Under the pieces are notes generated by a model, which searched no databases, had not been told where the DNA came from, and was given only the letters and a program-made list of their open reading frames with translations. This document shows positions 1 to 64,000 of a stretch of 64,000 nt of DNA, piece by piece. The translations under genes were made by a program, and so were the position numbers. The DNA lies in contig JANVYQ010000004.1 of NCBI GenBank assembly GCA_030059675.1, positions 32,001 to 96,000 of the forward strand, written 5' to 3'. Source of the DNA: Candidatus Pelearchaeum maunauluense (lineage in GTDB: Archaea; Thermoproteota; Nitrososphaeria_A; Caldarchaeales; Caldarchaeaceae). The number at the start of each line of letters is the position of its first letter. Position 1 is the stretch's first letter.

Positions 1-711
1 AGCCCTAACCACAGCCTCCATGCGCGTTATCTCCTCAGGCCTCCCCTCTGCTATCTTCTCCCCAAAATGAAGCACAACAACCCGCTCACACAGGTTCATG
101 ACTATCCGCATGTTATGCTCTATGAGCATTATCGTCATCCCGCTCTCCCTTATACGCCTAACCAGGCTTATCGCCTCGTTTATCTGCGCCACGTTTAGGC
201 CGGTGAATATCTCGTCCAGCAGTAGTAGCGCTGGCCTTGTGGCGAGGGCGCGGGCCAGCTCTAGGCGCTTCAGCTCGACAATCGTCAAGTCCTTGGCTGG
301 CGTGTTCCTCTTCCCAGATAGGCCGACATACTCTATAATCTCATCTACCCTCCTATCAACCTCCCCAGAGCTGTTCTTCCTCCCAACCTTCCCAAAGATA
401 TAACCAGCCTTCACATGCTCCCTCACGGTGAGTGTTGGAAACGACTGGGCTATCTGGAAAGTCCTCCCAACACCAAGCCTGCAAATATCCTCAGGCGACT
501 TACGCGTTATGTCATGACCCTTGAATAATATCCTACCATCCTCCGGCTTATACACGCCGGAGATTACGTTGATGAGCGTCGTCTTTCCAGAGCCGTTGGG
601 GCCTATTAGGCCGACTATCTCCCCTTGGGATATCTCCAAATCCACGTTCTTGAGAGCAACTATACCGCCAAACCTTTTGGTGATATTCTCAACTTTTAGC
701 AACGTGTTCAA
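1..711 (-). CDS. livG: Branched-chain amino acid-type ABC transporter ATP-binding protein (LivG-like), 3' end outside window
   Basis: Manual translation from TTG at 711 (GGAGG upstream): MNTLLKVENITKRFGGIVALKNVDLEISQGEIVGLIGPNGSGKTT (Walker A); later LLLLDEI and IEHNM. Absent from the ORF track because it runs off the window. Confidence 0.88.
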   Translation of the reverse strand, partial: MNTLLKVENITKRFGGIVALKNVDLEISQGEIVGLIGPNGSGKTTLINVISGVYKPEDGRILFKGHDITRKSPEDICRLGVGRTFQIAQSFPTLTVREHVKAGYIFGKVGRKNSSGEVDRRVDEIIEYVGLSGKRNTPAKDLTIVELKRLELARALATRPALLLLDEIFTGLNVAQINEAISLVRRIRESGMTIMLIEHNMRIVMNLCERVVVLHFGEKIAEGRPEEITRMEAVVRA

Positions 712-766
712 GCGTTACGCCTCCTCTAGTTGTTGCCTGTTCGGCGTTGTCTTTTGTTCTAGTATG

Positions 767-946
767 CTATAAGCTATACCCAGCCTCGCTCCGCTTGAGG
801 CTCTCCAAGAGCGTCTGGGCGTGGCTCATCATGTGCCGCGCTGTTCTCTCCACACCATAGTTCCCAGACTTCCCAGCCTCATCGGCCAGCTCTTTTAGGG
901 CGGTATAGACCTGCTCAACCTTCCTAAGCATCTCGTCATTACCCAT
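767..946 (-). CDS. Small hypothetical protein (59 aa)
   Basis: ATG 946 directly after the paaK stop; MGNDEMLRKVEQVYTALKELADEAGKSGNYGVERTARHMMSHAQTLLESLKRSEAGYSL; fills the gap between paaK and livG. Confidence 0.6.
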   Translation of the reverse strand: MGNDEMLRKVEQVYTALKELADEAGKSGNYGVERTARHMMSHAQTLLESLKRSEAGYSL

Positions 947-947
947 C

Positions 948-2231
948 TTAACTCCCCTCCTTGATTATGATTCTCCTGCTCTTCCCCTCGTAGCGCGGCA
1001 AGCTCCCTTCGGGGACGAACTCCACATGCGGTGTGACGAACATGAGGCCGCGCTTAAGCTCTGCTGATATCTTCTCGCGTAGCTCTGGCGTGTCGCGCTG
1101 CTGCTCCAGCTCCACCTTAATCCAGATACCGCCGCCAATAAGGGACTTATCAACAACCACTTGATACTCCATCACCTCGGGGAACTTGAAGAGAGCCTCC
1201 TGTATCGTGCTGGGCCATATCTTAGCCCCGCGGTAGTGTATGACGTCATCAACCCTTCCGCGAATCCACTTACAGCGCGGGAATGCGTCGCGCCCACACT
1301 CGCAGCCGCTATCGTCAATAAGCGTTATGTCGCGCATCCTATACCTGACCAAAGGCATGGCCTCCTTCGTCAAGGTCGTTACAACCATCTCGCCCTCCTC
1401 ACCTGGTGGTACTGGCTCCAGCGTCTCTGGGTCTATTATCTCCAGGTAGATGTGGTCTATCCAGAAGTGGAAGCCTTGCTCATACTCGCACTCTATCCCA
1501 GAGCCTGGGCCCAGCAGCTCTGTAGCCCCGAAGACGTTCCTAGCTCCCCCGCTCTTCTCCTTCAACGCGAAGCCCTCCTCAAGACGCCTGCGTGCCTCCT
1601 CTGTCCACATCTCGGCGCCTGGTATGGTTATTCTGAGCGAGGTCTTCTCAGGGTCTATGCCGCGTTTTCGGAGGGTCTCAAGTATGTAGAGCTGGTATGA
1701 TGGTGTTCCAGTCATGACGGTGGGCTTGAAGTCCCTTATGATGTCTATCATCGCTTCTGTCCTGCCTACGCCCCATGGTATTACGGTGGCGCCAACCATG
1801 TGCGAGGGCTGGTGGAAGCCCAAACCACCCGTGAAGAGCCCATAGCCGTAGATGTTTAGCATGATATCGCCCTTCCTCACGCCGCATGTAACGAGTGAGC
1901 GCGCCATCAAGTTAACCCATGTCTCGTGGTCCTTGTAGGTGTATGGCCCAACCGTAGGCTTTCCAGTCGTTCCAGACGTCATATGCCAGCAGATTAGCTC
2001 CTCGCGGGGCACGCAGAGGAAATCACCGCCATACGGGTAGCTATAAACCCGCAGGTCATCCTTTGTCGTGAAGGGGAATTTGCGTATATCCTCCAGCTTC
2101 TTCAAGTCATCTGGATTAACCCCAGCCTCGTCAAACCGCTTATGATAGAACCTACTGCGCTCATACACGTAACGAAGTATGAACTTGAGACGCTTCAACT
2201 GAAGCTCCTGCAGCTCGGAGCGCTTCATCAA
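948..2231 (-). CDS. paaK: Phenylacetate-CoA ligase
   Basis: PFTTKDDLR, MTSGTTGKPT, YGLFTGGLG, GAEMWTEE, YRMRD and GRVDD motifs. The frame stays open upstream through YWEPHIE (see findings). Confidence 0.92.
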   Translation of the reverse strand: MMKRSELQELQLKRLKFILRYVYERSRFYHKRFDEAGVNPDDLKKLEDIRKFPFTTKDDLRVYSYPYGGDFLCVPREELICWHMTSGTTGKPTVGPYTYKDHETWVNLMARSLVTCGVRKGDIMLNIYGYGLFTGGLGFHQPSHMVGATVIPWGVGRTEAMIDIIRDFKPTVMTGTPSYQLYILETLRKRGIDPEKTSLRITIPGAEMWTEEARRRLEEGFALKEKSGGARNVFGATELLGPGSGIECEYEQGFHFWIDHIYLEIIDPETLEPVPPGEEGEMVVTTLTKEAMPLVRYRMRDITLIDDSGCECGRDAFPRCKWIRGRVDDVIHYRGAKIWPSTIQEALFKFPEVMEYQVVVDKSLIGGGIWIKVELEQQRDTPELREKISAELKRGLMFVTPHVEFVPEGSLPRYEGKSRRIIIKEGS

Positions 2232-2395
2232 CTCTATATGGGGCTCCCAGTAAAGCGTCTTGGAGGTCGTTTTTCACTCACCCCAACCCACCCGCAGAAT
2301 GAGCATTAATAAGCGTTTAGCGTAGATACCATAACATCGATGGAGTTGGTTGGTATACGTCTAAATAGGTTAGGTTGTTGGGGCTGGGTTAGGCT

Positions 2396-3439
2396 ATGGG
2401 GAGAATAGTCCCATCCACGCCTGGGATAAGGATACTTCAGTCAATCAAGGGAGGAAGCTACACGGTAACAATACCGCGCTGGTGGGTGGATAAGCACGGC
2501 CTAAAGAAAGGCTCCAAGCTCTTCGTGGCCGAGGACGGCGTCTCACTACGAATAGCTGCGCGAGAATCTATACAGATGAAGAAGACAGTTGAGATAGACC
2601 TAGACTCGCTGAAGGATATGAAGTCAGCCCGCTGCTGCATACTCACCTACTACATGCAGGGGGCTGATGAGATGATAGTCAAGTCGCGCGATGTGCTTTC
2701 TGCTGATAGGAAGAAGCAACTACGCGAGATGAGGCTCGCCTTGCCTGGCGTTGAGATAATCCATGACGACACTCACCGAATCGTGTACCGCGTATTCACC
2801 GAGGAGATGAACGAGAAGCTGGACGATACGATAATGATGATTCATAACATGGCGTTGACGACGCACCGCGACGCTGTGCGCAGCGTTGTTAGCGATAATG
2901 CTGGGCTTGCTAATGATGTTGTGAGCCGTGAAGCTGAGCTTCTGAGAATTTACCGAAAACTCATACGCCACCTCGCGCTGTGTAGCACGAATCCTGAGAT
3001 AGCGTTCAAGAGCGGCGTTGGAGATAGTAGGGAGCTGGTTACGTACGCGCTCGTTGCGAGAGACCTAAACAGAACGGTGTATCACGCAATCTACATAGCC
3101 AAACACTACCTAAGGCTTGCGAAGCCCATATCCGCTGGAAAGATGCTAAAGATGATTGAGGTTCTCTCCGAGACCGCCAGTAAGATGCAGCAATTGGCTG
3201 TAGAGGCATTCATAGACAAGAACTTCCAGAAGATCTTGGATGTTACCTCCATGATGCAGGACGTGAAGCAGCAAGAGGAGAAGATAAACTTCAGCGTGGT
3301 GGATAATGTGAAGAACTTGGAGCAGGCTATCACGCTTCTCATGATTGCGCGCGAGATTAGGCGTATAGCTGGCTATAGCGTGGCGATGGCTGATGCGGCT
3401 GCTAACCGCATACTCGCTCCTGGCCGCGCCGCTGTATAA
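2396..3439 (+). CDS. AbrB-PhoU type archaeal transcriptional regulator
   Basis: N-terminal RILQSIKGGSYTVTIPRWWV...LKKGS (AbrB/MazE-like) followed by two PhoU-like helical repeats (ARDLNRTVYHAIYIA, AREIRRIAGYSVAMA). Confidence 0.85.
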   Translation: MGRIVPSTPGIRILQSIKGGSYTVTIPRWWVDKHGLKKGSKLFVAEDGVSLRIAARESIQMKKTVEIDLDSLKDMKSARCCILTYYMQGADEMIVKSRDVLSADRKKQLREMRLALPGVEIIHDDTHRIVYRVFTEEMNEKLDDTIMMIHNMALTTHRDAVRSVVSDNAGLANDVVSREAELLRIYRKLIRHLALCSTNPEIAFKSGVGDSRELVTYALVARDLNRTVYHAIYIAKHYLRLAKPISAGKMLKMIEVLSETASKMQQLAVEAFIDKNFQKILDVTSMMQDVKQQEEKINFSVVDNVKNLEQAITLLMIAREIRRIAGYSVAMADAAANRILAPGRAAV

Positions 3440-3448
3440 TTTTTGTTA

Positions 3449-3462
3449 TAATTATATAATTA
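3449..3462. promoter_or_regulatory. Perfect 14-bp palindrome TAATTATATAATTA upstream of the padB promoter
   Basis: Lies in the AT-rich spacer just upstream of a TATA-like AAATATAAA (about 3472-3480) and the ATG at 3505. Confidence 0.4.
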
Positions 3463-3504
3463 ATATTCAAAAAATATAAACTTCCAACCAGCAACAACTA
3501 CCAG

Positions 3505-5076
3505 ATGACCCTCCAGAAAATCCCCACCTACTGCTACCAGTGCGTCTGCGGACCAGACCTGCTCAAAATAGTCGTAAAAGACGGCACGCCAGTAGCTGTT
3601 GAGCCCAATTTTGACGTCAGCGATAAGCATCCAGCAGGCGGGAGAGTATGCATCAAGGCGTATGGGCTTATACAGAAGATGTACAATCCTTGGCGCGTTA
3701 AGGCTCCTATGGTTAGGACGAACCCGCGTAAGGGTGTTGATGAGGACCCTGGCTGGAGGGAGGTTTCGTGGGATGAGGCTCTTGAGCTTGTTGCATCCAA
3801 GCTCCGCAAGGTGCGTGGTAGGGGGCTTCTGGACGAGCGCGGCTATCCCAGGCTCGCGGTAACGCTGGGCGGCGCTGGGACGCCGCAGGCATACTTCGGA
3901 ACGCTCAACGCGTTCTTCGCAGCGTGTGGGCCTATTGACTTCAGCCTAGGAAGCGGCCAGGGGGTTAAGTGCTACCACACCGAGCACCTATTCGGCGAAT
4001 ACTGGCACCGCGCATTCATAGTCGCGGCAGATGTTCCATACACGCGCCTCGTAATCTCTTTCGGTCATAATGATAATGCCTCTGGAGGAGTTACAGGAGT
4101 ATGGCGTAACGCCCATGCCCGCGTTAATGGTATGCGCTGGGTGCAGGTAGAGCCGCACCTCTCCGTTACTGGCGCTACCGCCGACGAGTGGATTCCCATA
4201 AAGCCGAAGACAGACGCGGCGTTCCTCTACGGAATGCTCCACACCATACTCCACGAGATGCGTTGGCAGGATGTATGCGACTTGGAGTTTCTCAAGCGGA
4301 TGACGAACAGCCCATACCTCATAGGCCCCCGCGGCTACTACATACGCGACCCAGAGAGCAGGAAGCCGTTGGTATGGGATAAGCTTCGCGGCGAGCCGCG
4401 CGCCTATGACGACGCGACAGTAAGCGAGCCAGCCCTCGTGGGCAGGTTTAGGGTTGGGCGCTGCGTGGAGATAGGCCCAGACGGCGAGACGTGGGAGTAT
4501 GAAGATGTGGAATGCAGGCCAGCGTTTGACCTGCTCATAGAGCACATGAAGCCATACACCCCAGAATGGGCTGCGAAAATCTGCGACTTAAGCTCTGACG
4601 TAATCAGAAGACTGGCGCGCGAGTTCATCAGCAGCGCGATGGTCGGCGCAACGGTTGAGGTTGACGGCGTCAAGATGCCGCTGAGGCCTGTGGCCATACT
4701 GCTAGGGAAAACAGTCTCCAACGGCTGGGGAGCATACCAGGCAGTATGGGCCAGGACTATACTCCAGTCCCTAGTCGGCGCTCTAGAGGTTCCTGGCTCA
4801 ATACTCGGGGTAACAATCAGGCTGAATAGGCCGATGTTTGACAGGCTGGAGAGCGTGAAGATAGGTGCTGACGGCTTCATGGCGCAGCAGCTCAACCCAA
4901 CAGACCGCGAGCGTTGGGAGGCGGCGCGCGTGGGGATACCTATAACAGTCTCGCTGCGAGGCCCCCTATTCTCAGGGGTTTATGCAGCCATGAAGACAGG
5001 TGTAACCATGGTGAGCATAGTGCATGGCCGCGTGCTCACGGCATACGCCAATCCCGATAGAATAATAATCCCGTGA
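3505..5076 (+). pseudogene. padB: Truncated phenylacetyl-CoA:acceptor oxidoreductase large subunit (PadB-like Mo-bisPGD enzyme) fused in frame to an FdhD C-terminus
   Basis: IPTYCYQCVCGPDLL...GGRVCIKAYG Fe-S motif, GSGQGVKCYHTEH and ADEWIPIKPKTD. After about aa 472 the sequence becomes AARVGIPITVS...GVTMVSIVHGRVLTAYANPDRII, an FdhD-like end. The Mo-binding C-terminal half is absent. Confidence 0.78.
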
Positions 5077-5077
5077 T

Positions 5078-5560
5078 ATGTTTAGAGTATTAAATAAAAC
5101 TCCAACAGCCAGCCTATGCGTGGAGCAGAGGCACGTAACACGTCTGAGGGTAAGGCTATCCGAGACAGATACCCTGGGAATCGTGTATTATGGCCAGTAC
5201 TTCGTCTATTTTGACGTGGCGCGGCTGGAGCTACTACGCGAGCTTGGAATAACGTCAGACTACCTCCAGAGACTTGGCCTCCATTTCGTCGCGGCAGAGG
5301 CTTCATGTAGGTATTTCGGCTCTGCGCGCTTTGATGAGCTACTACAGGTGAAGACATGGATTTCAAAGCTGGGAAACAGCAGCATAAGGTATGAGCATAT
5401 TATTGAGCGAGAGAATGACGGCCAAAAGCTTGTCCACGGCTTTGTTGTAGACGTCCTGGTGGATGCTGATGGTAGGCCTGTGAGCTTACCTGCCGAGATG
5501 CGGGAGAAGCTCTCCAAATATCTAATACCCCAGCGGGAAGAAGCTGGAGCAACGGCATAG
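5078..5560 (+). CDS. Acyl-CoA thioesterase, YbgC/4HBT hotdog family (start may be GTG 5120)
   Basis: RVRLSETDTLGIVYYGQYFVYFDVAR and ARFDELL motifs. Confidence 0.9.
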   Translation: MFRVLNKTPTASLCVEQRHVTRLRVRLSETDTLGIVYYGQYFVYFDVARLELLRELGITSDYLQRLGLHFVAAEASCRYFGSARFDELLQVKTWISKLGNSSIRYEHIIERENDGQKLVHGFVVDVLVDADGRPVSLPAEMREKLSKYLIPQREEAGATA

Positions 5561-5571
5561 GTGAGTAAAAT

Positions 5572-6000
5572 ATGGAGCAGGACGTTCCCGAGAGTCTAGT
5601 AGCCAAGTTCAGGTCAGACCCTTTCCTGCGTTATCTGGGTGTAAGGATAACCGAGGTTCGGCGTGGGTACTGTCGGGCTGAGATGAAGGTTGGTGGCGAT
5701 ATGCTGAATTTTCACGGCGTTGCTCATGGTGGGGCTATATTCACCTTAGCTGACGCTGCATTCGCGGTTGCGAGCAACTCTCATGGAACACGGGCAGTGG
5801 CGCTGATGATGGATATAGCATTCCGCCACCCAGCCATGGAGGGAGACGAGCTCGTAGCAGAAGCAACAGAGACGAGCCTAGGAAGGAGAACGGCACTATA
5901 CTACATAACGGTCAGAAAGACGGACGGCACGCTCGTAGCGTCGTGCCAAGGCATGGTCTTTAGGAGCGGCGAGAGTATTGAAAATACCACAAAAGAATAA
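5572..6000 (+). CDS. paaI: PaaI hydroxyphenylacetyl-CoA thioesterase
   Basis: DPFLRYLG...NFHGVAHGGAIFTLADAAFAVASNSHG; GGTGA SD 7 nt before the ATG. Confidence 0.9.
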   Translation: MEQDVPESLVAKFRSDPFLRYLGVRITEVRRGYCRAEMKVGGDMLNFHGVAHGGAIFTLADAAFAVASNSHGTRAVALMMDIAFRHPAMEGDELVAEATETSLGRRTALYYITVRKTDGTLVASCQGMVFRSGESIENTTKE

Positions 6001-6017
6001 TGGAAGGTTCTGCATTG

Positions 6018-6800
6018 TTATAGTCTCTCCAGAACTCTGGCGCCTTCTATAACGAAGCCAGCCTTGTAATGTATTCCATACATGACCTCTAGGGGCTTTA
6101 CCAGCTCCAGCTCCTCGCTTGGCGACTTCCCCAGCTCCACCTCGCCCTCGCCAATCCATACGTCATCTACGCGTGAGCCTGTCTTGATTACCTCCACAAG
6201 CTCCGAAACACTTGTCTGACCTTCATGCGTTGTTGGGAAGTGCCTATATCCAAAAGTTGCGCCGAACTTCATAACGTCATCAACGGTTCCGCGTCGGTTA
6301 ATCTTGAGCCGCACAGTCAATAGTCTATAGCCATGCCTGACGCAGTAGCCTGTAAGCCTTACACCCTCTCTAACGTTTTCGGCAAACCTGTTGAACCTAT
6401 GAAATCGCGTCATAACTATCTCGTCTGCTATCTTTTTGGGATAGCCATTAAGCCAGCCGCGAATCAAAGCCCAATCCCTGTCAACCCACATGAAGGGGTA
6501 GAAGACACCTCTCCTGTCTTTATATTCGCAGAGAACCCCTATACCAGCCTCGTGGTAAATCGTCTGCGCGGGGTCTAGAAATAAAGCCTCTGGATTCTTC
6601 TCGCTCACCGAGACGAACTCGCTCACGTAAGCAGCCGCAGTGCCGTCAACAACCCTAAGCGGCGCTGGGAGAAGCTTCTGCAATCCATCAACATCACCGC
6701 GGAAATAGACGCTCACATAGTCTATCCCATAATGCCAAGGCCCCTCCTCAACAACCGAGCCCCTGCCCTCTGGAGTTAGAAAGTGAGTAAACGGCTTCAT
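6018..6800 (-). CDS. Acetoacetate decarboxylase (ADC) superfamily protein
   Basis: GPWHY, YHEA, MWVDRDWALIRGWLNGYPKK with the Schiff-base lysine motif intact. Confidence 0.85.
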   Translation of the reverse strand: MKPFTHFLTPEGRGSVVEEGPWHYGIDYVSVYFRGDVDGLQKLLPAPLRVVDGTAAAYVSEFVSVSEKNPEALFLDPAQTIYHEAGIGVLCEYKDRRGVFYPFMWVDRDWALIRGWLNGYPKKIADEIVMTRFHRFNRFAENVREGVRLTGYCVRHGYRLLTVRLKINRRGTVDDVMKFGATFGYRHFPTTHEGQTSVSELVEVIKTGSRVDDVWIGEGEVELGKSPSEELELVKPLEVMYGIHYKAGFVIEGARVLERL

Positions 6801-6839
6801 GACTAGATTAGACTCTGAAAGTTTGAGCGCTTATTAAAG

Positions 6840-7031
6840 TTAGGGCCGCGAGACTATACTGGCGAGCTCATCCTCCCTCCCAGTCTCGTATCTACTCAAC
6901 TCTAGTAGCTTCTCTATCCTTAGGGAGACGTTAGCGCGGATAAGCTCGTCTATCAACTCTGAAAATGATTTTCCATTCTTCAGCTGCTCAAGCTTGGCGT
7001 AAACCCCTCGGATATTGTGAGAGTTTTATGC
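6840..7031 (-). pseudogene. Frameshifted VapB/DUF217-like antitoxin remnant
   Basis: KTLTISE, then a frameshift in the G-run near 7005, then VYAKLEQLKNGKSFSELIDELIR...; no start codon and no adjacent toxin. Confidence 0.6.
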
Positions 7032-7079
7032 TAAATGTAAAAATATTGTGTTATTTTTTGGCCATTTTGGTGTGCTGGG

Positions 7080-8039
7080 CTGAAGCTATGCACGTTTCTG
7101 AAGAATGGAGAGCATAAGGCTGGCTTGGTCTTGGGTGAGGTGGTGGTTGATATAGCGTATGCCGCAGCTAGGCATTTTGGACAGAGGGTTCCTAGTGATA
7201 TGCTGGGGTTGCTGGATAGCTGGGACGATGTGCTACCTGTTCTGAGGCATATAGCTAAGCGGGTGGATGAGACGCAGCCTAGCGAAGGCGTGTATAGCCT
7301 AGACGAAACTAGGCTGCTCGCCCCAATACCTAGGCCACGCAAAATCATCGCTACCCTAGTCAACACCTATGGAATGTTGGGTGGCGGGGATGTGGAGCCC
7401 CTCAAGCATCCGCGCTTATTCATGAAAGCCCCAAGCACGGTCATAGGGCCTGGAGAAACAATACTCGCGCCGCCGCATGGTGTTAGGCCTGAGGTTGAGC
7501 TAGCCGCCGTGATAGGCCATAAAGTAAGGCGCGCCAACGTGGATGAAGCTGGCAGAGCAATAATAGGCTACACTATAATGAACGATGTAACAGCGCCGCG
7601 CGAGTCGCGTGAGGATGCTTACGAGGCTTATAGACGCGACCCAGCAACAGGTGAAGTCAGGAAGGTGAGGCTACGCGGCCCGTTGTTCCGCTCCAAGAAC
7701 CATGACACTTTCACACCGCTTGGGCCGTGGATAACCACGGTGGATGAGGTTGGTGATGTCTCAAGCCTACGCCTCATCACGCGCTTCAACGGTGAGATAA
7801 TCCAGGAAGGAACTACTAGGGAGTATATTTTCAGCCCAGCCGCGATAGTTGCGTTCATTTCTGGATTCATGACGCTTGAGCCTGGTGATGTGGTCTCCGC
7901 TGGCACCGTGGGCTGGGTAGCCGCTGAGCTGGGCGGCTCAGACCCATCCGAGTGGGTTCTTCCAAAAAATGAAGGGATTCTGGAGCTTGAGATTGAGAGG
8001 ATAGGAGTATTGAGAAATCCCGTAAGGCCTGAGGTGTAG
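7080..8039 (+). CDS. Fumarylacetoacetate hydrolase family protein (HpaG-like decarboxylase/isomerase), probable CTG start
   Basis: LLAPIPRPRKII, FMKAPSTVIGPG, EVELAAVIG, GYTIMNDVT, KNHDTFTPLGP, TLEPGDVVSAGT. The typical N-terminus (L)KLCTF...G begins at CTG 7080. Confidence 0.9.
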   Translation: MKLCTFLKNGEHKAGLVLGEVVVDIAYAAARHFGQRVPSDMLGLLDSWDDVLPVLRHIAKRVDETQPSEGVYSLDETRLLAPIPRPRKIIATLVNTYGMLGGGDVEPLKHPRLFMKAPSTVIGPGETILAPPHGVRPEVELAAVIGHKVRRANVDEAGRAIIGYTIMNDVTAPRESREDAYEAYRRDPATGEVRKVRLRGPLFRSKNHDTFTPLGPWITTVDEVGDVSSLRLITRFNGEIIQEGTTREYIFSPAAIVAFISGFMTLEPGDVVSAGTVGWVAAELGGSDPSEWVLPKNEGILELEIERIGVLRNPVRPEV

Positions 8040-8040
8040 G

Positions 8041-9510
8041 TTATTCTGGGTCTGGTATGGAGTCCAGCAGAGTCTTAGCCAGCTTCACACACTCCTCACG
8101 CTGCTTTGCGAACTGCATCTGCATCCTAGACCACATGACCGTTGGGTCTCCCCTACTAAACCTGTCATAAAGCTCGTAGCGCTGGCCCAGCTCGCTGCAC
8201 ACAACATCCCACGCTAGGTTGAAGAGCTTTATCCTCTCCACAGCGGAGACACCAGCACCAACTAGGTACTTATCTATGTACTGCCTTATCTCTGGATTCT
8301 CCAAATCCTTCCGCGAGGAGGGTAGGGATACTAGAGAACCCCCTGATAGGAGTTTTATTATCTCAAACGCTCTTGGAAGGGCTTTCATGTTGAAGTGGCT
8401 TACTGAGACGGCTATCTCTGGGTTTGGTCTGTAGAGCCCGTTGTCAAGCTTCTCGCCCGCGTCCTCGGCCGCGATTATAGCTGCCCTAGTTATGTTAAGG
8501 TATATGAGAAGCTCTCCCAGCTTCTCCTGAACATTAACAAACTTATCAATACCAACCGCTTGTGCTATGAGTGTGGCAAGCCCTGTAAGGAATTTGAGCC
8601 TAGAATAATACTGCACGTTGAAGTGGTAGTTGAACCACGCCTTCATGTAGACACCGCCCCACATCATCGGGATAACCTTATCCACCTCCTCCAAGAAGAG
8701 AAAATTCTCCTTTGGTATCTTCACGTTGTCAAAAACAACAAAAGCGTCGCTCTCCTCAAACCTTGAGCTTATCGGATACTCAAACTCACCGTACCCGTCG
8801 CGTGGCTTGAAACTCCTACGTGCTATGAACTTTATCCCATCAAGGTTCGTTGGGCATACGAAGGCTATCGCATAACGAGGGTCTGGGTCTCTCAAGAGGT
8901 TTGGGAAGTATATGAGCTCCTCAGCATAGGGGGCTGCTGTAGACACCATAGCAGCGCCCCGCACTACGACTGTGCTGTTATTCTTCTCCACCACACCAGC
9001 CTGGATGTATGGGTCAACTAGCTGAGAAGCCATCTTGGAGCGGTCAACCATAGGGGCTACAATAGCATGGGTCAGGAAAAGGTCGTTCTCGCTACAATGC
9101 TCATACAAGCTTATCGCATTATCCGCGAAGAGCGGGTCTTTATCGCCAAAGAAATCCCATGCATGGGCTGCAAATATAGCCATCCACATGTTGAGATAAT
9201 CATAACACCTGCCGAAGAAGCCTAGGAGGTTATCGTATATTATGTTGAGCGCTTCGCGTATCCGTCTGAGGTCTTCCTTAGAACGTGGTATCATGTAAGT
9301 TATGTTTGTGCGCTGGCCATTCTTCAGGTATGTGAGCTTATCCTGATACTCTGGGCTCCATTGTAGGTCGTATATGCGGGCTAGGGTTTGTATGGGTATC
9401 TTGAAGGCTGGATGCTCCACAACATTCTCTACCCGCTTACCCTCATAATAAACAGTAGGCTGCCTTTCCCTCAGGCTCGCGATATAATCCACGCCTCGTC
9501 TTATTGGCAT
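8041..9510 (-). CDS. hpaB: 4-hydroxyphenylacetate 3-monooxygenase, oxygenase component
   Basis: YIASLRE...VYYEGKRVENVVEHPAF, THAIVAPMVDR, YPISSRFEESDAFVVFDNV, RIKLFNLAWD...GQRYELYDRF. Confidence 0.9.
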   Translation of the reverse strand: MPIRRGVDYIASLRERQPTVYYEGKRVENVVEHPAFKIPIQTLARIYDLQWSPEYQDKLTYLKNGQRTNITYMIPRSKEDLRRIREALNIIYDNLLGFFGRCYDYLNMWMAIFAAHAWDFFGDKDPLFADNAISLYEHCSENDLFLTHAIVAPMVDRSKMASQLVDPYIQAGVVEKNNSTVVVRGAAMVSTAAPYAEELIYFPNLLRDPDPRYAIAFVCPTNLDGIKFIARRSFKPRDGYGEFEYPISSRFEESDAFVVFDNVKIPKENFLFLEEVDKVIPMMWGGVYMKAWFNYHFNVQYYSRLKFLTGLATLIAQAVGIDKFVNVQEKLGELLIYLNITRAAIIAAEDAGEKLDNGLYRPNPEIAVSVSHFNMKALPRAFEIIKLLSGGSLVSLPSSRKDLENPEIRQYIDKYLVGAGVSAVERIKLFNLAWDVVCSELGQRYELYDRFSRGDPTVMWSRMQMQFAKQREECVKLAKTLLDSIPDPE

Positions 9511-9525
9511 GGTCTAGCCACTCTC

Positions 9526-10506
9526 CTACGTAACGAAGTCTGGCCTATCCTTAAGCTCCGCGGGGATGGGTGTTAAGAGTCTCCCATCAGTTACCGACTC
9601 CACCAACGAAGCCTCATCAAACCAGCTACGCGGCGCTACATGCCCCCAGAAGGTCTGACGCCTCTTATCGTTGATAGACCAGCGTATAGGCTTCCAGTCG
9701 GGGTCTGGTATCATGTAGTCGCTTGTGTATATCTCCATCCTGTTTCCATCGGGGTCGCGGACATATACGAAGAAGGCGTTTGACAACCCATGTCTTCCAG
9801 GGCCGCGTTCTATGTTGTCTGTCATCCCAGCTCCCGCTAGTATGTCGCAGGCTCTTATCACCCCAACCATGTCTTGAACCCAGACGGCGAAGTGATGAAG
9901 CCGTGGGCCTGTCCCAGTCATGAGGGCTATGTCGTGGACATTCTGCTTACGGTGCATCCAGACCGCCCAGAGCTTGCCGTCATCAGTCTCTGTGTATTCG
10001 GAAACCCAGAAACCAAGCTCACCTACGTAGTAGTCATAGCCCCTCTGCACGTCTGGAGTCTGGCAGTTGACGTGGTCTAGCCGCATGGGGCTAACACCCC
10101 TATGTAGATGAAACTGCTGGAGTAGCCGTTCTGCCTCGTCCATCTCGTGATAGAACTCTACTGGGAAGCCTAGGGGATCTTGAACCCTTATCGCCTCTCC
10201 CTGTCCCTTCTCGCTCCCCCCGGGTAGCTTCACTACTGGTAGCTTCTTTGCCTTGAAGAATTCTGTAAGCCTGTCCAAGTCTTCTGGGTCGCTCACCCTA
10301 TAAGCGAAATGAGCAACCCCAGGGCTTTCAGCCTGCTTCAGTATTATGCTGTGGTGTTGTCTCTCCTCAAGGCCGCGAAGATATATCCTACCACCATCGC
10401 GTTCAGTCTCCACAAGTCCAAGAAGACCGACGTAAAACTCCCACGCCCTATCCAGGTCGGTTACCCTAATCTCAACATGACTTACCCGCGTTATACTGAA
10501 GGCCAT
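9526..10506 (-). CDS. hpaD: Homoprotocatechuate (3,4-dihydroxyphenylacetate) 2,3-dioxygenase, type I extradiol
   Basis: YLRGLEERQHHS, RLDHVN, HRKQNVHDIA, LHHFA, IERGPGRHGLSNAFFVYVRDPDGNRMEIYTSDY. Confidence 0.93.
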   Translation of the reverse strand: MAFSITRVSHVEIRVTDLDRAWEFYVGLLGLVETERDGGRIYLRGLEERQHHSIILKQAESPGVAHFAYRVSDPEDLDRLTEFFKAKKLPVVKLPGGSEKGQGEAIRVQDPLGFPVEFYHEMDEAERLLQQFHLHRGVSPMRLDHVNCQTPDVQRGYDYYVGELGFWVSEYTETDDGKLWAVWMHRKQNVHDIALMTGTGPRLHHFAVWVQDMVGVIRACDILAGAGMTDNIERGPGRHGLSNAFFVYVRDPDGNRMEIYTSDYMIPDPDWKPIRWSINDKRRQTFWGHVAPRSWFDEASLVESVTDGRLLTPIPAELKDRPDFVT

Positions 10507-10593
10507 GACCCTTACATGCTCGGCATTTCTTATGATAATTAAGGATTTTGCTATGTTTATAGAGATGGTAGATCAATTATATAGATAAAACTT

Positions 10594-11124
10594 TCACCAC
10601 TCATGCAAAAGCGAGTAATAATCCGTAGCTAAGGCGAAGGGGTCGGTTACTGTCGTGTAGCTCCTGTTGTAATATACGAGGGGTTGAGTTCTTCTTGTTA
10701 AGCGTGCCTCTATCACCTCGCCTAGTATTATGCTGTGGTCACCTCCTTCATAGACGCGCCAACGCTTGCATTCAAGCCATGCGACGGCTCCCAGTATGAG
10801 GGGCGAGCCTGTGCTGCCTAGGCGGTATGGTATGTTCTCAAACTTGTCCTTCACGCCAGCCACGCGGCCAGCGAAGCGCTCCGAAACCCATGCTTGGTCT
10901 GATGACAACACACTAACAGCGAAATACTCTGCGTTAACAAGCGGCTCATGTGAGGAGCTTGCCTTGGCTATAGCAATCATAGCTAGAGGAGGGTTGATGG
11001 AGATGGAAGTGAAAGAGCTGACCGTAATTCCTACAAGCCTATCGCCATGACGGGCTGTAACAACGGTAACCCCCTGCGCATAGTGGCGCATAACCTCCTT
11101 AAATCCTTCCTGCACAGCCGACAT
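10594..11124 (-). CDS. hpaC: Flavin reductase (HpaC-like)
   Basis: FKEVMRHYAQGVTVVT, GITVSSFTSISINPP, GGDHSIILGEV, PLVYYNRSY; same strand, upstream of hpaD-hpaB. Confidence 0.88.
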   Translation of the reverse strand: MSAVQEGFKEVMRHYAQGVTVVTARHGDRLVGITVSSFTSISINPPLAMIAIAKASSSHEPLVNAEYFAVSVLSSDQAWVSERFAGRVAGVKDKFENIPYRLGSTGSPLILGAVAWLECKRWRVYEGGDHSIILGEVIEARLTRRTQPLVYYNRSYTTVTDPFALATDYYSLLHEW

Positions 11125-11246
11125 ACGGGATGACCGTCGTTTCTTAGATGATTAATTTATGTTATGCCGACGCGCGTTAAGCTTTTATAGAAAAGTAAAA
11201 ATCAGGCGGTAAGCCCTAACTAGGTTCGGGGGTGCATTTATAAGAG

Positions 11247-12737
11247 ATGGTAGAAGCCAGGGCTGTCCAGACATATCTTAACTATGTGAATGGTGAGTGG
11301 GTTAGGTCTTCTTCTGAAGAGAAGCTGGAGAGTATAAACCCAGCTACTGGCGAGCTTGTGGCTGTTGCTCAACAGTCAACCGCTGAGGATGTTGACGCCG
11401 CCGTAGATGCGGCGCGGGATGCTTTCTTCTCAGGAGTGTGGAGCGAGAAGAAGCCCCAAGAGAGGGCACGTGTCCTCTTCAAGATAGCTGAACTCCTCCG
11501 CTCAAACGCCGATACACTGGCAACATTACTTACACGCGAGAACGGTAAGCCGATAAAAAACGCGCGAGGAGAGATACTATACGCCGCTAACGTCTTTGAA
11601 TATTATGGCGCTTTAGCCCGCGTGGTTCTGGGTAACATACCACGCTATGGCTCAAGTGATGTTAGTCTAGTCGTGAAAGAGCCTGTAGGTGTGTGTGGCC
11701 TCATAGTACCATGGAACTCGCCGATACAGCTCGCCTCATGGAAGCTTGCCCCCGCACTGGCCGCGGGATGCACAATAGTCCTAAAACCATCAGAATACAC
11801 CCCAGCAATATCACTGGAGGTCGTGAAGCTCATAAGCACTATAGAGGAACTACCCCGCGGCGTTCTAAACGTAGTAACAGGCCCAGGAGACCCAACTGGA
11901 ACCGCGCTGGTCAAAAACACGAAAGTTGACAAAATCTCGTTCACGGGCTCCACCGAGACTGGGCGTAGGATAATGGAGATGGCGGCGGTCAATCTTAAGA
12001 AGATAAACTTGGAGTGTGGTGGGAAGTCGGCCAACATAGTGTTTGACGATGCAAACTTGGAGCAGGCACTACGCGGTACTCTGTGGGGAATCTTCAGGAG
12101 CGCTGGCCAGTCATGTAACGCTGGTTCTAGGCTACTTGTTCAAGAGACGATATACGAAGAGTTCGTTAGGAAGTTTGTGGAGCTTGCCAAGGGGATTAAG
12201 GTCGGCAACGGCTTAGACCCAAGCACGGAGATGGGGCCTATAATATCGGAGCGCCAGCTCAATAGGGTACTGTCATACATCAAGTCAGGCGTTGATGAGG
12301 GTGCGCGTCTCCTCTATGGGGGTAAGCGGCTAACCGAAGGCGAGCTGGCTAGAGGCTTCTTCATCCAACCAACAATCTTTGACAACGTCTCGCGAGATAT
12401 GCGCATCTTCCAAGAAGAGATCTTCGGGCCTGTGGTCTGTGTTATCCCATTTAAGAATGAGCGCGACGCGATTGAGATAGCTAACGACACGAAATACGGG
12501 CTTGCTGGAAATATCTGGTCACGCAACCTATTCCGTATTATGCGCGTGGCGCGTGGTGTGCGAACTGGAACGATCTGGGTTAACCGTCATCTCAACCCTG
12601 GGCCTGAGCCGCCCTTTGGAGGGTATAAGCAGAGCGGGATAGGACGCGAGCAGGGTATTGAGGGACTTATGGAGTATCTAGAGACCAAGCACATATGTCT
12701 AGAGATTAGCGAGGCATTCGGGGGTCCTGAACGATAA
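11247..12737 (+). CDS. NAD-dependent aldehyde dehydrogenase (candidate HpaE-role semialdehyde dehydrogenase)
   Basis: PWNSP, FTGSTETG, LECGGKS, AGQSCNAGSR and EEIFGPV; divergent from hpaC. Confidence 0.92.
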   Translation: MVEARAVQTYLNYVNGEWVRSSSEEKLESINPATGELVAVAQQSTAEDVDAAVDAARDAFFSGVWSEKKPQERARVLFKIAELLRSNADTLATLLTRENGKPIKNARGEILYAANVFEYYGALARVVLGNIPRYGSSDVSLVVKEPVGVCGLIVPWNSPIQLASWKLAPALAAGCTIVLKPSEYTPAISLEVVKLISTIEELPRGVLNVVTGPGDPTGTALVKNTKVDKISFTGSTETGRRIMEMAAVNLKKINLECGGKSANIVFDDANLEQALRGTLWGIFRSAGQSCNAGSRLLVQETIYEEFVRKFVELAKGIKVGNGLDPSTEMGPIISERQLNRVLSYIKSGVDEGARLLYGGKRLTEGELARGFFIQPTIFDNVSRDMRIFQEEIFGPVVCVIPFKNERDAIEIANDTKYGLAGNIWSRNLFRIMRVARGVRTGTIWVNRHLNPGPEPPFGGYKQSGIGREQGIEGLMEYLETKHICLEISEAFGGPER

Positions 12738-12740
12738 GAC

Positions 12741-14129
12741 CTAAACGCCTACGCAGAGAATAGCCACATCCCCAACATTAGTTCCTGTTCTCCCAGTAAG
12801 TATAAGTCCTCCAACTTTTTTGAAGAAGTTATACGAGTCGTTGCGTTCTAGATAATCGTCGGCACTTAGCCCTACTCTGAGAGCCTGCTTTAGGGTTTCT
12901 GGGCTGCATATGGCTCCAGCCGCGTCTGTTGGGCCGTCTATTCCATCAGTTCCTAGTGATGCCAGGACAGCCTTACGCGTCTTGGCTAGCTTCTCCACAG
13001 CAGAGAGAACCAGCTCTTGATTTCTTCCGCCAACCCCATCGCCGCGCACTGATACGGTAGTCTCACCGCCGACGACAAACGCGCAAGGCCTCCTGAGAGG
13101 GACATCATAACACTCAACGCTCCGCGCAATAGAAGACAACACACGGCCAACCTCGCGCGCCTCCCCCTCGAGATGCGAAGACATTATCATAGACCTATAG
13201 CCGGAGCACCGCATAAAGCTAGCCGCAGCCTTGCAAGCATCAAAATTACCACCCACCACAATGTTCGTTATGCGTTTAAAGACGTTGTCCGATGGTTTGG
13301 GGGTTTCAGGAATCTCCCCCGACGTGCCTCGCCTGAGCCTGGCGAGTACGCTTGATGGTGTCTTATCTATAATTCCGCGCCTCTCCAATATCTGTAATGC
13401 ATCAGAATAGGTTGTTGCGTCTGGTGCTGTTGGACCTGAGCCTATAGTAGCTATATCGTCGCCTACCACGTCTGATAGTATAAGCGAGACCACGCGCGAC
13501 CTATTGAGCGCCTTTGCCAACTGTCCTCCCTTTATTGCGGAAATATGCTTACGTACCGTGTTCAGCTCATGTATTGTCGCGCCAGACTTCAGGAGGAGAT
13601 TCGTAACCTCTATCTTATCTTCAAGGGAGATTCCCTCGGCTGGGAGAGGAATGAGAGCCGAAGCTCCGCCTGATAGTAGGAATATCGTTAATGTATTCTC
13701 TCTACAGCTTTCTGCGAGTTCAATAATTTGTTGCGCTGCTCTTACTCCATTTGTATCTGGTATTGGATGACCTGCTTCTAGAATCTTGACACAATCTAGC
13801 GCTTTCGTGTTAGAGCCGTAGGGAACTACTATGGCGCCGCGCTTAATCCTACGGCCAAGAAGCTTCAGCATTGCTTTGGCCATGCCAAGCGCGGCTTTAC
13901 CAGCCCCAATCAAAACAACCTCATCAAACTTGTCAAGATTTAGACGCTTATCCCCAACCCTAAACATGCTCCCCCTCACGGTAATTTTATCACGAAGCAG
14001 CCTATCAGGCTGTACAGCGGCTATGGCTTTATCAAGAGCGTGTAGAACCGTTTTAACTTCACGTCTAACCCGCGTGGGTGCATTATCAACAAGGCTATCC
14101 GCATTACTAATATGCTCAAAGCCTCTCAT
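12741..14129 (-). CDS. Glycerate 2-kinase (DUF4147/MOFRL)
   Basis: GAGKAA, GHPIPD, LSGGASAL, RKHISAIKGG, SDVVGD, GGETTV, GGRNQE, TDGIDG, TGTNVGD. Confidence 0.93.
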   Translation of the reverse strand: MRGFEHISNADSLVDNAPTRVRREVKTVLHALDKAIAAVQPDRLLRDKITVRGSMFRVGDKRLNLDKFDEVVLIGAGKAALGMAKAMLKLLGRRIKRGAIVVPYGSNTKALDCVKILEAGHPIPDTNGVRAAQQIIELAESCRENTLTIFLLSGGASALIPLPAEGISLEDKIEVTNLLLKSGATIHELNTVRKHISAIKGGQLAKALNRSRVVSLILSDVVGDDIATIGSGPTAPDATTYSDALQILERRGIIDKTPSSVLARLRRGTSGEIPETPKPSDNVFKRITNIVVGGNFDACKAAASFMRCSGYRSMIMSSHLEGEAREVGRVLSSIARSVECYDVPLRRPCAFVVGGETTVSVRGDGVGGRNQELVLSAVEKLAKTRKAVLASLGTDGIDGPTDAAGAICSPETLKQALRVGLSADDYLERNDSYNFFKKVGGLILTGRTGTNVGDVAILCVGV

Positions 14130-14324
14130 AGGCTCGGAGTAAATGCTGATTTCTCATGATAAAAATAATCAAAACAAAAAATCAAGACTTAAATGGTGGA
14201 TTTTTAACTGGTAAGATGGGCAGCAGCAATTAACGCTCTCAACTAATCTACTCATTCAGAAAAATTGGGGATTATCTATCCACTCAACAAACCTAAGCCA
14301 AATAAAGTCGGGAGGGCTGAATAG

Positions 14325-16026
14325 ATGGTTGCATTAAAATCACCAGAATACACAAAACGGCTCACAGTTCTGGATGCTTTAGGAGCCCTAGTGGGATTAG
14401 CTGGAGGGTTAGGGGCGATAATCTTCCGACAAATGGTATCACTAAACAATAAAATATTCTTTGACACACTACTGCCCTTAATTTCGTTTGAGATTGCGGG
14501 CTATAATGCTGGTATGATATTCCTCCCCGCTTTAGGCGGTCTTATCGTCGGCTCAATTGTGATGAAATACGCTCCCGAAACAAAGGGGCATGGAGCACCA
14601 GAAGTTATGGAAGCCGTTGCACTAAGAGGAGGAAGGATAAGAAAGCGTGTAGCATTTATGAAGATAATTGTCTCTTCAATAACCATAGGCTCTGGCAGCA
14701 GCGCAGGTAGGCGCTTCGGTAGGCTCGCTGCTCGCGCAGGTATTTAAGCTAAGCCCCAACGACACGCGCTTACTAGTAGTATGTGGGCTCTCAGCGGGAA
14801 TAGCTGGGAAATTCAACGCTCCGCTGGGTGGCGCCATCTTCGGGATGGAGGTACTCCTGCGCGGTATAAGCATCTTCAACACCACCGCAGTAATCCTCGC
14901 TTCAGTCATAGGAGCTGCAACAGCGGCCTCAGTCCTAGGTCAGAGACCAGCATTCAATGCTCCAATAATAACAACCTGGAACCCACAGGAGTTGCTACTC
15001 TGCATACTATTGGGAATAATATTCGGGCTCCTTGTTGTAGCGTGGGTTAAAGTGTTCTATACTTTTGAGGAAGTTTTCGCCAGATTACGCGTTCCTGATA
15101 CGTATAAGCCTGCATTAGGCGGCCTAGCTACTGGCGTGCTGCTAATGCTCTTCCCGCAGTTCGGCATAGGTGGTGTAGGCTATGAAGGGATTAACATGGT
15201 GCTGGCAGGAGAACTAACACTAATGCTAGTCCTAATCCTTGGTATGCTGAAGATTCTAGCCACATCGTTCACTATAGGCTCTGGAGGAAGCGGAGGAATA
15301 TTCGCCCCAAACCTATACATAGGCTCCATGTTTGGAACAGCTATGGGAATACTATTCCAATCAGCATTCCCCAATCTGGTGAGCCACCCATTCACATACA
15401 CGCTTGCTGGAATGGGGGCGCTACTCGCTGGAACGGCACAAGCACCTCTTAACGTTATAGTAATGATACCAGAGATGTCAGGCGACTATGCATTAATACC
15501 TCCGCTAATGGCTTCCTCCGTCTCAAGCTTCTTCGTAGCCTGGATATTCCTCAAAGGCTAATCAATCTACACGATAAAACTGGAAAGAAGAGGCGTAAAG
15601 CTCAGAATGGGAAGACCATACGCACTAGACGTAATAACAGTAGAAGAAGTAATGACACGCAACGTAATAACCGTGCCATCAGACATGCCTATAGCAGCCC
15701 TTGAAATCATGTTTGAAGAATACGGCCATATGGGGTACCCAATAGTGGAGAAAGACAGACTCGTGGGTATAGTAACTTTAAGCGACGTACAGAAAGTACC
15801 AAGCGAGAAACGCGGTGAGACAAGGGTAATAGAGATAGCTAGCAAAAACCTCATAGTGGCGTATCCAGACGAAACCATGCGCGAAGCCCTAGATAAAATG
15901 TACAAACACAACGTGGGAAGACTCCCAGTAGTGGAGAGAAACAACCCCCAACGCATAGTTGGCATAATCTCGAAGAAGGATATTCTAAGAGCTTTCGAGA
16001 TTGCTACGGGTAGAATTATAGAGTAA
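14325..16026 (+). pseudogene. ClC chloride channel with CBS pair, disrupted
   Basis: GHGAPEV and GSGSSAGR, after which the EGP motif is deleted with a frameshift near 14710; FNAPLGG and GSGGIFAP follow; an in-frame TAA at 15559-15561 separates the CBS domains (15607-16026). Confidence 0.85.
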
Positions 16027-16042
16027 TTAGGGGGATGTTGTA

Positions 16043-16116
16043 AGCCCTGGGAGGGCTTTGAACCCTCGACCTGCCGCTTACAAGGCGGCCGCTCTACCCA
16101 ACTGAGCTACCAGGGC
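16043..16116 (-). tRNA. tRNA-Thr(TGT)
   Basis: GCCCTGG acceptor, anticodon arm GCCGC-CTTGTAA-GCGGC, T-arm GAGGG-TTCAAAG-CCCTC. Confidence 0.95.
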
Positions 16117-16157
16117 TCTGTTATTGCGGTCTGTCGTGGTTGTTTTTAGACGTTTCT

Positions 16158-17702
16158 TTACTGTGGCTCTATCGTGGATGGCGGCTTGCTGGATATAGCA
16201 TATGCAACCCATGTTACGCCATCCACTTCGTTGGTTATTCTTCTCGCTATTCTATCGAGAAGGCTATGTGGGAGTCTTGCCCAGTCTGCTGTCATCGCAT
16301 CGTCAGAGACTACTGCCCTTACTATTACTATATGGCCGTAGCTCCTCTCGTCTCCCTTAACCCCTGTAGCCATATCATCACCTACTATGGCGAATGCCTG
16401 CCATATCTTGTCAAGAAGCCCCTCGCGCTCCAGCTCTTCCTCAACTATACTGCTCGCCTCCCTGCATATGCGGAGCTTCTCCTCCGTTACCTCGCCTATT
16501 ATCCTCACAGCCAGGCCAGGGCCTGGAAATGGGTGCCGTTTGGCTATCTTATCTGGCACGCCTAGTATAGATGCCAACCGTCTCACCTCGTCTTTGTAAA
16601 GCTCGCGCAGAGGCTCTATAAGCCTGAACCTTAGGTTGGGAGGCAAGCCCCCAACATTGTGATGCGACTTTATCCTTGATGCAGAAGCCCGCGAGACGCC
16701 GCTCTCAATAACATCAGGATATAACGTGCCTTGGGCTAGGTAATCAAATGGTCCGTACTGTTTATTTATCTCCTCAAAGACAGCTGCAAACTCCCTGCCT
16801 ATTATCTTTCTCTTTTCCTCAGGGTCTTTAACTCCTTTAAGCTTTGATAAGAATCTCTCCGAGGCATCTACGTATTTCAGGTTTGGGAGCTTTAGTTGGT
16901 CGCGGTATATCTTAAGAACCTGCTCTGCCTCGCCTTTTCTGAGAAGTCCATGATTGACAAATACGCATGTGAGTCTATCACCGATTGCTTTCTTCACCAG
17001 CACCGCCGTTACTGTTGAATCAACCCCACCACTCAACGCGCATAGAACACGGCCTTCTCCAACCTCTCTGGAAATATTAGAAACCACCTTCTCGGCATAG
17101 TCCTCTATCCTCCAGCTTTTTCCGCATCCACATATATGGAATATGAAGTTCTCTAAGATTTCTTTGCCGTACTGCGTGTGCGATACCTCTGGATGGAATT
17201 GAACACCAAATATTCTGGACTTCTCGTCCTGTACAGCAGCAAACTGCGAGTATTCTGTCTTGGCTATCTGCTTAAACGAGGGGGGTAATGCTGATATTTT
17301 GTCAGAATGGCTCATCCAGACCTCGAAGCTGGTTGGAAGATTTTGAAATAGTGGTGAGTCATCAACTATTTGGATTAGAGTTCTGCCATACTCGCGGTGT
17401 GTGGCCTTCTCAACTCTGCCGCCGAGCTGGTGAGCTATCAGCTGGAGGCCATAGCAGATGCCCAGTATAGGCTTTTCTCCAAGCTTTCGCAAGTCTATGT
17501 GCGGGCTACCATCTCCATAAACACTTGCAGGTCCTCCTGAGAGTATGAATCCCCTAACCTCGTGTATCTCGGTGCTCACATCAACGTCGCTGTATGGGAC
17601 TACTACAGCCTTCACCCCAAGCTCGCGTATCCGTCTGCTAATTAGATGCGCGTACTGCCCGCCAAAATCAATAACTGCTATCTTATCCTCTCTAGCATTC
17701 AT
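16158..17702 (-). CDS. guaA: GMP synthase (fused glutaminase and ATPPase)
   Basis: DFGGQY, GICYG, QFHPEV, ALSGGVDS, IKSHHN, HPFPGPGLAVR, KPPSTIE. Confidence 0.97.
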   Translation of the reverse strand: MNAREDKIAVIDFGGQYAHLISRRIRELGVKAVVVPYSDVDVSTEIHEVRGFILSGGPASVYGDGSPHIDLRKLGEKPILGICYGLQLIAHQLGGRVEKATHREYGRTLIQIVDDSPLFQNLPTSFEVWMSHSDKISALPPSFKQIAKTEYSQFAAVQDEKSRIFGVQFHPEVSHTQYGKEILENFIFHICGCGKSWRIEDYAEKVVSNISREVGEGRVLCALSGGVDSTVTAVLVKKAIGDRLTCVFVNHGLLRKGEAEQVLKIYRDQLKLPNLKYVDASERFLSKLKGVKDPEEKRKIIGREFAAVFEEINKQYGPFDYLAQGTLYPDVIESGVSRASASRIKSHHNVGGLPPNLRFRLIEPLRELYKDEVRRLASILGVPDKIAKRHPFPGPGLAVRIIGEVTEEKLRICREASSIVEEELEREGLLDKIWQAFAIVGDDMATGVKGDERSYGHIVIVRAVVSDDAMTADWARLPHSLLDRIARRITNEVDGVTWVAYAISSKPPSTIEPQ

Positions 17703-17719
17703 GGCTTTCCTACATGCTC

Positions 17720-18358
17720 CTAAAGATACTTCAAAGCCTCGCCTAGCTCCACAACGCAGCGACCATCGTCGTATACTTCCGATATTATTATTAGCGGATG
17801 GTAGCGCGATGGAGGAAGTGTTTCTGGAAGAGGATGGCCAGCGAATCTAAAATCAAGTATCGTGAAGCAAGCCTCCACCTCACAGCCACTCTTACGCAAT
17901 AGATTCACAGCATTATCGATGGTGTTGGAGGTTCTCCTAATGTCGTCCACCAGAAGTATTCTGCTAAATTTCGAGACTATTGGCCTGTCTATAAAAAGCT
18001 GAACCGCGCGGTCTTCGGTTATCGATTTACTTTCGGTGCATATGGTCTCTAAAAATATTATTTTCTCAACTTTATGTATGGAGAAGTAGGGTATTCCCAT
18101 TTTAAGCGAGACCGCTACCCCATACTTGGCGCCTGACGTTTCTATAGAAGCCACAGCATCTGGCTTATAACCATGTATGCGGCATTCGTTTGCTATTATC
18201 TCGGAGAGCGCGTTAAGAAGTTGCGGTGCGTTGAAGAGGTTGAGCCATTCTATCCTGAGAATCTTATGATTACCGCGTTGTATTATCTTAACACCATTAC
18301 CCTGTCTGAGGTTCTCGATTGCCTCAGCAAGCGGCGCTGTTGCTGTAATCCTCTCCAT
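17720..18358 (-). CDS. Type I phosphoribosyltransferase family protein
   Basis: ASIETSG...IPY and ILLVDDIRRTSNT (degenerate PRPP loop); directly upstream of guaA. Confidence 0.8.
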   Translation of the reverse strand: MERITATAPLAEAIENLRQGNGVKIIQRGNHKILRIEWLNLFNAPQLLNALSEIIANECRIHGYKPDAVASIETSGAKYGVAVSLKMGIPYFSIHKVEKIIFLETICTESKSITEDRAVQLFIDRPIVSKFSRILLVDDIRRTSNTIDNAVNLLRKSGCEVEACFTILDFRFAGHPLPETLPPSRYHPLIIISEVYDDGRCVVELGEALKYL

Positions 18359-18456
18359 ATTGGCAGTCTTTCAACATGTTTATTTAAATGTTATAGCGAC
18401 CCAGCTATGGCGCTCAACATTTTTAGCTTCTATACCCGTACATAAAAGCGCTGGGC

Positions 18457-19191
18457 ATGGCTTGGCCTTCGGTAGCCGTCGTCATACCAACATACAACGA
18501 GGCTGGAAATATAGAGAATATAATCCGCTCCATTCTTGAGGTTTTTGACTCCAACAAGATAAATGGATACGTAGTCATAGTTGATGATGGAAGCCCTGAT
18601 GGGACAGCAGAGATAGCTAAGAGGCTTGCAGAACACGATGTTAGGATTCACGTTATAAATCGTGGGCGGAAGATGGGTCTCGGTTCTGCCTACCGTGAAG
18701 GCTTTACCTTTGTCATCAAAAACCTTAATGTTGATGCAATAGGGGTTATGGATGCGGACGGCTCTCACGAACCCAGTCTAATACCATCGTTGCTAAGCGA
18801 GATAAAGACGGGGAAAGATGTTGCTATAGCATCTAGATACATCAAAGGCGGGAGATGGTCAGTTGGTCTTTATAGAAAAATAGTAAGTAGGGGTGCTAAT
18901 ATCATAGCACGTATAGCTACAGGAATTAACGCGCGGGATCTCACTTCAGGTTATCGTGTCTATCGTGTATCCACTCTATCTATGACGCGTATGGATGATG
19001 TGGAGCAGGGTTATGTTTTCCAAGTTCAGATGCTCTATAAACTTAAGCAAGTGGGTGCGTCGTTTGCCGAAGTTCCGCTGATTTTCAGGGAGAGGAGGGC
19101 AGGTCGGTCCAAGCTGAGTTTAGGCGAGTATTGGAGGTTTCTCAAATGGTGTTTGAAAATTTTAGCCAGACGGCTGGTGGGGAAGGACTAA
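18457..19191 (+). CDS. GT2 polyprenol-phosphate mannosyltransferase (DPM1-like)
   Basis: IPTYNEAGNI, VDDGSPDGT, MDADGSH, ASRY, DLTSGYR, FRERRAGRSK. Confidence 0.92.
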   Translation: MAWPSVAVVIPTYNEAGNIENIIRSILEVFDSNKINGYVVIVDDGSPDGTAEIAKRLAEHDVRIHVINRGRKMGLGSAYREGFTFVIKNLNVDAIGVMDADGSHEPSLIPSLLSEIKTGKDVAIASRYIKGGRWSVGLYRKIVSRGANIIARIATGINARDLTSGYRVYRVSTLSMTRMDDVEQGYVFQVQMLYKLKQVGASFAEVPLIFRERRAGRSKLSLGEYWRFLKWCLKILARRLVGKD

Positions 19192-19217
19192 ATCATAAGA
19201 CACTGCACTAAATATGG

Positions 19218-20207
19218 ATGTCCATAGGTGGAGGTTCATCCACGCTCAGCGATGTGGGCGAGGATTGGGTGTTAGCATACATCCAGCGTAGGCTAGGCGC
19301 TCCACATTCTCCTTTGCTGGGCAGGGGTGATGATGCCACAGCATTTAGGTATAGCGGCGTACTGGTGCTCTCAACGGACATGCTTGTGGAGGATACTGAC
19401 GTTCCCCCAGGGATGTCATGGGAGCAGGTGGGGCGTAAAGCTGTTGTGGCTGTTGTGAGCGACCTGGCCGCCAAGGGCGCAGAACCACTCTACATCCTCA
19501 CAAGCCTAGGCCTCAAGCCCAGTATGTTGATTCAGGAGTTTGAAGAACTTTGGCGCGGTCTGGAGACTGGTTGCAGGGAGTATGGGATAAGCATAGTGGG
19601 TGGAGACACGAATCAATGCGACAGCGTAGTAATATCCGTGGCTGGTGTGGGGAGAGCCGATAATGGTCTCATACCGCGCTCAGGGGCTAGGCCAGGAGAT
19701 ATACTCGCCACTACTGGCATGTTTGGAGAGACGGCGGCAGGACTTCATGCTCTCCTCAACAACATACGTGAGAATTATGGGCTTATTGAAAGCGTGCTGA
19801 ACCCGCGGGCGCGTCTCAAAGAGGGCCGCGAGCTGGCAAGGTCTGGTGTTGTCTCGTCGTGCATAGACTCCAGCGACGGTCTGGCAAGGTCTCTCATACA
19901 ACTCGCCAACGCCAGCAGGGTTGGTTTTGAGATAGATAACATCCCAGTAAGTGAGGCTGTTGAGAGGTACGCCGCCGATAACAGGCTAGACCCCCTAAGC
20001 CTAGCGCTATACGGGGGAGAGGAGTATGAGCTGGTCTTCACAGTTAAGCAAGACGGTATTGATATGCTCAGCAGACGTTTAGCCGCTATGGGGTCTCGCC
20101 TAATAATACTGGGCCGTGTAATAGAGGATGCTGGTGTAATCAGGGCATACTATAGGGGAAAGTGGCATGATGTAATAGAAGGAGGTTGGGAACACTTCAA
20201 ACGTTAA
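19218..20207 (+). CDS. thiL: Thiamine-monophosphate kinase
   Basis: GDDAT, SDLAAKGAEP, GGDT, RSGARPGD, IDSSDGL, GGEEYELVF, GWEHF. Confidence 0.95.
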   Translation: MSIGGGSSTLSDVGEDWVLAYIQRRLGAPHSPLLGRGDDATAFRYSGVLVLSTDMLVEDTDVPPGMSWEQVGRKAVVAVVSDLAAKGAEPLYILTSLGLKPSMLIQEFEELWRGLETGCREYGISIVGGDTNQCDSVVISVAGVGRADNGLIPRSGARPGDILATTGMFGETAAGLHALLNNIRENYGLIESVLNPRARLKEGRELARSGVVSSCIDSSDGLARSLIQLANASRVGFEIDNIPVSEAVERYAADNRLDPLSLALYGGEEYELVFTVKQDGIDMLSRRLAAMGSRLIILGRVIEDAGVIRAYYRGKWHDVIEGGWEHFKR

Positions 20208-20742
20208 ACACTTCTCGATGCTTATGCTTTAGGTAGAGGAGAGCCGCTATGGTCTTTGCATCAATTATCTCTCCCTTCTCAATCATAGCCAACGCCTCCT
20301 CTACTCTAGCCTTTAGCAGGGTTATATGCTCATCAACGTCGGGGCTGGCTGTTGAGCGCTCAAGCTCATAAGCGATGAAAAGATGGATTCTCTCGGTGCT
20401 ATATCCAGGAGCTAGAAAGAATTCTGTAATCTTCTCAATCTTGCCAGCCTTATAGCCTGTTTCCTCCTCAAGCTCCCTCATCGCGCAGTTTTCTGGTGAT
20501 TCTCCTTCCTCTAGGGTGCCTGCGGGAATCTCAACTAGGTATCTCCCCGCTGGGTATCTGAACTGCCTGACTAGGAGAAGCTCGCCAGCGCCGGTCATAG
20601 CTATTATAGCGACAGCCCCAGGATGAACCACAACCTCCCTAACATACTCACGAGAGCCGTGGCGAACTCTATCGCGGACAACGCTAAACACCCTACCGCG
20701 GAATACAACCTCAGAAGATATCGTCTCCTCAGGCTTATCCAT
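20197..20742 (-). CDS. NUDIX hydrolase (ADP-ribose pyrophosphatase-like)
   Basis: Nudix box EIPAGTLEEGESPENCAMRELEEETG; HPGAV, QFRYP, DAKT. Confidence 0.92.
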   Translation of the reverse strand: MDKPEETISSEVVFRGRVFSVVRDRVRHGSREYVREVVVHPGAVAIIAMTGAGELLLVRQFRYPAGRYLVEIPAGTLEEGESPENCAMRELEEETGYKAGKIEKITEFFLAPGYSTERIHLFIAYELERSTASPDVDEHITLLKARVEEALAMIEKGEIIDAKTIAALLYLKHKHREVFNV

Positions 20743-20785
20743 ACAGCCCAATCCATATAACCAGCTCTTATCCATATCTAGACAG

Positions 20786-21208
20786 GTGGAATACGGGTTG
20801 TCGTCACACGTGGATGAATGGCTGTCTCATACCCTCAGGCATATTAACGATAGCCTGCCTAGGCGGGTTGAGCGGCTCTCGCGCCTCCTAGAGATGGACG
20901 AGCCATACGTAGAAACTGTCGGAGGATGGAAACACTTCTTCAACAAGAAAGAACTCCAACAAATCAAGAAAATACTACCGGAAACAGTGGCCGAACGGCT
21001 CTACCTACCATTCGTTTTCGTAAAAAACCACGAATCAGAAGAACCCTTCTACATAATAAGAGAACACGGCTCAGAGGCCGAAGCCTTCAGAATGATCATG
21101 GGACTAGCCGAACTACCCAAAACAAGTGGAAAACCATATACATACAAAATACTGGTCGCAGAATTCTTGAATAGATTCCCCTCACTAGGCGTAATGGGCT
21201 ACATATGA
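20786..21208 (+). CDS. DUF61/UPF0216-like archaeal protein
   Basis: INDSLPRR...LSRLLEMDEPYVETVGG.KHFF.K.EL...LYLP pattern. Confidence 0.7.
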   Translation: MEYGLSSHVDEWLSHTLRHINDSLPRRVERLSRLLEMDEPYVETVGGWKHFFNKKELQQIKKILPETVAERLYLPFVFVKNHESEEPFYIIREHGSEAEAFRMIMGLAELPKTSGKPYTYKILVAEFLNRFPSLGVMGYI

Positions 21209-21210
21209 GG

Positions 21211-21285
21211 TGGGCCGGGCCGGATTTGAACCGGCGACCTCCCGGTTATCAGCCGAGCGCTCTAACCAAGCTGAGCCACCGGCCC
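21211..21285 (-). tRNA. tRNA-Ile(GAT)
   Basis: GGGCCGG acceptor, anticodon arm CTCGG-CTGATAA-CCGGG, T-arm GCCGG-TTCAAAT-CCGGC. Confidence 0.95.
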
Positions 21286-21467
21286 CGTTGCTCTATATCG
21301 CGTCCGAAAAGGGAGCGTATAAATCGTTTCCCGTCCCATTATCACCATCTTGTCCAAGGCTATCTATAGGGTTTGCTATTGCCGCTACAGAGTGGCATGA
21401 TTATATTGCTGTGAATACTTAATAGATAGTAGCCCGATTATGACGTGCGTCATGTGGAGTTTAATTT

Positions 21468-23641
21468 ATGGTTAGCAGAAATTATAGCAGGGAAGGACGA
21501 AGGCCCGCTAGGTGGGCCAAGCTCTTATTGGCAGTGGTTTTCGGTGTTACAATCTTAATAACGATAGGCCAGATAGTATCGTTCTGGTTTAACATTATAG
21601 AGTTTAGAGACCTTTTCGTAAGGCCTATATACTACTCGCTGGTAGTTGGCTTTATCCTATCGTTCATAGCCTTGTTTAGGCTGGATTTTAGAAATCGCCG
21701 TTCAGTAACTTGGTAGAGCGCGCGAGTGCTTCTGGGTTTTCTTAGAAGGGATGTGGAATCAGGTAGGGTTGAGCATGTAGATTTCGGCAAATACAAGCTT
21801 AGCCCAACGAGATTCATCATGTGGCAGCTTACCAAGCTCATCCTAGGTATCTTTCTATTCAGCAATCTCTTCTTCGGTCTCTCCATGGTGGGGATGTCCG
21901 CAGGATGGAATCCAGAGCTTGAAAAACTATGGGGAATATTCTTTCTACCCTTTACAACACCTTTGGAGATGAGCTATGCCCAGAACACGGTTAATCCCCT
22001 ACGTGGATTTCCAAGACTCGGATATTATACGCTTCAACGGCAGCCTCTACTGGAGCGCCTCAATGAAGCCAGTCTTACCCACGACAGTCCGCGCAGAAGA
22101 TAGATGGTATGCAGGGCATTTAGTCTATACCCACGTCCCCAACGGCTTCCTACTACTTGACGGCTATGCGGGTACGGTAATAGATACCTAGCTCTTCTTC
22201 AAGCAGCGGCGCATATACTATGGTGAAGGTGGCTTATTCCAAGAGACGTGGGCTGCATACCCAGTTGGCCGCGAAACCAGCGATGAGCTTGAAGGCTTCT
22301 TCTACACGGGCTCTGGGGGATAAGCATACAGCCACCCCTCAGCTGGGTTTTTGAGCCAAGTTTCCTACTATCCTATCCGGACAGGACTATCCACGCCCTA
22401 CGTTATCGCGATGTTTATGACAGAATGCAGCTCCTCTTCCCCTACTTCCTATACGAATTCGGAGGCCAGCGCATAGACATGCTCCCCGTAACAGACGGCT
22501 AGAATACTTACTGGATCATGCCACTCATGTTCGGGGTAGAAGCCAGCAACGTCCCCTGGAGCGGAGGAAACCCGATAATACGGCTAGTGGGATACGCGCT
22601 CATAGCACGTTCAACGGCGACATACAACTAATCATAACAGGAGACGACTTCTTCAGCAAGCTCTTCAAAACAGTCTATTCAGACTATGTTGCAACAGAGA
22701 TACCTGAATGGCTTGGAAGCCAGCTGCGCTATCCAGAGGAGCTGTTCAACTGGCGGGTCTATATGTTTGGGTTCCTTCCATGTAACCGACCCCAGCACAT
22801 TCATAGCGGCCAAGGAGTTTTATGAGGTTCCGCGTGGTTTATCGCCATACTACATAATAGCCCAGCCTCCCCTGCTTGATAAGCCTGAATTCGTCGGGCT
22901 ACTATCGCTAGAGCTACGCGGTGCCGCTGGTAAAAATCTTGCTGGATACATGATTGTGCGGAACGATGAGCCGAACTTTGGAGAACTAATCTTCTACGAG
23001 GTGGCTCTTGACTCGCCTACCAAATTCCTAGGCCCAAGCGCGGTCTTAGAGGCTCTAGAGAGAAATCCAGACTTTACTACGCTGAGAACATTATTGAGAA
23101 ACCCACGAATAGGAGATAACATACTTTACAGGATAGGAGACTACGTGTTTATTTCATCCCCGTGTACACAGCTGGTGCTGGCGGGGTTGTGGCAGAGCTG
23201 GGCGCGATAGCTGCCGTAGGCGCCACATTCACAGGAGAATACTACGTTGGTCTTGGGAAAGGAAACTCTCCAGAGGAAGGTTTTAGAGCCTTTCTGATAA
23301 AACTCGGAGGAGTAGAGGAGATTCAGCCAAAACCCGGGCTGGGACGCGAGGAGAGGATAAAGAGGATGGAATCACTGATAGAGGATTCTGGATTGCAGAT
23401 AGCAAGGCCAACTAAGGTGGCTGCCCTATTCACATACATGGAGGGCTCAGCTAACTTCATAACGGAAGACGACTGGGAAGACGTCAAAGCGCTTCTCAAC
23501 TCATTCCTAGAGGAATGGGGAACGGCCAACAACATAAATAGAGTAATCGTATGGGCCGAAGGTGATTCAATAAACTTTGGAATAGCCATAGTTGTTGATG
23601 GAATAGCAGAACTCCACTACATAAGCATCAACTTCGGATAG
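21468..23641 (+). pseudogene. UPF0182-family membrane protein, heavily disrupted
   Basis: Fragments in different frames carry WYAGHLVYTH, RIYYGEGG, YRDVYDRM, FHVTDP and PYYIIA. In-frame TAGs at 21714, 22189 and 22500, plus several frameshifts. Confidence 0.85.
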
Positions 23642-23647
23642 GCATAA

Positions 23648-23722
23648 CGGGCCCGGTGGGACTTGAACCCACGACCTTCGGCTCCGGAGGCCGACGCCCT
23701 ATCCATTCTAGGCTACGGGCCC
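23648..23722 (-). tRNA. tRNA-Arg(CCG)
   Basis: GGGCCCG acceptor, anticodon arm TCGGC-CTCCGGA-GCCGA, T-arm GTGGG-TTCAAGT-CCCAC. Confidence 0.95.
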
Positions 23723-23790
23723 TCCTCGAGAAGGGAGTTTCCAGCGTTTTCTAGTCTTATGGTGTGATAAAAACTTGTAATATGAGCGTT

Positions 23791-24149
23791 TCATGACCTT
23801 ATGCTATTCTTTAACTCACTTACCTTCTCAAACAGTCTGGTTATAGTTTCCTGTGGTGTGTGGGGCTTTAAGCCTACTGCTATCACTATATCTCTGGCGG
23901 GGAAGAGTATGGCCTGTCCTTTTGAGAAGCTAAACCAAAAGAAGCGTGCCTCACCGTATCTCTCCTCAAGTTTTTCCACCGTGCCGCGCATTATTATAGT
24001 AAGAAATCATGAAGTGCTCCGTAGGTGTTTCTGAAGTTATAGGTATTCGAGACTCAGCCGCCACAGTCTCGCCCTTAGGATAAGTGATTATTGCGGCAAC
24101 ATCAATATCACTGCCTACATGCAGCAGTTCGTTACATACTGTTTTCCAA
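23791..24149 (-). pseudogene. Frameshifted roadblock/profilin-like sensor protein
   Basis: Joined frames read TVCNELLHVGSDIDVAAIITYPKGETV...IIMRGTVEKLEERYGEARFFWFSFSKGQAILFPARDIVIAVGL; shifts near 24145 and 24004. Confidence 0.5.
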
Positions 24150-24189
24150 GCTCCTTACCAACCACGGCCAGACCAAGTTGTTTAATCAC

Positions 24190-24445
24190 TTTATTGGTTT
24201 TAGACTTTAACGGTGAACATAGTTTTGTTGACGTGAGGTTTACCTCGGTTAAAATCCATAGCTTCTTGAATAGTCTGTCAAAAAATTCTTCACGCGCCTC
24301 CTCTCTAACGGCTACAACAACATCCCACGTCATAGGGCCCCCATATCAGGTATGCCTCCTTTACTATGTTTGAGCCGCGTACTGCTTAGAGCGCTTCTAG
24401 TAAGCCGCTGCGCGTACCAACCGTAGCTAGTACAAACGCCTTCAT
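24190..24445 (-). pseudogene. Lrp/AsnC ligand-binding (demi-FFRP) remnant
   Basis: MKAFVLATV..., an internal TAA, then EAYLIWGPYD and VVVAVREE...EVNLTST in shifted frames. Confidence 0.6.
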
Positions 24446-24688
24446 GAATGTCCTAACATATGTGGGCTGGTATGATTTAAGACTTCAGCGCCGATTATCT
24501 TTTTAGTCTAGGCGAATATGTTGGACGAGAAATATGTACTAATGGATACACTTTGGTTAATTTTTCTATAAATCGCATACCCCTCAATACTGAACGGTGT
24601 AGTATATCTGGGATTTACGCGTATGATTTTAAACCTCTCGGAATCGCGAGATTTTTTAACATGCTCTACATCTCTATCAGTCTTGAAT

Positions 24689-25417
24689 ATGCCATTGACA
24701 AAATCACGCCAGCAAAATGTTGATACTTCCACAAGCCTTTTCGTGGTTGAGCTTTTAAAGCTTATGAAGTCAAGGTATGATTATCGCGAGCTTTCCAAGA
24801 TAACTGGATTACCCATATCCACCCTAACTAGGTATGTAACTAACAAGACCCTGCCACGCGGAGCTAAGACGCGCGAGCTACTAAACCGTTTGATAGAAGA
24901 CTTGGATATACCCTCCATGGTCAGGGAGAGAATACGGATGAATAACGGATTTGTTGATATAACACCGGTCATTACTGATGGCTCTTTGCTTAAACTCATA
25001 ACCTTACACGCTGTTCATGGTTTTGCTGGCTCTAAGATTACTGGAGTAATATCGTTGGATGAGGCTGGAATACCGATAGCAACATGCATAGGCCTTATGA
25101 TGGATAGAAAGATATTCTACGTGAGTGATAAGCTTGTGTGGGATGCTGATGAGGCTTTGCAGCTCACTTACTACGTAAAGGAGGCGGCCGAATATAAGTC
25201 GGTTTGGCTCCCACGCAGCGCAATAAACAAAAAAGAGAATCTTCTCGCTGTTGTTGGTGTTCTCAAGCAGCCTGCCCTGATAAGAGAACTTAACTCCAGG
25301 ATTATAGAGGCTGGAGGAACTATCTCAGGTCTCTTCAGCGTAGTAGCCCTTGAGAATGCCTTAGCAGAGCTCAGTCTGGTCTCGGCTGGTAGGAGAATAA
25401 GCTTACTTACAGTCTAG
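24689..25417 (+). CDS. HTH + PRTase-fold protein (archaeal PurR-like regulator)
   Basis: VELLKLMKSRYDYRELSKITGLPISTLTRYVTNKTLP HTH, followed by a degenerate PRT domain that lacks the DD loop. Confidence 0.8.
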   Translation: MPLTKSRQQNVDTSTSLFVVELLKLMKSRYDYRELSKITGLPISTLTRYVTNKTLPRGAKTRELLNRLIEDLDIPSMVRERIRMNNGFVDITPVITDGSLLKLITLHAVHGFAGSKITGVISLDEAGIPIATCIGLMMDRKIFYVSDKLVWDADEALQLTYYVKEAAEYKSVWLPRSAINKKENLLAVVGVLKQPALIRELNSRIIEAGGTISGLFSVVALENALAELSLVSAGRRISLLTV

Positions 25418-25749
25418 GCATATTCACGCCACGTATGATTGCAGCGGACACATCTAAAGAACTGCGTCATAGGCTCGTCTGCTGAGCGAGTCTGAACTGA
25501 CCACCAGTAAGCCTCGTTATGGCCGCATTCTGGGCAAATTACGTCAGATGTGGTTGGTAAAACCTTCTCGTTAGAATTCTCACTAACCACAACTACATCG
25601 TTTCTTTCCTTCTTGCTGCTGGATTTGGAGACAATCTGTAGCTGTGCCTCAAGGGGTTTGACATATCCGCATTTCCTGCATGTTAAAACTACTTGTCCCT
25701 CCTTCTTTGATGGTGAGAGAACCTTACCACAGTTGGGACAGAACTCCAT
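25414..25749 (-). CDS. tfs: Transcription factor S (RpoM/TFS)
   Basis: MEFCPNCG...CRKCG; CPECGHNEAYWWSVQTRSADEPMTQFFRCVRC. Confidence 0.96.
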   Translation of the reverse strand: MEFCPNCGKVLSPSKKEGQVVLTCRKCGYVKPLEAQLQIVSKSSSKKERNDVVVVSENSNEKVLPTTSDVICPECGHNEAYWWSVQTRSADEPMTQFFRCVRCNHTWREYA

Positions 25750-25828
25750 TACTCAGCCACCCGACCTTGCTATTCCTATAGCTCACGGCTCAGCGTTCAA
25801 AGCCTCATTTAAACATTTGCAACAGCAA

Positions 25829-26101
25829 CTATAGTTTTTGTACTTCCTCTTGAATACTCGCCACAAAGTCGCGAAGGTTCTTAAGCGCGTCAAGCACGGC
25901 CCTACGCGCTGTTGGCTTTCCACGCGTCTTAACGGTGAGCGTTATGTCTCCCGTAAGTGGATGTTCAATTCTATAACCAGCATACTCTACGCCGTCTATT
26001 CTGTTAATATACTCTGATAATGAGTCTATTATTGAAGCATCCTCCTCTTGTATCAGCAGCTCTATAAAATCATCCCTCTCCTGCACTATCCGCATCTTCA
26101 T
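25829..26101 (-). CDS. rpoL: RNA polymerase subunit Rpo11 (RpoL)
   Basis: GVEYAGYRIEHPL motif; conserved csl4-rpoL-tfs order. Confidence 0.92.
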   Translation of the reverse strand: MKMRIVQERDDFIELLIQEEDASIIDSLSEYINRIDGVEYAGYRIEHPLTGDITLTVKTRGKPTARRAVLDALKNLRDFVASIQEEVQKL

Positions 26102-26673
26102 ACTCCCCACCCCATAATCTGGAACAATTTATTGATATTTCCATAGTCATGTGTTATTCTCCTGCTTTCCTTCCTACCGCATCTAGAGCATACTAGAGAG
26201 TTGCCCTTAAGGAGCAGCGTTGCCCTACAGTAGCTGCACATAGCGAGAATTACCCCGCAGCTAGGGGCATAAATATCAAGCGTATACATTCCGTTTAATA
26301 TGTTTGACACTAAGGCTATTATTATGTCGCCTATTCCTATAGCGTTGTCTAGCGGCTCGCCCTTCTTACTTACCACTACCGCTGTGCGGCGATACTTTAA
26401 TGGGCCTGAGTTGGGCTTGGCTATTATTTGAACCACCGCTATCTTGTCTTGCAGGTCCTTAACCTCCGCGACCACGTGCTCGCCTTTTCTTACGTTCTCT
26501 ACTTTCTTGAACGGGCTTACCAGTACTTCCCGCTTCTTGAAGTCAAAGCTCGGCTTACCTACGTAGATCGAGTATATGCTTCCGTCGTTGGATGCTTTAG
26601 TCCCCTTACCTGGGAAGAATTCCTCTATTATGCAGAGCGGCTCTCCAGGAACCACCACCTCCTCACGCTTCAT
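26098..26673 (-). CDS. csl4: Exosome RNA-binding subunit Csl4
   Basis: VVPGEPLCIIEEFFPG, S1-like centre, GVILAMCSYC...CSRCGRKESR Zn ribbon. Confidence 0.92.
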   Translation of the reverse strand: MKREEVVVPGEPLCIIEEFFPGKGTKASNDGSIYSIYVGKPSFDFKKREVLVSPFKKVENVRKGEHVVAEVKDLQDKIAVVQIIAKPNSGPLKYRRTAVVVSKKGEPLDNAIGIGDIIIALVSNILNGMYTLDIYAPSCGVILAMCSYCRATLLLKGNSLVCSRCGRKESRRITHDYGNINKLFQIMGWGV

Positions 26674-27776
26674 ACTATGCCTACCTCCTCTCTCTCGCTA
26701 CGGCTAGCATTCAGAATTTTCCAGAATATATTAGAAGCCTCGCCTGACCAGCCCCAGGGAAGCATCAGCAATCCCTTATTTATTATATCTTCCCAGCTAA
26801 GCAGCCTAAGGGCGGCCAAACACTCGGCAGGAAGCAGCACGGGCTTAGCGTACCTGGCTTGGTCTTCAACGCTTATTCTGGGACAGGCGGTATTAACATA
26901 AGCCTCAAAGGGGTATTCCGTGATTAGCTTATCGTCAATCTCGTCAGTTGCTATGATTGTTGCGTGCTTTCCATTATCGCGTAGAACATGCGCTAGTAAG
27001 ACCGCAAGCCCGCTCCTCATCTGGCCTGGCTTAGTGCTGACTACAACCCCGACCTTAGAAGCTTCGGCGAACTTCTGTATATTGGCATATCGCTGCATCA
27101 ATATACGCCTTCTATAGTCGCCCAGCTCTTTGACTGTCTGGGTTATCGGGTCTACAGCATAGGTGGTCTTTGATGATATTAGGGCTATGCCTAAGGCGTG
27201 GAATATACTCCCCAAAACTATGAACGCATCAACATCGGCCTCAAGCTGCTTTAATCCAGAATAGTCGCATCCAAGAACCTGCGCATTATGCATGGCGAAC
27301 ATGCTGGGTTTTGCTATGCGGGTTGATATTCCATTATCCTCAAGATAGCTGGCCAGTAGCGTTATGTGGTCTAGCCACTGGACGCTTGCTCCTAAGCCTA
27401 TTACGCTCACTCCCTTGAGTGCTTCGCGTATCTTTGGAAGCATGTTCATGAGAGGTGATGGGTCTGCGTATCTGCACTCTACGTATACTGTGGGTATTTT
27501 GTCTCTGCGCATGAATGGTGAGTGTCCTAGGTGTAGTATGGCGTCTGCCTTAACCTGCTCCGCCTCGGAGTACGCTATATCGCATCCTCCCCAGCACGCG
27601 GAGTTGGAGAGGACTGGGGTAAAGCCTCTATCGGCCAAAAGGACTGCAAGCTTGGCCGCTATTCCCCTGAAGCCCAGCGGCGCCTGGATAAGCACCCTAC
27701 GAGCAGAAAATACCCTAAGCTTATCCAATACCTGGCTTATGTCAATCTTATAAGGCCCGTGATAAAGCTCCTCCAT
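26670..27776 (-). CDS. dph2: Diphthamide biosynthesis enzyme Dph2
   Basis: CWGGCD, HLGHS, QVLGCD, STKPGQ, VNTACPRI (three Fe-S cysteines). Confidence 0.94.
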   Translation of the reverse strand: MEELYHGPYKIDISQVLDKLRVFSARRVLIQAPLGFRGIAAKLAVLLADRGFTPVLSNSACWGGCDIAYSEAEQVKADAILHLGHSPFMRRDKIPTVYVECRYADPSPLMNMLPKIREALKGVSVIGLGASVQWLDHITLLASYLEDNGISTRIAKPSMFAMHNAQVLGCDYSGLKQLEADVDAFIVLGSIFHALGIALISSKTTYAVDPITQTVKELGDYRRRILMQRYANIQKFAEASKVGVVVSTKPGQMRSGLAVLLAHVLRDNGKHATIIATDEIDDKLITEYPFEAYVNTACPRISVEDQARYAKPVLLPAECLAALRLLSWEDIINKGLLMLPWGWSGEASNIFWKILNASRSEREEVGIV

Positions 27777-27877
27777 GCCCAATCAACTACAATTCCGCTT
27801 CCTGCTACCTATTTCCACTAACAGGCTCTATTTAGTGTTGTGAAGTTTTTTAGGCAACGGAATTACCTCGTCTAGGG

Positions 27878-29155
27878 ATGCCTGACTACGATATCCTGGT
27901 TATTGGGTCTGGGATTTTGGGTCTTACAACTGCTTTCTACGCGAAGAAGCAGAATCCAAAGCTTAGTGTTGCTGTTATTGACCGTGAGCGCGGGGCTGGT
28001 CAGGGAAATACGGCCAGGAGCGTGGGTGGTTATAGGAGGGGGATATTCACCTCGCATGTCAATAGAATACTGGCCGAGACATCAATAGACTTCTACAGAA
28101 AGATGGAGAGGGATGGGGAGTATAGCTTTGGAATGCGCGAGCTGGGCTACCTAATACTACTCACGAAGTCCAGGTATAACTCAATAGGCGGTTATCTAGC
28201 CCCCATACTAAAGGCTGGTAAAGCTAGGCTCCTTGATAGTAGAGAGCTTAGCAGTGTTCTAGGGATGGTTACCTCGTTTGAAGGTGATGAGGAGGCGGAG
28301 CTGCTGGAGCTTGAGGATATAGAGTATGGTTTGTTTGCTCATGAATGCGGCCAGCTAGATGTTGAGAAGCTTGTCTCATTCTATTTTGAGAAGTGCAAAG
28401 AGCAAGGTGTTGAGTTTATCTTTGGCAAGAATGTTGAACGCCTTACATTAGTGCCTAAGAAGCCGTTGGGGATACCCAACGAGCCGCGCGTGTGGCAGGG
28501 AAAGGCTATAGGGGGAGTTGAGACCGATTCTGGGAAGATAACGGCGCAGCAGGTTGTGGTCGCTGCTGGGGTATGGTCTCCTCACCTTCTAGACCCGCTG
28601 GGCGTTGATTGCTTCGTAAAAGCTAAGAAACGTCAGCTCGCTGTGGTGAGGGCGTCCAGCAACGAGCTAGCCGCGTTGCTCCATAGAGGAGGGCTAAATA
28701 AGCTGGGAACGCCTCCCATGATGTTCTTCCCAAAAGGGCTTTACCTAGTTCCACGCGAATCTGAGGGATGTTTCTGGGTTGGCCTGACAGATGATATAGG
28801 GAGGGCGTTTGAGATAGATATGACACCTGAAGAGAGGTTTTACTACGACAACGCGCAGCCTATGCTGGCTAAATACTTCCCAGAGTTCAGTGCAGCTAGG
28901 CCAGAGAGCATGTGGGCAGGTTGCTACTCTATGAATATGCTTGACGGGAATCCGATAATCTTCAGATTCCTAAACTGCGTCGTAGTTACAGGCGCTAGCG
29001 GGAGCGGCGCCATGAAGGCAGACGCGATAGGGAGGATTGCCTCAGCGCTGCTGATGAACAAGAGTGTTGCAGTTCTACATGGGGGCATACCATTTGACGT
29101 TAGTATTCTCGGTGTAGAGAATAGGCAGGTGGATAAAGAGTATCTAATTCTCTAG
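27878..29155 (+). CDS. FAD-dependent oxidoreductase, DAO/sarcosine oxidase beta-like
   Basis: YDILVIGSGILG, GNTARSVG, VVVAAGVWS, WAGCYS...DGNPII, GASGSGAMKA. Confidence 0.88.
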   Translation: MPDYDILVIGSGILGLTTAFYAKKQNPKLSVAVIDRERGAGQGNTARSVGGYRRGIFTSHVNRILAETSIDFYRKMERDGEYSFGMRELGYLILLTKSRYNSIGGYLAPILKAGKARLLDSRELSSVLGMVTSFEGDEEAELLELEDIEYGLFAHECGQLDVEKLVSFYFEKCKEQGVEFIFGKNVERLTLVPKKPLGIPNEPRVWQGKAIGGVETDSGKITAQQVVVAAGVWSPHLLDPLGVDCFVKAKKRQLAVVRASSNELAALLHRGGLNKLGTPPMMFFPKGLYLVPRESEGCFWVGLTDDIGRAFEIDMTPEERFYYDNAQPMLAKYFPEFSAARPESMWAGCYSMNMLDGNPIIFRFLNCVVVTGASGSGAMKADAIGRIASALLMNKSVAVLHGGIPFDVSILGVENRQVDKEYLIL

Positions 29156-29701
29156 ATGATTTTACGTCGTCTGAGAATCCATAGCGTTACCACAGCTCCT
29201 GCGTTGCTTATCAGTATGTTTCCAGCCATTGTGGCGAGCCATATGAGTATGATGACTGAGAGAGGTGCTTCTATTATTCCTAGTGCTGTGAGTATGGAGA
29301 GCGCAACTATAGACTCGGATATGCTACTAAAGGATGTTGCGAGGAGTATTCTTCCTCTTTTTCTGCTGTTCTTAACATAAGCGCCGCCTACTCTACATGC
29401 CATATCATATGCTACTCCAGCAGCTAGCGATGCTAGGGGTAGGTAAGGTGCTGGGGCTGGTATAGTTACCAGCATTATGACCCCAGCTATCGCGCCCATC
29501 ATGGTGGCGCTCTAGGTTCTACCCGCATAAGCCGCGGCTGAGCTCATGAGGAAACCACGTAGAAAATGCGCTGGGTAGCCCCTGAGTAGAGGTTCTAAAG
29601 CATTATCAACCAACACGCCGCCCACCACATATAGGGCTGAGAGAAGCCCTATGACCGCTACGGATTTTGATGCGGGGACGGTAACAGTGCGGGGGTTGCA
29701 T
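29152..29701 (-). pseudogene. Membrane protein (ECF S-component-like), disrupted
   Basis: ATG 29701 is followed by a frameshift in a C5 run, then SKSVAVIGLLSALYVVGG...GRT, an in-frame TAG at 29512-29514, and SATMMGAIAGVI.... Confidence 0.65.
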
Positions 29702-29791
29702 GTTTAGGATTCCCCATTACAATATATTAAGTTTTTAATGTATCGTGAAGAAGAACAACATCATATAAGTCCTCACAGTTCTACTGCTGGT

Positions 29792-30238
29792 ATGTGCGTG
29801 TGGTATTTTGCATATGGCGCTAACCTTGATAGGGAGATGCTCCGCCGCATAATAGGCGGCTGGAGTAGCGAGAAGAAAGCATGGCTACGGGGCTTCAGCA
29901 TAAAGTTTGACGCATATTCAACGAGCTGGCGGGGAGGCGTCGCTGATATTGTGGAAGACCCCGATGGAATAGTTTACGGCGCAGTATATCAGTTAGAGGA
30001 GGAGCAGCTTAAGACTCTTGATAGGTATGAGGGAGTTCCCACGATGCACGCGAGGCGGATTGTGGTTGTTGAGACAGAAGAAGGCCAGCTTGAGGCCGTT
30101 ACCTACGTTGTCAGCAATCCCCGCGGGAGGGTTGCCCCCTCCCAGCAGTACCTCTCAAGCATGATACGCGGATTAAGGCAGCACGGATACGATGAGAGAG
30201 TGATAGCGCTGGTGAGGAAAGCCGCCATGAAGGGCTAA
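29792..30238 (+). CDS. Gamma-glutamylcyclotransferase (AIG2-like)
   Basis: YFAYGANL, GGVADIV, VYGAVY, LDRYEG, PSQQYL. Confidence 0.9.
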   Translation: MCVWYFAYGANLDREMLRRIIGGWSSEKKAWLRGFSIKFDAYSTSWRGGVADIVEDPDGIVYGAVYQLEEEQLKTLDRYEGVPTMHARRIVVVETEEGQLEAVTYVVSNPRGRVAPSQQYLSSMIRGLRQHGYDERVIALVRKAAMKG

Positions 30239-30262
30239 AGCCTTAAGAGCAAACATGTAGGC

Positions 30263-33200
30263 TTGAGTTGGGTTAGAAGCCCCTTGACGGTCTCGCGGCT
30301 GGCTATATCAACAGCCGACGTGCTGGATGAGCTGGGATACGACTTCTACCAATTCACAACACAGCCCATAACACCCAGATTCTCTGACAAAACATTCAGC
30401 GAACTACTTCCACAACTGGCAACCTCCAACGAGCCACGCTGCGTAGCAATAGCTGGGATGCGCCTCTACGAGCATCAGGAAAAAACCATGAACGCCTTGA
30501 TGTTGGGCGAGAATGTAGTCCTAAAGTCGGGAACAGGCTCTGGCAAGACCGAGGCGTGGTTTCTATACTCGGCTATCAACGACGTGAAGACCATAGCAAT
30601 CTACCCAACTCTCGCTCTGGCTAATGACCAGCTAACTAGGCTAAAGGAATACACTGCCGCCCTGGGGAGGAAGACGCTCGCGCTTGACGCCTTGAAGAAG
30701 AGCAACATGCTAAAGAGGATGAGCTTCAGAGAACTGCGCAAAGAGCTGGGAGAATCGCATATACTCATAACAAACCCCGCGTTCCTCCTAAACGAGCTTA
30801 AGAAAATAGGTGCTGGAAAGCCGTCGCTTCTAAAACAGTTCATAGAGAAGGCAGGCCTCCTCGTGGTGGATGACTTTGACTTCTATGGACCGCGCTCCAT
30901 AGCGCTTCTCTTCAGCATGGTTAAGCTCCTAGTCCAGACAGTAAATCCTAATCTCCAGCTAGCGTTCATAACTGCAGCCCTAGAAAACCCGAATGAGGTA
31001 GCCCAATATCTAACCATGATAAACAACAGGAGAACATCAATAATAGAGGGACACGCGTTCCAACCAGCTAACAACTACTACATAGTGCTTGGAAAGAGCC
31101 TGCGTAGGACGTGGGAGGAGCTTAGAAACCAGATGCAGAAATTCCGCGACGCAGGAGCTGGGCATGATGTGATAAAGGCGCTGGAGGACTATCAGCTCTT
31201 CAAAAAGCTATACTTCAAGGTCATTGAGGTGGCTAGGGCTGCTGGGGTTAAGGTTCCAGAAGAAACGGTTGATGTGGCTGATATACTCGCTAGGTATGTC
31301 CAGGATGATGGTGTTACTCTGGTCTTTACGCGGGGTATTGCGCGTGCGGAAGAGCTTGCTCGGCGCGTGGCTTCCAAGCTTTCCAGCGACAGGGCTGTTG
31401 CTGCACACCACCATCTCCTACTAAAGACGCAGCGCGAAGAGGTTGAGGAGAGGGCTAGGAGAGGTGAGGTTAAGATACTCATTTCGCCAAGAACGCTAAG
31501 CCAGGGGATAGACATAGGCCTAGTGGTGCGCGCCGTCCATGTAGGCCTGCCAGACTCGGTTAGGGAGTTCAGGCAGCGCGAGGGTAGGAAGGGCAGGAGA
31601 CCAGAGATAGAGAGAACGGAGACCGTGATAATACCCAGCAGCCCCTGGGATAGAGACCTACTGACACGCGGGGTCGATGCATTAAGGAAATGGATAGAGC
31701 TGCCTGGGGAGAAAGTAATAGTCAATAAGGAAAATCTATACAGTAAGCTCTTTGAGACACTTTACCGCTTCATCTCCCCAAGCCTTAGGAAGACGCTCTC
31801 TCCAGAGGACTATAACTTCCTCAGGAGGCTGAGGCTTGAGGAGGATGGTGAGCTTACATTCAATGGGAAGAATACCTGGCTGAAGATGAACTTCTACGAG
31901 TTCGCCCCATCATACGGGATTAAACGCATGAGAACCACCGAGACGGGTGGAATTGAACGGCTTGAAGATATATCTCACGTGGATTTGGTTGAGAAATTCC
32001 AAATAGGATGCATAGATTATAGTAGCGATGGTATAGTCGTTGAGCATCGTTTAGGCGGCCGCTCCTCACGCGTTATTACCGCTGTGGTGGTTGATGACTT
32101 GGCGGAGAGGGTTATGCGCCACCACGACGCGCTGGCTTACGTGCTGGAGGAGTATGAGCGAACTAAAGCCAGATGGGGCGAGCCTCCCAACATAAGACGC
32201 GACTACTTCCACGGCAAGCTGCACAGCGAGGTCATATGTGTGGTCCACGCACCAAGCCAGGGCTTTGGACTCTACACGAAGATACCCAACAGAGTCCAGT
32301 GGAGGATATTATCTGATAGGAAGAGGATAGAGACCTTCGGAGATAGGACGCATATATACAGGGAGTGTAGAACCATGGTAGTCCCTACACCTACGCGAGG
32401 GATATACACAGACTACACTTATGGTATCAGCTTTGAGGTTGAGCCGCGCGAGAGTGTTGAGCTACTTCGTCTAGGGCTGGCGTTTATCATGATTCTTCTG
32501 CGCCGCTTGCTGGGTGTTGCATTTGACACAATAAAATATGACATTATGGTGATGGGTGAGAGGAAGGTCATAGGGATGCACGAGACGGAGAGCGCTGGGC
32601 TTCTAGCACGGTTGGACTGGAGCAAGTTATACGAAATGACCAAAAACTACACACCAGACGAGCTGGACGAAATATTCCTGGAAGAGGTTGATGAGCTCGC
32701 ATACTCCAGCTTCATAACGCTCAAACTAGACTGGGAAACAGTCAAGCAGCAGGCGCTGAACATAATAGACTACATAAGGCTTCGGGACACTCTCAGAATT
32801 AAGATAAGAGATCTCTCTCTGGATATTCCACGCCCATCCAGGGCGCTTAAACTAGTTACAGTATCCGTTGCCGATTTCACACTTCGCGAAGACCTGAGGA
32901 GCGGGCTATACGCTGTTGCCCTCTTTGATGGCGAAGAGATAACCCATGTAGTAGGGGTTAAGGAGCTGGGACAACCTGATGAAGAGGCCTCAAAAATACT
33001 TACGCGGATAACGCAGCTCATAAATCAGGGATTTAGAATAGCCGTTTACGAGTTGGAGTCGCTGAAGTCTGTACTCGCGTCCTCTGGCTTAAGCGGCCTC
33101 CAAGCGGTCTTGCTGGGAGCTGAGGGGATGGGGAAGCTGGTGAGAGTCCGCGACACGCTGGCAAGCTCCCTAGGCGATAGGCTACCCTTGGAAGTAGTGG

Positions 33201-33418
33201 AGGAAGCACTAGGGATGAAGCGCGAAGTAGCGTTGAAGGATATAATCTACAGCGTGGAGGAAGAGAAGAGGCGCATACCGAAGATGTCCTTCATCAGGAG
33301 TGTGCCAGAGCGTTTGAGCAGGAAGATAAGTCAATTCGTGCAGGATGAGGTTAGAAACATATACACAGCAGCCCTTGTTGCGGAGAAGCTAGCAAACAGC
33401 GGAGGGAGCGGTGGTTGA
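30263..33418 (+). CDS. Large SF2 helicase, Hrq1/MrfA/SftH-like, with extra C-terminal domain
   Basis: LYEHQ, GTGSGKT, YPTLALANDQ, ITNP, motif II DDFD, LSQGIDIG, QREGRKGRR. Confidence 0.88.
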   Translation: MSWVRSPLTVSRLAISTADVLDELGYDFYQFTTQPITPRFSDKTFSELLPQLATSNEPRCVAIAGMRLYEHQEKTMNALMLGENVVLKSGTGSGKTEAWFLYSAINDVKTIAIYPTLALANDQLTRLKEYTAALGRKTLALDALKKSNMLKRMSFRELRKELGESHILITNPAFLLNELKKIGAGKPSLLKQFIEKAGLLVVDDFDFYGPRSIALLFSMVKLLVQTVNPNLQLAFITAALENPNEVAQYLTMINNRRTSIIEGHAFQPANNYYIVLGKSLRRTWEELRNQMQKFRDAGAGHDVIKALEDYQLFKKLYFKVIEVARAAGVKVPEETVDVADILARYVQDDGVTLVFTRGIARAEELARRVASKLSSDRAVAAHHHLLLKTQREEVEERARRGEVKILISPRTLSQGIDIGLVVRAVHVGLPDSVREFRQREGRKGRRPEIERTETVIIPSSPWDRDLLTRGVDALRKWIELPGEKVIVNKENLYSKLFETLYRFISPSLRKTLSPEDYNFLRRLRLEEDGELTFNGKNTWLKMNFYEFAPSYGIKRMRTTETGGIERLEDISHVDLVEKFQIGCIDYSSDGIVVEHRLGGRSSRVITAVVVDDLAERVMRHHDALAYVLEEYERTKARWGEPPNIRRDYFHGKLHSEVICVVHAPSQGFGLYTKIPNRVQWRILSDRKRIETFGDRTHIYRECRTMVVPTPTRGIYTDYTYGISFEVEPRESVELLRLGLAFIMILLRRLLGVAFDTIKYDIMVMGERKVIGMHETESAGLLARLDWSKLYEMTKNYTPDELDEIFLEEVDELAYSSFITLKLDWETVKQQALNIIDYIRLRDTLRIKIRDLSLDIPRPSRALKLVTVSVADFTLREDLRSGLYAVALFDGEEITHVVGVKELGQPDEEASKILTRITQLINQGFRIAVYELESLKSVLASSGLSGLQAVLLGAEGMGKLVRVRDTLASSLGDRLPLEVVEEALGMKREVALKDIIYSVEEEKRRIPKMSFIRSVPERLSRKISQFVQDEVRNIYTAALVAEKLANSGGSGG

Positions 33419-33981
33419 GAATAGCCCTCGACGTGGATGGGGTTTTGGCAGACCTGCTCGGTGCGTGGCTCCGAGTCTATCAAGAGGAGACAGGCCGCTA
33501 CATAGAGAGAAGCGAGGTAGATAGCTGGGAGTTCTGGGCAAAATACGGAATAACGCGCAGCGAGTTTATGAAATACATGATAAGGGCCTGGAGTAGGTGG
33601 TGGGAGATAACGCCGCTGGAAGACGACATGGCGGAAGATGCGGATAAACTATCAAGATACGGTGATGTGGATATAGTAACCCAAAGACCAGCTAAGACAA
33701 TATCATACGTCAAGAAATGGCTTGATAAGCATGGGGTTAAGTATAGGCGATTTACATGGGTTCCTCCTAGCAAGAGTAAATCGGAGTATGGCTATGATGT
33801 GTATATTGACGACTCGCCGCGCTTGGCTGAGGAGCTACAGCGGCAGGGAAGGCTTATGCTGCTCTACAACCAGCCTTGGAATAGTGAGGTCCGCGGCAGT
33901 AGTGTTATTAAGCGGGTAAACTCGCTTGACGAATGCGCAGACCAGCTGGAGAAGCTGGTTAATGGTGGTTCCCTTGTATAA
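33415..33981 (+). CDS. HAD 5'(3')-deoxyribonucleotidase (NT5C-like)
   Basis: IALDVDGVLAD, IVTQR, YIDDSP, YNQPWN; start overlaps the helicase stop. Confidence 0.9.
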   Translation: MRIALDVDGVLADLLGAWLRVYQEETGRYIERSEVDSWEFWAKYGITRSEFMKYMIRAWSRWWEITPLEDDMAEDADKLSRYGDVDIVTQRPAKTISYVKKWLDKHGVKYRRFTWVPPSKSKSEYGYDVYIDDSPRLAEELQRQGRLMLLYNQPWNSEVRGSSVIKRVNSLDECADQLEKLVNGGSLV

Positions 33982-34516
33982 GGAAGTTCCGCATGAACGG
34001 GTGCATCGCCTATTCTACCCTGTAATACCTGTGATAATAACCGCCGAGCACAGCGGAACCATAGGCGCTATGATGGCGAGTAGCTGCATACCCATGTCGC
34101 TTAACCCATCTATGGTTGGTGTAGCTATAATGACTACACACACGACGCATAGGCTTGTTAAGGAGTCAGGCCAGTTCGCTGTATGTTGGCTCTCATATGA
34201 TAAGCTTGACAAGGCTGTATATGTGGGCGAGACGTCTGGAGTTGGGGTGCAGGACAAGCTTAAGGCGGCTGGGTTATCTCATAAGCCTGGTAGGAGGCTG
34301 TCAGTCCCAATACCTGATGAAGCTGTTGCGTGGCTTGAATGCAAGGTAGTGTGGAGCAGGGTATCAGGAGACCATGAACTCTTCGCCGCAGATGTGGTTG
34401 CCGCATACGCGCATGAAGATTTCGGAGAATACTGGAGATTTGAGAGCTACACGCCCATATTCTATGTGGGGAAAGCCAGGCCAGGCGCTAGTCGCTACGT
34501 CCCCTTCAGGCTCTAG
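33962..34516 (+). CDS. Flavin reductase-like (flavoredoxin) protein
   Basis: RLFYP.IPVII, SLNPSMVGVAI, GETSG..QDK, WLECKV, GDHELF. Confidence 0.88.
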   Translation: MVVPLYKEVPHERVHRLFYPVIPVIITAEHSGTIGAMMASSCIPMSLNPSMVGVAIMTTHTTHRLVKESGQFAVCWLSYDKLDKAVYVGETSGVGVQDKLKAAGLSHKPGRRLSVPIPDEAVAWLECKVVWSRVSGDHELFAADVVAAYAHEDFGEYWRFESYTPIFYVGKARPGASRYVPFRL

Positions 34517-35127
34517 CGCATTACTGGGCTTCTCCTCACATGCTTTCCGGAGCCACCCTTAAACCGCTCCTCAAACCACACATTACCGCGCTCCGCATAG
34601 CCGAAAATCTCCCAGTAGCCATCGCGGTATTCGTTCATAAACTCTATCCCAGTAAGCCACTTAGCGCTCTTCCACCCGTAGAGATGCGGTATGAATGGTC
34701 TTGCTGGAAAGCCCTGCTCGTGGCGTAATGGCTTTCCATCCATCCTCAACGCCACTATAGCATCTTCATGGAGAGCGTCCTCCAGCGGTATGGGCGTGGT
34801 ATAACCATCGGCGCAGTGGAACATAACCCAACGAGCCTCAGGAAGCGGCTGAGCCATCTCCGCGAGAAGCCTAATACCTACGCCCTCCCAGCTAACCTGC
34901 TTAATAGACCACTTGGTTACACAGTGGAAAGACCTCACATACCTTATCTTGGGCAACTTATCAAGCTCCTCATACGTAAGCTCCAGCTCGTCCTTAACTA
35001 GGCCATTTATCTTTAGACGCCATTCATTAATGTCTATCTTGGGTATCCCAAGTGCTGCGTATATTATCCAGCTTCTGCCCCATACCTGGCCTGGGGGAAG
35101 CTGCTCCTCGCTGGTCGCCTGAACCAT
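34513..35127 (-). CDS. Sulfite-oxidase-family molybdopterin oxidoreductase (YuiH-like)
   Basis: LPPGQ, FHCVTKWS, DGYTT, GFPAR, YGWKSAKW, GYWE. Confidence 0.92.
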   Translation of the reverse strand: MVQATSEEQLPPGQVWGRSWIIYAALGIPKIDINEWRLKINGLVKDELELTYEELDKLPKIRYVRSFHCVTKWSIKQVSWEGVGIRLLAEMAQPLPEARWVMFHCADGYTTPIPLEDALHEDAIVALRMDGKPLRHEQGFPARPFIPHLYGWKSAKWLTGIEFMNEYRDGYWEIFGYAERGNVWFEERFKGGSGKHVRRSPVMR

Positions 35128-35210
35128 AGCTTACCAACATGCTGGGGAGGGAGCTGCTTTTAGTCTTAGCGCCATCACTCATAAAAACACGAAATAACAG
35201 GGATGGAGGT

Positions 35211-35747
35211 ATGGAAAGACACGAGATTGTTGAGGAGCTGATAAAGACAAACCTGGCCGTTAGGGACTTTAAGGAGGAAGATGTGCCCCGCGATGTTATA
35301 CTGAGGATTCTTGAGATTGGGCGGTTGGCGCATAGCTCAAAGAATACACAGCCCTGGAGGTTTGTGGTAGTCAGGGATAAGGCGAAGCTATATGAGATTA
35401 GCAGGACAACACCGACGGGAGCGCATATAGCGCGAGCATCTTTTGCAATAGCCCTCTTCACGGAGAACGCTAAGCTCCCAGAGATTGATGGAGCGAGAGC
35501 CATGGAGGACATGATTCTATACGCCTGGTCCATGGGCATAGGCTCGTGCTGGATAACCAACTTTGACGAAGACAGGGTTAAGAAGCTGCTGAAAGCGCCA
35601 GCGTCTTGGCGGCTCATAACGGTAATCCCATTCGGCTACCCAAGGAATCCCAAGCGACTTGGGCGTAAGAGGAGAAAACCTCTCAGCGAGCTGGCCTGCT
35701 ACGAAGAATATGGAAAATCGATAATGGAGTTGGCAGAAGAGAGATAA
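35211..35747 (+). CDS. Nitroreductase family protein
   Basis: AVRDF, AHSSKNTQPWRFVVV, AWSMGIGSCW, PFGYP, RKPLSE. Confidence 0.9.
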   Translation: MERHEIVEELIKTNLAVRDFKEEDVPRDVILRILEIGRLAHSSKNTQPWRFVVVRDKAKLYEISRTTPTGAHIARASFAIALFTENAKLPEIDGARAMEDMILYAWSMGIGSCWITNFDEDRVKKLLKAPASWRLITVIPFGYPRNPKRLGRKRRKPLSELACYEEYGKSIMELAEER

Positions 35748-35804
35748 GTATATAGATGGTTCTATTGATGCCTGGTTAAAGGAGCTGGGAGGCTGAATAG
35801 AGAT

Positions 35805-37829
35805 ATGAGTATCTTCACCTTCATACCTCTCATCGCATCGGTGCTTGCGGTAGCCGCTGCTGGCGGTCTCTATGCATGGCTCCGCAACCAGTCGCCTGGA
35901 AATGAGAAGATGGTGAGCATCTCCTCAGCCGTCCGCGAGGGTGCTGTGGCCTTCATCATGCGCGAATATAAGACAATAGCACCGATAGGCGTTGTGATAG
36001 GTGTTCTCATAGCCTTGGCGATAGATGTGGCGGTAGCAGTGTCATTCGCGGTCGGGGCTACGCTCTCAGCGATAGCTGGAATAGTTTCTATTATGACGAC
36101 AGTAGGTGCAGCACCTAGAGCGGCTGAAGCAACCAAGAAAGGAATAGGAGCTACACTACTAGCTTCATTTAGGGGAGGCGCTACCGCAGGCCTCATAATA
36201 ACAGCCATGGCACTACTCGCAGTTACCCTGCTCTACATAATTTACCCAGACCCAGTTGCCGTGGCTGGGGCGGGATTCGGGGCAAGCCTAGTGGCGCTCT
36301 TCATACGAGCAGGCGGCGGGATATACACGAAGGCCGCGGACCTAGGCGCGGACCTGGTGGGTAAGATAGAGGCTGGAATCCCAGAAGACGACCCGCGAAA
36401 CCCCGCAACCATAGCAGATAACGTGGGCGACAACGTGGGCGATGCTGCTGGGATGGGGGCAGACGTATACGAGTCGTATGTAGTAACGCTGCTGGCAGCT
36501 ATGCTCTTGGGCGGCATACTGGGAGTCAGCGAGCTGGTAATACTCCCACTACTGGTTGGCGGCGCTGGCCTAATCGCCTCAATAGTCGGAGTATTCACAG
36601 TAGGGGGCAAGAACGTATCAAACCCCATGACGCCCCTCAACACATCATTTATAGTCGCAGCAATATTGGCAATAATCCTAGACTTGATAATAACCACCAC
36701 GCTCATAGGGAATAACATGCTCGCCTACGCCCTCTTCGCCTCGGCCCTGCTAGGAGTTATCCTAGTTCCTATAATACAGCGCATAACCGACTACTACACG
36801 AACTATATCTATAAGCCTGTTAAGGCTGTTGCCGAAGCAACAAAGATAGGGCATAGCGCCAACATACTTGAGGGGATAAGCCAAGGCCTCAAATCAACTC
36901 TACCCCTGGCACTATCCCTCATCATAGCCATCGTGGTGAGCTACTACGCTGTCTTCTCAGTATCGGGAGACACGCTGCTGGGAATCTACGCCACAGCGAT
37001 AACTACGATGGCCATGCTCAGCCTCGCGGGTATCGTATTATCAATAGACAGCTTCGGCCCAGTAAGCGACAACGCTGGCGGTATTGTAGAGATGTCTGGC
37101 ATGAGTGAGGAGAATAGAAACGTAACCGACCAGCTGGACGCCGTAGGAAACACGGCAAAAGCTACGACAAAAGGATTCGCGATAGCTAGTGCAGCGCTCG
37201 CGGCGCTGGCTATGATACAGGCATTCCAGCACGAGGCCCAGAAATTCTTCGCAGAACGCGCGTTTGAGTATAGCCTCACCAACCCAGTCGTGATAGTAGG
37301 CCTCCTCATAGGCGCCCTACTTCCCTTCTACATAAGCAGCAGGCTAATCACAGCAGTCGGAAACACGGCTGCAAAGATAGTCGAGGAAGTCAGGCAGCAA
37401 TTCAAGAATAACCCTGGGATACTTGAGGGAACCGCAAGGCCGAACTATGCGCGCGTGGTTGACATAGCAACCAGCGGGGCTATAAAAGAGCTGTTTGCAC
37501 CAGCGGCCATAGTAGTAATAACCCCTATACTCGTCGGCGTCTTGCTCGGACCAGAGGCGGTAGTCGGTGTTCTCACAGGGGCCGTGCTAAGCGGCCTCTA
37601 CCTAGCATACCACATGGCAAATAGCGGCGCCGCATGGGACAACGCCAAGAAATATCTGGAAGTGATTGGTAAGAAGAAGACACCAGAACACGCTATAGCG
37701 GTCTCAGGAGACTTGGTCGGAGACCCGTATAAGGATACCGCAGGCCCAAGCCTCAACACGGTGATTAAGGTTCTCAACACTGTGGCGATAGTCTTCGTCT
37801 CGGTATTCCTAGGGCTACTGGTGCTATGA
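35805..37829 (+). CDS. hppA: Membrane-bound pyrophosphatase, predicted K+-independent H+-pump
   Basis: GGGIYTKAADLGADLVGKIE, DNVGDNVGD, GNTAKATTKG (Lys at the K+-determinant position), GDPYKDTAGPS. Confidence 0.95.
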   Translation: MSIFTFIPLIASVLAVAAAGGLYAWLRNQSPGNEKMVSISSAVREGAVAFIMREYKTIAPIGVVIGVLIALAIDVAVAVSFAVGATLSAIAGIVSIMTTVGAAPRAAEATKKGIGATLLASFRGGATAGLIITAMALLAVTLLYIIYPDPVAVAGAGFGASLVALFIRAGGGIYTKAADLGADLVGKIEAGIPEDDPRNPATIADNVGDNVGDAAGMGADVYESYVVTLLAAMLLGGILGVSELVILPLLVGGAGLIASIVGVFTVGGKNVSNPMTPLNTSFIVAAILAIILDLIITTTLIGNNMLAYALFASALLGVILVPIIQRITDYYTNYIYKPVKAVAEATKIGHSANILEGISQGLKSTLPLALSLIIAIVVSYYAVFSVSGDTLLGIYATAITTMAMLSLAGIVLSIDSFGPVSDNAGGIVEMSGMSEENRNVTDQLDAVGNTAKATTKGFAIASAALAALAMIQAFQHEAQKFFAERAFEYSLTNPVVIVGLLIGALLPFYISSRLITAVGNTAAKIVEEVRQQFKNNPGILEGTARPNYARVVDIATSGAIKELFAPAAIVVITPILVGVLLGPEAVVGVLTGAVLSGLYLAYHMANSGAAWDNAKKYLEVIGKKKTPEHAIAVSGDLVGDPYKDTAGPSLNTVIKVLNTVAIVFVSVFLGLLVL

Positions 37830-39031
37830 CGATACTCATACGAAACGCGCGGCTAGTTGGGCATGATGGTCTCTGGTCAATACTCGTCGGGGAAGGTCTC
37901 ATAAGAAGAGTATCCCGCGAGCTAGGTGGCGGGGCTGATACTGTTATAGACGCTGGGGGAGGACTTGTTACCGAGAGCCACGTAATACCACACCTCCACC
38001 TAGATAAGGTGGATACCATAAACCTGGTGGGCGACGCAGCGTTACAGCACTACCACGCCGAGGAGATGCTGAGCGCCGAACAAGCCATTAGAGTCGCGTC
38101 GCTGGTGAAGGAAACATATACGGAAGATGAGATAATCATGCGGGCCAGACGGGTCTGCCTAATGGCTGTGGAGAACGGCGTTACACATGTAAGGGCTTTC
38201 GCCGACGTGGATAAGAAGGCGCGGCTCACAGCATTAAGAGCGTTAAAGAAGCTCAAAAAAGAGCTGGCTGGAATCCTCACTATTGACATAGTGGCGTTTC
38301 CCCAAGAGGGTTTCGCGGAAGATGCCGAGAACGAGGAAATGCTCATAAAAGCTGTTGAGGAAGGAGCAGATGTTGTAGGAGGAATACCATGGATTGAACC
38401 CACGCGCGAGAAGCAGCTCTACCACGTAAAGCGGGTCTTTGACGCTGCCACACAATACGATACTCCTGCAGCATTCTTAAGCGACGATACGGGAAACCCA
38501 GAAATGAGAACAACCGAGATGATACTAAAGGAGACCGAGCAACGCGGCTGGAAGGGGAGGGTAGAGATATGCCACGCAAGGGCATTAGCCAAATACCCAG
38601 AAGAATATCTAAAGACAATCACCAACAAGCTAAAACTGCTGGATGTAAGTATCGTTGTTAATCCCCATACAGGGCCTGTCGTAGCGCCTGTGAAGACGCT
38701 ATTAGAGAACGGTGTCAACGTCGCTTTGGGTCAGGATGACTGTGCCGACGCTTACTACCCATATGGTAGGTGCAACATGTTGGAGGTGGCTTTCCTAGCG
38801 TCGCACCTATTGAGGATGATGACTTCCAGAGACCAGCGGATACTCTATGAGATGATAACAACGCGGGCGGCTCGCGCAATAGAAATAGAGGGGCACAAAA
38901 TCCATGAAGGCGCCAAAGCAAACCTAATACTATACAGAGAGAAGACCATAAGCGAGCTCCTCCGATACCAGCCGAAGCCGGTGCTGGTTGTTAAGAACGG
39001 TGAGATAACGCGGTCGGTGGGAGTTGATTAG
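37826..39031 (+). CDS. Metal-dependent amidohydrolase (cytosine deaminase CodA-like)
   Basis: PHLHLDK, VAFPQEG, DVVGGIP, GVNVALGQD, YYPYG. Confidence 0.88.
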   Translation: MTILIRNARLVGHDGLWSILVGEGLIRRVSRELGGGADTVIDAGGGLVTESHVIPHLHLDKVDTINLVGDAALQHYHAEEMLSAEQAIRVASLVKETYTEDEIIMRARRVCLMAVENGVTHVRAFADVDKKARLTALRALKKLKKELAGILTIDIVAFPQEGFAEDAENEEMLIKAVEEGADVVGGIPWIEPTREKQLYHVKRVFDAATQYDTPAAFLSDDTGNPEMRTTEMILKETEQRGWKGRVEICHARALAKYPEEYLKTITNKLKLLDVSIVVNPHTGPVVAPVKTLLENGVNVALGQDDCADAYYPYGRCNMLEVAFLASHLLRMMTSRDQRILYEMITTRAARAIEIEGHKIHEGAKANLILYREKTISELLRYQPKPVLVVKNGEITRSVGVD

Positions 39032-39540
39032 CCTCCCAAAACGCGTTGAGCAAGCCTCCAGAACTTATCATCAACGTGGTGTATGTTGACTAGTATCTTC
39101 CCCCGCTGCATCTCCGCTGCTTTCTCAGAATCTTCTAACGCTACACCCACCGCCAGTGGTTTTCCATACGTCTCGTCGCGCACAACCACAAGATCGCCAC
39201 TTTTGAAACTCTTCTCAAAGCGCGTGATTCCAGGCCTCATTATATGGGCGCCGCTGGCTACGTGTGGTATCGCTCCCCTATCCACTCTCACGCTGGGAAG
39301 CTTGTCAAGCAGATTAACCCCCTCTCCCTCCAGAGCTGGTACGACACGCTCCTCGCGCACAATAAACACATAATTCCCTATCAATAGTATTTTATTTCCA
39401 GATTCGTCCAATACTTCCCGCACATCGCCTTTCATAAAGAGCCGCCTAAACTCCTCGTCGGAGAAAAACGTCCCAACCTTATCGCGGAGAGCATTCTTCT
39501 CCCTAGAGCTCAGATACCTAACACGCAATTCAACACGCAC
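39028..39540 (-). CDS. PUA-domain RNA-binding protein (MCTS1/Tma20-like)
   Basis: VDRGAIPHVASGAHIMRPGI...KPLAVG...RGK...NIHHVDD. Confidence 0.9.
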   Translation of the reverse strand: MRVELRVRYLSSREKNALRDKVGTFFSDEEFRRLFMKGDVREVLDESGNKILLIGNYVFIVREERVVPALEGEGVNLLDKLPSVRVDRGAIPHVASGAHIMRPGITRFEKSFKSGDLVVVRDETYGKPLAVGVALEDSEKAAEMQRGKILVNIHHVDDKFWRLAQRVLGG

Positions 39541-39552
39541 CCATATACCAGG

Positions 39553-40428
39553 CTATGCCCATCTCTCTAACACTCTAAAAACCTTAGGCGCGGCGTACAT
39601 CGCTACGAATACGACCGCACCGTACATAAAGACTGAAAGCCAGCCGCTTAACGCTTGTGTCAAGTATGCTGGAAGTGAGGAGATTAACGCTCCGATAAGA
39701 AATCTCCTGAGGCGTAGTTTGTTGCTCTTTGTATCTGAAAATAGCTCATGCCCCTTGAGTATGTTTATGCTCGTTATCAACGCTATTAGCGCTGCTCCCA
39801 GCGGGGCGGGTGATGGGTTATTCATGACGAGTCCAGCTAGCGTTGCAGCCGCCGCAAACCCTATGAGAAAAATACCTAGGCTCCTTCCTTCTATGTGCGG
39901 GTTAGCCGCGCGGTAGAGTATGGCAACCACAAAGCCAAACAGAAGGCCTCCCAAGACATCGCCGAGGTAATGCACACCTAGATAAACACGGCTCAGGGCC
40001 ATGAGGCTGGGAATTACTATGGCTGCCGTAAGGAATATCAGCTCACGCCTCTGGAAGAAGAGTAGTGGATAGAATGTGGCTGCCGCCATGGCATGGCCGC
40101 TTGGAAAGCCAAAGCCAGAGGGCCTATACTCAACAAGCCAAAAGTCGGAAGGCGGCCTCTCCATCATGAGCAAGTTCTTGAAAAACCTGTTTGTGATTAC
40201 AGAAACCAGTAATGCGTGGAGGAGGAGAAAACCAAGCCTCCTACTCCAGCACCAGTATATGGCAGTGCATATCAGTAAGTAGGCCGCCTCACTACCTAAC
40301 GCTGACACTGCGAGGAAAAACGGGAAGCCTCCCTCACCGAATAGATGCTGAACAGACAATACCATCTCAGTGGAGAAGAGGGAATCAAGCCATGACAAGC
40401 CAATCAGCCAACCCGTAGAAGCTGACAA
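39553..40428 (-). CDS. PAP2 family membrane phosphatase
   Basis: KNLLMMERP, GFPSGHA, SRVYLGVHYLGDV. The TTG at 40428 is preferred because longer starts overlap tRNA-Leu. Confidence 0.9.
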   Translation of the reverse strand: MSASTGWLIGLSWLDSLFSTEMVLSVQHLFGEGGFPFFLAVSALGSEAAYLLICTAIYWCWSRRLGFLLLHALLVSVITNRFFKNLLMMERPPSDFWLVEYRPSGFGFPSGHAMAAATFYPLLFFQRRELIFLTAAIVIPSLMALSRVYLGVHYLGDVLGGLLFGFVVAILYRAANPHIEGRSLGIFLIGFAAAATLAGLVMNNPSPAPLGAALIALITSINILKGHELFSDTKSNKLRLRRFLIGALISSLPAYLTQALSGWLSVFMYGAVVFVAMYAAPKVFRVLERWA

Positions 40429-40462
40429 ATTTATAACTACGCGCACACCATGCAACGGTGAG

Positions 40463-40580
40463 GCGGGGGTCGCCAAGCCTGGTCAAAACCCATGGCAGAA
40501 GCCAGGCCAAGACCAGCGGCGCAGGGTTCAGGCCCCTGTCCCGAAGGGGTTCGTGGGTTCAAATCCCACCCCCCGCACCA
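40463..40580 (+). tRNA. tRNA-Leu(CAG) with a 30-nt D-loop intron (about 40487-40516, position 21/22) and encoded CCA
   Basis: GCGGGGG acceptor, CAGGG-TTCAGGC-CCCTG, long variable arm, GTGGG-TTCAAAT-CCCAC. A GGTC/GACC central helix flanks the intron; TATA TTTATAA at 40430-40436. Confidence 0.92.
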
Positions 40581-40612
40581 AGGCTAACGAGACGCCCATA
40601 ATTCCAATTCTG

Positions 40613-40966
40613 CTAGAAGCTTATTACGTTGTAGTTTTTGCTTACATTCTCAGCTACAACTGTTGCGGCGTCATCCTCTATCACTAATGTCCTGTCTATC
40701 TTTTCTTCTAGGCCGTATGCGCGTATGTTTCCAGCGCATGCCAAGATTGTTATTCCTAGTTGTTGATACTCTTTTAGGAAGTGTTCCACGTTACTGTATC
40801 TCGCGTCGGTTTTGTCTAGGAGCTTAACTCCTGGCCCTAGGAAGAGAATCTTCACCTCTGATAGCATGTTTCCGCGCTTGATTTTGCGCGCGACCCTTAG
40901 GCCTTGTCTTGCGCGTTCGTAGTTTTCGTGGTCTGATAATATTATTATGAGTAGCTTGTCCGTCAT
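40613..40966 (-). CDS. DsrE family protein
   Basis: VKILFLGPGVKL, GITILACAG, C-terminal YNVISF. Confidence 0.8.
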   Translation of the reverse strand: MTDKLLIIILSDHENYERARQGLRVARKIKRGNMLSEVKILFLGPGVKLLDKTDARYSNVEHFLKEYQQLGITILACAGNIRAYGLEEKIDRTLVIEDDAATVVAENVSKNYNVISF

Positions 40967-40996
40967 GGTTCTCGGTTTACGCGGGTTGTTGCGTAT

Positions 40997-41521
40997 TTAT
41001 GGGTTGGTCTGCTTGGTGGTGCTTAGTATCTGCTCAGGCTTTATGACCGCTATACCCGTGGCGCCCCCCAAGACTTCTATCAGGACTATCCACTCGGGGT
41101 TCTCTAAGCTGACCTTCCTATCCACGTTGCTCGCCGCCGCTTCTATTATCTCCCTGCTGGAGAGCTTCGTATGGCGTTTCTCGACTGTAACCCTGTAGGT
41201 GGCGTTCTCGGGTATTTTGCTGGCCAGCTTCTTAACAGCCTCAGCTACCCTCTCGGGCCTGGTCTCCACTACCTCTTCTATTGGGATTAGCCGCATGAGA
41301 TAGCTAATTCTCCATGGTTCTTTCTCCAGTATTGTACGCACCTGCTCTATTACGTTGAAGGGGTCTAGGCTTGTGTTTGCTGTGAGAAGCCCAGCTATGC
41401 GTGTCATGTTTATGCTTGGGTTTTCATCCCCCAGTGAGCGGAGCAGCTCACCCAGCTCCGTTGCTGCCAGCGGCTCCTGGCCTCGGAGCGACGTTGCTAT
41501 AAGGTTAAAACGCTCAACCAC
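40997..41521 (-). CDS. THUMP-domain RNA-binding protein
   Basis: FNLIATS.RG.E, TYRVTVEKR, KVSLENPEWIVLIEVLG. Confidence 0.9.
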   Translation of the reverse strand: MVERFNLIATSLRGQEPLAATELGELLRSLGDENPSINMTRIAGLLTANTSLDPFNVIEQVRTILEKEPWRISYLMRLIPIEEVVETRPERVAEAVKKLASKIPENATYRVTVEKRHTKLSSREIIEAAASNVDRKVSLENPEWIVLIEVLGGATGIAVIKPEQILSTTKQTNP

Positions 41522-41612
41522 GCTCTTAACATGATACGAGCCTATAATATACCCTTAAGCCCTCCCCTCTCGGAAAGGATTTTAACCACAGCTCCGCCAA
41601 TACCTAGAAGAA

Positions 41613-42290
41613 GTGGCAGGCTTGGTGCCGCGGCGGATACTCTTCACCAGGCTTATTGACTTTATGGCTAGTCAGGGTTATAGGGTTGTTGACGAGTCTA
41701 TTGGTGAGGGGTTTATACGGTTTAGGGACTCTAGCCGCGAGGTTGTGCTGCGCGTTGTTGAGGATACAAGCCGCGATGAGGTTCTCTCAACCGTCATACA
41801 AGCAGCATTTGACGCGGCTTCGGGAAAGGCTGCGTATGTTGCAATGCCTATAGAGCTTGTCTCAAAGATAGGCGACCATGCCTTCAGGATACACCGAATA
41901 GGTGTGTTGGTCTATGACAGCCATAGCGTTTTTGAGCTTGTAAGCGGCGAGCCACGCGGCAAGGCTAAACAAGCAGCAATCAACAAGGAAGATAGGAATG
42001 ACGAGCGCTTCGCCGTTATGCTGGAATCACTCTCGGCGCGATTGACGCGGCTTGAGGAGGCTATGGCGCGCCTCGCGCTCCTTGACGAGCTTAGGACGCG
42101 GCTAGACATCTTGGAGGGTATGGTCCTAAGCCAGAAGACGCGGAAGGCTGTAGAGGAGGAAAGGTCTGGTAAGCCTGCGCAGGTGGAGGTAGTTAAAGAG
42201 CCCGTGGAGCATGCTGAAACAGGGAGAGAGCTTCCCTCATTCCTCAGGGAAAACCCCTGGCTGGACATACTTTCGGGCAAGTCTTCATAA
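41613..42290 (+). CDS. Arcadin-2-like crenactin-binding protein
   Basis: Immediately upstream of crenactin. The C-terminal ENPWLDILSGK resembles the crenactin-binding helix of Pyrobaculum arcadin-2; central coiled coil. Confidence 0.75.
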   Translation: MAGLVPRRILFTRLIDFMASQGYRVVDESIGEGFIRFRDSSREVVLRVVEDTSRDEVLSTVIQAAFDAASGKAAYVAMPIELVSKIGDHAFRIHRIGVLVYDSHSVFELVSGEPRGKAKQAAINKEDRNDERFAVMLESLSARLTRLEEAMARLALLDELRTRLDILEGMVLSQKTRKAVEEERSGKPAQVEVVKEPVEHAETGRELPSFLRENPWLDILSGKSS

Positions 42291-42326
42291 CCTTAAAACA
42301 GGCTTTAGCTGCTGCTTTATGCTGGG

Positions 42327-43601
42327 TTGTTTGAGGAGGAGTATAAGCGGCGGTATGTATTCGGCGCCGACTATGGGACTAGCGACTTTAAGTACGGCCC
42401 CATAACGCAGGGAGAGAAGCCACTCGTCGTTGAGAATCGCGGCTATTTTCCAGAGCCATCTATTGTAGCGAGCATACTGGGCACTGTCAGGGAGGTGGTC
42501 GTCGGTAAGGATGTGCCGCTCTTCCTTGAGAGTGGCGCAGACCTTGCCACGCGGCTGGTCTATCCAATGAGGAGCGGGACTATTGCTAAAGATGATTCCC
42601 GCTCGTGGAGGGTGATTAAGGAGCTTACGCTTATGGCTCTAAAGGAGTTTAGGCCAGGAGGCTTCGGCTTCAGAGGCTTCTACCTGGTGGCAGCCCTCTC
42701 AGCCATAGCCCCGCGCTACATGTATGAGACGCTCTTCGAGATTTATCGCGAGATAGCGCGTGAGGATAACTTGATTCACTCAGCCACAATCATACCACAG
42801 CCCCTCGCCGTTGCGATTGCCCATAAGACTACCTCCTGCGTTGTTGTTGAGAGTGGACATGGGAATACGCAGGTTGCCCCAATATCACGCGCCCCTATTA
42901 GGGGCGCTGTTGTCGCGCTCAACAGGGGTGGGAGCGAAGCCAACGCCATAACCGCTGAGATACTTAAAGACGCTGGTTATGGCGACCTAGCGCGCGAGGA
43001 AGCGCTTGTACGACGGGTAAAGGAGAACCTAGGGCTCCTCCCACTAGACCTAGACCGCGCAATCTCATACGCCAAGTCAAACCCAGAAGCGGTAAGAGCG
43101 GTCTATCAAGTTCCTGGCACTAGGATAAAGATAGACCTAGGAGAGAACTCTTGGGCCAGGTTCCTGATAGGCGAATATGTCTTCGACCCTAATCACGAGT
43201 TGTTCCAGAGCTATTTTAGGCGTGGCATGCCTAGGCCGCGCGATGCTAAGGTTGGTGATATAGTGTTCTATGGGATGCTCAACCTGGCTGACACGATAAT
43301 CACCTCTATAGAGCGCTGCCCCGTGGAGCTTCAGCCCCACCTCTACGGGCAGGTCATCCTCTCTGGCGGGAACTTCTCGTGGAGGCCGCCAGAGGGCTTG
43401 AAGGGCATAGCGGTTGACGCCGAGACCAAGCTAAGCCGCATGCTACGCCAGCGCGGAGTGGAGAATGCTAAAGTCACGTTATCCCCAGAGCCTCAATACG
43501 CAGTATGGCGCGGCTGCATCGTCTTTGGGTACGCAGTACCAGCGAACTACCAGTGGAGTTGGGAGAGGATGGAAGGCTGGATAAACCTAACCAAAACATA
43601 G
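42327..43601 (+). CDS. Crenactin (archaeal actin)
   Basis: DYGTSDFKYG (phosphate 1), YPMRSG, IPQPLAVAIA, VVESGHGNTQVAPI (phosphate 2), ILSGG, PQYAVWRG. Confidence 0.93.
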   Translation: MFEEEYKRRYVFGADYGTSDFKYGPITQGEKPLVVENRGYFPEPSIVASILGTVREVVVGKDVPLFLESGADLATRLVYPMRSGTIAKDDSRSWRVIKELTLMALKEFRPGGFGFRGFYLVAALSAIAPRYMYETLFEIYREIAREDNLIHSATIIPQPLAVAIAHKTTSCVVVESGHGNTQVAPISRAPIRGAVVALNRGGSEANAITAEILKDAGYGDLAREEALVRRVKENLGLLPLDLDRAISYAKSNPEAVRAVYQVPGTRIKIDLGENSWARFLIGEYVFDPNHELFQSYFRRGMPRPRDAKVGDIVFYGMLNLADTIITSIERCPVELQPHLYGQVILSGGNFSWRPPEGLKGIAVDAETKLSRMLRQRGVENAKVTLSPEPQYAVWRGCIVFGYAVPANYQWSWERMEGWINLTKT

Positions 43602-43699
43602 CCGTTAGGGTCTCAAAGTGGTAAAGAAACTTCGAGCCCGCTGAACTGTGATGATTGGTGGACCGACAGAGCTTTCCCCACGGGGATACCCTAACGGCT
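43600..43699. ncRNA. Candidate structured RNA: 12-bp terminal stem with internal C/D-like boxes
   Basis: AGCCGTTAGGGT (43600-43611) pairs perfectly with ACCCTAACGGCT (43688-43699); CTGA at 43641, GTGATGA at 43648, CAGA at 43667. Confidence 0.45.
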
Positions 43700-43917
43700 G
43701 CGAAAATAAACTACTGCTCTTCTCTCTAATATTTCTTTTTATATCTAATGGTTTTAGGCTGTTTTCTTGGATGCTTCACATATCTGGAATCTTAACGCCT
43801 TGGCTATCCTAGGCATTGTTTGCGTTGTGTGGGCATCACAGCTTTATGAAAGTGCGTAAGGTATTTGGAGAGTATTAGTACGTAGCGATTGCCCGTTCTG
43901 GCATAGTCCGAAATATA

Positions 43918-44011
43918 TGCGGCCGGCGGGATTTGAACCCGCGACTTTGGGGCGTGCCCCTTCAGCTTGGGGTCGGGGCCCCCACGTCCTGCCTGGCTAG
44001 ACCACGGCCGC
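43918..44011 (-). tRNA. tRNA-Gly-like gene (CCC?) with atypical anticodon arm and a 20-nt insertion
   Basis: Gly-type acceptor GCGGCCG/CGGCCGC-A with intact D- and T-arms; TGGGG-GCCCCGA-CCCCA followed by 20 extra nt. Confidence 0.7.
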
Positions 44012-44064
44012 TCTAGGGTGTTGTTTCTAGGCAACGGTATTTAAAAGTAGCAGCCACCTTTTTC

Positions 44065-45720
44065 TCATGTCTTTAGGGTAGCTTTAAGCTCTGAGATGCG
44101 TGCCTCTATCTCCTCGTTGGAGAGCTTCCTAAACAGGGGCTTCGGCTCCCTTATCCTATGCCCTGGCCTTATATCGGCGTATATGTCGCTCCACTTGGGC
44201 GGGCTCGGCAGGTTAAGATACTCACGCGTCCTCTCGGCGGTGAAGGGTAGGAAGGGATAGGATAGGACGGAGAGAGCATTAACTATACGCAGTGCATAAA
44301 ATATCGTGGAGGGCGCGTTCTCCTTATTCCTCCAAGGCTCCTTTTCGTTCAGAAATCTATTCCCCTGTTGGGCCAGGTCTAGGACGGTCTTCATCCCGTC
44401 CCTAAACTCGCAGCGCTCAAGATGCTGCTCAACACGCTGGGCTGCCTCGCCTATCCACCCACCAACAACTTCTGCGTCCCGCTCATCATCCGCCTCTGGA
44501 ACAACGCCGCCAAACATGTTCCAAGTAAACGATAGAACTCGGTGAATGAAGTTGGCCAACGTCCCTATCAACTCGCTATTAACACGGAGCTGAAAATCAC
44601 GCCACCTGAAGTCCGTGTCCTTCCCCTCGGGGGCTGTCACGAGAGCGTAGAACCTTATGAGGTCTGGGTCAAAATACTTCAGCATTTCATGAAGCCATAC
44701 AGCCCACCCGCGGCTGGTGGAGATCTTCTGTCCCTCAAGATTAACAAACTCATTAACGACTACGTTGTACGGTAGTATATAATCACCATGCGCTATGAGG
44801 ATTGCTGGGAAGAGTATGGTGTGGAAGAAGAGGTTGTCCTTCCCTATGAAACAGTATAGTTTAGTTTCCTTATCAAGCCAATACCTGCGCCAGGCGTCTG
44901 GCTCTCCCCTCTCCTCAGCCCAGTCGCGGGTTGCAGATACGTATCCAAGTAGGTTCTCAACCCAGTTGTATAGCACCTGCCCCTCGGCGCCTGGGAAGGG
45001 GGCTGGCGGCCCCCAGTCATAGTCGCGTGTAATGTCCTTGTCGCGCAGCCCCTCCCGCTCAAGCCACGAGATAGTCTTATTATAGGTGGACTTCCTCCAG
45101 TAGGTTTTGGGCCTAACATACTCCAGAACCTTCTCGGTGAGTGCTGAGAGCTTGAGGAAGAAGTGGGTCTTCTCAACTATCTCTGGCTTGGCTCCGCAGA
45201 TGCTGCACTTGGGGTCTCGTAGCTCAAAAGCCTCGTAGAAGCTTCCGCACACCTCACAGACATCGCCGTACTGCTCTGGAGCGCCGCATACTGGGCAGGA
45301 GCCTTTAACAAACCTGTCTGGGAGAACTTTCTTATCCACCGGGCAGTACCACTGCTTTATCTCCTTGGGGTAGATGTAGCCCTTCTCCCAGAGACGGCGG
45401 TAGAACTCCTCAACGGTTTTGTAGTGTATTAGCTTTGAGGTTCTGGAGAAGATGTCAAAGCTTATCCCCAGCTTCTCAAACGTCTCCTTCTGCTGTGGGT
45501 ATGTGAGGTCGCATAGCTGCTGAGGCGTTAGCCCGCGTCTAAGCGCCTCTAACACGATGCTGGAAGCGTTCTCATCAGTTCCGCAGACAAATAATGTATC
45601 GTTCCCCCTTATCCTGTTGTATCTGGCGAATACATCCGCGGGTAGGTAAGCTCCTGCTAGATGACCAAAGTGCCTAGGAGCGTAGCTGTATGGAAGTGCT
45701 GCCGTGATTAGCGTCTTTAG
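44065..45720 (-). CDS. metG: Methionyl-tRNA synthetase (no canonical start codon before the HIGH motif)
   Basis: ITAALPY...HFGH, GTDEN, Zn knuckles, FIGKDNLFFH, KISTS. The frame opens after TGA at 45727-45729. Confidence 0.93.
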   Translation of the reverse strand, partial: LKTLITAALPYSYAPRHFGHLAGAYLPADVFARYNRIRGNDTLFVCGTDENASSIVLEALRRGLTPQQLCDLTYPQQKETFEKLGISFDIFSRTSKLIHYKTVEEFYRRLWEKGYIYPKEIKQWYCPVDKKVLPDRFVKGSCPVCGAPEQYGDVCEVCGSFYEAFELRDPKCSICGAKPEIVEKTHFFLKLSALTEKVLEYVRPKTYWRKSTYNKTISWLEREGLRDKDITRDYDWGPPAPFPGAEGQVLYNWVENLLGYVSATRDWAEERGEPDAWRRYWLDKETKLYCFIGKDNLFFHTILFPAILIAHGDYILPYNVVVNEFVNLEGQKISTSRGWAVWLHEMLKYFDPDLIRFYALVTAPEGKDTDFRWRDFQLRVNSELIGTLANFIHRVLSFTWNMFGGVVPEADDERDAEVVGGWIGEAAQRVEQHLERCEFRDGMKTVLDLAQQGNRFLNEKEPWRNKENAPSTIFYALRIVNALSVLSYPFLPFTAERTREYLNLPSPPKWSDIYADIRPGHRIREPKPLFRKLSNEEIEARISELKATLKT

Positions 45721-45819
45721 GGCTTTTCACCCTAGAGCACTACCTCGTCCTCAGTCTTATTTTTGCCTTACGTCATGGTATGGGGAGGGTTCTTAAACCC
45801 CCAAAGCATGTTTGGCCTC

Positions 45820-46002
45820 TTGGGCATGGGGGGCAGCAAGATTAGGCGCTGTAAGGTGTGCGGGGCTTATACGCTTAAGGAGCGCTGCCCCTCCTGCGGC
45901 GGCGAAACGGCAAGCCCACACCCACCCCCATTCTCCCTAGATGACAAATATCTGGATATACTCGTGCGCGTGAGACAGAAGAGGCGTGCTGAGGGTATAT
46001 AA
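45820..46002 (+). CDS. nop10: H/ACA RNP protein Nop10
   Basis: IRRCKVCGAYTLKERCPSCGGETASPHPPPFSLDDKY. Confidence 0.93.
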   Translation: MGMGGSKIRRCKVCGAYTLKERCPSCGGETASPHPPPFSLDDKYLDILVRVRQKRRAEGI

Positions 46003-46088
46003 AGAGAGCTCCCAACCCAGGCGATAAGATTGGGTTAAGGAGATAAATAGCTGGGGGTATCGTTAATGCGTAGCAGGGTTGGTTAGGG

Positions 46089-46844
46089 TTGGAGACCCGT
46101 ATAATCACGTTTGATGGCTCCGAGACTAAGGCAAGTATAGTGATAGAAGCATCTCCCACACCAGGGGCTGCTGGGCTTATCGCTGGAAACTTCCTCATAG
46201 AGAGCCTTGAGGCTAAGAAGGTTGCTGAGGTTGTCTCGCCGTTTTTCCCGCAGATAAGCCTGATAAACGACCAGGGGATAGCATCACGGCCAAAGATTGA
46301 GATATACATAGCTGACGTGCAGGGAAGGAAGATTCTCCTGATGTCTAGGAATTTTCCAGTAGAGAGTAATGAGGGCAGCCATATCCTTGCGCGTAAGCTC
46401 TACGAGTTTCTGGCTGAGCGTGGCGTGGTTGAGTATTATGTTTTTGCCAGCGGCAGGATAACGGGAGAGCGCGGTGTGTATGTCTCATCAACAAGTATTG
46501 ATGAGGTAAAGTCATTCCTCGCGGCGGGGGCTAGGCTCTCCCCCTCACTGGAAAGCCTGCCTGTGGATAAGCTCACAGGGTTCTTGATGATGTTCTTCGC
46601 CCGCGAGAAGAAGCGAGTATTCCTACTGCTCTCAGACACGCCCTCATACTTCCCAGACCCGCTCGCGGCCCGCCGCCTGCTAGAGGTGTTCTCACGAGGC
46701 ACGCAGCTCCAGCTAGACTTCTCAAAGCTTGATGCTGAGATTGAGAAGCAGCGCCGCGTTATGGAGGAGGTGGAGCAGGGCGCCCTAGGGCTTGCTGGCG
46801 AGCGGGAGGAGAAATCATCCAGAGAGCCGTTCTACATCGGCTAG
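46089..46844 (+). CDS. Proteasome assembly chaperone PAC2 family protein
   Basis: GLIAGNFLIESL, FFPQ, YFPDPLAA, C-terminal FYIG; the nop10-adjacent position is typical. Confidence 0.8.
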   Translation: METRIITFDGSETKASIVIEASPTPGAAGLIAGNFLIESLEAKKVAEVVSPFFPQISLINDQGIASRPKIEIYIADVQGRKILLMSRNFPVESNEGSHILARKLYEFLAERGVVEYYVFASGRITGERGVYVSSTSIDEVKSFLAAGARLSPSLESLPVDKLTGFLMMFFAREKKRVFLLLSDTPSYFPDPLAARRLLEVFSRGTQLQLDFSKLDAEIEKQRRVMEEVEQGALGLAGEREEKSSREPFYIG

Positions 46845-48988
46845 CTCTCGGGATACAGCACCTCGTAGATATAGACGTAGGCAAAAGCCCTGTATGGTGG
46901 GCTTGAAGCGTAAACCAGCCTAAAATGTTCTAGCTGCGGCTCCTCGTAGATGAGCTGCGTCGTAGTACCTATCTGTCGTGGCTTGTATGGTATTAGCTGG
47001 CCTAGTAGCGTCTCTTGCCAGAACTTGTCGGTTGGGTTGAAGTTCTGGTCCATGTATTCCGACTCTTCAAACTGGTATCCTACCTGCTTAGCTATCCTGA
47101 GCATCCATATCCACTTCCCATCCTCACCGAAACCTAGGAACGTGCCAGAGACCTGACCTCCCTGGATTGAGAACAGGCCCGTAACGAATATTACCACGTG
47201 GGTGACGCCGTGCCTCCTGAAAACATCAACCGCTACCTTCTCATCCGACATGAATGCATAGGCTACCTCTCCAATCTGCGTGCTGTTGAGGGTGGCGTTG
47301 TCAATTAATGTAGTCTTGTTACCCAGAACCGTTATCCAGTAGCCATAGTCCCACCAGGAAGCTACTACGGCGTCGCTGGGTAGGTTGTCGCGCATCCAGG
47401 CCAGCGCTTTAGGCCAAGCGTCCTCAAACCCCCTTATGGGTATACTACTGCTCAGCAGTGTTACGGGCTGGTATCCCTGGTCAACGGGTGATATGCTGGT
47501 TCCGCGTAGGTTTATTCCACCGTAAACCCCTGGGAGGATGCTGTAGGAGATGAAGAATAGTATGAGTAGGGGCGTGAGTATAGCGTAGGATTTAGGTATT
47601 GCTATGTGGCGTTTTCTGGTGCTTGCTGAGGCGCTCAATAGCTGGCCTAGTGAGCTGAAGAGTGATGTGAAGGCCTGGCCAGCCGCCAACGCTACTGCTG
47701 GCGCCGCTATCAGAACTAGCCTAACCATAGAGGCTGAGAAGTAGATGCTCAATATTGTGAAGAGGGCTATGAAGAGGCTTGTCTGGTCTGCTCTCCGCAG
47801 CATGACGTACAGCCCGTAGGGGACGAAGAGGAGGAGCACTCCGAAGTCGGAGAAGAGGACGGCCCAGGTTGATAGCTGGTTCTCGGCAACCGACTCAATA
47901 ATGGGCAGTTCGTCTCTAAGCCATGGCAGGAGGACGGATAGGAACTTGAGGGATGGCACTCTAATAGCGTTAGCCGCTATGGCGACGCCCATTATGATGA
48001 TACCCGCTATTATCACCAAGTAGGGTAGTGTCCGCCTAATCGTTGTAGAGCCTATGTGTGAAGCGATTTCAAAAACAATCAAGAGCCCTATTGAGAGTAT
48101 GCCTGTGAATAGCGTAAATTCAAACAGGTATCTAACCCCTAGTTTGGGAACCATTATAGCTATGAGCGCGTAGGTGGCGTAAGTTATTGCTGTAGCTGTT
48201 AGGAGCTGTGTCCTATACCTTCCTATGAGCGCGAGGAAGACTGTGAAGAGCGGTATGAATGCTAGTGGAAATTTATGCGCTCCCCAGCTTGCGGCCATGA
48301 AGCCTAGTAGAAGGCCAGAAAGTATGGAGTAAGCCACGACGCCTTTCTCACTCCTCCCCTCCTTTATGGCGAGCAGGAAGAGGAGATAACCCCCAAGCAT
48401 CAGGGGTATGCTCAAGCTCTCATCATCAAACCACCCTAGGTGGGTTCTCCCTATGTGGGCAGCGCTTATAGCCAAGAATAATGCTGCCGCAAGGCCTGTG
48501 GGGCCGCCCCCAAGCTCTCGCCCCAAGAAGTAGATTGCAATAACCGCCACGACGCCATAAACTACTGGGAGCATAGCCGCAAGCTCGAGAGGGTCTACAC
48601 GAACTCCCATCATAGCTAGGATGTTGTAGATGAATGCCATGGAGAAGGGAAGTCCTGGGAAGGCTGTTATCCCAACGTCGCGGCCGTATGGGTACCATGA
48701 CGAGTAGTCGTGCCAGTTGAAGAACTCTATGAAGCCTCCCCATCCCCTATCTATGATGAACCGCGCCTCCTTAAACTGCATCCAGGGGTCAAACTCTGAG
48801 AGCGCGACACCCCATCTTATCGGGAGTACGCGGAGTATGAATGCTATAGCGAGTATTAGGGCTAGTATGGAGAGCTCTATAACGTATTGCCTCCCTCCAA
48901 ACCGTCTATCTATGCTTCTCAAGACTTCAAAGAATGTGCCTACGCCTCGCAAAGCCTCCACCGCAGCGCGTCTCTCCCCGCTCATCAC
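46841..48988 (-). CDS. aglB: Oligosaccharyltransferase catalytic subunit AglB/STT3
   Basis: EFDPW, SWYPYGR, FDDE, SVAENQ, WWDYG, DNATLN, DGKWIWMLRIA (DK motif). Confidence 0.96.
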   Translation of the reverse strand: MMSGERRAAVEALRGVGTFFEVLRSIDRRFGGRQYVIELSILALILAIAFILRVLPIRWGVALSEFDPWMQFKEARFIIDRGWGGFIEFFNWHDYSSWYPYGRDVGITAFPGLPFSMAFIYNILAMMGVRVDPLELAAMLPVVYGVVAVIAIYFLGRELGGGPTGLAAALFLAISAAHIGRTHLGWFDDESLSIPLMLGGYLLFLLAIKEGRSEKGVVAYSILSGLLLGFMAASWGAHKFPLAFIPLFTVFLALIGRYRTQLLTATAITYATYALIAIMVPKLGVRYLFEFTLFTGILSIGLLIVFEIASHIGSTTIRRTLPYLVIIAGIIIMGVAIAANAIRVPSLKFLSVLLPWLRDELPIIESVAENQLSTWAVLFSDFGVLLLFVPYGLYVMLRRADQTSLFIALFTILSIYFSASMVRLVLIAAPAVALAAGQAFTSLFSSLGQLLSASASTRKRHIAIPKSYAILTPLLILFFISYSILPGVYGGINLRGTSISPVDQGYQPVTLLSSSIPIRGFEDAWPKALAWMRDNLPSDAVVASWWDYGYWITVLGNKTTLIDNATLNSTQIGEVAYAFMSDEKVAVDVFRRHGVTHVVIFVTGLFSIQGGQVSGTFLGFGEDGKWIWMLRIAKQVGYQFEESEYMDQNFNPTDKFWQETLLGQLIPYKPRQIGTTTQLIYEEPQLEHFRLVYASSPPYRAFAYVYIYEVLYPES

Positions 48989-49083
48989 GTGAATTTAAGC
49001 CAATCGCCAAGTCTGTCAGACCTGAGAATGACGTGTTGGGAGATGTGGTTAAATACGCGCTACTGGATTGGCTTCATGCCAGC

Positions 49084-49506
49084 ATGTCGCATAGGAAGGA
49101 GCGAGGAAAGACCGCAGAACCCCTCTTTACACGGATTGTGGATTCTCTTACAAACCTATCACAATCAAAGACTGTCCGTAACATAATCATAATCCTAGTT
49201 ATCGTGGCGATAATCGCTATAGCAAGCGGCCTTCCATATAACATGACAGTGGAGAGCATCGGTGTGGCGTTTATAGGCGGAAGCATAAGGGTATTCATCC
49301 CAAGCCTTCGCGCCCAGACGTATGCAGAACTGCTGGTAACCAGCACGTTCTACATATTCGGCTTCATAGGAATACTTCTCTATATACTGGCTTCGCAGCA
49401 GGTTGGCAGCCCTAGGAGCAATAGGTATATGATAATCTTCAGCGTCCTGCTCTTGTTGTTTGCTTTTCTGGGGCTTATAGGTGGTTTCATATCCAAGCTG
49501 GGCTAG
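49084..49506 (+). CDS. OSTC/DC2 (OST3/OST6 TM-module)-like oligosaccharyltransferase accessory subunit
   Basis: About 140 aa with 3 TM; SGLPYNM...FIPSLRAQTYAE...GFIGILL...FISK parallels the GGIIYD...QYIME...GGLGFI...K pattern of DC2. Divergent from aglB. Confidence 0.72.
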   Translation: MSHRKERGKTAEPLFTRIVDSLTNLSQSKTVRNIIIILVIVAIIAIASGLPYNMTVESIGVAFIGGSIRVFIPSLRAQTYAELLVTSTFYIFGFIGILLYILASQQVGSPRSNRYMIIFSVLLLLFAFLGLIGGFISKLG

Positions 49507-50147
49507 CGTAATACCATTACGCCGTCCTCTGTTATTCTAAAGACCTTCTGCTTAGCGGTTGATGGTTTTTCCAGAACTGCTACCTTAACGCTGGGTGTTG
49601 GCGCGTTTTCTAGGCGTATGACAAAATCAGACCAGTAGCCTACTATTCTCCCAGCCACCAGCCGCGGCTTGGGCTCAGCTGGTACGTCATGCACCTGCCC
49701 TACTATGATGCTGGCTAACCTCTCTCGGATGATAAGCTCCTTGAGAAGAGCTGTCTGGAAGGCCAGCCTCCTATACACTGGCATGTCCCGCCTCACGTCG
49801 CCGACGGTGGCGAGTCTGTGCAGGTAGGTTAGGTCATCGCATACTATCAAGCCCGCACCGCGGGGAAGAGACTCTGAAAGCCTTATCATAGCCTCCTCCT
49901 GCTCATCAAAGTTCTTTGGGCTTGTTAAGTAAATCAAATCAGGCTCAACATCATGCACGTTAAGCAGGTGTTCCAGCCTAGGTAGGTAGAGCCTCTCCCC
50001 GCAGTCAACCCACATGACAGCCTCCCCACGCCTCATATAGCTTATAGCTACATGGAGAGCCAATGAGGTCTTCCCAGTCTTCTCCTCACCATATACTAGA
50101 TACACGCGACCCCTATCCAGCTCCCCCTCAAAGAACCGTGAAAGCAA
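49503..50147 (-). CDS. radB: RadB-like RecA-superfamily ATPase
   Basis: VYGEEKTGKT Walker A, WVDCGE, LIVCDDLTYLHR, GQV, GGR-like AGRIVGYWS. Confidence 0.8.
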   Translation of the reverse strand: MLSRFFEGELDRGRVYLVYGEEKTGKTSLALHVAISYMRRGEAVMWVDCGERLYLPRLEHLLNVHDVEPDLIYLTSPKNFDEQEEAMIRLSESLPRGAGLIVCDDLTYLHRLATVGDVRRDMPVYRRLAFQTALLKELIIRERLASIIVGQVHDVPAEPKPRLVAGRIVGYWSDFVIRLENAPTPSVKVAVLEKPSTAKQKVFRITEDGVMVLR

Positions 50148-50227
50148 AGGCGCCTGCCCCGCCTTATTACCCCATTAAAGAGAAATAAAAAAGGCACAAA
50201 ATATTATGATGAACGGTCTGCGCAGGT

Positions 50228-50548
50228 ATGGTGCGAATAATACGCTTCAAGCGCAGATATCTAGACCTCATAATACAGGGTAAGAAGAGCATAACTATAA
50301 GACCCGCAGATGGCCGGCGCTATGAGCAGAGCCTAATTCTAACAGATGGTAAGCGTCGCGTGAATACTGAGCTGATTTACGTTAGGGAGGACAGGTTAAG
50401 GAATGCTCTAAGATTCTATCGCCAAGAAGGGTTTAACACGCCCCAGGAGTTGCTGAATACCCTAAAGTCTCTCTATCCAGGAATACGTATGTCAAGCAGG
50501 GTGAATATAATCAAGTTTAGACCACTCAATACCGATGCCTCCAAGTGA
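50228..50548 (+). CDS. ASCH-domain protein
   Basis: FKRRYLDLIIQGKKSITIR, EGF...L...Y, VNIIKF. Confidence 0.88.
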   Translation: MVRIIRFKRRYLDLIIQGKKSITIRPADGRRYEQSLILTDGKRRVNTELIYVREDRLRNALRFYRQEGFNTPQELLNTLKSLYPGIRMSSRVNIIKFRPLNTDASK

Positions 50549-50710
50549 TGCTCATCTCTTTGGTAGGAACTTGCTCAGTAGCTTAGCCATTAGTGAGAGG
50601 ATTCTTTGTCTGGAGATGGCCTAACCTTCAAAACAGAATAAGAAGCCATGCTCAATACTCCACTCAACATCCAAAATCACGCTACAACATAGCATAAAAA
50701 AGGTTGTAAA

Positions 50711-50805
50711 AGCCGGGGAGGGGATTTGCACCCCTGTAGAGTGGGTCTGCAGCCCACCGCCTAGCTGCTCGGCCGTCGGGGGCTCCTCATGGAGCCAACC
50801 CCGGC
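50711..50805 (-). tRNA. tRNA-Cys(GCA) with a 23-nt BHB intron at position 8/9 (50775-50797)
   Basis: GCCGGGG-T|intron|GGCCGAG...GTGGG-CTGCAGA-CCCAC, AGGGG-TGCAAAT-CCCCT, CCCCGGC-T (U73 discriminator). Confidence 0.9.
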
Positions 50806-51062
50806 CTTGCCCCGGCTCTACTTTTGCTATGTGTTGCTTGTTTTTGAGGTTTTATCACCACTGGGCGTGTAGTGGTTGCCATTACGTAGCCCAGCCAGCC
50901 TATGATTAGGAAGATGAAGAGGGTTATTAGGAGTACGGGTAGGCGTACAGCGAGCTCGCTGTCAAGGCCTGGTATTAGGTCAAAGAACCATAAAGAGTAT
51001 ATCACAGCTCCCATGGCTGCGAAGAGCATCAACGCGGCGCCCACTAGCTTAACGCCTGACAC
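50787..51062 (-). CDS. Small two-TM membrane protein
   Basis: Two hydrophobic helices (..VGAALMLF.., LPVLLITLFIFLIIGWLGYVMATT). The reading frame runs into the tRNA-Cys locus. Confidence 0.7.
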   Translation of the reverse strand: MSGVKLVGAALMLFAAMGAVIYSLWFFDLIPGLDSELAVRLPVLLITLFIFLIIGWLGYVMATTTRPVVIKPQKQATHSKSRAGARPGLAP

Positions 51063-51176
51063 GACTGCTCCCTCGTCATATCCAGCCGTAATATCTCCAG
51101 CATTTAACCTATTTTAATGCTGGACTGTTTATATATCGTTAATTCTGGTTTAGGTCTGTTGGGTTCGTCAAGTGGT

Positions 51177-51611
51177 ATGTCGCAGCGTCATGAGCGGAGC
51201 GTAGACGCTGAGCTTAGGGGAAGGACGCTGGAGGTCTATATCTATCTACTCAGGCGGAATGAGCCTGTCGGTGTGCGTGAGGTGCAGCGTCATCTCTGCT
51301 TCTCAAGTCCAAGCGTAGCTTTCCACCATTTGGAGAAGTTGAAGAGTCTCGGAGTTGTGGAGAAGGATGAATCAGGCCAATACCGCGTGGTGGGGAAGGT
51401 TGATGCGGCCGTCCTTCATGCTTTCACGAGGGTCGGAAGCCTAATACTCCCAAGAATGCTCTTCTATGCTGTATTCTTCACAACATTCACGCTCCTATAC
51501 ATAATCACCAACATAGCATCGCCAAACCCCTACGCAATAGTGCTTGGGCTGTCAGCCTCAGCAGCGTGTTGGTTTGAGACGATAAGGACATGGGTGAAGA
51601 AGCCATGGTAG
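51177..51611 (+). CDS. Membrane-anchored winged-helix transcription factor
   Basis: LRGRTLEVYIYLL...VGVREVQRHLCFSSPSVAFHHLEKL..LGVVEKD wHTH, followed by two TM helices. Confidence 0.82.
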   Translation: MSQRHERSVDAELRGRTLEVYIYLLRRNEPVGVREVQRHLCFSSPSVAFHHLEKLKSLGVVEKDESGQYRVVGKVDAAVLHAFTRVGSLILPRMLFYAVFFTTFTLLYIITNIASPNPYAIVLGLSASAACWFETIRTWVKKPW

Positions 51612-51663
51612 CTGTTCTAAAACATAGAACTACTATCAAGAATTTGGAGGAGATGAGAAAGAT

Positions 51664-51990
51664 ATGCGCTCTCTTATAATATCGGCTTTACTGGGCGTGG
51701 TCTTAGGAGCTGGTCTATTTACAGCAGTAACATTCTTCACAGCCGCTTATGTTGAGACTCCCGAGCTTGTGGCTAAACAAGTTGTAACAAAAACAGTAAC
51801 GGAGACCATGACGACTGCTGAGGAGCTGGCGGCGCCTTCTACCACCGTTGCTAAGGAGTACGGTGCTGAAGAGGCTAAGCAAATAGTTACGACTCCTATA
51901 GATTTTCTCTTACTATCCATCACAGCCAGCTCTATAGCTGTTGCGGGAGCTGCTTATATAATAGCGCGGCAACGAATGCATTCAAGATAA
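51664..51990 (+). CDS. Hypothetical membrane protein (two TM, Thr-rich linker)
   Basis: N- and C-terminal hydrophobic segments around VVTKTVTETMTT. Confidence 0.7.
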   Translation: MRSLIISALLGVVLGAGLFTAVTFFTAAYVETPELVAKQVVTKTVTETMTTAEELAAPSTTVAKEYGAEEAKQIVTTPIDFLLLSITASSIAVAGAAYIIARQRMHSR

Positions 51991-52132
51991 CCGCGTCAAA
52001 TTCTTGTAGAGTATTAGCGGGGAAAAAATTATCCATAACCTATGGCTCTATTGTTGAGTATAGTATTTTCCGAAAAGGTGCTGAGAATGTGATATACGCT
52101 TAAATAAGAGATTGACTATCTGCACCAACAGT

Positions 52133-53884
52133 ATGGCGGAGATAATTTTAACGTTTGACCCCTCGTTGGGTCATCAGTTTCACAATTTCCCACTACTCAG
52201 CTTCCTTCCATGCGCTCCAGTCAGATATGTTCCAGCACCAGTGTATAATTACCTCGCATTACCAGACGCTCCCGCCGATGAGTATGGCCGCGCCATACTA
52301 GCTCCATACGCGGTTAGAAAGATAGAAGCAGCTCTAAAGAAGAAGTCAAAATTCAACGTGGTTGTAGCGCATCCAAAATACATAGAGCGTTTCATAACGC
52401 GAGAAACCAAGATAATCGCAGTGAATACGATGGACCCACTAGGGTTAGGTCCTCTCTCATTAATGTTCAATAACGCTGGAAGGGAGCGCTCCTGGGTTAC
52501 TGCGGAGTTCAGCTCGTTGATAAGGCGCATCAATAAGAAACGACGCGAAGTTCGATGTGATGCCAAGCTTGTGGTAGGCGGCTCTGGAGAGTGGGAATTT
52601 GAGCATATGCCACAAATGCTGGAAATCTGGAACATAGATTACGTAGTTCAGGGAGAGATGGACGACATAATCCACCTCCTATTTGAGCAGATAATAGAAG
52701 ACAGTATAGACACGGGTATCTTCCTCTTCGGGTATAAGACGACTATGTTTGACGAGCATGGACGGCCTAGGATAAGATACGTAAAGGACGAGCATGGGCG
52801 CTTCATATGTAGGCATCCATTCTCCAAGTATAGGCTGCCTAAGATTGAGGACATCCCAACAATCATTGCGCCGACGATAAGTGGGCAGGCAGAGATAATG
52901 CGCGGCTGTGGGATAAACTGTGATTTCTGCGAGGTTACAACAAGGCCTCTGAGATACTATCCTCCTGAGAAGGTTTTGGAAGAGGTTCGAGTGAATAGGC
53001 GCGGTGGGATAGACAAGGCGTGGTTCGTCACGGATAACCAGTGGGCATACATGGTTCATGACTCAGACTTCTGGCCTAACAAGGAGGCCATACTAGAGCT
53101 TTACCGCACGGTTATCGGGAGAGGCGGCGTATCACACGCCAACCCCATGCACGCCACCCTGGCGCCTGTGGTTGCGGAACCAGAGCTGGCGTTCGGCATA
53201 GCAAGCATAGTTGGGGCTGGCCCAAGTAAGCACATAGGCGTCCAGATAGGCCTTGAGACAGGCAGCGATAAGCTTGTCCTGGCGCATATGGCTAATAAGG
53301 CTAAGCCCCTCAAGGTAGGTGTTCATGGGACGTGGGCTGAGATAGTTGTTGAAGGCCAGAAGATATACAATGCAGCGTACTGGATTCCAGCTTACACGAT
53401 AATAATAGGACAGGCTGGAGAGGAGGATGAGGACATCTGGGATACGATTGGCTTGATAAACTACATGGCCTCTGAGGAGCTTTACTTCACGGTAACGCCG
53501 ATGGCGCTGGTGAATCTTGGAGCTCTCCGCGGGACGAATACGCTGACCGACGTTTATGGTAGCCTGACCCCAGCTCAGGCAGCGCTAATCTATGTATGTT
53601 GGCGGAACACTAAGAGAATGGCAGAGACCCTAGTCTGGCGCTTATACCGTGGAAACCCGATATTCAGGATTCTCACGACAGGACTCTTAACCTATGGCGC
53701 GGCCTTCTGGCTTGATAGGCTTGAGAAACACCTATGTAAGCTAAACCCAGGAGCGGAGAAAGCCATAGAGAAAGCCAAGAGATACGTTCATATTAAGAGA
53801 CTTGGAACAAACTTTAGAAAGCTACGTGAAGAGTTTAAACGCTATAAGGCGTTAAGCGCCACGCGGCTTCGCGTCTCTTCGTAA
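52133..53884 (+). CDS. B12-binding-like radical SAM enzyme, probable GDGT ring synthase (Grs) family
   Basis: EIMRGCGINCDFC (CxxxCxxC), PLLSFLPCAP, APYAVRKIEAAL, MDPLGLGP, QIGLETGS. The Grs assignment rests on recalled family motifs. Confidence 0.7.
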   Translation: MAEIILTFDPSLGHQFHNFPLLSFLPCAPVRYVPAPVYNYLALPDAPADEYGRAILAPYAVRKIEAALKKKSKFNVVVAHPKYIERFITRETKIIAVNTMDPLGLGPLSLMFNNAGRERSWVTAEFSSLIRRINKKRREVRCDAKLVVGGSGEWEFEHMPQMLEIWNIDYVVQGEMDDIIHLLFEQIIEDSIDTGIFLFGYKTTMFDEHGRPRIRYVKDEHGRFICRHPFSKYRLPKIEDIPTIIAPTISGQAEIMRGCGINCDFCEVTTRPLRYYPPEKVLEEVRVNRRGGIDKAWFVTDNQWAYMVHDSDFWPNKEAILELYRTVIGRGGVSHANPMHATLAPVVAEPELAFGIASIVGAGPSKHIGVQIGLETGSDKLVLAHMANKAKPLKVGVHGTWAEIVVEGQKIYNAAYWIPAYTIIIGQAGEEDEDIWDTIGLINYMASEELYFTVTPMALVNLGALRGTNTLTDVYGSLTPAQAALIYVCWRNTKRMAETLVWRLYRGNPIFRILTTGLLTYGAAFWLDRLEKHLCKLNPGAEKAIEKAKRYVHIKRLGTNFRKLREEFKRYKALSATRLRVSS

Positions 53885-53922
53885 CAAACATTTAAGAAAA
53901 AGGATCACAGCCTTCTCTCTGA

Positions 53923-54900
53923 ATGGCGGCAGGGAAAATCTTTGACCTGATAGTCAGACCTTCTAGGTTCTTTTCAGGTTTGAGCGACAGCGAATCGCTC
54001 TTAAAAGGGCTCGCCGTGTTTGTTGTCGCAGTTCTCCTCAGCGCTGTCTCATTCCTATACTTCTACGCCAACAAAGTCAAAACTGTCTTAGTATTGGGGC
54101 CTTTCTCCAATATTGAACTTCCATTACTCCCGCCTGATTATGTTACTATGTTCTCGCTTAACCGCCTCTTCTTGACGGTTCTTTTCCTCCTAGGGATAAG
54201 CCGCGTGGCTACTAAGTTCATGCATGTGAGGCATAGCGTTAATATAAAACGCGCAACTAACGCGGCTCTCTACACGTTCCTAACTCTAGCAATAATTACC
54301 GCGGCTAGTATCCCTCTATTGCTGGCGTATCCTGTTCAGACGTATGGTATAGTTGGAATCAGTGTGGAGGATGTGTATGTAGAGAATGCTACTCTAACTG
54401 GTGTGGGAGAAGATGGTAGTGTTGTTAGTATAGTGGATAAGCCTATAAGAGCTCAGCGGCTTGAAGTTATTTACCTGGATAAGAATGGAAGCCCAATAGA
54501 CTGGAGGAGCATACGTCCTACAGATGCTCTGGAGATAATAAACTTCTCAAAGCCTATAATGATACTTTACGACGCCGCTACCGTCGGTGATGTAAAGCTC
54601 CCCAAGAGAATAGTCGCCGAGAGTGAGAATATAACCTCACTACATAGGATAGTGTATGGAAGACTGTCCGAGGTTCAACAAGTTATTCTGGGTGGCTCTC
54701 TTCTAAGCGAGGGTGCTGCGCCTATAGTTATAGCAATCGTAATCTTGACAGCGTTCTCGCGTATATGGCTTGTGGCGATAAATATCCTGGCGTTCAAAGT
54801 GATGTACGGCTCATCAACGCGGGCAACGTTGGCTCTAGGTATCTTCATGTACGTGGTATTTACGCTCTTCGGCCTTCCCCCAATAGCTGGAGCGGGTTAG
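53923..54900 (+). CDS. Yip1-like multi-TM membrane protein with an extracytoplasmic insert
   Basis: N-terminal LIVRPSRFF motif typical of Yip1 domains; about 5 TM segments. Confidence 0.55.
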   Translation: MAAGKIFDLIVRPSRFFSGLSDSESLLKGLAVFVVAVLLSAVSFLYFYANKVKTVLVLGPFSNIELPLLPPDYVTMFSLNRLFLTVLFLLGISRVATKFMHVRHSVNIKRATNAALYTFLTLAIITAASIPLLLAYPVQTYGIVGISVEDVYVENATLTGVGEDGSVVSIVDKPIRAQRLEVIYLDKNGSPIDWRSIRPTDALEIINFSKPIMILYDAATVGDVKLPKRIVAESENITSLHRIVYGRLSEVQQVILGGSLLSEGAAPIVIAIVILTAFSRIWLVAINILAFKVMYGSSTRATLALGIFMYVVFTLFGLPPIAGAG

Positions 54901-55625
54901 GATAAGCTCTTCCGCACAACCTTACCATCTGCCGTTATCTCGCCAGCAGCTATCCTCGTGCTTGAGATAGGCTTACCATCCTCGGCTATTACTATGGGAC
55001 ATACAATAATCTCCAACCTCTGCAACCCCTTCTCCACCCGTTTAGAGTTTATCTCATATGCGCGGCCTACGGTGAAAGGGCTCACCACTATCGCCTCGGC
55101 TCCAGGCTCGCTGATAGAAGGACCATAGGGGTCGTTTATCTCAACAATCTTTGCACGAGTCATCCAGCCCCAGCGCTGTAGCTCCTTTTCCAACAGCTCC
55201 ATCCGCTGCTCATAACGCATGACCCCATGCTTCTTCTCCAACCGCTCTACCAGCGAATCGCTGGTTAAGCCTATTATGACGTTTTCAGCCTCTCTGAATG
55301 CCGTGAGGAGAAGCGCGAGGTGGCCATAGTGTATTCCGTCAAACGTCCCGCCTGTAACAGCTAGTTTAAAGCGAGGGCTACTCGGCGGTGGGTTGGAAAG
55401 CTCATCCATAACATCTTCAGGCGTCATCCTGGTTTCATGTAGTAAAACCATGGCTTCGCCGCGTGTTATGCCCAACTTTACGCAGAGCCCGTCAACCGTT
55501 ATGAACGGCTCTTCGCGTAGAATCTTCTCAAACATAAACGCCTTATGCGCGTGGTAGAGCGGGAGAGAATGGGCAGTCTCTACCAATATACTCCACAGCG
55601 GGTTTCTAAGGTAGTCGCGCGCCAA
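54897..55625 (-). CDS. coaD: Phosphopantetheine adenylyltransferase with an N-terminal helical/HTH-like extension
   Basis: GGTFDGIHYGH, IGLTSD, INDPYGP, INSKRVEKGL, AEDGKPISSTRI. Confidence 0.9.
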   Translation of the reverse strand: MARDYLRNPLWSILVETAHSLPLYHAHKAFMFEKILREEPFITVDGLCVKLGITRGEAMVLLHETRMTPEDVMDELSNPPPSSPRFKLAVTGGTFDGIHYGHLALLLTAFREAENVIIGLTSDSLVERLEKKHGVMRYEQRMELLEKELQRWGWMTRAKIVEINDPYGPSISEPGAEAIVVSPFTVGRAYEINSKRVEKGLQRLEIIVCPIVIAEDGKPISSTRIAAGEITADGKVVRKSLS

Positions 55626-55738
55626 TCCAGCGGTATGGCGCTAAAAGCAGGCTTTAACTCTACACATTATTAAGTAGTTCTTGTGAAAAACTTATATCAC
55701 CATCGTGGGATAGCTGGTGAAGAGCGGCGGAGAAGTGT

Positions 55739-56014
55739 ATGTCTGCGCTGGATGAACGGTTGAGGGAGGTGGAGGAACAGCTAAGCTACTGCGAGAGGCT
55801 AGTCTTGGCCGAGACGCGGCTCCAGCTGGCGGCGCTCTTGCTTGAGGAGCTGTTGGAGAAAGTGCAACAGATGCAAGAATCTGCTGGAGAGAACGACACA
55901 CATCTCCGCGCGCTCTCAGAGAAGATAAAGCTACTATACCACAGGGCGAAGGCCCTCCTCTCACTACAAGAGGGGTCTTCAAACAAAAGCATGTATAGAA
56001 CGTCAGAGGACTAA
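55739..56014 (+). CDS. Hypothetical coiled-coil protein
   Basis: 91-aa Leu/Glu-rich helical ORF with GGAG upstream, co-oriented with tldD. Confidence 0.65.
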   Translation: MSALDERLREVEEQLSYCERLVLAETRLQLAALLLEELLEKVQQMQESAGENDTHLRALSEKIKLLYHRAKALLSLQEGSSNKSMYRTSED

Positions 56015-56047
56015 AATAAGTAAAACGGCAAACAAGGGTGGAGAGAT

Positions 56048-57484
56048 TTGGAGGATTTGTTATTACTGGCCGTTGATCATGCTCGTCGTTTAGGCGCTTC
56101 ATACAGCGAGGCAAGATATCAACGCGACATGATTGAGCGGACAGTGCTTAAGAATGGCGTTCCCGAAGTATCGGCAGATGAGATAAGCCGTGGAATAAGT
56201 GTGAGGGTAATAGTTGACGGGAGTCTGGGTTTTGCATCCACGAATGAGCTAACTAGACCAGCCGTAAGGAAGGCTGTTAGGGAAGCAATAACGACTGCGC
56301 GCGTAGCTTCTTCTCTGCTGAAGAGAAAGATAACGATGTCTGAGGAGAAGATGGAGAAGGCTAAGGTTGTGGTTAAGCCGCGTGTGGATTTCGCCAACGT
56401 TGACACAGAAGCACGGGTTAACTTGCTCAAAGAGTCTGACAGCATGGCCCTCGCTATAGCTGAGAAAAAGGATGTAAAACTTCCAGCGCGTCTTCTGGAG
56501 GTTGGTTCATGGAATACTGAGAAGCATATTATCAACAGCGATGGTGCGGATGTCTATAGCTACACACCGCGCGCCACGGTTGATTACTTCATAACGGTCT
56601 TCAACCAACAGCGTGGGACTGTTCAGCGGTTTGAAAATATGGGCGCCTCGCGGGGCTGGGAGGCTGTGGAGCGCTGGCTCCTCCCCGAGCATTTAGAGAG
56701 CGAGGTTGCTGCGCTTGCTGATGTTTTGCATAAAGCCGTAGAGCCTCCTAAGGAGGAGATAGACCTGCTCCTAGGACCAGAGATAGTCGGGTTGGTTTGC
56801 CACGAGTCCGCTGGCCACCCAGGCGAGGCTGATAGAATGCTGGGGAGGGAAGCGGCACAGGCAGGCGAGACATACATCAAACGCGAGTTGCTGGGGACTA
56901 GGATAGGCTCGGAGCATGTTACGATTGTTGACGACCCAACAATACCCCACTCATTTGGATACTACTTGTATGATGAGGAAGGTGTAAAGGCCAGGGAGAG
57001 GGTGTTAATAGACAAGGGGGTTCTCAGGGAGCTTCTACATAACCGCGAGACCGCACCACTTTTTGATACCAGCAGCAACGCCGCTGCTCGCGCAAACGAG
57101 TTTGACCGCGAGCCCATAGTGAGGATGGCTAATACATACATGAAGCCAGGAGAACATACTGTTGAAGAGTTAATGGAAGAGGTTAGGGATGGTATTTACG
57201 TCAAGTCATATCAGGAGTGGAATATAGATGATAAGCGTTGGAACCAGCGCTACGTCGGTGTGGTTGCCACACGGATAAAGGATGGCGAGGAAGTAGGCCT
57301 GGTTAGGAATCCAGTTATAGACCTGACCACACGAGGGCTATACTCCTCAATAACAGCCGTTGCCAACGACCTAAAATTCTCCGCAGGCTACTGCGGTAAA
57401 GGCGACCCGATGCAGGGTATTCCTGTCTGGTTCGGAGGGCCCACCGTACTGCTAAAAAATGTGAGAGTGGGTTTCAGGCCCTAG
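56048..57484 (+). CDS. tldD: TldD metalloprotease subunit
   Basis: HESAGHPGEAD (HExxGH), YDEEGV, RMANTY, CGKGDPMQ. Confidence 0.93.
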   Translation: MEDLLLLAVDHARRLGASYSEARYQRDMIERTVLKNGVPEVSADEISRGISVRVIVDGSLGFASTNELTRPAVRKAVREAITTARVASSLLKRKITMSEEKMEKAKVVVKPRVDFANVDTEARVNLLKESDSMALAIAEKKDVKLPARLLEVGSWNTEKHIINSDGADVYSYTPRATVDYFITVFNQQRGTVQRFENMGASRGWEAVERWLLPEHLESEVAALADVLHKAVEPPKEEIDLLLGPEIVGLVCHESAGHPGEADRMLGREAAQAGETYIKRELLGTRIGSEHVTIVDDPTIPHSFGYYLYDEEGVKARERVLIDKGVLRELLHNRETAPLFDTSSNAAARANEFDREPIVRMANTYMKPGEHTVEELMEEVRDGIYVKSYQEWNIDDKRWNQRYVGVVATRIKDGEEVGLVRNPVIDLTTRGLYSSITAVANDLKFSAGYCGKGDPMQGIPVWFGGPTVLLKNVRVGFRP

Positions 57485-57500
57485 AAGACTCTCTAAGGGC

Positions 57501-57722
57501 TTATACCTTTCTTATCTTCTCTCCTGTTGCTGGGTTTATCCTGTTTCCTTCCTGGTCGTAGGCGTATAATGCGTCGTCGGCCTCGTCGCGTGTTTTTGCG
57601 TGGCTCCCGTCGCAGAAGGGGTACTTCTGGCTTAGACCGCACATGCATATGGCCACGGTGTCGCCCTTAGGCGTGTTGAAGACATGCGGACTCTTAGCTG
57701 TGTGTATGATTATCCGCGCCAT
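57501..57722 (-). CDS. CDGSH iron-sulfur domain protein
   Basis: ICMCGLSQKYPFCDGSH. Confidence 0.93.
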   Translation of the reverse strand: MARIIIHTAKSPHVFNTPKGDTVAICMCGLSQKYPFCDGSHAKTRDEADDALYAYDQEGNRINPATGEKIRKV

Positions 57723-57898
57723 CTACGACCACCAATCAAGCCCAACTCCAACCAATATTTATCATAATTCCTTCTACCGCGACACTATGTGGCGTTGATG
57801 CAACCTACGTACTCGCTTGGTAAAGGCATATATGCTGAGCCGTAATATGATATTTGGGCATAATTATAGCGAGGAGTGGCGAAGAGGAGGTGCTGAAC

Positions 57899-58276
57899 AT
57901 GGTTGATGAGGACCTAGAGCTTAAGCGGCTTCAGCTCCGTAGGCTGCGTAAGCTTGCTGCGATGGCTATGGCTGAGGAGCAGAAAGAGACGCGTAGTGAG
58001 CGCTCTCCCCTTGAGCGGCTCAGGCCGTATCTTGGTGAGCGTGCTGAGGAGGTTTTAGAAGCCGCCTCAAGCCAATACCCGCGCGAGACTGAAGAGATAG
58101 TGAGACAGCTCGCAGACCTGGCCGAGGCGGGCCGTATAAGGAAAAAGATAGACGGTGGCCAGCTATATGCGCTCTTCAGAAACTTGGGGCTGAGGGTAAA
58201 GCTTGACACGAAGGTAGTTTATCTAAAACGCGGTGAGGAGAAGAGTTTAAGCGACCTCATAAAGAAGGGCATATAG
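57899..58276 (+). CDS. PDCD5-like double-stranded DNA-binding protein
   Basis: DEDLELKRLQLRRL..., A...YP, GRIRKKIDGGQLY. Confidence 0.8.
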   Translation: MVDEDLELKRLQLRRLRKLAAMAMAEEQKETRSERSPLERLRPYLGERAEEVLEAASSQYPRETEEIVRQLADLAEAGRIRKKIDGGQLYALFRNLGLRVKLDTKVVYLKRGEEKSLSDLIKKGI

Positions 58277-58277
58277 G

Positions 58278-58631
58278 ATGAGAGTAGCCTTCTACTGGAA
58301 GCCAACATGCGCCACTTGCAGGCGTGTAAAGAAGGAATTGCAACAAGCAGGTATTGAGCTTGAGCTGGTAGAATTGTTCAAACAACCCCCACCGCGCGAT
58401 GTTTTACGTAAGTTGATAGAGAGATATGGTGTAGATGGAATATTACGGAAAAATAGTAGAGACTACAAAAGACTTGGTCTCAGAAACAGGAAACTATCAC
58501 CAGACGAGGCTGTAGAGCTTCTCCTCGCAAACCCAGACTTGATTAAACGTCCAGTGGTCAAGGCCAGCTCGCTCATCTTCGCGGGACGGGATGAAGAAGC
58601 GTTGAAAATCCTTAAAAGACAAACAAAATAA
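58278..58631 (+). CDS. ArsC/Spx family thioredoxin-fold protein
   Basis: KPTCATCRR, PDLIKRPVV. Confidence 0.88.
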   Translation: MRVAFYWKPTCATCRRVKKELQQAGIELELVELFKQPPPRDVLRKLIERYGVDGILRKNSRDYKRLGLRNRKLSPDEAVELLLANPDLIKRPVVKASSLIFAGRDEEALKILKRQTK

Positions 58632-58711
58632 GACATTTAGCCCGTCGTGAAAAGTAAGATATAATAGGTATGTATTAGCGCGGCGCTCTGGTCCGCGCGG
58701 GGTTGGTGAAT

Positions 58712-59131
58712 ATGTCCGAGACTTTTGAAGTTCCCGACGACTTGCTATACACAAAAGACCATGAATGGGTGCGTATAGAGAAGAAGATTGGTGTCGTCGG
58801 GATAACTGATTATGCGCAGAAGAAGCTTAGGGAGGTAATATATGTGGAGCTCCCTAACGTTAATACGCTGGTAAAGCAGAAGGAGACGTTAGCCACGGTA
58901 GAGTCTGTTAAGGCTACGTCAGACATTTATGCTCCTCTTTCAGGCAGGATTACCGAGGTTAACGTTAAGCTGGTTGATACTCCAGAGCTGATTAATGACT
59001 CGCCATACGAGGAGGGTTGGATAGCCAAGATAGAGATAACCGACCAATCAGAGCTGGATAAGCTGATGGACGCCGACGAATACCGCCGCTATATAGAAGC
59101 CCTAGAGGAGGAAGCTGGAGAAGGAGACTAG
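58712..59131 (+). CDS. gcvH: Glycine cleavage H protein (lipoyl carrier)
   Basis: YTKDHEW, GITDYAQ, VESVKA (lipoyl Lys), INDSPYEEGW. Confidence 0.95.
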   Translation: MSETFEVPDDLLYTKDHEWVRIEKKIGVVGITDYAQKKLREVIYVELPNVNTLVKQKETLATVESVKATSDIYAPLSGRITEVNVKLVDTPELINDSPYEEGWIAKIEITDQSELDKLMDADEYRRYIEALEEEAGEGD

Positions 59132-59188
59132 CGAAGAGGGCATATACTTATCTTATCCCACTACAAGCCTAGAAGGGTAGAACAGACC

Positions 59189-59539
59189 TTGGTATTGGTT
59201 AAGGTTCAACGAGTAAGCAGCTATACAGACCCAGAGACCTCTAGGCCTGGCAAAGTGATTGAGCTGGTGGAAGTTCGTAGCAGGGGAAGCGTTGTAGTAG
59301 GTGGGCAGAGTGAAGAGTCTATGATGATACAGCGGATGTTGCAGACCGCTCTTATGCAGATGCAGTCTCTCGGATTGGTCCCGCCTATAAGGGAGATGTC
59401 GTTTCCCAAACTAATCCTCTACCTAACCGAAGAGGAATACGACTTGCTCAACGTTAAGCTTGAGGTTAACGAGGTATATGAGCTAACGTTTAAGGACGGC
59501 TCAATAAGCTTCAAACGGCCTGAACGGCTAGGCTACTAG
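59189..59539 (+). CDS. Arcadin-1-like protein
   Basis: Y.DP..., IELVE, and PKLILYLTEEE...V..VYEL.FKDG.I resemble Pyrobaculum arcadin-1 (PRITLWLTEEE). Confidence 0.72.
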   Translation: MVLVKVQRVSSYTDPETSRPGKVIELVEVRSRGSVVVGGQSEESMMIQRMLQTALMQMQSLGLVPPIREMSFPKLILYLTEEEYDLLNVKLEVNEVYELTFKDGSISFKRPERLGY

Positions 59540-59554
59540 TGGTTTAGGGGGTAT

Positions 59555-60178
59555 TCAGCTGTTGGAGAGGCAGCGTAGAGCGTAGGCTATCCTCTGGACT
59601 ACTGTTATGAACGCCAGTATCGAGACCGCTACCACGGACAGCGCCAGAGCCTGCTGCCAGATTGGTGTTAATAGGGTTGCTATTATGAAGATTATGATGC
59701 GCACCCACCTCTCACCCAAGCCTACGCCAGCCATGGCCACGCCTAGAGCTTCGCCGCGCGCACGTATGTAGCTCACTAACATGGCCAGTGCCAACATTAC
59801 CAGAACTAGGATGGGCTCAACCAAGCCTGTGAGAGCTATGCCTAGCGCTATGAGTGTGTCGGATACTCTGTCGGTTGTCGAGTCGATTAGCGCGCCTGCC
59901 TTTGTGGCTCTGCCCTGCCTCCTCGCGACGGCGCCGTCAAGCCCATCAAGAAGGCTACCAACAATCAGCGCAACTCCAGCGTAGATGGCGTAGAAAGCTC
60001 CCTGATATTTGATAAGCATGTAGAGATAGGTAGCTAGCGCCGTTAGGAGTAGCCCTCCCAAGGTTAAGATATGCGGACTAACTCCAGAAGAAGCCAAGAA
60101 ATCAGCCATACGGCCGAAGCTCCTCTCAAACAACCTACGTCCAACATCCGTTAGGGAGCCGCTGAACCGAGTAGCCAT
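59555..60178 (-). CDS. CDP-alcohol phosphatidyltransferase (archaetidylinositol-phosphate synthase-like)
   Basis: DGLDGAVARR...GALIDSTTDR, SYIRARGE, GLGER. Confidence 0.92.
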   Translation of the reverse strand: MATRFSGSLTDVGRRLFERSFGRMADFLASSGVSPHILTLGGLLLTALATYLYMLIKYQGAFYAIYAGVALIVGSLLDGLDGAVARRQGRATKAGALIDSTTDRVSDTLIALGIALTGLVEPILVLVMLALAMLVSYIRARGEALGVAMAGVGLGERWVRIIIFIIATLLTPIWQQALALSVVAVSILAFITVVQRIAYALRCLSNS

Positions 60179-60259
60179 AGGCAAGCCGAAGAATGTCAGC
60201 GAATTCATATAAGTATAACGTCATTCATGAAGGCTTGTCGAGGAGAGGGCGAGCTGGGC

Positions 60260-60466
60260 TTGGGTAAGGTTGCGAAAGGTGTTTCATGCAGCGTTCAGGG
60301 ATGTTCTGATAAGGCTGTAGTATCGCTAGCCTCAGCCAACGTAGCGAAATACCTGAGCGTCAGCAAGAGCGAGAAGAAAGCCTATCTTTGCAGGGAGCAT
60401 TACAAGCAGTATAAGAAGATGAGCAAGCATGAGCGAGAGCTGGAGAGAGCTAGGTTCCGCCTATAA
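60260..60466 (+). CDS. Small basic Zn-binding protein (CxxxxC...CxxH)
   Basis: CSVQGC...LCREHY, Lys-rich; directly upstream of thrS. Confidence 0.75.
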   Translation: MGKVAKGVSCSVQGCSDKAVVSLASANVAKYLSVSKSEKKAYLCREHYKQYKKMSKHERELERARFRL

Positions 60467-60519
60467 ATTCCATCCTTGAATAGTGCATGGCTAGCTGAAG
60501 GAGGGGAAGGAGTGAGGCC

Positions 60520-62349
60520 TTGCGGCTGCTGGAGTTTCATGTGGATTTCATAGAGTATGAGCCTGTAAGGAAGGAGATTGAGCTGGCTGAGGAGGCTGAG
60601 AAAAAACCTTACCGCGTTGATGATGCTCTTGTGATGTTCGTCAGCGTTGAGCCTGATGATGACGAGTCTGTGGTTGAAGCGGCGGTTGTGGATGCCTATG
60701 AATATATGAGCCGCCTCAAGGTGCAGCGCCTAGTAATCTACCCCTTCGCCCACCTGAGCAGCACTCTAGCCAGACCAAAACACGCTCTAGAGCTTCTGAG
60801 ATTAATGGAAGATAAGGCACGGGAGAGGGGTATAGAAGTTATCAGAACACCATTCGGCTGGAATAAAGCTCTACGCCTCAGCGTTAAGGGACACCCACTA
60901 GCGGAGCGCTCGCGAAGCTTCACAAAGCAACACCAGGAACAAAAACCAACAACACTAACAAAGACATACTACATACTCGCAACGGATGGAAAGCTCTACA
61001 AACCAGAAGAATACACTTGGAGTGAGGGAGGAGAAGCATTTAGAAATATGGTTGAGAAAGAAGCCCTCGGAAGAGAATCCCCAGCTACGGGACAGCCAGA
61101 ATACATCAAGATACTCAAACGCTTCGGCATAGATTGGGAGGAGATGTCAGACCTGGGACATATGCGCTACGGGCCGGAGGGGACTATAATCTTCGACCTG
61201 CTGGTAGCTTATGCGGAGCAGGTAGCCCGCGAGGTTGGAATTCCCGTCTATAGCATTAAGGGGACTAACATGTTCAGCCTAGAGAGCAAGCCCATACGCG
61301 AGCATGCTGGGCTGTTCGGCCAGCGGATGTATAAGGTTGATGTAGAGGGGCGGAGCTATGTCATGCGCTTCGCGGCATGCTTCCAGCAGTTCGCACTAGC
61401 CAAGGACTGGGTGATAAGCTACCGCCACCTACCCTTCGGCGAGTTTGAGGTAGCAGACAGCTACAGGCTAGAGCAGTCAGGAGAGCTAGTCCTAGGATTC
61501 AGGCTCAGAAGAATGAGCATGCCAGACTTTCACATCTTCTGCAAAGACATAGAAGAAGCCAAGCAGGTATTCAAGAAAGTTCATTCAAAAATATATGAGG
61601 AGATAGAGAAAATCGGCCGCGACTATGTCTCGCTTTATAACCTCACATCGCGGAAATTCTTTGAGGAGAACCGCGATTTCTTCATGGATTTGGTGAAGCG
61701 GGAGCGGAAGCCTGTGCTACTCGCCTTTTATCCTGAGGACAGCAACTACTACTGGGTTCTGAACATAGAGTACCATATCATAGACAAGATGGGCAGGCCA
61801 CGCGAGATAGGGACCGTGCAGATTGACATCGGCAACGCAGAGCGCTTCAACATACGCTATGTTGATAGAGACGGCTCACACCGCTATCCAGTCATACTGC
61901 ATACAGCAATACTCGGAACGATAGAGCGCTGGCTATACACGCTAGTAGATACGGCGCTGCAGCGAGAGCCGCATATGTTGCCTACGTGGATATGCCCTAT
62001 ACAGGCCAGGGTAATCCCCGTTAATGACAGGTATTTTAAGAAGGCGGTGGCATTGGCCGAGAAGCTGGCTAAGAATAACATAAGGGCAGATGTGGATGAT
62101 CGCGACGACACGCTTGACAGGAAGATTCGCGACGCTGAGGTCATGTGGATACCCTATATAATAATCATAGGAAAGAAGGAAGCAAGCTCTGGAAAGCTCT
62201 CGGTAAGAATCAGAAGCACCAGGGAGATTAAGCAGATGACGCTTAACACGCTTATAAAGCGTATAACAGGCGAGACACGCGGCTATCCTTGGAAACCTCT
62301 AACCCTACCCATGCTGGTCTCCCAGAGGCCAGTATACGCCAGCAGGTAG
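60520..62349 (+). CDS. thrS: Threonyl-tRNA synthetase (archaeal type with N-terminal editing domain)
   Basis: IYPFAHLS, PFGWNK, KGHPLAERS, RFAACF, YRLEQSGE, MPDFH, ILHTAILGTIER. Confidence 0.96.
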   Translation: MRLLEFHVDFIEYEPVRKEIELAEEAEKKPYRVDDALVMFVSVEPDDDESVVEAAVVDAYEYMSRLKVQRLVIYPFAHLSSTLARPKHALELLRLMEDKARERGIEVIRTPFGWNKALRLSVKGHPLAERSRSFTKQHQEQKPTTLTKTYYILATDGKLYKPEEYTWSEGGEAFRNMVEKEALGRESPATGQPEYIKILKRFGIDWEEMSDLGHMRYGPEGTIIFDLLVAYAEQVAREVGIPVYSIKGTNMFSLESKPIREHAGLFGQRMYKVDVEGRSYVMRFAACFQQFALAKDWVISYRHLPFGEFEVADSYRLEQSGELVLGFRLRRMSMPDFHIFCKDIEEAKQVFKKVHSKIYEEIEKIGRDYVSLYNLTSRKFFEENRDFFMDLVKRERKPVLLAFYPEDSNYYWVLNIEYHIIDKMGRPREIGTVQIDIGNAERFNIRYVDRDGSHRYPVILHTAILGTIERWLYTLVDTALQREPHMLPTWICPIQARVIPVNDRYFKKAVALAEKLAKNNIRADVDDRDDTLDRKIRDAEVMWIPYIIIIGKKEASSGKLSVRIRSTREIKQMTLNTLIKRITGETRGYPWKPLTLPMLVSQRPVYASR

Positions 62350-62405
62350 TTCAATTATTGTTGTTGCGATAGCTTAAATACGCCAGGCCTGGGTATAGAG
62401 CTAGG

Positions 62406-63644
62406 ATGGAAGGTCAGGCCTCGCTGGACGTGCAGAAGATAAGGGAGGACTTCCCAATCTTCAGCCGCGCTCCACGCGGCAAACCACTAGTTTATCTAGA
62501 CTCAGCCGCAACTAGTCAGAAGCCTAGACAAGTGATAGAAGCAGTAAAACGCTTCTACGAGGAGTACAACTCCAACGTCCATCGCGGGATATACTCCATA
62601 AGCATAGAAGCGACCGAAGCGTATGAAGAGGCTAGGCGCGGAATAGCGCGTTTCATAAACGCGAAGAGTTATCGCGAGATAGTCTTTGTTAGGGGAACCA
62701 CCGAAGCCCTAAACCTAGTGGCATACGCATGGGCTTTGAGGAAGCTAAAGAAAGGTGATAAAATACTCCTAACAGAGATGGAGCATCACAGCAACATCGT
62801 CCCATGGCAGTTGGTAGCGCGTGAGAAGGGTCTGAAGCTTGAGTATATCCCCATACGCGATGATGGGACGCTAGATACATCAAAGCTGGATAGTTATCAC
62901 GACTTTAGGATATTCAGTTTCGTGTATAGCTCAAATGTTTTAGGAACCATCAACGATGTTAAACAGCTTGTAAGCTTCGCACACAGTCATGGTGCTTTAG
63001 CTGTTATAGACGCTGCTCAGGCCGCGCCCCATATGCGAATAGATGTGCAGGAGCTGGACTGTGATTTCCTGGCATTCAGCGGACATAAGATGCTGGGACC
63101 AACTGGGATAGGTGTTCTCTACGCAAAGCGGGAGTTGCTGGAGGAGATGGAGCCCTTCATGGGTGGTGGCGAGATGATACGCGAGGTGTATCTACACGAG
63201 TCGCGCTGGAATGAAGTTCCATGGAAGTTTGAGGCTGGAACTCCCAATATAGCTGGCGCAATAGGCCTTAAAGCCGCGGTTGACTATCTGGAGGGCATAG
63301 GTATGGATAATGTGCGCATGCATGAGATAAGCCTCACACGCTACGCTACCGAGCTGCTTGGGGAGATTCCAGGAATGAGGATATACGGGCCCCTAAGCCC
63401 TGAGAAGCGAAGCGGGCTTCTCGCATTCACCTTGGGAGACATACACGCACATGACTTGGCTACTTTTCTGGACGAGGAGGGAATATGCGTTAGAGCGGGT
63501 CATCACTGCGCCATGCCCATACACGCACGCCTAGGGGTTCCAGCAACCACGCGCGCCAGCTTCTACGTATATAATACCCACGAGGATATTGAGCGCCTGG
63601 CCGAAGCTTTGAAGAAGGCGGCCCAACTATTCAAGATAGTATAA
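62406..63644 (+). CDS. sufS: Cysteine desulfurase SufS
   Basis: YLDSAATSQKP, EHHSN, FSGHKM, EAGTP, RAGHHCA. Confidence 0.96.
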   Translation: MEGQASLDVQKIREDFPIFSRAPRGKPLVYLDSAATSQKPRQVIEAVKRFYEEYNSNVHRGIYSISIEATEAYEEARRGIARFINAKSYREIVFVRGTTEALNLVAYAWALRKLKKGDKILLTEMEHHSNIVPWQLVAREKGLKLEYIPIRDDGTLDTSKLDSYHDFRIFSFVYSSNVLGTINDVKQLVSFAHSHGALAVIDAAQAAPHMRIDVQELDCDFLAFSGHKMLGPTGIGVLYAKRELLEEMEPFMGGGEMIREVYLHESRWNEVPWKFEAGTPNIAGAIGLKAAVDYLEGIGMDNVRMHEISLTRYATELLGEIPGMRIYGPLSPEKRSGLLAFTLGDIHAHDLATFLDEEGICVRAGHHCAMPIHARLGVPATTRASFYVYNTHEDIERLAEALKKAAQLFKIV

Positions 63645-63691
63645 TTTATAAAACAACATAACGTCATCCGCGTGAACGGAGGTAGCGGTTA

Positions 63692-64000
63692 TTGAGGATA
63701 GTTGTGGTTGGAGCAGGAGTAATGGGACATGGAATAGCCGAGATATCTGCTCTTGCTGGATATGAAACAACACTAGTGGATATAAGTGATGATATACTCT
63801 CTAAAGCTCTCCAGAAGATTGAATGGAGTCTTAAGAAATTCGTTGAGAAGAAGCGTATAAGTGAGGAGCAGGCTAAGCAGGCTCTGGGAAGAATAAAAAC
63901 CACCACAGACTTGGCAGCGGCTTCACGGAACGCTGATGTCGTTATAGAGGCTGTGCCAGAAGATATAAACCTCAAGAAGAAGATATTCTCCACAATTGAC
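63692..64000 (+). CDS. 3-hydroxyacyl-CoA dehydrogenase, 3' end outside window
   Basis: TTG after GGAGG; RIVVVGAGVMGHGIAE...DVVIEAVPEDINLKKKIF. Confidence 0.9.
   Translation, partial: MRIVVVGAGVMGHGIAEISALAGYETTLVDISDDILSKALQKIEWSLKKFVEKKRISEEQAKQALGRIKTTTDLAAASRNADVVIEAVPEDINLKKKIFSTID

Follow-up and report, generated by a model that had tools for sequence, protein, structure and literature searches.

A DC2-like gene head to head with aglB in a Caldarchaeales archaeon encodes a probable partner of the STT3-type oligosaccharyltransferase

A 140-aa membrane protein encoded next to aglB in a Caldarchaeales genome is genuinely, though distantly, related to the OST3/6 membrane module and is of the OSTC/DC2-like form, based on profile, fold, and motif evidence. 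It is a Caldarchaeales representative of the OST3/6-OSTC family and probably serves as a non-catalytic partner of AglB in a two-subunit oligosaccharyltransferase (OST). The protein extends the known archaeal OST3/6-OSTC family and is not a new kind of protein. The main yield of the analysis is the extension of this family to an order where the annotation of family members still reads hypothetical protein.

Gene Arrangement

The window, i.e. the whole stretch of DNA that was analyzed, comprises 64,000 nucleotides. The host is a hot-spring-type archaeon. Judging from how its nearest protein matches are named, it belongs to the Caldarchaeales/Aigarchaeota and is not an Asgard archaeon. The following features of the window are considered here.

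46841-48988, minus strand: aglB, STT3-type oligosaccharyltransferase, 715 aa, GTG start with ATG as the next codon
48989-49083, no strand: divergent spacer of 95 bp between aglB and the small gene, read from the sequence
49084-49506, plus strand: OSTC/DC2-like small membrane protein gene, 140 aa, start at ATG 49084
49503-50147, minus strand: radB-type ATPase gene (NCBIfam recomb_radB, 1.4e-29), in convergent orientation to the small gene, with a 4-bp overlap of the 3' ends

According to the first-pass annotation, aglB and the 140-aa gene are arranged head to head and divergently, 95 bp apart, and the ORF coordinates confirmed this; with the ATG as the aglB start, the gap would be 98 bp. As called mechanically, the ORF of the small gene begins at ATG 48934, has 190 aa, and overlaps the aglB start. 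The start at ATG 49084 is supported because the frame of a 93%-identical relative is open for only 146 aa. The small gene is conserved in 53 of the 61 genomes of the order and is thus not a mere chance ORF.

Two TATA-like, A/T-rich words occur in the spacer: TTAAATA (49049-49055), which precedes the small-gene ATG by 29-35 nt, and AATTTAA (48992-48998). The length of the spacer varies among relatives. Judging from the 95 bp between the two starts, the genes may share a bidirectional promoter.

Sequence Relationship to the OST3/6-OSTC Module

When searched alone, the small protein matched Pfam OST3_OST6 (PF04756) with an E value of 8.1e-4 and 19.3 bits over profile positions 179-288 of 294, which is below the gathering cut-off of 27 bits. 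The same Pfam profile matched 28 of 35 order-level relatives (best E value 7.9e-7) and, across the phylum, 59 of 75 relatives (best 1.7e-11). A 75-row family profile found human OSTC with an E value of 5.1e-12 and 49 bits (OSTC residues 28-143 of 149), canine OSTC with 6.6e-11, and MagT1 with 4e-10 and 42.9 bits (residues 216-326). The next match was unrelated, at an E value of 0.3. The DC2-like assignment of the first-pass annotation was thus borne out at the level of the family, with the single protein remaining under the Pfam threshold. Searches with phmmer and the single small protein gave no matches in the PDB and 17 among 1.84 billion representatives, all of them close kin save two long spurious ones. 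Relatives of the small protein carry the name "hypothetical protein."

The residue pattern G..Y(D/N)...F......Q...E...G..G...K, which had been read from the sequence as typical of DC2 and the OST3/6 module, is present as G49-L-P-Y52-N53, Q78-T-Y-A-E82, G93-F-I-G96, and K138. Its positions are conserved across the 75 relatives, with G49 at 100%, Q78 at 93%, E82 at 93%, G96 at 99%, and K138 at 88%. The conserved Q78...E82 was aligned with QYIME in OSTC and QFVAE in MagT1.

Structure Model and Comparison with Known OST Subunits

The small protein was modeled with AF2 (pLDDT 81). The model has the following layout.

N-terminal segment: basic, with an amphipathic helix at residues 14-26
Residues 29-47: TM1
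Outside loop: with a beta-hairpin at residues 62-69
Residues 80-104: TM2
Residues 110-139: TM3

The three TM helices predicted earlier from the sequence were therefore reproduced in the model. The N-terminal 30 residues contain 6 K/R and 3 D/E. From this charge distribution, the N terminus is predicted to be cytoplasmic and the C terminus outside, as in eukaryotic DC2.

In a Foldseek search with the AF2 model, the 10 best matches were all DC2, Ost3, Ost6, or MagT1 chains. VIA-align of these ten chains gave Z values of 9.9-13.2, compared with 7.9 for the best unrelated chain. Nine of the ten superposed with an rmsd of 1.4-3.2 Å over 103-115 residues, and the tenth, 9n9j_J, with 6.6 Å over 130 residues. 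The best DC2 superposition reached a Z value of 13.2 with 1.9 Å over 108 residues. The model thus has the three-helix fold of DC2 or of TM2-4 of Ost3/6.

Mammalian OSTC (DC2), the STT3A-specific subunit of OST-A (PDB 6S7O chain H, 8PN9 H, 8B6L J, and 6FTG 3), has in common with the small protein a length of ∼140-150 aa, three TM helices, and the absence of a thioredoxin domain. Residues 30-140 of the model can be laid over residues 28-144 of OSTC (Z 12.1-13.2, rmsd 1.9 Å), and both proteins have the G..Y, Q...E, G..G, and C-terminal K positions. However, identity is only 18-19% in the structural alignments, and the small protein belongs to a prokaryote, which has no ER. OSTC binds STT3 and the translocon; such contacts are putative for the small protein.

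Yeast Ost3/Ost6 and mammalian MagT1/TUSC3 (PDB 8AGC H, 7OCI C, and 6S7T H) share the membrane module with the small protein. The model matches the last three of the four TM helices of Ost3 and MagT1, with a Z value of 12.8 and an rmsd of 1.4 Å over 103 residues for MagT1 215-326 and a Z value of 11.8 for Ost3 213-336. In contrast to these proteins, the small protein lacks the lumenal CxxC thioredoxin domain and the extra first TM helix; only ∼28 residues precede TM1. Because there is no thioredoxin domain, it is DC2-like rather than Ost3/6-like, with the short, three-TM architecture of OSTC/DC2 and an orientation predicted from charge. A split Ost3/6, in which the thioredoxin domain and the TM module would be encoded separately, was considered and rejected. 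Apart from the small gene, PF04756 gives a single signal in the genome, a thioredoxin-like stretch (profile positions 45-104) that lies on a different contig.

AglB and Further OST Subunits

The domain search of AglB gave Pfam STT3 at 7.8e-37 and STT3-PglB_core at 1.8e-6, and in a search of its own genome it was the sole STT3 match. By name, the closest proteins are STT3 domain-containing proteins of Ca. Caldarchaeum/Caldarchaeales. The protein carries EFDP at 65-68, SVAE at 366-369, WWDYG at 545-549, and DNATLNST at 563-570. The STT3 N-terminal membrane domain together with the catalytic WWDYG motif identifies it as an STT3/AglB protein.

The DK motif of STT3/AglB is DxxKxxxM/I. EFDP, SVAE, and DxxKxxWMxRI had been put forward as eukaryote-style motifs of this AglB. 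The first two were found, but the third is absent in its literal form. Residues 622-632 read EDGKWIWMLRI, with K625 and M629 present and the acidic residue shifted (E622-D623-G-K625), and a whole-protein motif scan detected the D..K spacing nowhere in AglB. At the same site, the consensus of the AglB relatives is mostly D-E-G-K. The motifs do not set this AglB apart either, as the available text of PMC11407970 describes such motifs as common to AglB of TACK and Asgard archaea.

The genome, which is 94% complete, was searched for further subunits of a eukaryote-type OST. For ribophorin I, Wbp1, and Ost2, which the first-pass annotation had proposed as search targets, no match of any weight was obtained. 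Ribophorin I/Ost1 (PF04597) gave none, OST48/Wbp1 (PF03345) gave only a match at E 0.07 with an in-frame stop, and DAD/Ost2, Ost5, and Ost4 (PF02109, PF05251, and PF10215) gave none at E ≤1, very short subunits being hard to detect. A multi-subunit OST of the eukaryotic type was thus not recovered among the five subunits searched (Ost1, Wbp1, Ost2, Ost4, and Ost5).

Single-subunit AglBs are known from archaea, for example the crystallized Archaeoglobus enzyme. Like these, the present AglB has a catalytic gene with the STT3 N-terminal domain and WWDYG. Unlike them, it is accompanied by a gene for a candidate partner, and its DNATLNST double sequon and SVAE place it with the STT3-like AglBs of TACK and Asgard archaea, as described in the available text of PMC11407970. 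The characterized archaeal AglBs act as single subunits according to PMC10859629, as far as its text was available.

Gene Order around the Small Gene

Among 31 other genomes of the order, aglB is head to head with the small gene or lies within ∼2 kb in divergent orientation in 18, and three further pairs in the order were found by coordinates (G024, G032, and G040). Outside the order, 13 of 60 genera have aglB at most 3.5 kb away, directly adjacent and divergent in 6 of the 13. Among 80 named AglB loci, the small gene is close to aglB in 19. The chance expectation for such proximity is ∼0.5%, assuming a 7-kb span in a 1.5-Mb genome. In 13 of 20 re-examined loci of the order, no aglB was present within 5 kb, and 19 of 20 Asgard loci had no aglB within 4 kb.

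The neighborhood was controlled with the other flanking genes. The small gene has a RadB-like gene nearby in 42 of 60 TACK genera and in 11 of 20 Asgard loci. Of these 53 cases, 52 show the convergent orientation. In loci with a gap of 400-1000 bp, CarS lies between the small gene and RadB (39 of 39). In Bathyarchaeia, the genes intervening between the small gene and aglB are unrelated (GcvT-like, topoisomerase-like, and RadA). The linkage to aglB recurs within and outside the order, but the best-kept neighbor is the convergent radB, which is the most widely conserved neighbor of the small gene and probably has no functional link to it. Because of the conservation of convergent RadB with CarS, gene order is weak evidence. 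Given this conservation and the unrelated genes in Bathyarchaeia, the neighborhood looks like a partly inherited order. After the RadB/CarS control, synteny alone was dropped as proof of coupling to AglB, and gene order around the OST3/6-OSTC family needs careful reading.

Possible Roles of the Small Protein

In eukaryotes, the sole established role of the OST3/6-OSTC module is that of an STT3-bound subunit, according to the available text of PMC10859629 and PMC5674889. AglB is also present in TACK families that lack the small gene (f13, 20/20; f5, 43/44), but with much weaker STT3-profile scores among the matches listed. The small protein would pack against the membrane domain of AglB as a non-catalytic partner, and the pair would form a two-subunit oligosaccharyltransferase, the counterpart of the STT3-Ost3/DC2 core in subcomplex II of the eukaryotic OST. 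Such binding could stabilize AglB or shape the access of the lipid-linked glycan or the substrate, and might in this way affect glycosylation.

Alternatively, as put forward in the first-pass annotation, the small protein could act as a translocon adaptor. It would link AglB to SecYEG in the way that DC2 links STT3A to Sec61 and thereby couple glycosylation to translocation. DC2 mediates the contact of OST-A with SEC61 (PMC10859629 and PMC5674889, as far as available), and the best sequence and fold matches of the family are DC2 chains, not Ost3/6, with the same thioredoxin-less three-TM architecture. However, the scores for OSTC and MagT1 are close (49 versus 42.9 bits) and the fold comparison is a tie (Z 13.2 versus 12.8), and therefore the family is not specifically DC2-type in sequence. 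Ribosome contact of the eukaryotic OST requires ribophorin I (PMC10859629, available text), which had no match here. With secY also lying outside the examined neighborhood, the adaptor function appears unlikely.

It is quite improbable that the protein kept an OST3/6-type fold for a task apart from AglB, such as membrane-lipid or cation handling, and merely inherited its place next to aglB. MagT1 and TUSC3 were first named as magnesium transporters, the most conserved neighbors are RadB and the lipid enzyme CarS instead of AglB, and just one of the 20 Asgard loci has AglB at a distance of up to 4 kb. However, RadB and CarS are not co-transcribed with the small gene because they are convergent, several distant families likewise have aglB as the immediate, divergent neighbor, and all matching solved structures are OST complexes.

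Chance resemblance of a hydrophobic protein to OST3/6 could be suspected from the sub-threshold single-sequence Pfam match and from the frequent spurious matches of small TM proteins (other Pfam families match 1-4 of 35 members), but it is contradicted by the end-to-end profile match to OSTC, the one Pfam family shared by most members, the ten top fold matches from a single family with a gap to the rest, and the conserved and aligned polar residues Q78 and E82, and is hardly credible.

If the small protein sits on AglB, a multi-subunit OST would not be confined to eukaryotes and Asgard archaea but would be a common TACK-Asgard trait, and the STT3-Ost3/DC2 core would predate eukaryogenesis. The thermophilic Caldarchaeales proteins, encoded side by side, would be useful material for co-expression and structure determination of a minimal OST.

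Distribution in TACK and Asgard Archaea

The short family was present in 145 of 301 sampled genomes of TACK, the phylum of the host. A profile built from TACK sequences matched 76 of 81 Asgard genomes with E values of 1e-15 to 1e-31, in open frames that span 126-219 aa apart from a single one of 336 aa. The occurrence of OST1 and OST3/6 in TACK and Asgard archaea is already stated in the available text of PMC11417166. A DC2-like protein is thus no rarity outside Asgard archaea. In the portions of the literature available to our search, no published description of the aglB/OSTC-like gene pair in Caldarchaeales was found.

The Asgard "Ost3/Ost6" homologues, as presented in the available text of PMC10307638, PMC11284389, and PMC11417166, belong to the same short family as the small protein, and in two Asgard genomes PF04756 covers the TM part only. 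Compared with them, the Caldarchaeales proteins form a clade of their own (ultrafast bootstrap/SH-aLRT 99/95) and are more divergent, the small protein falling under the Pfam cut-off. The small gene adjoins aglB here, in contrast to all but one of the 20 Asgard loci.

As a tentative and rather doubtful extension, AglB with a DC2-like partner may represent the ancestral two-subunit OST of the TACK-Asgard ancestor, with the thioredoxin-less form as the original one of the OST3/6-OSTC family. Eukaryotic Ost3/6 would later have gained the additional helix and the thioredoxin domain, and DC2 would have retained the old form. The partner would go with the more STT3-like AglBs and might tether them to SecYEG.

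A small membrane protein gene beside aglB

The first-pass annotation had described a divergent 140-aa ORF 95 bp from aglB. The observation of this pair was confirmed, in coordinates as well as spacing, and the interpretation attached to it was partly supported. The genes are arranged as follows.

46841-48988, minus strand: aglB, 715 aa, Pfam STT3 match with E 7.8e-37
49084-49506, plus strand: small gene, 140 aa, on the opposite strand 95 bp beyond the aglB start
49503-50147, minus strand: RadB-type ATPase gene, convergent with the small gene, 3' ends overlapping by 4 bp

The small ORF is a real gene. Within the order Caldarchaeales its protein had matches in 53 of 61 genomes (own genome counted), covering 14 of 14 genera, and the order-level relatives are 116-143 aa long. 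An alignment of 35 rows (A1) was assembled from the query, 22 of 29 extracted ORFs and 12 of 17 sequence-search matches; near-duplicates, two truncated ORFs, three fragments and two long spurious matches were omitted. G49, E82, G96, Y100, L123, G130 and K138 are invariant in A1, and Q78 is almost invariant. The mechanically called ORF extends 150 nt further upstream (48934-49083), to an ATG overlapping the first codons of aglB. The relatives' sequences indicate the ATG at 49084 as the likely true start.

aglB is the sole STT3 gene found in an own-genome search of the 1.79-Mb, 94%-complete genome. The closest relatives of AglB are labelled STT3 domain-containing proteins from Candidatus Caldarchaeum, Caldarchaeales, Aigarchaeota or Nitrososphaerota. 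By these names, therefore, the host belongs to the Caldarchaeales (TACK) and is not an Asgard archaeon. AglB contains EFDP (65-68), SVAE (366-369), WWDYG (545-549) and DNATLNST (563-570). EFDP and SVAE had been claimed before and are present, but the third motif claimed, DxxKxxWMxRI, does not occur literally: the DK-motif region reads E622-D-G-K625-W-I-W-M-L-R-I, and D..K is absent from the whole protein. According to a passage of PMC11407970, the WWDYG, DK and DNXTZNXS/T motifs occur in eukaryotic Stt3 as well as in the AglB of TACK and Asgard archaea, so the AglB motifs would be expected for the lineage. On its other side, aglB converges with a gene for a PAC2-family proteasome-assembly-chaperone-like protein (46089-46844, plus strand), whose stop overlaps the aglB 3' end by 4 bp. 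A Nop10 gene (45763-46002, plus strand) also lies in this neighborhood.

Homology to the OST3/6-OSTC membrane module

Searched alone, the small protein matched Pfam OST3_OST6 (PF04756) below threshold (E 8.1e-4, 19.3 bits; cut-off 27 bits), at profile positions 179-288 of 294, i.e. the membrane part, and phmmer gave no match in the PDB. PF04756 was matched by 28 of the 35 A1 members (best 7.9e-7), and the A1 profile had MagT1 as its best PDB match (E 0.052). Sampling was extended to one locus from each of 60 more genera. The resulting alignment A3 (75 rows) combines 59 proteins of these genera, one for which no start codon was found being omitted, with 16 A1 rows. The single sequence is sub-threshold, yet 59 of the 75 A3 members match PF04756 (best 1.7e-11), which bears out the proposed relationship. 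The A3 profile retrieved human OSTC/DC2 with E 5.1e-12 (query 21-130 against OSTC 28-143 of 149), canine OSTC with 6.6e-11 and MagT1 with 4e-10 (residues 216-326); the next match was unrelated (E 0.3). The conserved Q...E of the family aligns with QYIME of OSTC and QFVAE of MagT1.

An AlphaFold2 model based on A1 (pLDDT 81, pTM 0.63) shows the following predicted elements, among them the three transmembrane helices expected earlier.

Residues 14-26: amphipathic helix
Residues 29-47, 80-104 and 110-139: transmembrane helices
Residues 62-69: beta-hairpin in the loop between transmembrane helices 1 and 2

The top ten Foldseek matches in the PDB all came from OST structures and were DC2, Ost3, Ost6 or MagT1 chains (E 8.6e-3 to 2.4); matches were unrelated from rank 11 onward. 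With VIA-align, these ten chains gave Z 9.9-13.2, compared with 7.9 for the best unrelated chain; among them, 108 residues of 8PN9_H superposed at 1.9 A (Z 13.2) and 103 residues of 6S7T_H at 1.4 A (Z 12.8). Model residues 30-140 span OSTC 28-144, MagT1 215-326 and Ost3 213-336. The small protein thus corresponds to the entire DC2, or to the final three helices of Ost3/6; unlike Ost3/6, it has neither a thioredoxin domain nor a counterpart of Ost3's first helix. Its N-terminus is basic (6 K/R vs. 3 D/E in the first 30 residues), a charge that fits a DC2-like N-in, C-out topology. The C-terminal tail of DC2 is described as lumenal in a passage of PMC5674889.

Distribution of the family

A profile search of the phylum sample placed the family in 145 of 301 genomes and 71 of 128 genera, as small open frames every time. 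The TACK-built profile matched 76 of the 81 Asgard genomes sampled (E 1e-15 to 1e-31), where the open frames were short as well, and in two Asgard genomes PF04756 matched the membrane part alone. The 'Ost3/Ost6' of the Asgard literature therefore appears, by sequence, to be the same short family. Passages of PMC10307638 and PMC11284389 report Ost1 and Ost3 from Asgard archaea and an Ost3/Ost6 gene in Promethearchaeum, respectively. An OST subunit outside Asgard archaea had been proposed; the host is indeed non-Asgard, but the implied rarity does not hold at these frequencies. The small gene is a divergent, hitherto unannotated member of a family known from Asgard and, through one published sentence, TACK archaea; that sentence, in PMC11417166, places OST1 and OST3/6 in both groups. 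Some Methanomethylicia proteins (116-123 aa), named hypothetical at NCBI, carry a precomputed PF04756 label. The ESM-Atlas clusters nearest to the small protein consist of hypothetical archaeal proteins, 16-26% of which carry PF04756.

In a family tree (95 rows, 142 columns) the 16 Caldarchaeales rows formed one clade (ultrafast bootstrap/SH-aLRT 99/95), and the backbone was unresolved. Asgard rows grouped as one clade for 19 of 20 in a quick first tree built from these 95 rows; in the careful tree the Asgard label needs two changes. No sign of recent transfer of the small gene was seen in the 95-row tree.

Linkage to aglB and a control on gene order

Linkage of the small gene to aglB

29 other genomes of the order: aglB and the small gene head to head in 11
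20 loci of the order, examined again with longer flanking sequence: aglB ~1.9 kb off and divergent in 7, all of a Caldarchaeum-like genus
Order, total: aglB near the small gene in 18/31
60 genera outside the order: aglB no more than 3.5 kb away in 13, of which 6 have the two genes as direct, divergent neighbors
80 named AglB loci: small gene at most 3.5 kb away in 19; in 18 of these it lies upstream on the other strand, and in 4 it is the immediate neighbor
20 Asgard loci: aglB within 4 kb in 1

In the remaining 13 of the 20 re-examined order loci aglB was not within ~5 kb, some contigs being short. By their coordinates, three more genomes (G024, G032 and G040), of another genus, have the two genes side by side. 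The named AglB loci were the 80 top-ranking of 569 confirmed relatives, from 599 pattern-matching stretches, and are therefore biased towards close AglBs. The Caldarchaeum-like genus carries an inserted gene that separates aglB from the small gene; it encodes a threonine-rich secreted protein (~600 aa, C-terminally anchored) and is located upstream of the small gene on the same strand (minus strand, 1627-3462 of locus L125; likewise L205, L206, L208-L211 and L215). This could be a surface protein that is heavily glycosylated.

Of the 60 TACK genera, 42 have a RadB-type ATPase gene in the vicinity of the small gene, as do 11 of the 20 Asgard loci (L064-L123 and L228-L247); the two genes converge in 52 of these 53 cases. 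ASCH, PAC2, Nop10 and MetRS genes were near the small gene in 0/60 TACK and 0/20 Asgard loci. At 39 loci a 400-1000 bp gap between the small gene and radB holds one gene on the strand of radB, which in three scanned loci encodes the CDP-archaeol synthase CarS (Pfam 5e-46, 5.6e-44 and 5.1e-49). The window's genome has radB directly against the small gene, with the CarS gene on another contig. In Bathyarchaeia, unrelated housekeeping genes separate the small gene from aglB. Taken together, the arrangement resembles an ancient block, [aglB<-][->small][<-carS<-radB], decayed to varying degrees. Synteny with aglB recurs, but the better conservation of radB weakens the argument; adjacency to aglB is suggestive, not proof, of shared function.

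A putative partner of AglB

We consider it fairly probable that the small protein is a non-catalytic partner bound to the membrane domain of AglB. The two would form a counterpart of the STT3-Ost3/DC2 pair in OST subcomplex II, as described in a passage of PMC10859629. The further step proposed earlier, in which the small protein would dock AglB on SecYEG for co-translational glycosylation, seems unlikely: it draws on analogy with DC2, whereas neither sequence (49 bits for DC2, 42.9 for MagT1) nor fold (Z 13.2 and 12.8) places the family clearly nearer to DC2.

Beyond the putative AglB partnership, nothing in the own-genome subunit searches supports a complex larger than two subunits. Ribophorin I had no match in the 94%-complete genome, DAD/Ost2, Ost5 and Ost4 had none at E<=1, and OST48 gave nothing better than an E 0.07 match containing an in-frame stop.

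AglB occurs in 270 of 301 sampled phylum genomes, including families in which no small gene was found. Family f13 has AglB in 20/20 genomes vs. the small gene in 0/20, and family f5 43/44 vs. 1/44. In a by-eye comparison of the listed rows, STT3-profile matches were much weaker for AglBs of families lacking the small gene (~1e-11 to 1e-31) than for those of families with it (~1e-32 to 1e-58).

The window also encodes a 91-aa two-helix membrane protein (50787-51062, minus strand), whose gene shows no linkage to aglB in other genera. Of 41 relatives, 40 keep this protein, frequently as two copies. Among 17 aligned members, 11 match the regulatory subunit of dolichol-phosphate-mannose synthase (Pfam DPM2), with a best E of 5.2e-5 and every match below the cut-off.
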